Source of the DNA: Telmatocola sphagniphila
GTDB lineage: Bacteria; Planctomycetota; Planctomycetia; Gemmatales; Gemmataceae
Assembly: GCF_018398935.1 (NCBI RefSeq)
Contig: NZ_CP074694.1
Span: forward strand, 2,790,001 to 2,822,000
Length of the DNA: 32,000 nt
Direction: 5' to 3'
Below the pieces are notes generated by a model. It did no database searches, was not told the DNA's origin, and was given only the letters and a program-made list of their open reading frames with translations. How positions within the stretch are numbered: the first letter of the stretch is position 1; each line of letters opens with the position of its first letter. Both the position numbers and the translations under genes were made by a program. Shown one piece after another: positions 1-32,000 of the stretch.

Positions 1-2
1 AC

Positions 3-887
3 CCGGCCTGGAATCATACGCTTCATAAGGAAGTCCATGACGATGGCGTTCGCTGGATGAGTGCGGAGACAAATATGCGAAATCAGATTTCCGACCGAGT
101 CCGACGAGGCGAAAAAATGATTCTCTGGGGAACCTACTACGGTGCCAATTACCGCTATCTGATCGAGTACAACTTCGGCGATGATGGCACTCTGGTCTGC
201 CGTATCGGGCCTACCGGTCGAAACATTTTTAACCGCCAATCGGATCTGAGCGATACCCACCTTCACATCGGCTGCTGGCGCATGGAAATGGATCTGGGAG
301 ACCCCATCACCAAAAAAGGAGGTCCGAAATCGAATGATGTGATACTGGTTCGCCGAGTATACGACGAAGCGAATGAAAAATTTGGCCTCGTCACTAAACC
401 GTTCAACAAGAATTTTCAGAATGAAGCCTGCGAGGGATCGGCTCGCTGGGTTCCGGAAGAATTCACCACCGTCCGCTTCCAGAGCAAGGAACGAAAAAAT
501 TCGCATGGCCGATCAATGGCTTACGATGTCATTTCACAACGATTCGGGTCGATCCGGCAACTCCAACCCGAAGGAGGCAGTTACGAGTCGAACATGGATT
601 TCATCAATCAGGACTTTTGGGTGACGCGGACCGAACCCAGTTTCACTGAATATATTAACGTTCCCACTTACGCGAAGGAAAAACGCCCGCTCACGGATCA
701 GGCGACCACTCTGTGGTTATGCACACCGGCGATTCACGCGGCTCGCGGTGAGGATTTCGGCCCCTCGAATGGAACCAACAGTTACTCCGGGGTCGCTATC
801 ACCACCTGGGCAAGTTTCATCCTGAAACCTCGGGAACTCTTCGATAGCACGCCGTTGTATAAGTCTTCGCCAATCTTCGGACGCTAA
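3..887 (+). CDS. Copper amine oxidase-like catalytic domain protein, C-terminal part (5' end outside the window)
   Basis: The frame is open from the window edge, with no stop between nt 3 and the listed ATG at 57. Catalytic-domain landmarks appear in the expected order: GANYRY at the TPQ N-Y-(D/E)-Y position, THLHIG (His-x-His Cu ligands), and IHAARGEDF (third Cu His, 157 aa after HxH, close to the spacing in the Arthrobacter enzyme). The C-terminal SFILKPRELFDSTPLY resembles GFKLRPEGFFDRSPVL. Confidence 0.6.
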   Translation, partial: PAWNHTLHKEVHDDGVRWMSAETNMRNQISDRVRRGEKMILWGTYYGANYRYLIEYNFGDDGTLVCRIGPTGRNIFNRQSDLSDTHLHIGCWRMEMDLGDPITKKGGPKSNDVILVRRVYDEANEKFGLVTKPFNKNFQNEACEGSARWVPEEFTTVRFQSKERKNSHGRSMAYDVISQRFGSIRQLQPEGGSYESNMDFINQDFWVTRTEPSFTEYINVPTYAKEKRPLTDQATTLWLCTPAIHAARGEDFGPSNGTNSYSGVAITTWASFILKPRELFDSTPLYKSSPIFGR

Positions 888-913
888 CCGTCCCGCCCAA
901 TCTGTCCAACTTT

Positions 914-955
914 CGGCGGGAGATGAGTTCTCAGGCTTCTCCTGCCGCCGGTTTT
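914..955 (+). terminator. Putative rho-independent terminator after the amine-oxidase-like gene
   Basis: CGGCGGGAGA (914-923) pairs with TCTCCTGCCG (938-947): 10 bp including one G-U, with a 14-nt loop. It is followed by CCGGTTTT, so the U-tract is only 4 nt. Confidence 0.4.
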
Positions 956-1046
956 CCAATGCCCGGTCCTTCATCCCATATTGACAACACTACCGTATGC
1001 CGTCATAAGCATTTTTCGAAATCGGTTCTCACTGCGAGAGAAACTC

Positions 1047-1655
1047 GTGACTAGCAATTATCGGTGGAAATGGTGTCTGGCGGGATTTGTCGCCGTCGGC
1101 TGTGCCAGTGGGCCGCCCGTCGATCGTTCTCAGCCCGCCACAGTTGCCGTTCTCGAACAGGATTTCGAAAACCCGATTCTGATTTCGCCGGGTATTGGCG
1201 ATCCCATCACATATGCGGACATTTTCGAGCGAGTGCTTTCTGTCGTGGGAGATTATTTCGAGATCGCCTACCCGAACCGCTACGACGGCCGGATTGTCAC
1301 CCTGCCGAAGTTGGCCCCCGGCTACGAACAGTTTTGGAAGCCGGGTTCTCCAAACATCCGCGAGCGTCTTTTAGACACCATTCAAACGATGCGATATCGT
1401 TGCACGGTGCAAATCCGGGCCGCTCAGGCGGGGGGCTATTACGTTCAAGTGACGGTTCTGAAGGAATTGAAAGACGATCCCCAACCCGCATTGCCGTACG
1501 CCGGACGGGCCTCATTCCAGGAATCGCCAACGATCGAACGTCAATTTGAAGTGGTTGATCCCAATGCGGTTTCGACGGGCGAACGCTGGATTCCCAAAGG
1601 CCGGGATTACGCGCTGGAGCGTGAAATCCTGCGAAAGATTCAACGCTGCCAGTGA
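1047..1655 (+). CDS. Hypothetical lipoprotein
   Basis: The start is moved from the track's TTG 981 to the in-frame GTG 1047. This gives a compact signal peptide with a lipobox (WKWCLAGFVAVG|CASG). The composition is globular and I recognise no family. Confidence 0.5.
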   Translation: MTSNYRWKWCLAGFVAVGCASGPPVDRSQPATVAVLEQDFENPILISPGIGDPITYADIFERVLSVVGDYFEIAYPNRYDGRIVTLPKLAPGYEQFWKPGSPNIRERLLDTIQTMRYRCTVQIRAAQAGGYYVQVTVLKELKDDPQPALPYAGRASFQESPTIERQFEVVDPNAVSTGERWIPKGRDYALEREILRKIQRCQ

Positions 1656-1693
1656 GGATTACACTTCTTTAACAAACTCGCCCAGCCACCGAC

Positions 1694-2455
1694 TTAGTCG
1701 ATTACAGGGATCGACAACGGCAATTTGACCGTGAAGGTCGAACCCTTTCCAACAACACTTTCGACCCGAATACGGCCTTGATGTTGCTCGATAATTTGTC
1801 GGCAGACGCTTAATCCCAGACCTGTACCACCATGCCCGCTGGAATCGGGATCTTTGGTCGTATAGAAAGGTTCGAAGATCAACCGGAGTTGTTCGGGTGG
1901 AATCCCCGGTCCGGTATCGGCGATGCGAATCTCGGCCATCTGAGTGACCGCATTCTCCCGAATCTCGATCTTCAGCCGGCCTCCGTGCGACATGGCCTGG
2001 CGAGCGTTGATGACCAGATTCAGAAGTATCTGTTCGATCTGACCCGCGACGACGGGAGCAACCGGCCGATCAATATAGCGCTTCTCGACCTGAATACGGT
2101 GCTTGCTCAGGTCCTTCTCGGTAAGTAGCAGCACTTCTTCCAGGAGACTGACGATATCGGTGTTCTCACGTATGTTGGCCTGATTGCGGGCGAAGCCGAG
2201 CATTCCGTTGACAATCGCGGCCGCCCGTTGACCGCCCTTGAGAATTTTCTCGAAGGCTTGCTTGGTGTTCGCATCCGGAGGGTTGCGTAGGCCCAGCTTG
2301 GCATAGTTGATTATCGTCGTCAGAATATTATTAAATTCGTGGGCCACACTGGAAGCCAGCGCGCCGACGCTGGATAACCTTTGTGCCTGTAATAATTGCT
2401 GACGTAACGATTCGGTTTCATCTCCCGGCGGGGCAAGTAACTCTTCGCCTGTCAT
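1694..2455 (-). CDS. Soluble sensor-less histidine kinase (HisKA + HATPase_c only)
   Basis: H-box SSVAHEFNNILTTI, N-box LLNLVINARQA, and G-boxes DTGPGI and GGTGLGLSV. The start is placed at ATG 2455, which has AGGAGAGG 5 nt upstream. The track's ATG 2530 would add 25 basic residues with no RBS. There is no TM or sensor domain and no adjacent response regulator. Confidence 0.8.
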   Translation of the reverse strand: MTGEELLAPPGDETESLRQQLLQAQRLSSVGALASSVAHEFNNILTTIINYAKLGLRNPPDANTKQAFEKILKGGQRAAAIVNGMLGFARNQANIRENTDIVSLLEEVLLLTEKDLSKHRIQVEKRYIDRPVAPVVAGQIEQILLNLVINARQAMSHGGRLKIEIRENAVTQMAEIRIADTGPGIPPEQLRLIFEPFYTTKDPDSSGHGGTGLGLSVCRQIIEQHQGRIRVESVVGKGSTFTVKLPLSIPVID

Positions 2456-2913
2456 GAAAACCTCTCCTGGCTTTGTAGGCGTGGTGCGAGATCTCTTCCG
2501 CGGTGCGGACACCTTGGCTGTTCCACTCATGCTTCATGCAGCCTCATCTGTCCTGCCAAAGAATATCGGTTGTATCAATTCTGAGACTTCATCCGATCTA
2601 CCGGGCGACTGGCAGTATGTACGTGGATTTTTCGAACTCGAGGGGCTCAAGAAAAGGGGAAAAACGTCTTCGGGCCTGCTTTACTTGAAAATATTACCAA
2701 AGCGAAATTTGCCTATATTATCGCAACGCACTCAAACTAACAGAGATGTTAAATTAGGATATTTTTAATCTGACAAACCGGTGATAGTGCAAACATCAGG
2801 TTAAGCTACCAAAAATACTCTCTCATTTTGTTGAAAAAGCATCGCGGCCGATTTCTCAGCCGCCGATGACTCGATTCCCAACCTACGCGAATTCCTTCAT
2901 CTCACCTGCCGGG

Positions 2914-4467
2914 CTACTCCACGGGCTCGGTTTTCTCTTCCTCTTGCGGTCGCGTATAGTTTGCCGGCGATAGCGCTCGGCGCATGATCTCCCGCATTTG
3001 CGTTAAATCCGGAGCCTGGTTGGTAAAGAGCTGAATCTGAGCCGCGGCTTGACGGATAAACATTTCCAATCCACTAATCGCTTTGCAATTTCGTGATCGC
3101 GCATTCTTGATGAGCAGCGTGTTTTCGGGTGTGTAGATAATATCGAAAACGATCATATCCGGCTTCAGATAGCTGTGGTGGATGGGTGTCTGATCTACAT
3201 CCGGAAACATTCCTATCGGAGTGCAGTTAATAAGAATGTCACATTCGCCATTGTGACGGGCTTCCCATTCGATGGCCTTCCCTTTGACTTCATCCGCCAG
3301 TTTCATGGCCCTGTCCATGGTTCGGGAAGTAATTTTGATGTTCGCTCCCACCTTATGCAGCGCATGGGCTATCGCCCGGGCGGAACCGCCCGCCCCGAGA
3401 ATCATAGCGTTACATTTGTTCAGCGCCCGAGGATGCCCATCTTCCAGAGTGGGCATATTGGCCTGCAAACTGTCGACGGCGGCTTCGTAATCCGTATTGA
3501 AGGCATGGAAGCCATCCGATTTTCGCACAAGCGTATTAGCCGCCTGAGTTTCCGCCACGCGATCGTCGATATGGCTGGAAATGGAGGCAGCGGCTTCCTT
3601 GTGAGGAATGGTCACACTATAGCCATCCACCGGAATCGCATGGAAGGATTTCAACGCCTGCGGCAAGGCTCCGCGCGGTACTCGGAAAGGTAAATAAACA
3701 GCGTTGATTCCGAGTTCTTTATAAACCTGGTTGTGAAGCAGCGGACTGAAACTATGACCCACCGGGTCTCCCAGGACGCCGAAGACTTGCGTCTGCTTAT
3801 TGATGGATTCGACCTGGAAATCCCGGCGAACTTCCTCCATCGAAGGGAGGCCCGGGGCAATCCCTCTCTCCTTGTTGAAAGCGGCGTAGATGAAGGGAGC
3901 TCCGTATTTGAGAGAAAGTATTCGACTGGGCATACCCATCTCGCCCATGCAGTGCGCAATCACCGGCTTCGAGGAATTCTGAATCAGCTTTAAAACCCGC
4001 ATATTATCGGCGGGAGATTGCGCCATCACGGCTACTTTGTAAATATCCCCGTCCTGCTTCAGCATGTTTCGGAAGATACCTTCCAGATCGGAAGGAGTTT
4101 CCTTGAAATTGTGGTAACTGATAATCCGCTTAACGTCTTTGAAGCGTTTGATTTCATCCGCAATGTCCGTTTCGAGATCGACCCATTCAAAACCGGCAAC
4201 AATCGCTTGCCGCATCACCATCTTCCGCTCGTCTTCGGTCCCCCCCCAACGTCCTCCGTCCACCCGACGCCGTAGCGTGGCAACCCAGGGACATTTTTTC
4301 ATTGGCAACAGGCGTTGAAAATCAACGGCTTTGGCGAGGTAATCTAATCGAAGTTCGATGAATTTGGCCCCGCGCTTGACGGCTTCGTCCAACTCCACGG
4401 TCACCATCTTGTGGCGGGTACGGCCAACGATGACGCAAATTCGATCGGGAACCAAACTCATTTCCAC
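2914..4467 (-). CDS. aroDE: Bifunctional 3-dehydroquinate dehydratase (type I) / shikimate 5-dehydrogenase
   Basis: The N-terminal half is AroD-like (ICVIVGRT, IELRLDYL, IISYHNF). The C-terminal half is AroE-like (VFGVLGDPVGHSFSPLLHN, AFNTDY, Rossmann ILGAGGSARAIAHAL). Confidence 0.9.
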   Translation of the reverse strand: MEMSLVPDRICVIVGRTRHKMVTVELDEAVKRGAKFIELRLDYLAKAVDFQRLLPMKKCPWVATLRRRVDGGRWGGTEDERKMVMRQAIVAGFEWVDLETDIADEIKRFKDVKRIISYHNFKETPSDLEGIFRNMLKQDGDIYKVAVMAQSPADNMRVLKLIQNSSKPVIAHCMGEMGMPSRILSLKYGAPFIYAAFNKERGIAPGLPSMEEVRRDFQVESINKQTQVFGVLGDPVGHSFSPLLHNQVYKELGINAVYLPFRVPRGALPQALKSFHAIPVDGYSVTIPHKEAAASISSHIDDRVAETQAANTLVRKSDGFHAFNTDYEAAVDSLQANMPTLEDGHPRALNKCNAMILGAGGSARAIAHALHKVGANIKITSRTMDRAMKLADEVKGKAIEWEARHNGECDILINCTPIGMFPDVDQTPIHHSYLKPDMIVFDIIYTPENTLLIKNARSRNCKAISGLEMFIRQAAAQIQLFTNQAPDLTQMREIMRRALSPANYTRPQEEEKTEPVE

Positions 4468-4624
4468 TACTCTCTACGGCAAAAGTCTGCCTCTCACTGT
4501 ATGGCATCTCCGAGAGCCGTGCAAGCTGGAAGAGCGGTTATTTCTCCCCGAATCATTGACGGTTGATGCAGCAAGTGATTAATTGATAAAATTCAAACCT
4601 TCCTTCTTTCGGGAGATACCCTAG

Positions 4625-6166
4625 TTGAAGAAATCGGCGTGGCTCTATCTCATCCTGGCCGGCCTGCTGGTTCCCGCGGCCATCGTCCAGGGTCAGCAGA
4701 AAAAGCTCTTTCGCTGGGGGGGCGATAAAGCGGGCGGTGCTCCCTTCATTTTCGACGCCGTGGAAAACGGAGTGGAAAAGCAGCTGGGATTCGAATCCGA
4801 ACTGGCGGAGTACTTCGCCGGGCAACTGGAGCGCGAAGCCAAATTCGTCCAGGCGGACTGGGATACCCTGCCTCAGGTTTTGAATCGCGGCGGCGATGCC
4901 AGCGAAATCGATGTCGCCATGAACGGCATTGAATTCTCCAAGGACCGCGCGGCCCAGGGGACCGTTCCCTATTTCATCTACACCTTGCGACTGATCGTGC
5001 GGACCGATTCTAAAATCGCAAATTGGGACGATTTGAAACCGGCCGAAAACGGCAGAAAATTGCGGGTCGGGGTGTTGCGTGATACCTTTGCCCATAAATA
5101 TCTGACCGATCATTTCGAAGATCTCATAGAGATCGTTCCGACGCGAGAAGTGGTCGAGGCCTTCCAGTTGATGGAACAATCCGACGGTTCGCGGATGGAT
5201 GCCTGCGTGCAGGATTCCCCCTGTGCGAATTATTACATCGCTGGGGGCCGTTATCCCAAGCTGAAAATCGTCGCCGAGCCGCGAGCCAAGAACTACTACA
5301 TCATACTCACTCGCGAAAACGATGTGGAATTGCGCGAAAAGCTGAATCAGGCGATCAAGGCAGCATCCGATTCCGGGCTGCTGGAAAGGATCTATCGCAA
5401 ATACAATTTGTGGGATGAAGATCAGGCCAAATTAGTTCAAACTCTGCGAAGCCCCTGGCCACCCGAGGAATCGGAAGCGATCAGTAAGCGAACTCTGGGA
5501 AGCCTGCAATCGAAAATTCTGAGCGCTCTCTGGATGACCGTGGCACTTTCGTTCCTGGCGATGCCGATTGCCATCGCTCTGGGCATCCTGATCGCAATCG
5601 GTCGCGTTTACGGATCCTGGATTCTGCGCTTTCCGCTGGCAGTTTACGTCGAAGTGATCCGGGGTACTCCACTATTGTTGCAGATATTTGTGATCTACTA
5701 CGTTCTACCCGACTTGGCGAAAGCCACCGAATCCAAAATTCTGATGGAATTGGCCGCTTTTCCAGCGTTCTTCGTGGGGGTAATCGGGCTGGCAATCAAT
5801 TACTCGGCCTACGAATCGGAAATCTATCGCGCGGGGATTCAATCGATTCCTCGCGGTCAGATGGAAGCGGCACTCAGCCTGGGACTTCGCCGGGGACAGG
5901 CCATTCGACATGTGATTCTGCCTCAGGCGATTCGACTGGTGATACCGCCCGTAACCAACGATTTCATCAATATGTTCAAGGATACCTCCGTCTGTTCCAT
6001 GATCATGATTACCGAATTGACGGGACTGTACTATCAGAACAAGTCGGATCAGGTTCTGGCCTACCAGCTCGCGATAGTGATTGCGATACTCTATATGGCA
6101 CTCAGTTACCCGTTATCCCTTGTTGCTCGGGGGCTGGAAAACCGGCTCCGGAAAGCCATGGCATGA
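4625..6166 (+). CDS. Polar amino-acid ABC transporter, fused substrate-binding domain + permease
   Basis: TTG start followed by a signal peptide (MKKSAWLYLILAGLLVPAAIVQG). A family-3 solute-binding domain occupies about aa 25-290. A HisM/GlnP-type membrane domain follows, with the EAA loop EAALSLGLRRGQAIRHVILPQA. Confidence 0.85.
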   Translation: MKKSAWLYLILAGLLVPAAIVQGQQKKLFRWGGDKAGGAPFIFDAVENGVEKQLGFESELAEYFAGQLEREAKFVQADWDTLPQVLNRGGDASEIDVAMNGIEFSKDRAAQGTVPYFIYTLRLIVRTDSKIANWDDLKPAENGRKLRVGVLRDTFAHKYLTDHFEDLIEIVPTREVVEAFQLMEQSDGSRMDACVQDSPCANYYIAGGRYPKLKIVAEPRAKNYYIILTRENDVELREKLNQAIKAASDSGLLERIYRKYNLWDEDQAKLVQTLRSPWPPEESEAISKRTLGSLQSKILSALWMTVALSFLAMPIAIALGILIAIGRVYGSWILRFPLAVYVEVIRGTPLLLQIFVIYYVLPDLAKATESKILMELAAFPAFFVGVIGLAINYSAYESEIYRAGIQSIPRGQMEAALSLGLRRGQAIRHVILPQAIRLVIPPVTNDFINMFKDTSVCSMIMITELTGLYYQNKSDQVLAYQLAIVIAILYMALSYPLSLVARGLENRLRKAMA

Positions 6167-7980
6167 CCGAACCCGAACCGCTGTTACGCACGCTCGCTCC
6201 GCTCTTGGGAAATCTCGCCTTAGAATTGCAGAATTGGAAGGATTCCCGGCAGAATTTTCCACTCAGTCTGGTCGCGAAATCGACCGTGGAAGGTCTGCTA
6301 CAGGACTTGCGGCGACGCTCCGAGGCCCTGCAAATCGAGCGACTCAGTCTAGTAATCGCTTTCATGGGCGGCACCGGCGTCGGGAAATCCTCCCTGCTCA
6401 ACGCCCTGGCCGGTTCGCCCATCGCCGCATCCTCCGTCACTCGACCAACCACGCGCGAGCCTGTGGTTTACTACCATCACTCCCTGCGACCTGAGAATCT
6501 CGATCCCGCCCTGCGCCATTGCCGTTTGGTTTCGCACGATCGGGAAAAACTGCACGAAAAAATCCTGGTCGACACTCCTGACCTGGACAGCAACGATCTG
6601 GAAAACCGCGAACGGTTGCTGGCAATCCTACCCATCGCCGATATTGTCCTCTACGTCGGTTCGCAGGAAAAATATCACGATAAACTTGGCTGGGATCTCT
6701 TCAAACAACAAAGGGAGAGATCGGCCTTCGCGTTCGTTTTGAACAAATGGGATCGTTGTCTCCATAACATCGCCAACGGCATGCGTCCCGATCAGGATCT
6801 CATCCGCGATTTGAAGCAGGAAGGATTCGAGAATCCGATTCTGTTTCGCACCATGGCGGCCGCGTGGGTGGAGAATCCCGATCGGACCACCCCGCCAGCT
6901 GAGAATGAGCAATTTCAGGAACTGGTGCTCTGGATAGAAAACGGGCTGAATAAGCTGGAAATCGAAGCCATCAAGGCTCGTGGCATCGGCCAGCTATTGA
7001 CTCAGCTCGAAAAGACACTTCAGGAGTCGATGCCCCCGGACTGGTCGATCCCGGCCCAGAATATCCAACTCACCTGGAAAGGACTTTTCGAGGAAGAAGC
7101 CGAGCAGTCCGCCGATCAATTGATGCAGACGCTCGATCGGCATCAACTGGAAATCGAACACCATTTCCGCGTCGAAGGGCAGCAGCGTTTCCGGGGCTTG
7201 ATGGCCGCGTGGCTGGGATTGTCGACCAAGGTTCGAACCATGGGAAGTTCGCTTCGAGATCAACTACCGATTCCGCGCAATCCACTGAGCAAGTCAGTCG
7301 AGGCTGAAAAACCGAATCTGACCTATCTCATTCAAGCTTGCGTTAGTTCCACAGGCGAGAAAGTGTTGGAAAAACGCCTGGAAGGGCTCGCCAACCGGTT
7401 GCTCGTATCGGCCGATCAGGCGGGAATCGCTGCCAACCAGATCAACGCACCAATCACCGAGAGCCGCAAGGAACAGGGAGCCGCGCTGTATGAAAAATCG
7501 CTGATGGCGGCGTGGCAGGATCTCGATTCGGATCGCTCATCTCCCAGTGTACCCAAGCATTTGTTGCAAACGGGTGTGATTCAGGTGGCCAACTTTTTAC
7601 CCGGTATCGTTCTGATTGCCGGATATCTGTACCTGATGTGGAACTTCTTCGTACTGAACACGCAGCCCTCGCTTTTTCAGGTGATTTTACCCGTACTGTT
7701 AACGTTGATAGTGATTCTGCTTTTGCAGTTGGTTGTGAGTTGGGTTCTTCCCTTCAAATGGACGGCGGTCCGGGAAGAGTTCCGCAGGACCATACTTGAG
7801 AAAACCAGCCGCGATCTCCAGCTCGCCTTTGGGGACATACCCGAACAACTCAGTTCCAGGATTCTTCTTGAGCGGCAGAAAACCGAAACCATGCTGAAGA
7901 ATACCCAGGATGTCAGTAATTGGCTGGCCAGCCGGGAAAATGCAATCGCCGTACGCGACCTTTATGGCAAAACGGAATAG
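6163..7980 (+). CDS. Membrane-anchored dynamin-like P-loop GTPase (paralog 1)
   Basis: The ATG overlaps the permease stop (ATGA at 6163-6166). G1 is GGTGVGKSS (aa 69-77), G3-like is ILVDTPDLD (D137..D140), and G4 is NKWD (aa 194-197). A BDLP-like ADIVLYVGSQEKYHD segment is present. Two hydrophobic helices lie at about aa 471-531, followed by a roughly 70-aa tail. Confidence 0.75.
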   Translation: MTEPEPLLRTLAPLLGNLALELQNWKDSRQNFPLSLVAKSTVEGLLQDLRRRSEALQIERLSLVIAFMGGTGVGKSSLLNALAGSPIAASSVTRPTTREPVVYYHHSLRPENLDPALRHCRLVSHDREKLHEKILVDTPDLDSNDLENRERLLAILPIADIVLYVGSQEKYHDKLGWDLFKQQRERSAFAFVLNKWDRCLHNIANGMRPDQDLIRDLKQEGFENPILFRTMAAAWVENPDRTTPPAENEQFQELVLWIENGLNKLEIEAIKARGIGQLLTQLEKTLQESMPPDWSIPAQNIQLTWKGLFEEEAEQSADQLMQTLDRHQLEIEHHFRVEGQQRFRGLMAAWLGLSTKVRTMGSSLRDQLPIPRNPLSKSVEAEKPNLTYLIQACVSSTGEKVLEKRLEGLANRLLVSADQAGIAANQINAPITESRKEQGAALYEKSLMAAWQDLDSDRSSPSVPKHLLQTGVIQVANFLPGIVLIAGYLYLMWNFFVLNTQPSLFQVILPVLLTLIVILLLQLVVSWVLPFKWTAVREEFRRTILEKTSRDLQLAFGDIPEQLSSRILLERQKTETMLKNTQDVSNWLASRENAIAVRDLYGKTE

Positions 7981-8021
7981 CTTGGAAGTCTGAAACGCCC
8001 CAGGATCAAGCGATAAAAGAC

Positions 8022-9029
8022 TCAACCTACGGGCACGATGTCCATGGCCATCGATTCGATGGCATAGTTCATCTGCAGCATTCGATCGATCTGCTCGTCT
8101 GTCTTTTGCAACCGAAATAACAGTTGATCGAGCTGCGCGTAGCTGAAACGCTGGGCGAACTGCGACACTGGCCCCGATATCTCCGCATTGCCCGCCCTAT
8201 CCCCCAGATGCCAATGCCAGGCGAGCCGGGCCAGTTCGATCAACACTCGTATCAGCATCCGGCTAGTCACACGCTGCCCTGCGGTGTCTTTGGAGAAATT
8301 TTCCAACGACTTCAGCCACTGCTCGGCCCAGGCGAAGGCATCGCTGCGGGGTTTGAGCAAATCGGCGACCAGTTGTTGCCGTAATTCCCTAAAATGCGGC
8401 TCGGCAAACTCGATTGCCAGTCCGGGACTTCCCGCGGCCAGGGCAATACTGAGTTCATCGACGGAATACTCGGGCTCTTTGCGACTGGAAATCACCTGGC
8501 GAACATTTGACTCAGATAGCCCCGCAAAGTGAATGATCTGACAGCGGGACTGGATCGTTCGCAGTTGCCGGTCGGCCGAAGGGCCGCCGATGAGAATCAA
8601 TATGGAACCCGGCGCTGGCTCCTCCAGAGTCTTTAGAAAACAGTTCGCGGCCTCCTCATTCATCTCTCCTGCATCATCGACGATCGCCACTTTGCGTGTA
8701 CCCAGGGCAGGTTTTCTGACCAATTGTTCGCAGAGATCTCGAATCACCGCGATCACTAATTCGTTTTTGTCTTCGGGCTTGGCAGCCATCAGCAAATCAG
8801 GATGGGTACCGGCCCCCGCCAGTATGCAACTGCGGCATTGTTCGCACGCCTCCAGCCCGGGACCGCTCTTCTCGCACAGAATCGCCCGAGCCAACTCCCG
8901 GGCAAAGGTGAATTTACCGACACCCCGTGGTCCTATGAAAAGATAGGCTTGGCCAAGGCGCTGATTGGTCCAGACGGCCTGAAAACCTTTGATCAGGCGA
9001 TCGTGTCCGAGCATCCGATTCCAACTCAT
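8022..9029 (-). CDS. holB: DNA polymerase III delta' subunit
   Basis: Walker A GPRGVGKFTFA, Zn module CEQCRSC, DDAGEM, and the SRC motif (IQSRCQ). It has the classical tmk-holB arrangement with an ATGA overlap at 9026-9029. Confidence 0.85.
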   Translation of the reverse strand: MSWNRMLGHDRLIKGFQAVWTNQRLGQAYLFIGPRGVGKFTFARELARAILCEKSGPGLEACEQCRSCILAGAGTHPDLLMAAKPEDKNELVIAVIRDLCEQLVRKPALGTRKVAIVDDAGEMNEEAANCFLKTLEEPAPGSILILIGGPSADRQLRTIQSRCQIIHFAGLSESNVRQVISSRKEPEYSVDELSIALAAGSPGLAIEFAEPHFRELRQQLVADLLKPRSDAFAWAEQWLKSLENFSKDTAGQRVTSRMLIRVLIELARLAWHWHLGDRAGNAEISGPVSQFAQRFSYAQLDQLLFRLQKTDEQIDRMLQMNYAIESMAMDIVPVG

Positions 9030-9676
9030 GGGATCAGTTTCTCCAATCCCGGCAGGTGGAGAGAATGAAGAAATTTGAGAGTTTCGCTGCGAATCTTCTT
9101 CTGGATGCTCGCCACATCTGACCGAGCATCGACCACGAAGTATTTATCTGGTTCCAGTGCCGCTTCTTTCAAAAAACCTTCGCGAACTTTCTGCTGGTAC
9201 TCGAGCGAACGGGCTTCCATGCGATCGGCCGAGCGACCGCGACGGGTAATTGCCTCTTCAATCGGCATATCGAGGATGAAGACTCGACCTGGTAGTATGC
9301 CCTCGGTACAGAACTGTCCGATGTTTTTCAGTTCCGATAATGGCAGGCCACCCGCATGCCCCTGGTAGACCAGATTGGCGAGAAGATACCGGTCGGTTAG
9401 AACAATTTGACCCGCTTTCAAAGCCGGCTTAATTTTTTCTTCCACCAACTGGGCTCGACTGGCCATGAACAACAGAGCTTCCGAGCGGAAGGAAAGGGTC
9501 GATTTGTTATCCAGAAGAATCTGGCGCAGTTTCGCCCCCAGATCGGTACCGCCGGGATCGACGCAATGCGTGAAGGGGACGCTTGCCTGCTCCAACCACT
9601 CCTTCAACAGCTGGCATTGCGTGGTTTTGCCAGTACCATCGATGCCATCCAGGGAAATAAATGCAGGTAAGGACAT
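9026..9676 (-). CDS. tmk: Thymidylate kinase
   Basis: P-loop LDGIDGTGKTTQ, DRY motif (LTDRYLLAN), and an overall length of 216 aa. Confidence 0.92.
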   Translation of the reverse strand: MSLPAFISLDGIDGTGKTTQCQLLKEWLEQASVPFTHCVDPGGTDLGAKLRQILLDNKSTLSFRSEALLFMASRAQLVEEKIKPALKAGQIVLTDRYLLANLVYQGHAGGLPLSELKNIGQFCTEGILPGRVFILDMPIEEAITRRGRSADRMEARSLEYQQKVREGFLKEAALEPDKYFVVDARSDVASIQKKIRSETLKFLHSLHLPGLEKLIP

Positions 9677-9749
9677 TCCGCCTCTCTAACTGAATATATT
9701 TTGATATTGTAGGTGCGATGGATCGATTCGCAGATCATAGAATTGTCGC

Positions 9750-11489
9750 ATGCCGGAATTTTATGCCGCCCGAAACTCTTTCCTGGTACCGTTGGGACTG
9801 GCGGCCCTGCTGACGGTCGTTAACGCTCTGAAGCCAGTCGTGGTGGACGACACGGCTTATCTGATTTTTGCCCAGCAAATCGTCGCTACTCCCTTGCAAC
9901 CTTACGGGCCAGCGCCCGGAACCGAGATTTGCTGGTATCAGCAGGCCGAACCGGCGTTCGAAATTTTGCTGCCGCCGGTGCTGCCTTACTGGCTCAGTCT
10001 TGGTATGCACCTTTTCGGGGAATCGATTCCTTTATTGAAGCTTTGGATGTTCCCATTCGCCTGGTTATTTTCGAGCTCACTTGCTTTTATCCTCGGCAAA
10101 ATCGTACCCGGATTTCGCATCGAAGGATTATTGCTCCTTCTCCTCTCCCCTACCTTTTTGCCCAGCATGAATTTCATGCTCGACATACCGGCCCTGGCTC
10201 TCGGGCTGACCGGAATTCGAGTACTTTGGGACGCCAAATCGGACTACAAAGCCATCCTGTCCGGGCTGATTACCGGCCTGGCCATGCAAACCAAATACAC
10301 TGCCTTCAGCATTCCCTGCATCCTGTTGCTGATGGGCCTTTTCATCGGTTCGCTGCGTTGCAGCATCCTGGCCATTACCACTGCGGCTGCACTGTTCTGC
10401 GGTTGGGAGTTGTACGTCTATCGGATCTACGGCCATTCCCATTTTCTGTTTCATGCCCTAGCGCAGAACGATAGTCTGCAAGGCGTTTTCTTTGAAGAAA
10501 AATGGAAGCTGGCGCTTGCACTGATCGGCAATCTCGGGGGCCTTTTTGCCGTTCCCTCTCTTGTCGGCTGGTTGGCTCTGGGATTCGGCAAAAGATTCGC
10601 TTACATCGGGCTGGGCTTAATCGGCTTGTATGTCCTGGCGCTCATCGGATTTCCGGATTCGATTTATGTACTCAAAACCGGCGATGAAGAAGAGCATGGA
10701 CGGCTGACCATAAATTCGCTTAGCCTGATGTGCCTGGGCACCAGCAGTGCCTTGGCGGTTCTTGGCAGTGCATTCAAACTGGGAATTTCGCAGCGACCGG
10801 ACGCTGCGAATCGTTCTCTCGATCGATTTTTAATTCTCTGGCTGTTTGTCGAACTCGGCTGCTATTTCGCTCTGACCCCCTTCCCGGCCAGTCGGAGGCT
10901 GATGGGGTTAGTGGTGATCGGCACTCTGGTTTGTTTGAGAGCTTTCCAATTGCGATTCGGAGCTTTGCCAAAGCCGAATTGTTTGAGATATGTCGTTGCG
11001 GCAGCCGTGGTAATTGGCTTTTTCTTTGCCTTCGTCGATCTGATGGATGCTCACGTTGAAAAGAATGCCATTGAAGAAGCGAAAGAATGGATTTTGCAAC
11101 AACCCGATCACGAATTTCCCATCTGGTTCGCCGGGCATTGGGGGGTGCAGTGGTATGGGCGGGAAGCCGGAATGAAGGAACTCTGGCCGGAAAAGTCTTT
11201 GGTTCACCGAGGGGATTGGGTGATTCTGCCTAAAGGATTGTGGCGGCCTTCAACCCAGGCGGTGAAAATTGACCCGGCGCTGCTTCGCTTAAAAGAAATC
11301 CCGATTACTCGGCTGGCCTATGGGATTTCACTACCGATTCACACGCCGCTGCCGAATACGATTTCCACCTATTACGGCGGAAAATATCCGATAAATCGGC
11401 TGACGGGACCTCGCGTTGTGCTGATCGTCTATCGGGCCGAGCACGATTTCGAGGTCCGTTCTCGAGCCAGTTCCGAAGTCGAAAAGTGA
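9750..11489 (+). CDS. GT-C fold glycosyltransferase (ArnT/PMT_2-like) integral membrane protein
   Basis: There are at least 10 predicted TM helices. The first-loop acidic motif is VVVDDTAYL. PMT_2-like segments include PPVLPYWLSLGMHLFGES and GLITGLAMQTKYTAF. A C-terminal soluble domain follows. Confidence 0.65.
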   Translation: MPEFYAARNSFLVPLGLAALLTVVNALKPVVVDDTAYLIFAQQIVATPLQPYGPAPGTEICWYQQAEPAFEILLPPVLPYWLSLGMHLFGESIPLLKLWMFPFAWLFSSSLAFILGKIVPGFRIEGLLLLLLSPTFLPSMNFMLDIPALALGLTGIRVLWDAKSDYKAILSGLITGLAMQTKYTAFSIPCILLLMGLFIGSLRCSILAITTAAALFCGWELYVYRIYGHSHFLFHALAQNDSLQGVFFEEKWKLALALIGNLGGLFAVPSLVGWLALGFGKRFAYIGLGLIGLYVLALIGFPDSIYVLKTGDEEEHGRLTINSLSLMCLGTSSALAVLGSAFKLGISQRPDAANRSLDRFLILWLFVELGCYFALTPFPASRRLMGLVVIGTLVCLRAFQLRFGALPKPNCLRYVVAAAVVIGFFFAFVDLMDAHVEKNAIEEAKEWILQQPDHEFPIWFAGHWGVQWYGREAGMKELWPEKSLVHRGDWVILPKGLWRPSTQAVKIDPALLRLKEIPITRLAYGISLPIHTPLPNTISTYYGGKYPINRLTGPRVVLIVYRAEHDFEVRSRASSEVEK

Positions 11490-11556
11490 TCGGCAAAGCT
11501 TCTCGGAATGGAGGGGGCGAACTCCCAATCTGAAGCATACGCCACCGAACACTTGG

Positions 11557-14049
11557 TTACTTGGGAAGGAACGGACTGCCCTTGAACTCGAATTTTTCCA
11601 GATAAACATGCTGGCGATCGCCCCGTTCGTAAAGATCCTCCAGCATAACCCCCAGGTTGGGTTTTAATGGCTTGCGCTCGTTGTTCCATTCCTTGCCGTT
11701 AATGACAATTCGAATCGGTTTATCCAGCTCGAATAATCCTCGCGGAACAGAGACCGTCAACTGACGGAAACCGACCGCGTCGATCCGGACCATGTTACCT
11801 TCCATCGCTTTGGCAGCAATCCGCGCCGGCACGAATTCGCCGCGAGGATTCCTTTCCAAAGTCTTCCCCGGCATGATTTCACTGGTGCTGACCCAGTAAA
11901 AGTGGTTGTCTTCCTGGCGCATGGTACGGAAGTCCGTTCCCTCCGCCCCCAAACCCGGTGTTCCGAAACCGGGCAGACCGTTGGTGCGTTTCTTCCGGAC
12001 CATCCAGTCGAACATAAAGGGGAGTTCCTGGAAAAAGAATTCGGGATTCCGCCCCTTGTAAGCGACCGCTAACACGGGAAATCCTTTATTCATCCAATTT
12101 TTCAGGGTCATCTGAATCGTCTTCGCCGTGTCATCCCCCACACGGTCGGCGAGGATCAGATAGAGCGGCAACTGCTGCACATTCTGCCAATATTCTCGGA
12201 GCACAAGTTTGCTGGGACTGGCCGATTTGGCCGCAAAGACCCGGGCACTCGGGAATGGGCACATCGCCGTAACCCCGGCAAACAAATCGGGATGGGAGAG
12301 TCCGACATCGTAAGCCATGTTGCCGGCCTCGTTGCAGCCAAAAAGAAAGACTCGATCGGAATCGATTTGAAGGAATCGCTCCAGATGCGAAATTAAAGCG
12401 GGGACAACTCCTCGTTCATCATCGGTGAAGGTATAGGTAGCGCGGATGCCGCCATTCCAAACGGGCACGGCGACGATATACCCATAACGCGCCGGTAAAT
12501 TGCCGAATTTTTTGATCAAATCTTCCGGTTTCTCATTTCCATCCGGGAGCAGGATCAAAAGTGGTGTACGTCGGGCGAAATGGTATTCCGGAGGCAACTG
12601 AAGTGCAAAATCGACCCCTTTGGGATAGTTCTTCACTGGGCCTGTATTGTACATCTTGATGGCCGTGGAGAAATCTTTGTTCTCGTACGGTGGCGGCATC
12701 AGGGAAATGATCTGAGCCAGTTCATCGATCGGGGGCAGCAGAGCGTTCTTTTCCAGTTTGCCCAGGAGCGTCAGTCGGTCGCCTCGGGTATCCGTGCTCA
12801 GATAGCTCTTGAGAAGTTCCCGCGCATCCCAGAGTTTCTTGGCAGCCGCCGATTTGGTTTCGGCCGAGGATTTACCTAACAGCCAGCCAGTGACCGCGAG
12901 GGAGAGTAACTCCTCCGGCTTATAGGTTGTCGCCCGCCCTTGGGCGATATCTCTTTCCACCTGATCGGCCATGGCCACGAAAGTGTCCAGGCGGGAAATC
13001 GAATCGGGGTGCAATTCTCGCTGAATGACCTTCGCCGCCCCAATGAGAAAGCGATCCGCTTCAGAAAATTGTAATTTGCTGAGCTTTTCCAAATGCAGTT
13101 GAGCCTTTTCGAGCTTTTGCATTTGCGCTTCAAATTCCGCCTTGAAGGTGCTGTATTTCAAAGTCTGCGGAGCCGGGATACCTTCTTTAGGGAATTCAGG
13201 CAACTTCTTACGCAGAGCCTCGTATCGACCGCCGGAGCGGAGGATGTCCAATTCCTGCAGATACAGATCGGCCTGGGCGGACAGCAGCGATTTACGCATG
13301 TCCGCAACAGACTGTTTATCGTCCGGCAGAGCCTTGGCCAAGTCGTCGATCTCTTTCTGAGCATAATCGAACCAGTTCGCCTGGATGAGAAACAAAATCA
13401 GCTTCTTGCGCTTGGAGGCTTCCGGTTTACCAGCTTCTTCTTTTAGATCGGGGTGATGCCTTAGCAGCTTGAGGACTTTCTCCGGCCCCCATTCCTGAGT
13501 CAGATAGGAAGCCCCCCATTTATGGCTGGAAGAATCGATGCGAATGAAATGGGGCGTGAGGGTTACAATCTGTTGCTGAAGATCGGCAATCCACCTTCCA
13601 TTCGAGAGGGAATAGACCGGCACTTTACGCATCCAACGGTCGTCGTAATCGATGTCTTTCTTGGGGGCGACGTCGAAATCGATGGGATTTTTCAGACCAC
13701 CGGAAACAAATTTGGTCCTTAAAGTCACAAAGTCAGCGAAGCGATTGAAATCGCTCGAATCCCCAAGTTGACGATAATTGGGACTAAAAACGGTGATCCT
13801 CCCCCCATCATCCACTTTGTGAAAGCCGGCTTTGATGATAAAGCTCTCCCCGGTGGTGGGATCCACTTCGACGACACTATCCTTAAATACTTTACCGTGC
13901 AGGGTATAACCATCCTTGAGGATCACCACATCCGCTCGGGAAGACTTCGGAGCATAACTTACGAGCAGAAGAGCCAACCCTAAAAAAGCGATGGAACGGA
14001 AGATTGGATTCAGCCACGCATTCTGAGATTGGTTGGAGGGAAACGTCAT
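11557..14049 (-). CDS. Secreted or membrane-anchored 830-aa protein: N-terminal beta region, helical repeat middle, C-terminal alpha/beta-hydrolase-like domain lacking catalytic residues
   Basis: N-terminal signal or anchor (IFRSIAFLGLALLLVSYA). The C-terminal part follows the esterase/PHB-depolymerase pattern (LLILLPDG..YIVAVP..DSDRVFLFGCNEAGNMAY..HPDLFAGV). At the nucleophile elbow, however, it has GCNEAG instead of GxSxG. Confidence 0.7.
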   Translation of the reverse strand: MTFPSNQSQNAWLNPIFRSIAFLGLALLLVSYAPKSSRADVVILKDGYTLHGKVFKDSVVEVDPTTGESFIIKAGFHKVDDGGRITVFSPNYRQLGDSSDFNRFADFVTLRTKFVSGGLKNPIDFDVAPKKDIDYDDRWMRKVPVYSLSNGRWIADLQQQIVTLTPHFIRIDSSSHKWGASYLTQEWGPEKVLKLLRHHPDLKEEAGKPEASKRKKLILFLIQANWFDYAQKEIDDLAKALPDDKQSVADMRKSLLSAQADLYLQELDILRSGGRYEALRKKLPEFPKEGIPAPQTLKYSTFKAEFEAQMQKLEKAQLHLEKLSKLQFSEADRFLIGAAKVIQRELHPDSISRLDTFVAMADQVERDIAQGRATTYKPEELLSLAVTGWLLGKSSAETKSAAAKKLWDARELLKSYLSTDTRGDRLTLLGKLEKNALLPPIDELAQIISLMPPPYENKDFSTAIKMYNTGPVKNYPKGVDFALQLPPEYHFARRTPLLILLPDGNEKPEDLIKKFGNLPARYGYIVAVPVWNGGIRATYTFTDDERGVVPALISHLERFLQIDSDRVFLFGCNEAGNMAYDVGLSHPDLFAGVTAMCPFPSARVFAAKSASPSKLVLREYWQNVQQLPLYLILADRVGDDTAKTIQMTLKNWMNKGFPVLAVAYKGRNPEFFFQELPFMFDWMVRKKRTNGLPGFGTPGLGAEGTDFRTMRQEDNHFYWVSTSEIMPGKTLERNPRGEFVPARIAAKAMEGNMVRIDAVGFRQLTVSVPRGLFELDKPIRIVINGKEWNNERKPLKPNLGVMLEDLYERGDRQHVYLEKFEFKGSPFLPK

Positions 14050-14141
14050 AAAGAGGCCTCATCGGGAATGAGTGAACTTTGTTGGTTGATTCCACAGTTA
14101 AACTACGGCAAAATAGAAGATATCTCTAGCGGAGTTCTCCG

Positions 14142-14771
14142 ATGCCGATCCGGTTTCGCTGTATTTATTGTGACAAGTTACTCGGGATAGCACAACGAAA
14201 AGCAGGCATGGATATCACCTGTCCCAAGTGCAAGGGGCGTATGCGAGTGCCCACGCCGGAGACGCCGAGCCATGCTACGACTCAGGCTTTGTCCGAGTCT
14301 TCTTCCTCGATCATCGAGGAATCTATGCCCGGGCCATCTAAGGCGGCAACTACCGCCCCTCCCGGAAGCAAAAAGGCTCGTCCATCCCAGGGCCGGGCAG
14401 TCAAATCGGCAGAAAAGCCTGCGACGCCTTCAAAATTGTTCGAAAACGACGATTTCGAGCTCCTTCTGACCGCCGGTACACTCCCCAGATCCGAAAAGTC
14501 GGGCCCGAATGCTGCAATAAACAAGGGAACGCCGGGAATTGAAAAACTTGCAAACACTTCCAAAGAAATTTCCGACCGGGATCTATTTGCGATTGATTTG
14601 GACTCACCAGTGCCTCAAGTGGTCGCCCAAGCATCGCCAGCGATCGCTTCCGAACCGCATGTTGCCCTCCCGTTACCCAACTCATTTCCCTGGGTATGGG
14701 TCGCTGTCTCGTGGGCCTTGTTTCTCGGAGCGGGTTTTGGAATCGGTTTTTTGATGTTCAAGAAGGCTTAG
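14142..14771 (+). CDS. Zinc-ribbon protein with disordered linker and C-terminal TM anchor
   Basis: GGAG sits 8 nt upstream of the ATG. The N-terminal CxxC..CxxC is RCIYCDKL...ITCPKCKG. A Pro/Ser/Ala-rich low-complexity middle follows. The C-terminal helix is WVWVAVSWALFLGAGFGIGFLMF. Confidence 0.6.
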   Translation: MPIRFRCIYCDKLLGIAQRKAGMDITCPKCKGRMRVPTPETPSHATTQALSESSSSIIEESMPGPSKAATTAPPGSKKARPSQGRAVKSAEKPATPSKLFENDDFELLLTAGTLPRSEKSGPNAAINKGTPGIEKLANTSKEISDRDLFAIDLDSPVPQVVAQASPAIASEPHVALPLPNSFPWVWVAVSWALFLGAGFGIGFLMFKKA

Positions 14772-15471
14772 CCAGAGGGATCCAATCGCCCTGGATCAAT
14801 CCTTCACTCGGCTTAAAATTGTTTTTGTAGCTCAGCGACGCACACCCTTGAACGTAATAGCCCAGGTACAGATAGGGCAAATTTAACTCCCGCGCCCGGG
14901 CAATCCCGCTCAGAACATTAAACGTGCCCAGCGACCGATCCCGAAATTCCGGATCGTAGAAGAAGTAAATCATCGACAGGCTTTCTTCGAGCAAATCGTT
15001 GTAGCCAATGCCAATGCAGCGCTCGCCCAGGAAGTAACGCCATTCTTCGACGGGAAAAGGATTTAACGCGAACGAAGTCATATATTCGTCGCGGTCTTTG
15101 GCCCCTTCAAAAGGCCAGCCTTTAAAATCGGACTGAAATTCATGGTATTTGGCGTGCAGGTCGATCCGGTCCTGGCTGACTTGCGGTTCGCCGATCTCCA
15201 GACGGATATCGGTATTATCCTTCCAGGCCCGGCGCTGGCTTCGATTGGGCTGAAAATCGGCCACCGGAATGCGAATGGAAACGCATTCCGAGCAGTGCGG
15301 GCACTTGGGGTGAAAGAGCCAATGGCCGAAGTGCCGCCAACCCGACTTCATCCGCTCCTCGTATTCCTCGGCGGTCATCTCGGCGACCACCTCGTACTCG
15401 AGTTGCCAATCCCGGTCCGGCAGATAACCACACGGGCTGAGCGGAGCCAAATATGTCGCCAGAGAGATCAT
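14758..15471 (-). CDS. bpt: Arginyl/leucyl-tRNA--protein transferase (ATE1-like, Bpt family)
   Basis: ATE_N cysteine motifs CGYLPDR and CPHCSEC, plus an ATE_C region (GTFNVL...LPYLYLGYYV). Its 3' end overlaps the convergent Zn-ribbon gene by 14 nt. Confidence 0.8.
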   Translation of the reverse strand: MISLATYLAPLSPCGYLPDRDWQLEYEVVAEMTAEEYEERMKSGWRHFGHWLFHPKCPHCSECVSIRIPVADFQPNRSQRRAWKDNTDIRLEIGEPQVSQDRIDLHAKYHEFQSDFKGWPFEGAKDRDEYMTSFALNPFPVEEWRYFLGERCIGIGYNDLLEESLSMIYFFYDPEFRDRSLGTFNVLSGIARARELNLPYLYLGYYVQGCASLSYKNNFKPSEGLIQGDWIPLAKPS

Positions 15472-15489
15472 GCCAAAATTATACCGGGC

Positions 15490-16332
15490 TTAATCCACAA
15501 ACTCCAACTCTGTTGGGCTGGGAATAATTCCCATACGATGCCCTTCCCTTAACAATCGCTCCACTGCTTGCCGGCCGCGTTCCCGATAATCGATTGTCCA
15601 ATCATTCACATACATGCCAACAAACTTGTCCGCCAACTTCACATCCATATCGCGGGCATAATTCAGGGCATAGGCTAAAGCATCAGCCCGATTGTCCAGG
15701 GAAAATTGGATGCTCTTCTGAATTAAACGGGTCACTTCCGACATCGTCTGCTTGCCCAAATCCTTACGAATTACGTTTCCGCCCAGCGGTAGCGGCAAGC
15801 CCGTCACCTTTTTCCACCAGACGCCGAGATCGACGTGGAGCTTCAAACCTTGATTCTGAAATGTTAATTGCCCTTCGTGGATGATCAAACCTGCGTCGAA
15901 CTTACCGCTTTCCACCGCCGGGATAATTTCATCGAAAGGAATGGCTTCGAATTCGAAGGGCTGCCCTTCGAAATAGAGTTTCAGCGTCAAAAAGGCGGTG
16001 GTCAGCGTACCCGGAATTGCGATTTTCGTCTTTAACAACTCGGCCTTGGTGAGTTCTTTGCGGGCCACCACCATTGGGCCGTAATCGTCGCCCATGCTAC
16101 AACCGCAAGGCATCAAAGCATATTTGTCGGTGAGGTAGGAGTAAGCATGCAAGCTGACGGCGGAGACTTCCAGTTCCCCCTTCATGGCCCGGCGATTCAA
16201 AGTTTCGATATCCTGCAACTGATGCACGAAGCTGTAGCGACCGGTGTCAAACTTGTCTTTGGCCAGCCCGTAAAACATAAAGGCATCATCGGGATCAGGA
16301 CTATGTCCCACATTTATTAGCTGCTTGATCAT
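15490..16332 (-). CDS. mqnD: MqnA/MqnD-family protein (futalosine-pathway 1,4-dihydroxy-6-naphthoate synthase-like, PF02621-type)
   Basis: INVGHSPDPDDAFMFYGL and DIETLNRRAMKGELEVSAVSLHAY match my recollection of the MqnD consensus (GxSPCPNDTFxFxAL ... DVETLNxxAxxGxLxVTKxSxHAY). The start overlaps the stop of the ABC ATPase (ATGA at 16329-16332). Confidence 0.7.
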   Translation of the reverse strand: MIKQLINVGHSPDPDDAFMFYGLAKDKFDTGRYSFVHQLQDIETLNRRAMKGELEVSAVSLHAYSYLTDKYALMPCGCSMGDDYGPMVVARKELTKAELLKTKIAIPGTLTTAFLTLKLYFEGQPFEFEAIPFDEIIPAVESGKFDAGLIIHEGQLTFQNQGLKLHVDLGVWWKKVTGLPLPLGGNVIRKDLGKQTMSEVTRLIQKSIQFSLDNRADALAYALNYARDMDVKLADKFVGMYVNDWTIDYRERGRQAVERLLREGHRMGIIPSPTELEFVD

Positions 16333-17066
16333 AATTCTACTTTCTGAAGAAACTCACGGGCCAAAGCGGATTTCGGCTGCTGGAAGAAATCGGCGGGAAC
16401 CCCTTCTTCAACAATCCGGCCAGCACACATGAAGAAAATCCGATGCCCTGCCCGTTTGGCGAAATGCATCGCATGGGTGACGATCAGCATCGTCATGTCC
16501 GTTTTGGCCAGATCCAGAATGACCGAAAGAACTTCATCCGCCATCTGCGGATCGAGCGCGCTCGTCGGCTCATCGAAAAGCATCGCCACCGGGTTAACCG
16601 CTAAAGCGCGGGCAATCGCAACACGCTGTTGCTGACCACCCGATAATTGGGACGGTCGGGAGTCTTTTTTGTGCTTCAGCCCGACCTGATCCAATAGTTT
16701 GAGGGCTTTCTCTTCCGCCTTTTCTTTGGATTCTTTCAGCACCAGTAATGGACCGCTCATCACGTTCTCCAGAGCAGTCATATGGGGAAAAAGGTGGAAT
16801 TGCTGGAAGACCATGCCGAGACGTTTTCGAATCGCCAGCAGTTCGGGAGAATTGGGAGCCGTAGCAGGTTCCAGCTTGCGATCCTCGATGCGGATGCCGC
16901 CGGCCTGAAAAGGCTCGAGCCCATTCACGCAGCGAAGGAGAGTGCTTTTACCACTCCCCGACGGCCCGATGAACACGGCGACCTGACCGGCGGGCACGTC
17001 GAGGGATATACCGTCGAGAATCCGGATCGAACCGTGAGATTTAACCAGATTTTCAATGTGAATCAT
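16329..17066 (-). CDS. Polar amino-acid ABC transporter ATP-binding protein (GlnQ/HisP type)
   Basis: Walker A GPSGSGKST, signature LSGGQQQRVAIARAL, Walker B MLFDEPTSALD, and H-loop VTHAM. The FQQFHLFPHMTALENV segment is typical of PAAT-family ATPases. Confidence 0.9.
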   Translation of the reverse strand: MIHIENLVKSHGSIRILDGISLDVPAGQVAVFIGPSGSGKSTLLRCVNGLEPFQAGGIRIEDRKLEPATAPNSPELLAIRKRLGMVFQQFHLFPHMTALENVMSGPLLVLKESKEKAEEKALKLLDQVGLKHKKDSRPSQLSGGQQQRVAIARALAVNPVAMLFDEPTSALDPQMADEVLSVILDLAKTDMTMLIVTHAMHFAKRAGHRIFFMCAGRIVEEGVPADFFQQPKSALAREFLQKVEL

Positions 17067-17108
17067 GCAATTCTTTTTACACTTCGCCGCATAATTTCAA
17101 TCGGTCAA

Positions 17109-18890
17109 TCAGCGATTCTTCAGCAAATCGACAATCTGCTGCAACCGGCCGGCGATTCGCTTTTCAATCTGGCTCAATCGTTCGAAATCGGAACCTTCCG
17201 TCACCGGCCAGGATTTCAGCTTTTCCTGGAACGGTTTCAGAATCATCTTATCCAGCATCAGGAGCCGGTGAGCCCGCAGCTGACGGCGCTTGGAATCGAT
17301 GTAAAAATGAATCCCCAATTCGAAGAGGGCGTGCACCGCCGAAACCAGCAAGGGAATTAATAACAGCGTCCACCAGGACCAGCCGCCAATGACGACCGCC
17401 GCGATCACGGCACTCAATTCCAGAACGACCTTGAGAACCCGCAGAAAATTCCAGACGTTCGAGAGCCCTTCGAGCGGCTCGATCAGGGAACGGCTGACCT
17501 GGGTGATTTCTTCGTTGGCGGAGGTTCGATAGGGTTCCACTGCCGACTTGTACACAGAAAGGCATTGATCCCCCAGTCCGCTCTGAAATCCCTTGGCCAG
17601 ATGGTCCCAGAAGGGATGGAGACTCGCATCTCGGACGACCGCGGCCCGCACATGGTCGAGCCATTGTTGCAAGCCGCGATTGATGACGTCCGATTCCTTG
17701 AATCCGGCACCGTCCGGCCGGGACAGCATTTTCTGGAAGAGCTGACGAATTAATTGATAAGGCTGCCTTAGGACCCAAAGCACCACCGAAAGCCATTTGG
17801 CATTTCCTGGCAGATCGAATTTCTGCAGCATTTGCTCCGGCGTGACCTTCAAGCCAGTCACCGAAGAACTGATGCCGAACTCCCGTTCGTACGTTTTCTC
17901 GAAATCGTTTTTGGAATCATTAACCAGGGAATCCCAGGTCGATACCAGTTTCAGATCCCGTCGCCCCATCTCGATGATGCTGGGTAAGGTCGCTTCCAGA
18001 AATTGCACGCCGCGATCAACCGTACGAGCTTTGGCTTCTTTCTCCGGTTCGAGCAACACCGTCATTTGATTGAGCAAAGCGATCCGATATTCACTCGCTT
18101 TTCCAAGCGGATCATCGAGCACATCGACGCTAAGGAACGGAATCGTCACCAGGGGCACTTTATCGGCCTGACTGCCCAGAATTTCCTGTTGAAAGTGCTG
18201 GGAGATCGAAGGGGCATCCGTCGCTCGCATCTTTGTGAGGCAAACGACTACCGCTTTTCCGGCCGATAGGACCTGCTTCAAAAATCGCGTGGGAATCGCG
18301 TCGTTATAGCGCTCGTCGGATGCGACGAATAAGACGAGATCGGCCAGAGCCAGAATCTCAATCACTCGCCCGATATAGTTCTGTGCGGCCCAGGTCGTCA
18401 CGTCCGGGCAGTCCCAGATGACGCAATTTTCGGGCAAGGGGGACTGTTGAAATTTTACCTGCCGAAATTGATAGACATCTTCATCCAGGCTGGCGGGCAG
18501 AGGACCATCTTGTCGTTTCAATTTACCGAGAAAACCAAGCGTTCCCCAGGAAGCGAGAATGCTTGGGGAGAGACTGCCGAACCCAATCGGGTGACGAGTA
18601 TAACCGGCCTGGGCATTCGATTCGGTAACTTTCGAACCGACTACGAAATTGACGACCGTACTCTTCCCGGTCCCCGCTCCCCCCACGACCGCAATGTGTA
18701 GAGGCTGGTCCGAGTTTTTCTCAATGGCTGGGCCCAGAGTATTGCGCACGAGGGCGTCGGCGAAACGGAGTTCCGTACCTGCCTTCTCCTCGCCGACGCG
18801 GCTGACCTGATATTGATGCAACCAGGCGAAATCTTCTGCCAGGTCGGACACGAGATGACGTTGATCGGTCGGGGTCGATGCGGTTTCCAT
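17109..18890 (-). CDS. Membrane-anchored dynamin-like P-loop NTPase (paralog 2, degenerate G4)
   Basis: Collinear with the protein at 6163..7980. G1 is GGAGTGKST (aa 70-78), VIWDCPDV carries D160..D163, and ADLVLFVASDERYND is present. CLTKMRAT sits where the paralog has NKWD. A hydrophobic hairpin lies about 60-130 aa from the C terminus. Confidence 0.75.
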   Translation of the reverse strand: METASTPTDQRHLVSDLAEDFAWLHQYQVSRVGEEKAGTELRFADALVRNTLGPAIEKNSDQPLHIAVVGGAGTGKSTVVNFVVGSKVTESNAQAGYTRHPIGFGSLSPSILASWGTLGFLGKLKRQDGPLPASLDEDVYQFRQVKFQQSPLPENCVIWDCPDVTTWAAQNYIGRVIEILALADLVLFVASDERYNDAIPTRFLKQVLSAGKAVVVCLTKMRATDAPSISQHFQQEILGSQADKVPLVTIPFLSVDVLDDPLGKASEYRIALLNQMTVLLEPEKEAKARTVDRGVQFLEATLPSIIEMGRRDLKLVSTWDSLVNDSKNDFEKTYEREFGISSSVTGLKVTPEQMLQKFDLPGNAKWLSVVLWVLRQPYQLIRQLFQKMLSRPDGAGFKESDVINRGLQQWLDHVRAAVVRDASLHPFWDHLAKGFQSGLGDQCLSVYKSAVEPYRTSANEEITQVSRSLIEPLEGLSNVWNFLRVLKVVLELSAVIAAVVIGGWSWWTLLLIPLLVSAVHALFELGIHFYIDSKRRQLRAHRLLMLDKMILKPFQEKLKSWPVTEGSDFERLSQIEKRIAGRLQQIVDLLKNR

Positions 18891-18899
18891 TTTGATATC

Positions 18900-20021
18900 T
18901 TAGGACCGAAAGAGCGGTTCGGTGGCTTGGCTGCGCGGTCTATCCGCTTTGAAGGGCGATATATCCATAAAAGTCCGCTTTCCCAGCACTAAATCCGTCA
19001 GTATCTGGGCCGTCGCCAGCGACTGCTGAATTCCCGACCTGCCATGCCCGGCCCCGATAAAAACATTATCGAAACCGGGGATCGGACCGATCGTCGGCAG
19101 GCCGTCTTTGGAACCAGGTCTTAATCCAGCCCAGGCTCGCACTTGCTGTGCAGAACGGAGAATCGGTATCAGATTATGTGCGAAATCGAGAAGTCCCTGA
19201 ATTCCCGAGGGAGTATTGGCTTTCTCAAAGCCTGCTTCCGGTTCTTCGGTCGAGCCGATCAAAATTTCATCGGAATTTCTTGGTACGATATACTGCTTCC
19301 CCGATTCGACGATGCAAGATACCGGCATTTCCCCTTCAATAGCTAACTGAACGATTTGACCGCGAATCGGAAATATACCGAGTTTCATCGGAGTCAATTC
19401 CGGAAGGAGTTCGGTCCAGGCTCCTGTAGCGATAACAAATCGATCCGCTGCAAATCGCTTCCCATCCACGGTCGCTAGACTCTCTATTCGATTTTCAGCT
19501 TTAATCATTTGGATGGAATGGGAATTCGGCCGTAACCGGACTCCTTGAATTTCGCAGGCACGAATTAACGCCTGCAGATGCAAAGGATTTTCTAGCAAAG
19601 CCCCGTCGGGAAAAAAAATGCCGGAATTACTGAGGAACTGAACTTGAGGATATTGCGAAGGCTCCGCACTTTGAAATGCGATTTCTTCGTCGACCCAAGC
19701 ATTTTGAGTAGCGGCTGATGGCGCTTCCAGATCCAGGATGCCGCACTTGCGAAACCCATTCCAGATGCCGGAGGATTCTTTCAATTGCAAGCTAAAGGAT
19801 TCGATGCGATTTCGGCTGAACGCCCGAAGCAAATCAAGTGGACGATGAGCTTTTGAAAGATTCCCGGGAGCGAGGATGCCCGCTCCGGCCCAGGAGGCCT
19901 CTCGCCCCAGATCCGATTTATCCAGAACAGTAACTTGCAATCCTTCCAGTGCCAGGTGATACGCGGTAGTAAGACCTATGACACCGCCGCCTAGGATGAC
20001 GACGTCCGTTTTTTCTGTCAT
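18900..20021 (-). CDS. FAD-dependent oxidoreductase, glycine/D-amino-acid oxidase family (ThiO-like)
   Basis: N-terminal dinucleotide fold DVVILGGGVIGLTTAYHLALEGLQVTVLDK and C-terminal GAGHGRSGI, as in the DAO/ThiO family. It ends 9 nt before the start of GTPase paralog 2. Confidence 0.7.
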   Translation of the reverse strand: MTEKTDVVILGGGVIGLTTAYHLALEGLQVTVLDKSDLGREASWAGAGILAPGNLSKAHRPLDLLRAFSRNRIESFSLQLKESSGIWNGFRKCGILDLEAPSAATQNAWVDEEIAFQSAEPSQYPQVQFLSNSGIFFPDGALLENPLHLQALIRACEIQGVRLRPNSHSIQMIKAENRIESLATVDGKRFAADRFVIATGAWTELLPELTPMKLGIFPIRGQIVQLAIEGEMPVSCIVESGKQYIVPRNSDEILIGSTEEPEAGFEKANTPSGIQGLLDFAHNLIPILRSAQQVRAWAGLRPGSKDGLPTIGPIPGFDNVFIGAGHGRSGIQQSLATAQILTDLVLGKRTFMDISPFKADRPRSQATEPLFRS

Positions 20022-20038
20022 GCTGCTATCATACGCAA

Positions 20039-20068
20039 GCGGGCACTGGGGTTAAGCCCAGTGCCCGC
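20039..20068 (-). other. Perfect 12-bp GC-rich stem-loop between dnaK stop and the ThiO-like start
   Basis: GCGGGCACTGGG (20039-20050) pairs with CCCAGTGCCCGC (20057-20068) around the 6-nt loop GTTAAG. There is no clear U-tract on the minus strand (TTGCGTATGAT follows). Confidence 0.5.
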
Positions 20069-20093
20069 GGAGTTTTCAGAGGAAATTGGACGA

Positions 20094-22040
20094 TTACTTC
20101 ACTTCGAAATCGGCGTCGATGACATCGTCCGGCTTGCCCGCCGTTGCTCCCCCAGTGGGCGGAGGAGGAGTTGCACCGCCGGAAGCTTTGCCCGTCTGCT
20201 GGCTCATGGCCTGCGTGGCCTGTTCCAGTTCGCTGACTGCTGAGCGAATGGCTGCGGGGTCTTCCTTGCTCATCGCCGCTTTGACCTTTTCGATCCCAGC
20301 GCGAATAGGAGCTTTATCCGCATCACTGAGCTTGTCGCCCAGTTCCGACAGTTGCTTTTCGGTCTGGTAAACCTTGGTATCCGCTTCGTTTTTAGCGTCA
20401 ATCAATTCCTTCTTACGCTTATCCGATTCGGCATTCAACTCCGCATCTTTCTTCATCTTTTCGATCTCGGCGGCGTTAATGCCGCTGGAGTTCTCGATCT
20501 TGATGCGTTGTTCTTTACCGGAACCGAGATCCTTGGCGGAAACATTCAGAACGCCGTTGGCATCCATGTCGAAGGTCACTTCGATCTGGGGTTCGCCGCG
20601 TCGTGCTGGCGGAATCCCGTCGAGCTTGAAGGTCCCAATCTGCTTGTTGTCCGAGGTCATGGGGCGCTCGCCCTGGAAGACCTGGATGTCCACGCCCGGC
20701 TGATTGTCGGCGGCCGTCGTGTAGATCTGGCTCTTCTTGGTCGGGATCGTCGTATTACGGGGAATGAGCACGCTCATCACGCCGTTCATCGTTTCGATAC
20801 CCAGGCTGAGCGGAGTAACGTCGAGCAGCTGAATCTGCGACTGGCTTCCCAGCAGCAGTTGAGCGCCCTGGATCGCAGCCCCGATTGCGACCACTTCATC
20901 CGGATTCACCCCGCGGTGACCTTCTTTTCCGAAAATTTCCTTAACCAGTTGCTGCACGCGCGGCATACGGGTCATACCGCCAACCATCACGATTTCGTCG
21001 ATCTGGCTCGGGCTCAACTTGGCATCGGACAGTGCGGCCAGCACGGGCTTCTTGCAGCGCTCGAACAGTCCTTCCACCAGTTGCTCAAACTTAGACCGAG
21101 TCAGCGAAATCATAATGTGCTTCGGTCCCGAAGCATCCGCCGTGATGAAAGGCAGGTTGACGTCCGTGGTCGTCTGCTGTGAAAGATCCTTCTTGGCCCG
21201 TTCGGCCGCTTCCTTCAGGCGCTGCAAAGCCATCATGTCTTTTCGCAGATCGATGCCATGTTCTTTCTTGAACTCGTCGGCCAGGTAATCGATCAGGATG
21301 TCGTCGAAGTTATCGCCGCCGAGGTGAGTGTCCCCGTTGGTCGACTTCACGATGAAAGTGCCTTCATCGTCCACATCCAGAATCGAGATGTCGAAGGTAC
21401 CGCCACCGAGGTCGAACACTGCAATCTTCTGATTTTTCTTCTTTTCAAAGGCGTAGGCCAGCGAAGCCGCGGTCGGCTCGTTGATGATACGCATGCGCTG
21501 CTTGCCTTTATGGCCGGTCTTGGGATCTTCGATTTCCCATTCGGTGTCGAAACCGGCAATGGCCGCGGCGTCGATGGTCGCCTGACGCTGAGCATCGTTG
21601 AAGTAAGCCGGTACGGTGATCACGGCCTTGCGAACCGTCTGCCCCAGATACGCTTCGGCGGACTCCTTCAGTTTGCGAAGGATCATCGCCGAAATTTCCG
21701 GAGGGGTAAAGTTCTTGCCGTCGATGTCGACTTTCACCAGCTCGTCTTTGCCGCCGACGATCTTATAGGGAACCAACTTTTCTTCCGATTCGACTTCGTT
21801 ATGTCGACGGCCCATGAATCGCTTGATCGAGTAAATGGTGCGTCGAGGATTGGTAACGGCCTGGCGCTTGGCCGGGTCACCCACTAATCGGTCGGCCTTA
21901 TCGGTGAACGCCACGATCGATGGGGTCAGACGATTCCCTTCCTGATTCGGAATCACCTTCACTTCACCGGTCTCTTCCATGACCGCGACAACCGAGTTGG
22001 TGGTACCGAGGTCGATACCAATGATTTTATCTTTTGCCAT
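20094..22040 (-). CDS. dnaK: Molecular chaperone DnaK (Hsp70)
   Basis: [28 protein letters not shown], and an acidic C-terminal [11 protein letters not shown]. The full length is 648 aa. Confidence 0.97.
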
Positions 22041-22103
22041 AGCGAATTTTCTCCCCGTCGCTTCCGGCGAGCATTGGGCGTTGGAGCCGGAAAACGACTC
22101 AGT

Positions 22104-22131
22104 ATTTATAACTTGGCCAAATATTCTGCAA
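22104..22131 (-). promoter_or_regulatory. Candidate sigma-70-type promoter for dnaK
   Basis: On the minus strand this reads TTGCAG - 16 nt - ATAAAT, about 60 nt upstream of the dnaK ATG. GGGGAG lies 9 nt before the ATG. This is a pattern match only. Confidence 0.3.
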
Positions 22132-22158
22132 CATTTGTGCCGGAACCCAAAAACAGGG

Positions 22159-22174
22159 GTTAAATCGATTTAAC
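22159..22174. promoter_or_regulatory. Perfect 16-bp palindrome GTTAAATCGATTTAAC in the dnaK/pheA divergent region (candidate operator)
   Basis: The sequence is exactly self-complementary. A degenerate second copy follows (GTTAAAC at 22200-22206 and ATTTAAAAC at 22219-22227). Confidence 0.3.
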
Positions 22175-22249
22175 TCTCGACGAATGAGAACTTTACTGTG
22201 TTAAACCCTTAAAGTGCCATTTAAAACCGCAATTTATTCCGGAGTTTTT

Positions 22250-22264
22250 CTGCCAAATTGGCAG
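22250..22264. promoter_or_regulatory. 15-bp palindrome CTGCCAA-A-TTGGCAG
   Basis: Perfect 7-1-7 inverted repeat in the same intergenic region, about 175 nt upstream of the pheA ATG. Confidence 0.25.
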
Positions 22265-22437
22265 CAAACCCGAAATTCCAAAATAGGCCCGCTTGTAAGG
22301 CGGATGATGCATTGCAAACATATACGGAATAACGATTTAGGAATATCGCATAGACATTTTTTGATTCGTTGACTCTTCCTGGATTCCTCACTAAAGTGTG
22401 TGTAACCAAAACAGCACCTCCCAGCCAGGGGCCGCCA

Positions 22438-23529
22438 ATGAGCCGTAAATCGGACGAGGATGTCAAGAAACTCCGAGCTCAGATCGACAAATTAGACCAG
22501 CAAATCCTCGAATTCATGAACAAACGCGCCTCTCTCGCGATGGAGATCGGCAAATTGAAGAGTGAATCCGGCGGTATCGTCTTTGCCCCGGCTCGCGAAG
22601 AAGAGGTAATCAGCAATCTCCTCGAAAAAAACAAGGGGCCGCTACCCCCGGTGACTATCCGTTCGGTCTATCGAGAACTGATTTCCGGCTCGCGATCCCT
22701 GCAGCGAGTACTCAAGATCGCTTTTCTCGGGCCAGAGTACAGTTTCAGTCACTTGGCTGCGATGAAACAATTTGGCCAGGGCGTGGAACTGATGGCAGTA
22801 GGCAACATTTCCGCCATATTTGAAGAGGTGGCTCGCCAGCACGTCGACTATGGTGTGGTGCCGCTCGAAAATTCGACGGATGGGCGTATCGCAGACACGC
22901 TGGATATGTTCGTCAAAATGCCGGAGCTGAAAATCTGTTCGGAAGTCCGAGTTCGAGTTCATCACAACTTATTGGCTAACTGCGAGCAGACGGAAATTCA
23001 CCGAATTTACAGCAAGCCGCAGGCTTTATCCCAGTGCCGCAACTGGCTCAGCAAAAATGTGCCTCAAGCCACTCTGCATGAAGTGACCAGCACGGCGGCC
23101 GCCGCGCAACTCGTTCAGCAGCAGCCCAACACGGCCGCGGTTGCCAGCCGGGAAGCTGCCGTTCGCTATGGTATTCGCATTCTCTATTCCAACATCGAAG
23201 ATTCGCAGCACAACGAAACTCGCTTTGCAGTCATCGGCACCCACGATTCTGGTCGTACGGGTAAAGATAAAACGGCGATCATGTTTCAGATCCCGCACAG
23301 CCCGGGATCCCTGGCGGATATTCTGAATCTCTTCAAATCGAACAAGGTCAATCTGACTTGGATCGAATCCTTCCCGTTCCGGGATGCCAAGGGGGAATAT
23401 ATTTTCTTTGCCGATTTTGAAGGCCACGCGGAAGATGCCAAGGTTAAGAAAACTTTACAGGGGCTAGAGAAAACCTGCGATAAGCTTTCGATCCTGGGCT
23501 CGTTCCCGATCGCACCTCTGGAAGAATAA
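22438..23529 (+). CDS. pheA: Bifunctional chorismate mutase / prephenate dehydratase (P-protein)
   Basis: CM_2 helix LRAQIDKLDQQILEFMNKRASL, PDT domain KIAFLGPEYSFSH, and an ACT domain with NLTWIESFP (ESRP-like). The start is moved to ATG 22438; the track's TTG 22369 extension looks non-coding. Confidence 0.9.
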   Translation: MSRKSDEDVKKLRAQIDKLDQQILEFMNKRASLAMEIGKLKSESGGIVFAPAREEEVISNLLEKNKGPLPPVTIRSVYRELISGSRSLQRVLKIAFLGPEYSFSHLAAMKQFGQGVELMAVGNISAIFEEVARQHVDYGVVPLENSTDGRIADTLDMFVKMPELKICSEVRVRVHHNLLANCEQTEIHRIYSKPQALSQCRNWLSKNVPQATLHEVTSTAAAAQLVQQQPNTAAVASREAAVRYGIRILYSNIEDSQHNETRFAVIGTHDSGRTGKDKTAIMFQIPHSPGSLADILNLFKSNKVNLTWIESFPFRDAKGEYIFFADFEGHAEDAKVKKTLQGLEKTCDKLSILGSFPIAPLEE

Positions 23530-23561
23530 TTTCTGCGGGTTTGTAAGATAATTGGTATGTA

Positions 23562-23592
23562 GGGCAGACACTCTAGTCTGCCCTTATTTTTT
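23562..23592 (+). terminator. Rho-independent terminator between pheA and the DAHP synthase gene
   Basis: GGGCAGAC (23562-23569) pairs with GTCTGCCC (23576-23583) around the loop ACTCTA, followed by TTATTTTTT. Confidence 0.7.
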
Positions 23593-23647
23593 CCGGGGAA
23601 AAAAGGCTCGCTGGAAATGCCCTGGACAGCTGGAAGGTTGGAAATTC

Positions 23648-24667
23648 ATGATTCTCGTACTCCGCCCCGATGCTAGTGAAGCACAGATAGAACACGTGAT
23701 CGCACGAATTACCGAATTGGGTTTTACGCCGCACGTCAGCCGGGGTCAACATCGGACCATTGTGGGAGCTATCGGAGACGAGACGAAGCCGCACGCGGAG
23801 GCTTTTGCGGCCTTTGCGGGTGTGGAAGCCGTGCATCCCATCATGAAGCCCTTCAAGCTCGCCAGCAGAGAATTGCAGAAGAATGATACCATTGTGATGG
23901 TGGGCAAAATCCCCATCGGCGGGGGATCGCTTGCGATGATTGCTGGCCCTTGTGCGGTGGAAAGCTTCGAAGGATTGGATCGCATCGCGCAACTGGTAAA
24001 AGACGCTGGAGCAAATATCCTACGCGGCGGGGCTTTCAAACCGCGAACCAGCCCCTACAGCTTCCAGGGAATGGGGGAATCGGGCTTAAAAATTCTGAAA
24101 GAAGTCGGCCAGAAACACCATATGCCGGTTGTCACCGAAGTCATGGACCCCCGGCAGGTCGCCCTGGTCGCCGAGTATGCGGACATGTTTCAAATTGGTG
24201 CAAGAAACATGCAGAACTTCGACCTTTTGAAGGAAGTCGGCTCCACGAAGTTACCGGTACTCCTTAAGCGAGGCATGGCTGCAACCGTAAAAGATCTTCT
24301 GATGTCGGCCGAGTATATCCTAGCAGCGGGCAACCCCAATGTGGTGCTGTGCGAACGGGGAGTGCGTTCTTTCGAGGATTCCACCCGGAATATGCTGGAT
24401 ATGAGCGCGGTGCCCAATGTGAAAGGACAGAGCCATTTGCCGATTATCGTCGATCCCAGCCATGCCTGCGGCCGGCCCGACTTGATCCCGGCCATGGCTC
24501 GGGCTGCCGTCGCGGCCGATGCCGATGGCGTTCACATCGAAGTTCACGACTGCCCGGAAAAAGCTTTTTCGGACGGTCCCCAGGCATTGATACCGCCCAA
24601 GTATACTAGCCTCATGGTTCAACTCCGCAAACTGGCGGAAGTCATGGGTAAGACCATACCGGTTTAA
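23648..24667 (+). CDS. aroF: 3-deoxy-7-phosphoheptulonate (DAHP) synthase, class I-beta, with N-terminal ferredoxin-like regulatory domain
   Basis: [34 protein letters not shown] and VDPSH. About 70 aa at the N terminus ([26 protein letters not shown]) resemble the Thermotoga-type regulatory domain. The start is moved to ATG 23648, because the track's upstream extension runs through the terminator hairpin. Confidence 0.9.
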
Positions 24668-24690
24668 GTACACCCACTCAAGGATTTGAT

Positions 24691-25449
24691 ATGGCTCGCG
24701 CGAAATTGATTGTCGGCAACTGGAAGATGTACACGAACGCCAAGAGTTCCGTGGAATTAGCACAGGCGGTGGCGGAAGGTTTGAAAGATAATACTCAAGT
24801 AATGGTTGGCGTTTGCCCCCCCTTCCCTTGGTTGACCAAAGTTTCTGAAGCGATCAAGGGCAGCAAGCTCGAAGTGGGAGCCCAGAACTTCTATCCCGCC
24901 AAGGAGGGAGCCTTCACCGGCGAGGTCAGCCCGGGCATGCTCAAGGAAGCCGGTTGCACCTTCTCGATCGTTGGTCACAGTGAACGTCGGCATACCTTGC
25001 TGGAACCCGATCTGCTTTTGAACCGCAAAGTGAAAGCGGGTATCGCCGCCGGCCTGGGCATCATTTTTTGCGTCGGCGAACTTTTGAGCGAACGCGAAGC
25101 CGGGCATACCGAGGCCGTACTGGAATTTCAGATCGCCGCGGGCCTGGCCGGATTAACCGCCGAACAATTGAAACTCGTCACCATCGCTTACGAACCGGTC
25201 TGGGCCATTGGGACGGGCAAAGTGGCCACCCCACAGCAGGCCCAAGAAGTTCATGCGTTCATCCGTAAATTCATCGCCAAGCAATTCGGCGAAACGGTGG
25301 CGCAAAGCCTGCTCATCCAGTACGGTGGAAGCGTCAAACCGGACAATGCCGCGGAAATCCTGAAGCAACCCGATGTCGATGGGGCTTTGGTCGGCGGCGC
25401 CAGTCTGAAAACCGATAGTTTCCTGGCCATTGTCAAAGCGGCTTATTGA
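24691..25449 (+). CDS. tpiA: Triosephosphate isomerase
   Basis: VGNWKMY, GHSERR, AYEPVWAIGTG and YGGSV. AAGGA lies upstream of the ATG. Confidence 0.95.
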   Translation: MARAKLIVGNWKMYTNAKSSVELAQAVAEGLKDNTQVMVGVCPPFPWLTKVSEAIKGSKLEVGAQNFYPAKEGAFTGEVSPGMLKEAGCTFSIVGHSERRHTLLEPDLLLNRKVKAGIAAGLGIIFCVGELLSEREAGHTEAVLEFQIAAGLAGLTAEQLKLVTIAYEPVWAIGTGKVATPQQAQEVHAFIRKFIAKQFGETVAQSLLIQYGGSVKPDNAAEILKQPDVDGALVGGASLKTDSFLAIVKAAY

Positions 25450-25563
25450 TTTTTAAAAGTCGTCGAATCCGAGGAATGGAAATTGCTTGAGCTACTATAA
25501 TTTCAGTGCCTTATAGCGATTCGATAAGAAGTTCATGTCCTAATTCAACCTTAGAGGTGCACC

Positions 25564-26430
25564 ATGCAGATAGATGGTCTCGAGGAAAGCGATAACGTAG
25601 AAGATCAGAGAGGTCGAGGGCCTGCCGTCGGCGCCACCGTCGGCGGCGGCGGATTGATCATCCTGGTGCTTGCCTTGATATTTGGCGTCAATCCCCAGCA
25701 ACTTGCCGGTCTGGTGGGCCAAAAAGGCGGCGGGGGTGGAGGCGGCGGCCAACAACGAGAAGTCGTAGAAACCGAACAGAGCTCAAAGGCCAAGAAACTC
25801 GTAAGCGTGGTGCTTCGCGATACCGAAAAAGTTTGGGACGAACAGTTCGCCAAGCAGGGATTGAGAAGCTACCCGAAACCCAAGTTGACCATTTTCTCCG
25901 GTTCAATCAAATCGGCTTGCGGCAATGCCGACGCGGCCATGGGTCCCTTTTACTGCCCTGGCGACAAACACGTTTACATCGATTTGGATTTCTTCAATGA
26001 GATGGAGAAACAGCTTCGCATTCCCGGCGAATTCCCCCGGGCTTACGTGATCGCGCACGAAGTGGGCCACCACGTTCAGAACCTCACCGGCTACTCCCAG
26101 AAAGCGGATGCCGCTCGAGGGACCAGCAAAGAAAACGAAATGTCCGTGCGACTGGAATTGCAGGCAGACTATCTGGCGGGCGTCTGGGCCTTCAACGCCA
26201 AGGATCGCTTCAAGATCGATCCCAATGACGTGGAACAAGCCATTAATGCCGCAAAGCAGATTGGCGATGATACCCTGCAAAGAAACGCTACCGGCCGAGT
26301 ACGACCAGAAAAATTCACCCATGGAACTTCCGCTCAGCGCATGCGATGGTTCAAACGCGGTTTTGAAACGGGCGATTTCAGCAAAGCGGCTTTGGATAAG
26401 TTGTTCACCACACCTTATACCGATCTCTAA
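25564..26430 (+). CDS. YpfJ-family neutral zinc metallopeptidase
   Basis: The N-terminal EESDNVEDQRGRG, a Gly-rich TM/linker, and the HEVGHH zinc motif are typical of the YpfJ (Zn_peptidase) family. Confidence 0.8.
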   Translation: MQIDGLEESDNVEDQRGRGPAVGATVGGGGLIILVLALIFGVNPQQLAGLVGQKGGGGGGGGQQREVVETEQSSKAKKLVSVVLRDTEKVWDEQFAKQGLRSYPKPKLTIFSGSIKSACGNADAAMGPFYCPGDKHVYIDLDFFNEMEKQLRIPGEFPRAYVIAHEVGHHVQNLTGYSQKADAARGTSKENEMSVRLELQADYLAGVWAFNAKDRFKIDPNDVEQAINAAKQIGDDTLQRNATGRVRPEKFTHGTSAQRMRWFKRGFETGDFSKAALDKLFTTPYTDL

Positions 26431-26451
26431 TTCGCTAATTCGAGAAGTACA

Positions 26452-27909
26452 ATGTTCGAAGGTATTCAACGGGGCCTGACCGACGCTTTCAAAAAACTTC
26501 GGGGTCGGGGCAAACTGACTGCCGATAACGTTCGCGAAGGTTTAGGCGAGGTTCGCAGAGCTTTACTCGAAGCCGACGTGAACTTCAACGTCGTCAACGA
26601 ATTCATCGAAAAGGTGGAAGCTCGCTCCGTCGGACAGGAAGTCCTTTCCCGCGTTGACCCTTCCGAACAGATCATCAAGATCGTATTCGACGAATTAGTC
26701 GCTCTCATGGGCCCCGTCGATCATCGCATTCCTTTTGCCAAGGATCGCCCCACGGTCATCATGATGTGCGGTTTGCAGGGAGCCGGTAAGACGACCACTT
26801 GCGGCAAGCTGGCCCTCAAGCTAAAAGCTCAGAACCGTAAAGTTTTGCTGGTTGCTGCTGACTTACAGCGCCCGGCTGCCGTCGAACAGCTCAAAGTCAT
26901 CGGTGGACAGACCGAAACGCCGGTTTATACCGAGGCGACTAATCCAGTCGATGTCTGCCGCAATGCTGTGAACTACGCGAAGATGCAGAATCTCGACACG
27001 GTGATTCTCGATACGGCCGGCCGACTGCATATTGACGAGGAGTTGATCGAAGAACTCAAGCAGATCGACAAGTACGTTAAGCCCGATTCCGTTTTCCTCG
27101 TTTGCGATGCCATGACGGGCCAGGACGCCGTCAATTCCTCCAAGGCGTTCCACGACGCCTTGGAACTTAACGGCGTTATTCTGACGAAACTGGACGGTGA
27201 CGCTCGCGGCGGGGCCGCCCTGAGCATCCGCCAGGTGGCCGGGGTACCGATCAAATTCATCGGCATGGGCGAAAAACTCCAGGCTCTGGAGGACTTCCAC
27301 CCCGAACGCATGGCCAGCCGTTTAATGGGCCAGGGCGACCTGATGGGGTTGGTCGAAAAGGTTTCCCGAGTTCAGCAGGAAATCAGCGAAGAGGAAATCA
27401 AAAAGCAACAGGAGAAACTGGCCAAGGGCAGTCTCACGCTGGAGGATTTTCGGAACCAATTTGTTCAACTTCAAAAAATGGGAATGAAAGACATGATCGG
27501 CATGATGCCCGGCATGTCCGATATGATTCCCAAGGGAGAAGATCCCGAAGTCGCTCTCAAACGAGTTCAGGGAATGATCGACTCGATGACAATGGAGGAA
27601 CGCCGCAATCCGGATTTGATCGATATCCCTCGCCGACGGCGAATCGCGGCGGGCAGTGGCGTTCAGCCCCATGAAGTGAATCAGTTCCTGAAGCAGTTCG
27701 AAGTCGTGCAGAACGTCTTCAAGCAGATGTCTCAGATGAGCATCTGGCAGAGGATGAAGATGATGACCGGCCTGGGCAACATGGGGGCGTTCATGCCCGG
27801 CGGCGAAAATCTTCTGAAACAGATTGGCAAAAAAGGAGACACGGGTCACCGCAAAACCGCCAAAGAACGTGCCGAAGAACGCAAAAAGAAGAAGAAAAAA
27901 GGCCGTTAG
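26452..27909 (+). CDS. ffh: Signal recognition particle protein Ffh
   Basis: N domain, then a G domain (GLQGAGKTTTCGKLA, DTAGR, TKLDGDARGG), then a Met-rich M domain and a basic tail. Confidence 0.97.
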   Translation: MFEGIQRGLTDAFKKLRGRGKLTADNVREGLGEVRRALLEADVNFNVVNEFIEKVEARSVGQEVLSRVDPSEQIIKIVFDELVALMGPVDHRIPFAKDRPTVIMMCGLQGAGKTTTCGKLALKLKAQNRKVLLVAADLQRPAAVEQLKVIGGQTETPVYTEATNPVDVCRNAVNYAKMQNLDTVILDTAGRLHIDEELIEELKQIDKYVKPDSVFLVCDAMTGQDAVNSSKAFHDALELNGVILTKLDGDARGGAALSIRQVAGVPIKFIGMGEKLQALEDFHPERMASRLMGQGDLMGLVEKVSRVQQEISEEEIKKQQEKLAKGSLTLEDFRNQFVQLQKMGMKDMIGMMPGMSDMIPKGEDPEVALKRVQGMIDSMTMEERRNPDLIDIPRRRRIAAGSGVQPHEVNQFLKQFEVVQNVFKQMSQMSIWQRMKMMTGLGNMGAFMPGGENLLKQIGKKGDTGHRKTAKERAEERKKKKKKGR

Positions 27910-27937
27910 TTACTTAAGGCCTTCCGAGGGAATTTTG

Positions 27938-27983
27938 AGGCTGGGGGATTCTTTCAAAGGAGATCCTCCAGCCTGCATTTTTT
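27938..27983 (+). terminator. Rho-independent terminator after ffh
   Basis: AGGCTGGGGGAT (27938-27949) pairs with ATCCTCCAGCCT (27963-27974) with one mismatch and a 13-nt loop, followed by GCATTTTTT. Confidence 0.6.
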
Positions 27984-28049
27984 AATCCTCCCGAGTTCAG
28001 AACGAGTGCCCTTCCTATAATGACAGCTTGTCTCCCAGGAGCTTTTTGA

Positions 28050-28298
28050 ATGTCTGCCGACTCGTCGTCTCGGTTCGCGGTCAAATTGCATCGTAAAGTC
28101 TGTCTGGTCTGGACGGAAGATGTTTTGCTGGCCGAGGAGATGCTGGCTCGCAAAAAGCTAGCCCCGGAGATTGCCGGGCGGCTGACCGATCAGATTCTGC
28201 TGATTCGCCCGGGCCGCGTCGATGCCGTCGTCGCGGAACTCCAGGCGATGGGTCAAACCCCCCGTGTCGTATCTAGCTCCTCAGCCAATCCGGAATAA
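28050..28298 (+). CDS. Small 82-aa protein resembling the linker segment of XPB-helicase N-terminal regions
   Basis: AGGAG lies 8 nt upstream of the ATG, and TATAAT is at 28016-28021. LLAEEMLARKKLAPEIAGRLTDQILLIRPGRVDAVVAELQAMGQTP parallels my recollection of the bacterial XPB segment (..VLEEVLRNKKIAP.LGARIDDDTVIVHPSERG.VKQLLLKIGWPA..). Confidence 0.55.
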   Translation: MSADSSSRFAVKLHRKVCLVWTEDVLLAEEMLARKKLAPEIAGRLTDQILLIRPGRVDAVVAELQAMGQTPRVVSSSSANPE

Positions 28299-28305
28299 TT
28301 TCGAT

Positions 28306-30396
28306 ATGTCGTCGGAAACGAATGCCTCGGATGTGGAAGCGATTCTGACTCGCTATTCCGAATCCCTGCTCCGCAAAGTTGCAGATAAACTTCTCAAACC
28401 ACGCAGCACCTGGCCCATTGAGGATGTCCGCCAGAAGTGCGTGGAAGGTCTCCAAAATCCCATATTGATCGATCGCCGGTTGAAAGATCTTCCGGAGGAT
28501 TGCCGCAAACTTCTCAAAATGGTGAAGGTCAGCAACCAGTCTCTCTGGAGGATCGATCATCTGATTCAATGCCTCGCCAGTCTGGGGCATATTGATGGCA
28601 TCCAACCGGTCCTGAACCTTCTGGAAAGCGGACTAATTTTTCCCGATCTGACATTAGTGACCAATAAGCTCAAAGCCTTCGAGGATTGGCTGGGCCTGTC
28701 GGGAATGCTGTTATCTATTGTCTGGGTACCCAACTCCGTTACCGAGCGATGTGCGGACTTTCCGCTCGGCTTGCCGAACCTGGAAGGCATCTCGGTCGGA
28801 AAAACCCCGGGGGTGGTTGTCGATGGCTGGGAATGGCCGTTGCGGATTGCCGCGGCCTGGCAGAAACTGGATGGCACAACGCTGAAAGTAGCTCAATCCG
28901 GCACCTATTACAAGCGCGAACTGACTAAACTTCAAACCGATTCCGTCCTGAATTCGGCCTTTGCCGTGCCTCTGGTGACTATTCCCGAACCGGGAGTTCT
29001 CGCATTCTCATGGGCCCGACTCCTGGGCATGTTCCGCACCGACAAAACGGAGATTATCTCCCTCGGCTTCAGCGAGATTTGGAAGCAGGATCTGGGAAAT
29101 CTCCTCAAGCGATGTCTCGCGGAGATGCTGCGAATCGTCGATTGGAATCCTGTGGATGGCTATGCGCCGGAAACCGTGGAAGCGGCCACGCCATCGATTT
29201 CCTTATTGATTTTGCTCCTGTTGGCGGAGGTGAAGCCGGATCGGGCCGTTTCCGTGGACGAATTGCAGAGATTTATCGAGGAAAAGCATCCTCGCTGCCA
29301 GGGATCGACACAGGTTCACGCCTACATTCGCGGCCTGATTTACGGCGTCTTCGTCCAGTTACGCATCGTCGAGTTGTTCAATCGACCGGAGGCCGATCTG
29401 ATTCGACTGAGCGATATGGGACGCTGGATACTGCTCGGCGAAAAGAAGCCGGATTTATCTCCCCCTTTCACGCAAACGCTAACCGTTCAACCCAGCGGGG
29501 AAATCATTCTGTTCCGCCAGCACTTACAGGTGTCGCTGGTTGCGGATCTTTCGAGCTTTGCCGTCTGGAAGACCATCGGCTCCGCCTGCACTCTCGAAGT
29601 CGACCCCGATCGTCTCTATCGCGGGCTGGAATCGGGACTGACCTTCACCCAGATCGTTCAGACACTCGAAAAATTTGGCATGTACACGCTGCCGGGCACA
29701 GTCCGCGATTCGATTGGACGCTGGGCCAACAAGTGGGAGCGGGTGACAGTCTTTGCCTCGGCCACTCTGATCGAATTCGTGAAGCCGGAAGATCTGGAAG
29801 ATGCTTTTCGCCGCGGCCTGGTCGCCCAGAAACTGACCGACCGGATCGGCCTGTCCGAAAAAGCCGAGCTGGATTACAAGCACTTTCGATTACTCGCCAA
29901 TCGCGATTACGAGATGCCGCCGCAGCCCTGCGTGGAATTCGACGAAGACGGATTGACCTTCGATGTCATCAGCACTCGGGCCGATTTACTTTTGGAAGCC
30001 GAATTGAAACAACTGTCGGAAGCCCTGCCTTTCAACGGCAATTTCGAACGGCGCCGGTATCGCTTTACGCTCGAACGCTTTCGCAAGATGGCGGATGCCG
30101 GCTGGAATTTGGAGATTCTGGATCGCTGGTGCCGCGAACGAAGCGGCCAGAGCGTTTCCGCCTCGGCCAGCTTACTGTTCGCGCCGCCACTGAATCTCAG
30201 TCTGTCGGCGATCGAAAAATTGGTGATCGCCCTTCCGAGCGATCACATTGCCGATGCCTTGATGCAGTGGCCCACTACGCATCATCTGATCGAGGCTCGT
30301 CTCGGGCCTCGCATGCTGAGTGTCAGCGCCGAAAAGATCGGCGCTTTGAAAACCGAATTGCAAAAGATCGGCATCGAATTGAAACGCGAACTGTAA
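28306..30396 (+). CDS. 696-aa XPB-N-terminal / TFIIH-p52 (Tfb2, Helicase_C_3)-like protein without a motor domain
   Basis: The start is placed at ATG 28306, 7 nt after the small ORF's stop. The track's 28222 extension is Arg-rich junk that overlaps the upstream gene. One module, LTVQPSGEIILF...LEVDPDRLYRGLESGLTFTQIVQTLEKFGMYTLPGTVRDSIGRWANKWERVTVF, follows the pattern shared by p52 and the XPB N-terminal domain. A second, shorter copy is RYRFTLERFRKMADAGWNLEILDRWCRERSGQSV. No Walker A or helicase motifs are present. Confidence 0.6.
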   Translation: MSSETNASDVEAILTRYSESLLRKVADKLLKPRSTWPIEDVRQKCVEGLQNPILIDRRLKDLPEDCRKLLKMVKVSNQSLWRIDHLIQCLASLGHIDGIQPVLNLLESGLIFPDLTLVTNKLKAFEDWLGLSGMLLSIVWVPNSVTERCADFPLGLPNLEGISVGKTPGVVVDGWEWPLRIAAAWQKLDGTTLKVAQSGTYYKRELTKLQTDSVLNSAFAVPLVTIPEPGVLAFSWARLLGMFRTDKTEIISLGFSEIWKQDLGNLLKRCLAEMLRIVDWNPVDGYAPETVEAATPSISLLILLLLAEVKPDRAVSVDELQRFIEEKHPRCQGSTQVHAYIRGLIYGVFVQLRIVELFNRPEADLIRLSDMGRWILLGEKKPDLSPPFTQTLTVQPSGEIILFRQHLQVSLVADLSSFAVWKTIGSACTLEVDPDRLYRGLESGLTFTQIVQTLEKFGMYTLPGTVRDSIGRWANKWERVTVFASATLIEFVKPEDLEDAFRRGLVAQKLTDRIGLSEKAELDYKHFRLLANRDYEMPPQPCVEFDEDGLTFDVISTRADLLLEAELKQLSEALPFNGNFERRRYRFTLERFRKMADAGWNLEILDRWCRERSGQSVSASASLLFAPPLNLSLSAIEKLVIALPSDHIADALMQWPTTHHLIEARLGPRMLSVSAEKIGALKTELQKIGIELKREL

Positions 30397-30402
30397 AGCG
30401 AA

Positions 30403-30756
30403 TCAAGAAACCCACTCAGGCGGTGGGGCGATCGCATCGGTCGGTCGCTTTCCGGCGTCCGGTCGGCCGCTGGTTTTCAGGTGATTAAGCACGCGAACGG
30501 TCATGTCCCCTTCACACTGAATCTGGCAGCTCAGTCGTCCGGATGTAATCCCCCTGGCCTGCAGGATTTCCTTTTCCGCCTTGGTCCATCGACTGGGTTC
30601 CCCGGAAACAAATTCGACCCGACACGTGGTACACCGGGCGTTCCCGCCGCAGGCATGCAGGGCATCGACGCCGGCTTCATCCGTAATGGCCAGGATTAAT
30701 CGCTTGCCTTCGGGCACTTCCACCGCAGGTCCATTTTCGATAATTAACTTCGGCAT
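30403..30756 (-). CDS. 2Fe-2S ferredoxin
   Basis: The start is moved to ATG 30756, which has GGAG about 8 nt upstream followed by an A-run. The Cys pattern is C-x5-C-x2-C-x31-C (HACGGNARCTTCRV ... LSCQI). The track's 56-aa N-terminal extension has no support. Confidence 0.8.
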   Translation of the reverse strand: MPKLIIENGPAVEVPEGKRLILAITDEAGVDALHACGGNARCTTCRVEFVSGEPSRWTKAEKEILQARGITSGRLSCQIQCEGDMTVRVLNHLKTSGRPDAGKRPTDAIAPPPEWVS

Positions 30757-30938
30757 TTTTTTCTCCGATTGTTCAGTAGCTCTGTTGCTTATGATAGGCA
30801 ATTCGCCAAGATAAAAATCTGAGAGGATTCCTCGGAACCGCTGTTTTGATTGCCCGCTCCTGCTCAATGGAGGCCCTACCGGCCGGAGCGGTGACAAATC
30901 TCGACCCGCAAAACTTTGGATCAACGGTAGTACTCTTC

Positions 30939-32000
30939 ATGAATCTGGACAAATTGATGACTGAAAGCAGGAATCCTGCTTCACTCGAAATTCACGATCT
31001 TTCTGCTCTCGACCTCGCCCTATTAATGATAACTGAAGAGGCTCAAGTCCTCCCGGCGATCCGCTTCGAAGTTTCGAAAATCGCCCAGGCCATCGAATTA
31101 ATTTCCGATAGACTGCGTTCCGGCGGCCGCTTAATCTTTCTGGGAGCCGGAACTTCAGGCAGAGTCGGGGCTCTGGTTGCAACCGATTGTCAAACGGTTT
31201 TTGGCACCTCTGCGGAATTGGTTCAAGCCGTCATCGCGGGAGGTCCTTCGGCTTTGAGTTCCGATCGGCCAGAAATCGAAGATCACCCGGAACAAGCCGA
31301 GATCGATCTCAAACAAATTGGCTTAAGTGCTCAGGATGTGCTGGTAGCCACTTCCGCCAGCGGTTGCACTCCGTACGTTCTCGGGGGGCTGAAATATGCC
31401 CGTTCCGTCGCCGCTCTTTCAATCAGCTTGACCTGCACTCCAAATGCCAGCGTGACCCCGCTTTCCGACCTGGTCTTGGAGTCGATTGTGGGACCCGAAG
31501 TGCTTACCGGGGCCACACACTTGAAAGCAGCCACGGCCCATAAAATTGTGCTGAATCTGTTGACCACTGGTTCGATGATCCGACTCGGCCGGACACACGG
31601 AAATCTTCTGGTGGAAACCCGGCCGCTCAATTACAAATTGCGATCTCGCTCCAATCGAATTCTGAGAGCGATCGCCGGGACGACAGAACAGGAAGCCCAT
31701 TCGCTTTTGGAAACTGTTTCGGGAGATTTGAAAACCGCGATAGTCTGTTCCCTTCAAAATGTACCTCAGCAGGAAGCTCGTCTGCTGCTCCTGAAGCATT
31801 CCGGCAAAATTCAATCGGTACTTGGCCGGAACCCCATCCCACTAAACAAATTCGATTATCTGATCGGAATTGACGGCGGCGGGACCAAAACGCACGCCTT
31901 GATATGCGACCTGGAAGGTAGAACCCTGGCGGAAGGCTTCGCCGGGCCTTCGAATATGCAATCGGTCGGCATCTCCAAGGCCACTCACGCACTAGAGGAG
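30939..32000 (+). CDS. murQ: N-acetylmuramic acid 6-phosphate etherase (MurQ, SIS domain) fused to a BadF/BadG/BcrA/BcrD-type sugar kinase; 3' end outside the window
   Basis: This ORF is not in the supplied track because it has no stop before nt 32000. I translated it by hand as 354 open codons. MNLDKLMTESRNPAS..., GGRLIFLGAGTSGRVG, VATSASGCTPYV, VGPEVLTGATHLKAATAHKIVLNLLTTG and GNLLV align along the full length of E. coli MurQ. From nt 31854, DYLIGIDGGGTKTHAL is the phosphate-1 motif of BadF-type GlcNAc/MurNAc kinases. Confidence 0.85.
   Translation, partial: MNLDKLMTESRNPASLEIHDLSALDLALLMITEEAQVLPAIRFEVSKIAQAIELISDRLRSGGRLIFLGAGTSGRVGALVATDCQTVFGTSAELVQAVIAGGPSALSSDRPEIEDHPEQAEIDLKQIGLSAQDVLVATSASGCTPYVLGGLKYARSVAALSISLTCTPNASVTPLSDLVLESIVGPEVLTGATHLKAATAHKIVLNLLTTGSMIRLGRTHGNLLVETRPLNYKLRSRSNRILRAIAGTTEQEAHSLLETVSGDLKTAIVCSLQNVPQQEARLLLLKHSGKIQSVLGRNPIPLNKFDYLIGIDGGGTKTHALICDLEGRTLAEGFAGPSNMQSVGISKATHALEE

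What the first reader, a model, noticed from the sequence alone, without database searches (positions are those of the whole stretch)
28050..30396. Helicase-less XPB-N-terminal / TFIIH-p52-like two-gene operon
An 82-aa ORF (good AGGAG RBS, a TATAAT upstream, and preceded by the ffh terminator) is followed 7 nt later by a 696-aa ORF. By eye, the small protein matches the linker that joins the N-terminal domain of bacterial XPB (ERCC3/Rad25-type) helicases to the motor domain. The large protein contains at least two copies of the module shared by the XPB N-terminal domain and TFIIH p52/Tfb2 (Pfam Helicase_C_3 type): a beta strand, then hLThxxhxxAhxxGhoxxxIhxxLxxxSxxxhPxxVxxxIxxW. To my recollection such proteins normally sit beside, or are fused to, an XPB-like SF2 helicase. 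Here neither protein has Walker A/B or helicase motifs. The flanking genes are ffh upstream and a convergent ferredoxin 6 nt downstream, so no motor is encoded nearby. Either the helicase partner acts in trans, or this adaptor scaffold has been repurposed.
Basis: partly seen in the sequence, partly recalled or inferred. Interest (0 to 1): 0.65.

Follow-up and report, generated by a model that had tools for sequence, protein, structure and literature searches.

The report
Bacterial p52–p8-like partners of XPB
These two genes encode bacterial look-alikes of p52 and p8, the proteins that hold and switch on the XPB DNA motor in the human repair/transcription factor TFIIH; the motor gene is not lost, it sits elsewhere in this genome.

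Summary
An 82-aa ORF (28050-28298) lies 7 nt upstream of a 696-aa ORF (28306-30396). They sit between an ffh terminator and a convergent ferredoxin gene, and the window encodes no helicase.

The large protein is a full-length structural homologue of TFIIH p52/Tfb2. Its AlphaFold model has pLDDT 90, and the top 21 Foldseek PDB hits are all p52/Tfb2 (best E 4.6e-9). It contains two XPB-N-terminal-type (Helicase_C_3) modules.

The small protein is best read as a p8/Tfb5 homologue. Its family profile picks yeast Tfb5 as the top five of 177,635 PDB sequences (E about 0.02), with a matching fold pattern.

"Helicase-less" describes only local gene order:
- In 46 of 80 Gemmatales species the order is XPB→small→large.
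- Other species have XPB→small with the large gene elsewhere, or small→large alone as here.
- An intact XPB (P0306, named Telmatocola sphagniphila) lies on a contig of the same length as the one carrying the window's small gene (6,592,641 bp).

Both genes are under purifying selection, so the most likely reading is a three-subunit XPB–p52–p8-like translocase that assembles in trans. I found no paper describing it. The physical interactions are inferred, not shown.

The parts
27936..27983 (+). Intrinsic terminator of the upstream ffh gene (hairpin 27936-27977 plus a U-run); it marks the 5' boundary of the operon
   Evidence: RNA fold of 27915-27995 gives -30.1 kcal/mol, with a long stem followed by UUUUUU. 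The simple terminator scan missed it.
28016..28021 (+). TATAAT hexamer, a possible -10 element (unproven)
   Evidence: Seen in the sequence. No -35 partner was found, and the sigma-70 scan found 0 promoters in 27700-30700.
28037..28041 (+). AGGAG ribosome-binding site, 8 nt before the ATG of the small gene
   Evidence: Sequence.
28050..28298 (+). Small gene, 82 aa: p8/TTDA/Tfb5-like subunit (predicted β-α-β-β-α-β fold)
   Evidence: 372 homologues; the 120 best listed are 60-83% identical to the query. dN/dS is 0.09-0.14. The AF2 core has pLDDT about 80, with β18-21, α25-33, β41-44, β49-52, α57-66, β72-74. The family profile against PDB sequences gives yeast Tfb5 as the top 5 hits, E 0.016-0.023, covering Tfb5 residues 4-56. 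hhalign against Tfb5 gives probability 65%, E 6e-5. Foldseek places Tfb5 chains among non-significant ferredoxin-like hits, but with the highest identity and TM-score (3dgp_B: 28% identity, TMt 0.63).
28306..30396 (+). Large gene, 696 aa: TFIIH p52/Tfb2-like scaffold subunit
   Evidence: AF2 pLDDT 90.1, pTM 0.73. The top 21 Foldseek PDB hits are all p52/Tfb2 (8ebt_D E 4.6e-9, about 540 aligned columns; p52-p8 crystal 6trs_B E 7e-7), followed by XPB chains. Profile against PDB sequences: best hit Tfb2 residues 338-468, E 0.07. Pfam: Helicase_C_3 in 58/58 family members, Tfb2 in 7/58.
28306..29475 (+). N-terminal about 390 residues of the large protein: helical and winged-helix-like region, probably corresponding to the p52 NTD and middle domain 1
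   Evidence: Inferred only. The Foldseek alignments to p52 chains of 428-460 residues span 534-555 columns, so they very probably extend into this region, but the tool does not report which query residues are aligned. There is no sequence-level hit to p52 for this region.
29479..29814 (+). Helicase_C_3 (XPB-NTD/p52 'clutch'-type) module 1, residues 392-503
   Evidence: Pfam PF13625, E 7.4e-8. Aligns to Tfb2 residues 338-468 and to XPB NTD residues 58-111 (hhalign E 1.8e-4).
29932..30180 (+). Helicase_C_3-like module 2, residues about 543-625
   Evidence: hhalign of residues 413-467 against 565-622: probability 89%, E 2e-6. XPB NTD residues 44-95 against residues 567-620: probability 79%, E 1.6e-5.
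30211..30393 (+). C-terminal βαββα domain, residues 636-696: candidate p52-CTD equivalent and docking site for the small protein
   Evidence: AF2 secondary structure E638-642, H646-659, E662-667, E670-674, H678-687. Weak profile similarity to the small protein (E 0.003-0.006) and to XPB residues 119-174 (E 5e-4). The pairing with the small protein is inferred.

Best explanation
The two genes encode the non-catalytic subunits of a bacterial three-protein XPB translocase. This complex mirrors the XPB–p52–p8 module of eukaryotic TFIIH.

The 696-aa protein is a p52/Tfb2 homologue. Its Helicase_C_3 ('clutch') module or modules would pair with the homologous N-terminal domain of XPB. Its C-terminal βαββα domain would pair with the 82-aa p8/Tfb5-like protein. 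Together they would cradle the second RecA lobe of XPB and tune its DNA-dependent ATPase and translocase activity, as p52/p8 do in TFIIH (PMC6422496, PMC7708078).

In most Gemmatales the three genes form one operon, XPB→small→large. In the lineage of this window (very probably Telmatocola sphagniphila) a rearrangement separated the small→large pair from XPB. XPB remains intact elsewhere on the chromosome, so the complex would assemble in trans.

Shown here: the homology of the large protein to p52, the gene linkage in relatives, an XPB in the same genome, and purifying selection. Inferred: the p8 identity of the small protein (moderate support), all physical contacts, and the biochemical effect on XPB.
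For: - Large protein = p52: the Foldseek top 21 PDB hits are all p52/Tfb2, E down to 4.6e-9 over about 540 columns, from a pLDDT-90 model. The best PDB sequence hit of the family profile is Tfb2. Pfam Tfb2 is the second most frequent family among members.
- Small protein = p8/Tfb5: yeast Tfb5 takes the top 5 of 177,635 PDB sequences (E 0.016-0.023; the next hit is E 0.75). Only 10 Tfb5/p8 sequences exist in that set, and yeast against human p8 itself scores only 27 bits. hhalign gives probability 65%, E 6e-5, with a reversed-sequence control at E 0.24. The predicted β-α-β-β-α core fits.
- Linkage: 46 of 80 species loci have XPB→small→large on one strand. XPB→small also occurs without the large gene, and small→large without XPB (window, L006, L007, L014, L046, L095). 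The small gene therefore travels with either partner. No conserved fourth gene was found.
- The gene-order types are interspersed on the tree of large proteins.
- XPB in trans: P0306 (580 aa, all XPB Pfam domains) lies on a 6,592,641-bp contig, the same length as the contig carrying the window's small protein P0121. Likewise P0258 lies on the 6,489,944-bp chromosome that carries the XPB-less locus L014.
- dN/dS is 0.09-0.23 in the unlinked clade.
Against: - No interaction was modelled or measured. The structure tool folds one protein at a time, so it could not model a complex.
- The small-protein evidence is marginal at each single level: PDB E about 0.02, Foldseek best E 0.28 (all hits generic ferredoxin-like folds), and no Pfam Tfb5 hit in 119 members.
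- The window's own large protein falls just under the Pfam Helicase_C_3 cut-off and has no Tfb2 hit.
- The bacterial protein is about 200 residues longer than p52 and has a duplicated module. Bacteria are not known to have p34, p44 or p62 (my own knowledge; I did not search for them), so the N-terminal half must do something other than what it does in TFIIH.
- The identity of the window's chromosome with the contig carrying XPB rests on equal contig length, not on a sequence overlap.
Confidence: 0.65

Rival explanations
1. The pair has become independent of XPB in this lineage. Once unlinked, the p52-like scaffold and its small partner were repurposed to serve another enzyme or to bind DNA on their own.
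For: The arrangement without XPB is conserved in the window's deep clade: the window, L006 (68% identity) and L007 (51% identity). 26 of 80 species carry the large gene alone. The N-terminal about 390 residues have no known bacterial partner.
Against: XPB is retained intact in the same genome, and also in the other complete genome with an XPB-less locus. The gene orders are interspersed on the tree rather than forming a diverged clade. The clutch-type modules and the C-terminal domain remain conserved, with dN/dS 0.16-0.23. Unlinked genes for the subunits of one complex are common in bacteria (general knowledge).
Confidence: 0.12
2. The small protein is not a p8 homologue. It is a free-standing copy of the βαββα domain that follows the N-terminal domain in bacterial XPB, and it acts for example as a competitor or as a DNA-binding add-on.
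For: hhalign aligns the small family with XPB residues 124-171 (E 0.009). XPB residues 119-174 also align with the C-terminal domain of the large protein (E 5e-4). XPB residues 44-176 align with residues 567-695 of the large protein (E 1.3e-4, probability 53%). The three domains may therefore be paralogues.
Against: The similarity to Tfb5 is stronger (hhalign E 6e-5, probability 65%, against E 0.009, probability 4.5%) and spans the whole Tfb5 core. The two readings are not exclusive if p8, the p52 C-terminal domain and this XPB domain share ancestry.
Confidence: 0.15
3. The two ORFs are decaying remnants of a former XPB operon, or a mobile or anti-phage defence cassette.
For: XPB is missing from the locus. 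In some relatives toxin-type genes (RES domain) are inserted into the operon.
Against: Both reading frames are full-length and align with homologues from end to end. dN/dS is well below 1. The family is found in 229 species genomes, with orthologous rather than patchy distribution. There are no PADLOC hits. The flanking genes are housekeeping genes: ffh, ferredoxin, dnaK, tmk, holB.
Confidence: 0.02

Closest known systems
Eukaryotic TFIIH XPB–p52(Tfb2)–p8(TTDA/Tfb5) module
   Same: - A three-part set: an XPB helicase with a Helicase_C_3 N-terminal domain, a large scaffold with a homologous 'clutch' domain and a C-terminal small α/β domain, and a partner protein of about 70-80 aa.
- The large protein matches p52 structures over nearly their full length.
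- The small protein's best PDB sequence match is Tfb5.
- The Telmatocola XPB is much closer to yeast and human XPB (323 and 313 bits) than to archaeal XPB (151 bits).
   Different: - The genes are bacterial and arranged in, or derived from, an operon.
- The scaffold is about 200 residues longer and has two clutch-type modules.
- No p34, p44, p62 or XPD partners were looked for or found nearby.
- Sequence identity to p52 is only about 10-15%, and Pfam Tfb2 and Tfb5 thresholds are not reached.
- The function in bacteria is unknown: RNA polymerase II transcription does not exist there, so a role in repair or another DNA transaction is presumed.
Bacterial 'helicase-associated domain-containing' / 'Helicase XPB/Ssl2 N-terminal domain-containing' proteins (Pfam PF13625 stand-alone proteins)
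   Same: This is the name database pipelines give to the window's family and its relatives in Gemmataceae, Zavarzinella and Isosphaera pallida. The window's protein is an ordinary member, with 30-68% identity to the 120 homologues listed.
   Different: That annotation covers one domain only. It does not recognise the full-length likeness to p52, the second module, the C-terminal domain, or the unannotated small partner gene.
Archaeal XPB–Bax1 helicase–nuclease pair
   Same: A prokaryotic XPB with a dedicated partner encoded next to it, which modulates its ATPase activity (review PMC13024598).
   Different: Bax1 is an XPG-related nuclease that binds the thumb and HD2 regions of XPB (review PMC13024598). 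Here the partners have no nuclease or other enzymatic Pfam domain and resemble p52/p8. Archaeal XPB lacks the Helicase_C_3 N-terminal domain that the partners here mimic: PMC3353954 notes that eukaryotic and bacterial XPB share an N-terminal domain that appears absent from Archaeoglobus fulgidus XPB. I did not test this here.
Actinobacterial XPB (e.g. Mycobacterium tuberculosis Rv0861c)
   Same: A characterised bacterial XPB of the long, eukaryote-like type with an N-terminal domain (PMC3353954).
   Different: [quoted passage not shown] Whether the gene next to mycobacterial XPB (Rv0862c, from memory) belongs to the present family was not tested here.

Membership tests
TFIIH p52/Tfb2 | Overall multi-domain fold of p52 (NTD, middle domains, clutch, CTD) | tested here: met
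   The top 21 Foldseek PDB hits are all p52/Tfb2 chains, E 4.6e-9 to 1.3e-3, with 320-565 aligned columns and probability 0.98-1.0. The model has pLDDT 90. TM-scores are low (0.16-0.22), as expected for flexible multi-domain chains.
TFIIH p52/Tfb2 | Sequence match to Pfam Tfb2 (PF03849) / Tfb2_C (PF18307) above threshold | tested here: not met
   The window protein has no hit at E≤1. Tfb2 is hit weakly in 7 of 58 family members (best E 7.8e-4) and Tfb2_C in 1 of 58 (E 0.037). The family profile against PDB Tfb2 gives E 0.07.
TFIIH p52/Tfb2 | A 'clutch' domain homologous to the XPB N-terminal domain | tested here: met
   Pfam Helicase_C_3 matches residues 392-503 (E 7.4e-8) and all 58 of 58 relatives scanned (best E 1.4e-20). 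hhalign to XPB NTD gives E 1.8e-4 for module 1 and E 1.6e-5 for module 2.
TFIIH p52/Tfb2 | Physical and functional association with XPB | tested here: inconclusive
   Gene linkage with XPB is seen in 46 of 80 species, and XPB is present in the same genome. Binding and ATPase stimulation cannot be tested with these tools.
TFIIH p52/Tfb2 | C-terminal domain that heterodimerises with p8 | not testable with these tools
   A βαββα C-terminal domain is present, with weak similarity to the small protein (E 0.003-0.006). No complex prediction was available.
p8/TTDA/Tfb5 | Small (about 70 aa) protein with a β-α-β-β-α split α/β fold | tested here: met
   The protein is 82 aa. The AF2 model shows β18-21, α25-33, β41-44, β49-52, α57-66 plus an extra β72-74, with core pLDDT about 80. 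Foldseek lists Tfb5 chains (3dgp_B: TMt 0.63, rmsd 2.5 Å, 28% identity), but all E-values are ≥0.28.
p8/TTDA/Tfb5 | Sequence similarity to Tfb5/p8 | tested here: inconclusive
   Profile against PDB sequences: yeast Tfb5 takes the top 5 hits, E 0.016-0.023, 18 bits, covering Tfb5 residues 4-56. hhalign gives probability 65%, E 6e-5. However, there is no Pfam Tfb5 hit in 119 members, and human and Chaetomium p8 are not hit at E≤10.
p8/TTDA/Tfb5 | Encoded or acting together with a p52-type partner | tested here: met
   The small gene lies directly upstream of the large gene in the window (7-nt gap). It lies between XPB and the large gene in all 46 XPB-linked species loci, mostly within about 250 nt of the large gene, although four loci have inserts that widen the gap to 546-2015 nt. 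It lies upstream of the large gene in 8 further species loci.
Pfam Helicase_C_3 (PF13625) proteins | Score at or above the gathering threshold (34.2 bits) | tested here: inconclusive
   The window protein scores 32.9 bits, just below the threshold. All 120 listed homologues carry a precomputed PF13625 hit, and 58 of 58 were hit in my scan.
XPB/ERCC3 SF2 helicases | Walker A/B and helicase motifs (ResIII, Helicase_C, ERCC3_RAD25_C domains) | tested here: not met
   Neither window protein has such domains. The genomic XPB P0306 has all of them.

The most novel reading that the evidence does not exclude
Gemmatales (and at least Isosphaera) planctomycetes possess a minimal, three-subunit TFIIH-like translocase: XPB plus true homologues of p52 and p8. 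The 82-aa protein would then be the first prokaryotic p8/TTDA homologue recognised. The XPB–p52–p8 module would either predate eukaryotes or have been exchanged between eukaryotes and bacteria. This would give a simple, genetically tractable bacterial model for how p52/p8 control XPB.
Probability: 0.5. Interest if true: 0.75.

Novelty: new variant of a known kind. Interest (0 to 1): 0.6.

Why it matters
How p52 and p8 regulate the XPB motor is central to nucleotide excision repair and transcription initiation. Defects in these proteins cause trichothiodystrophy and xeroderma pigmentosum.

The published view I could find is that bacteria lack p52 homologues (PMC3353954, 2012) and that the role of bacterial XPB is 'elusive' (PMC13024598, 2026). 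A conserved bacterial XPB–p8-like–p52-like gene trio would do three things:
- It would give bacterial XPB a defined set of partners.
- It would offer a three-protein system for biochemistry and structural work without the other seven TFIIH subunits.
- It would bear on the origin of TFIIH.

Tried and rejected
- Single-sequence searches of both proteins against PDB sequences gave only chance hits.
- NCBIfam gave only a sub-threshold XPB-NTD match for the large protein.
- Sub-profiles of the N-terminal 390 residues and the C-terminal 160 residues gave only spurious PDB sequence hits: de novo TIM barrels and the antitoxin PaaA2. The p52 likeness of those regions therefore rests on fold alone.
- A Pfam scan of 119 small proteins at E≤10 gave no Tfb5 hit. 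It gave weak DUF2336 hits in 22 members, which I regard as spurious.
- Foldseek of the small-protein model gave no significant match.
- The exact-sequence look-up of the 696-aa protein failed. The look-up of the small protein returned only a 1.8-kb metagenome contig, so the window's chromosome could not be read directly. I used equality of contig length instead.
- I looked for a conserved fourth gene inside the operons and found none.
- The 514-aa gene downstream of the genomic XPB is unrelated to the p52-like family.
- PADLOC defence models gave no hit for either protein.
- The sigma-70 promoter scan found none.
- Eight full-text literature searches for bacterial p52/p8 or XPB partners found nothing relevant.
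I do not use it as evidence.
Full report
**1. What is in the sequence**

- The small ORF is 82 aa and runs 28050-28298 on the plus strand. AGGAG lies at 28037-28041 and TATAAT at 28016-28021.
- Its stop is followed after 7 nt by a 696-aa ORF, 28306-30396.
- Upstream, ffh (26452-27909) ends in a long hairpin plus a U-run at 27936-27983 (-30 kcal/mol).
- Downstream, a 2Fe-2S ferredoxin gene converges on the minus strand and ends 6 nt after the large gene's stop.
- The ATG at 28306 is the real start. The longer ORF from 28222 overlaps the small gene, and homologues begin at the position of 28306.
- The consensus scan finds no sigma-70 promoter, so the TATAAT hexamer is only a candidate.
- Neither protein has helicase or P-loop domains.
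- None of the 20 other large ORFs scanned against Pfam is an XPB or SF2 helicase. They are housekeeping genes such as dnaK, tmk, holB, aroDE, pheA and GTPases.

**2. The genes are real and conserved**

- The large protein had 122 full-length homologues among the scored candidates; the 120 listed are 30-68% identical to it. Most are unnamed or labelled 'hypothetical protein', and a few are labelled 'helicase-associated domain-containing protein', from Gemmataceae and relatives.
- A profile search of 1.84 billion cluster representatives finds 479 clusters at E≤1e-30 and 3201 at E≤1e-3. One is a 961-aa protein of Isosphaera pallida.
- The small protein has 372 homologues (the 120 best listed are 60-83% identical), no Pfam family and no informative name: most are unnamed or 'hypothetical protein', and two carry a JGI 'YaiI (UPF0178 family)' label.
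- Within the window's own clade, dN/dS is 0.09-0.14 for the small gene and 0.16-0.23 for the large gene. dS is saturated, so these are rough values.
- The pseudogene-remnant idea is therefore excluded.

**3. Identity of the large protein**

- Pfam gives one Helicase_C_3 (XPB N-terminal domain) match at residues 392-503. It scores E 7.4e-8 and 32.9 bits, just under the 34.2-bit cut-off.
- All 58 relatives I scanned hit that family (best E 1.4e-20). The next most frequent family is Tfb2, in 7 of 58 (best E 7.8e-4).
- An AlphaFold2 model built on a 91-sequence alignment is confident (pLDDT 90.1, pTM 0.73).
- In Foldseek against the PDB, the top 21 hits are all chains of TFIIH p52/Tfb2. The best is 8ebt_D, E 4.6e-9, about 540 aligned columns. 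The p52-p8 crystal 6trs_B scores E 7e-7. XPB chains follow, aligned over 125-250 columns, which is consistent with a match to the N-terminal region.
- The family profile's best PDB sequence hit is also Tfb2, residues 338-468, although weak (E 0.07).
- The protein is therefore a full-length p52-like scaffold, not merely a carrier of one domain.
Residues 413-467 match residues 565-622 (probability 89%, E 2e-6). Both match the XPB N-terminal domain, with E 1.8e-4 and E 1.6e-5.
- The last about 130 residues (module 2 plus a βαββα domain) align as a unit with XPB residues 44-176 (E 1.3e-4).
- Sub-profiles of the N-terminal 390 and C-terminal 160 residues find nothing meaningful in PDB sequences. 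Their p52 likeness is therefore structural only.

**4. Identity of the small protein**

- The model has a core pLDDT of about 80 and the order β-α-β-β-α-β.
- Foldseek gives only non-significant ferredoxin-like matches. Tfb5 chains are among them and have the highest identity and target TM-score (3dgp_B: 28% identity, TMt 0.63, rmsd 2.5 Å).
- The decisive hint is the sequence profile. Against 177,635 distinct PDB sequences, the five best hits are the five yeast Tfb5 entries (E 0.016-0.023). They cover Tfb5 residues 4-56, essentially the whole fold. The next hit is at E 0.75.
- Only ten Tfb5/p8 sequences are in that set. Yeast against human p8 itself scores just 27 bits, so 18 bits for a bacterial relative is not out of scale.
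- hhalign of the family against Tfb5 residues 4-56 gives probability 65%, E 6e-5 and 27% identity over 51 columns. A reversed-sequence control gives E 0.24.
That similarity is detectable but weaker (XPB residues 124-171, E 0.009, probability 4.5%).
- The same XPB segment also resembles the C-terminal domain of the large protein (E 5e-4). The small protein resembles that C-terminal domain as well (E 0.003-0.006).
- I read this as three related βαββα domains. [quoted passage not shown]

**5. Where is the helicase?**

- In relatives with long contigs the order is XPB (577-590 aa, all XPB domains) → small → large.
- A scan of one genome per species found 229 relatives. The best 80 are nearly all labelled as Gemmatales taxa; a few MAG titles say Alcaligenaceae, Bacteroidales or Singulisphaera, probably mislabels.
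- A tblastn survey of those 80 gave three classes:
  - 46 loci with XPB→small→large on one strand.
  - 8 loci with small→large and no XPB. Four of these have a full 10 kb of upstream sequence, including Zavarzinella formosa and a complete 6.49-Mb chromosome, L014.
  - 26 loci with the large gene alone, 18 of them with at least 5.7 kb upstream.
- XPB→small without the large gene also exists (L093/L094). The small gene therefore stays with either partner, as expected for a bridging subunit.
- On a neighbour-joining tree of the large proteins the gene-order types are interspersed. The window, L006 and L007 form a deep clade that is uniformly small→large. This is repeated operon break-up, not a paralogous family.
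- No conserved fourth gene occurs in the operons. Inserts such as a RES-toxin cassette are lineage-specific.
- The window's small protein is recorded on a contig of 6,592,641 bp. Searching with a Gemmataceae XPB returned P0306 (580 aa, 77% identity), named Telmatocola sphagniphila, on a contig of exactly that length. It also returned P0258 on the 6,489,944-bp chromosome that carries the XPB-less locus L014.
- P0306 has Helicase_C_3 (E 5e-37), ResIII, ERCC3_RAD25_C (E 3.5e-49) and Helicase_C domains. Its neighbours are unrelated genes: aconitase, a weak Peptidase_MA_2 protein and an MFS transporter.
- In L002, aconitase directly follows the large gene. This suggests that a rearrangement split an ancestral neighbourhood.
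- The helicase partner is thus encoded in trans.

**6. Mechanism proposed**

[quoted passage not shown] The p52 C-terminal domain dimerises with p8, and the assembly cradles XPB RecA2 (PMC6422496). Both p52 and p8 regulate the XPB ATPase (PMC7708078).

By homology I propose the same for the bacterial trio:
- The large protein docks XPB through one or both clutch-type modules.
- The small protein pairs with a βαββα domain of the large protein.
- XPB ATPase and translocase activity is thereby controlled.

The homology and the linkage are shown. The contacts and the effect on activity are inferred. The role of the N-terminal half is open: in TFIIH that half binds p34 and p62, which are not known in bacteria (my own knowledge; I did not search for them). 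The Telmatocola XPB is far closer to yeast and human XPB than to archaeal XPB (323 and 313 bits against 151 bits).

**7. Comparison with what is known, and novelty**

- Database pipelines label the large protein by its one Pfam domain and leave the small protein without an informative name.
[quoted passage not shown] A 2026 review calls the function of bacterial XPB elusive and names no bacterial partner (PMC13024598).
- Eight full-text searches found no description of bacterial p52 or p8 homologues. This is absence of evidence in a partial library, not proof of novelty.
- I file the system as a new (bacterial, duplicated-module) variant of the known XPB–p52–p8 kind.
- The specific 'helicase-less' aspect is ordinary.

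**8. Verdict**

- Observation: confirmed.
- Interpretation: partly supported.
- Best explanation (p52-like and p8-like partners of a trans-encoded XPB): confidence 0.65.
- Interest: 0.6.

Noticed in passing
L093:1785-3757 and L094:2500-4472: A further gene order: XPB→small with overlapping stop and start, and no large gene downstream (the next gene is a convergent ADP-ribosylglycohydrolase). This probably explains the 26 species loci where the large gene stands alone.
   Followed up: partly
L008:7872-9667 (also L009, L010): Three extra ORFs, one with a weak RES-toxin domain, are inserted between XPB and the small gene. Only a 229-250-aa ORF is shared with the sister locus L012, so these are lineage-specific inserts and not a fourth subunit.
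   Followed up: partly
L092:5245-7944 versus L002:12231-14942: An aconitase gene lies next to the unlinked XPB in the window's organism, and directly after the large gene in a relative with the intact operon. This hints that a local rearrangement split an ancestral XPB–small–large–aconitase neighbourhood.
   Followed up: no
P0534 (Isosphaera pallida ATCC 43644, 961 aa): The p52-like family extends beyond Gemmatales to Isosphaera, in a longer form (961-988 aa). Its gene neighbourhood was not examined.
   Followed up: no
window 6163-7980 (+) and 17109-18890 (-): Two roughly 600-aa proteins with MMR_HSR1 or dynamin-N type GTPase domains (possible bacterial dynamin-like proteins) lie 9 kb apart on opposite strands.
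   Followed up: no
window 9750-11489 (+) and 11557-14049 (-): Two long ORFs (579 and 830 aa) have no Pfam match at E≤0.001.
   Followed up: no
window 29010-30488 (+): A 492-aa ORF in another frame lies largely inside the large gene and runs about 90 nt past its stop. It is arginine-, serine- and glycine-rich. I take it to be an alternative-frame artefact of G+C-rich coding sequence, not a gene.
   Followed up: no
alignment A3 (small-protein family): 22 of 119 small proteins give weak Pfam DUF2336 hits (best E 1.9e-4), and eight hit DUF188/YaiI weakly. Both are unexplained and probably spurious. JGI names two members 'YaiI'.
   Followed up: no
L092:11812-13356: A 514-aa protein sits 68 nt downstream of the unlinked XPB. 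It has only a weak Peptidase_MA_2 match and no similarity to the p52-like family. Whether it is co-transcribed with XPB is unknown.
   Followed up: partly
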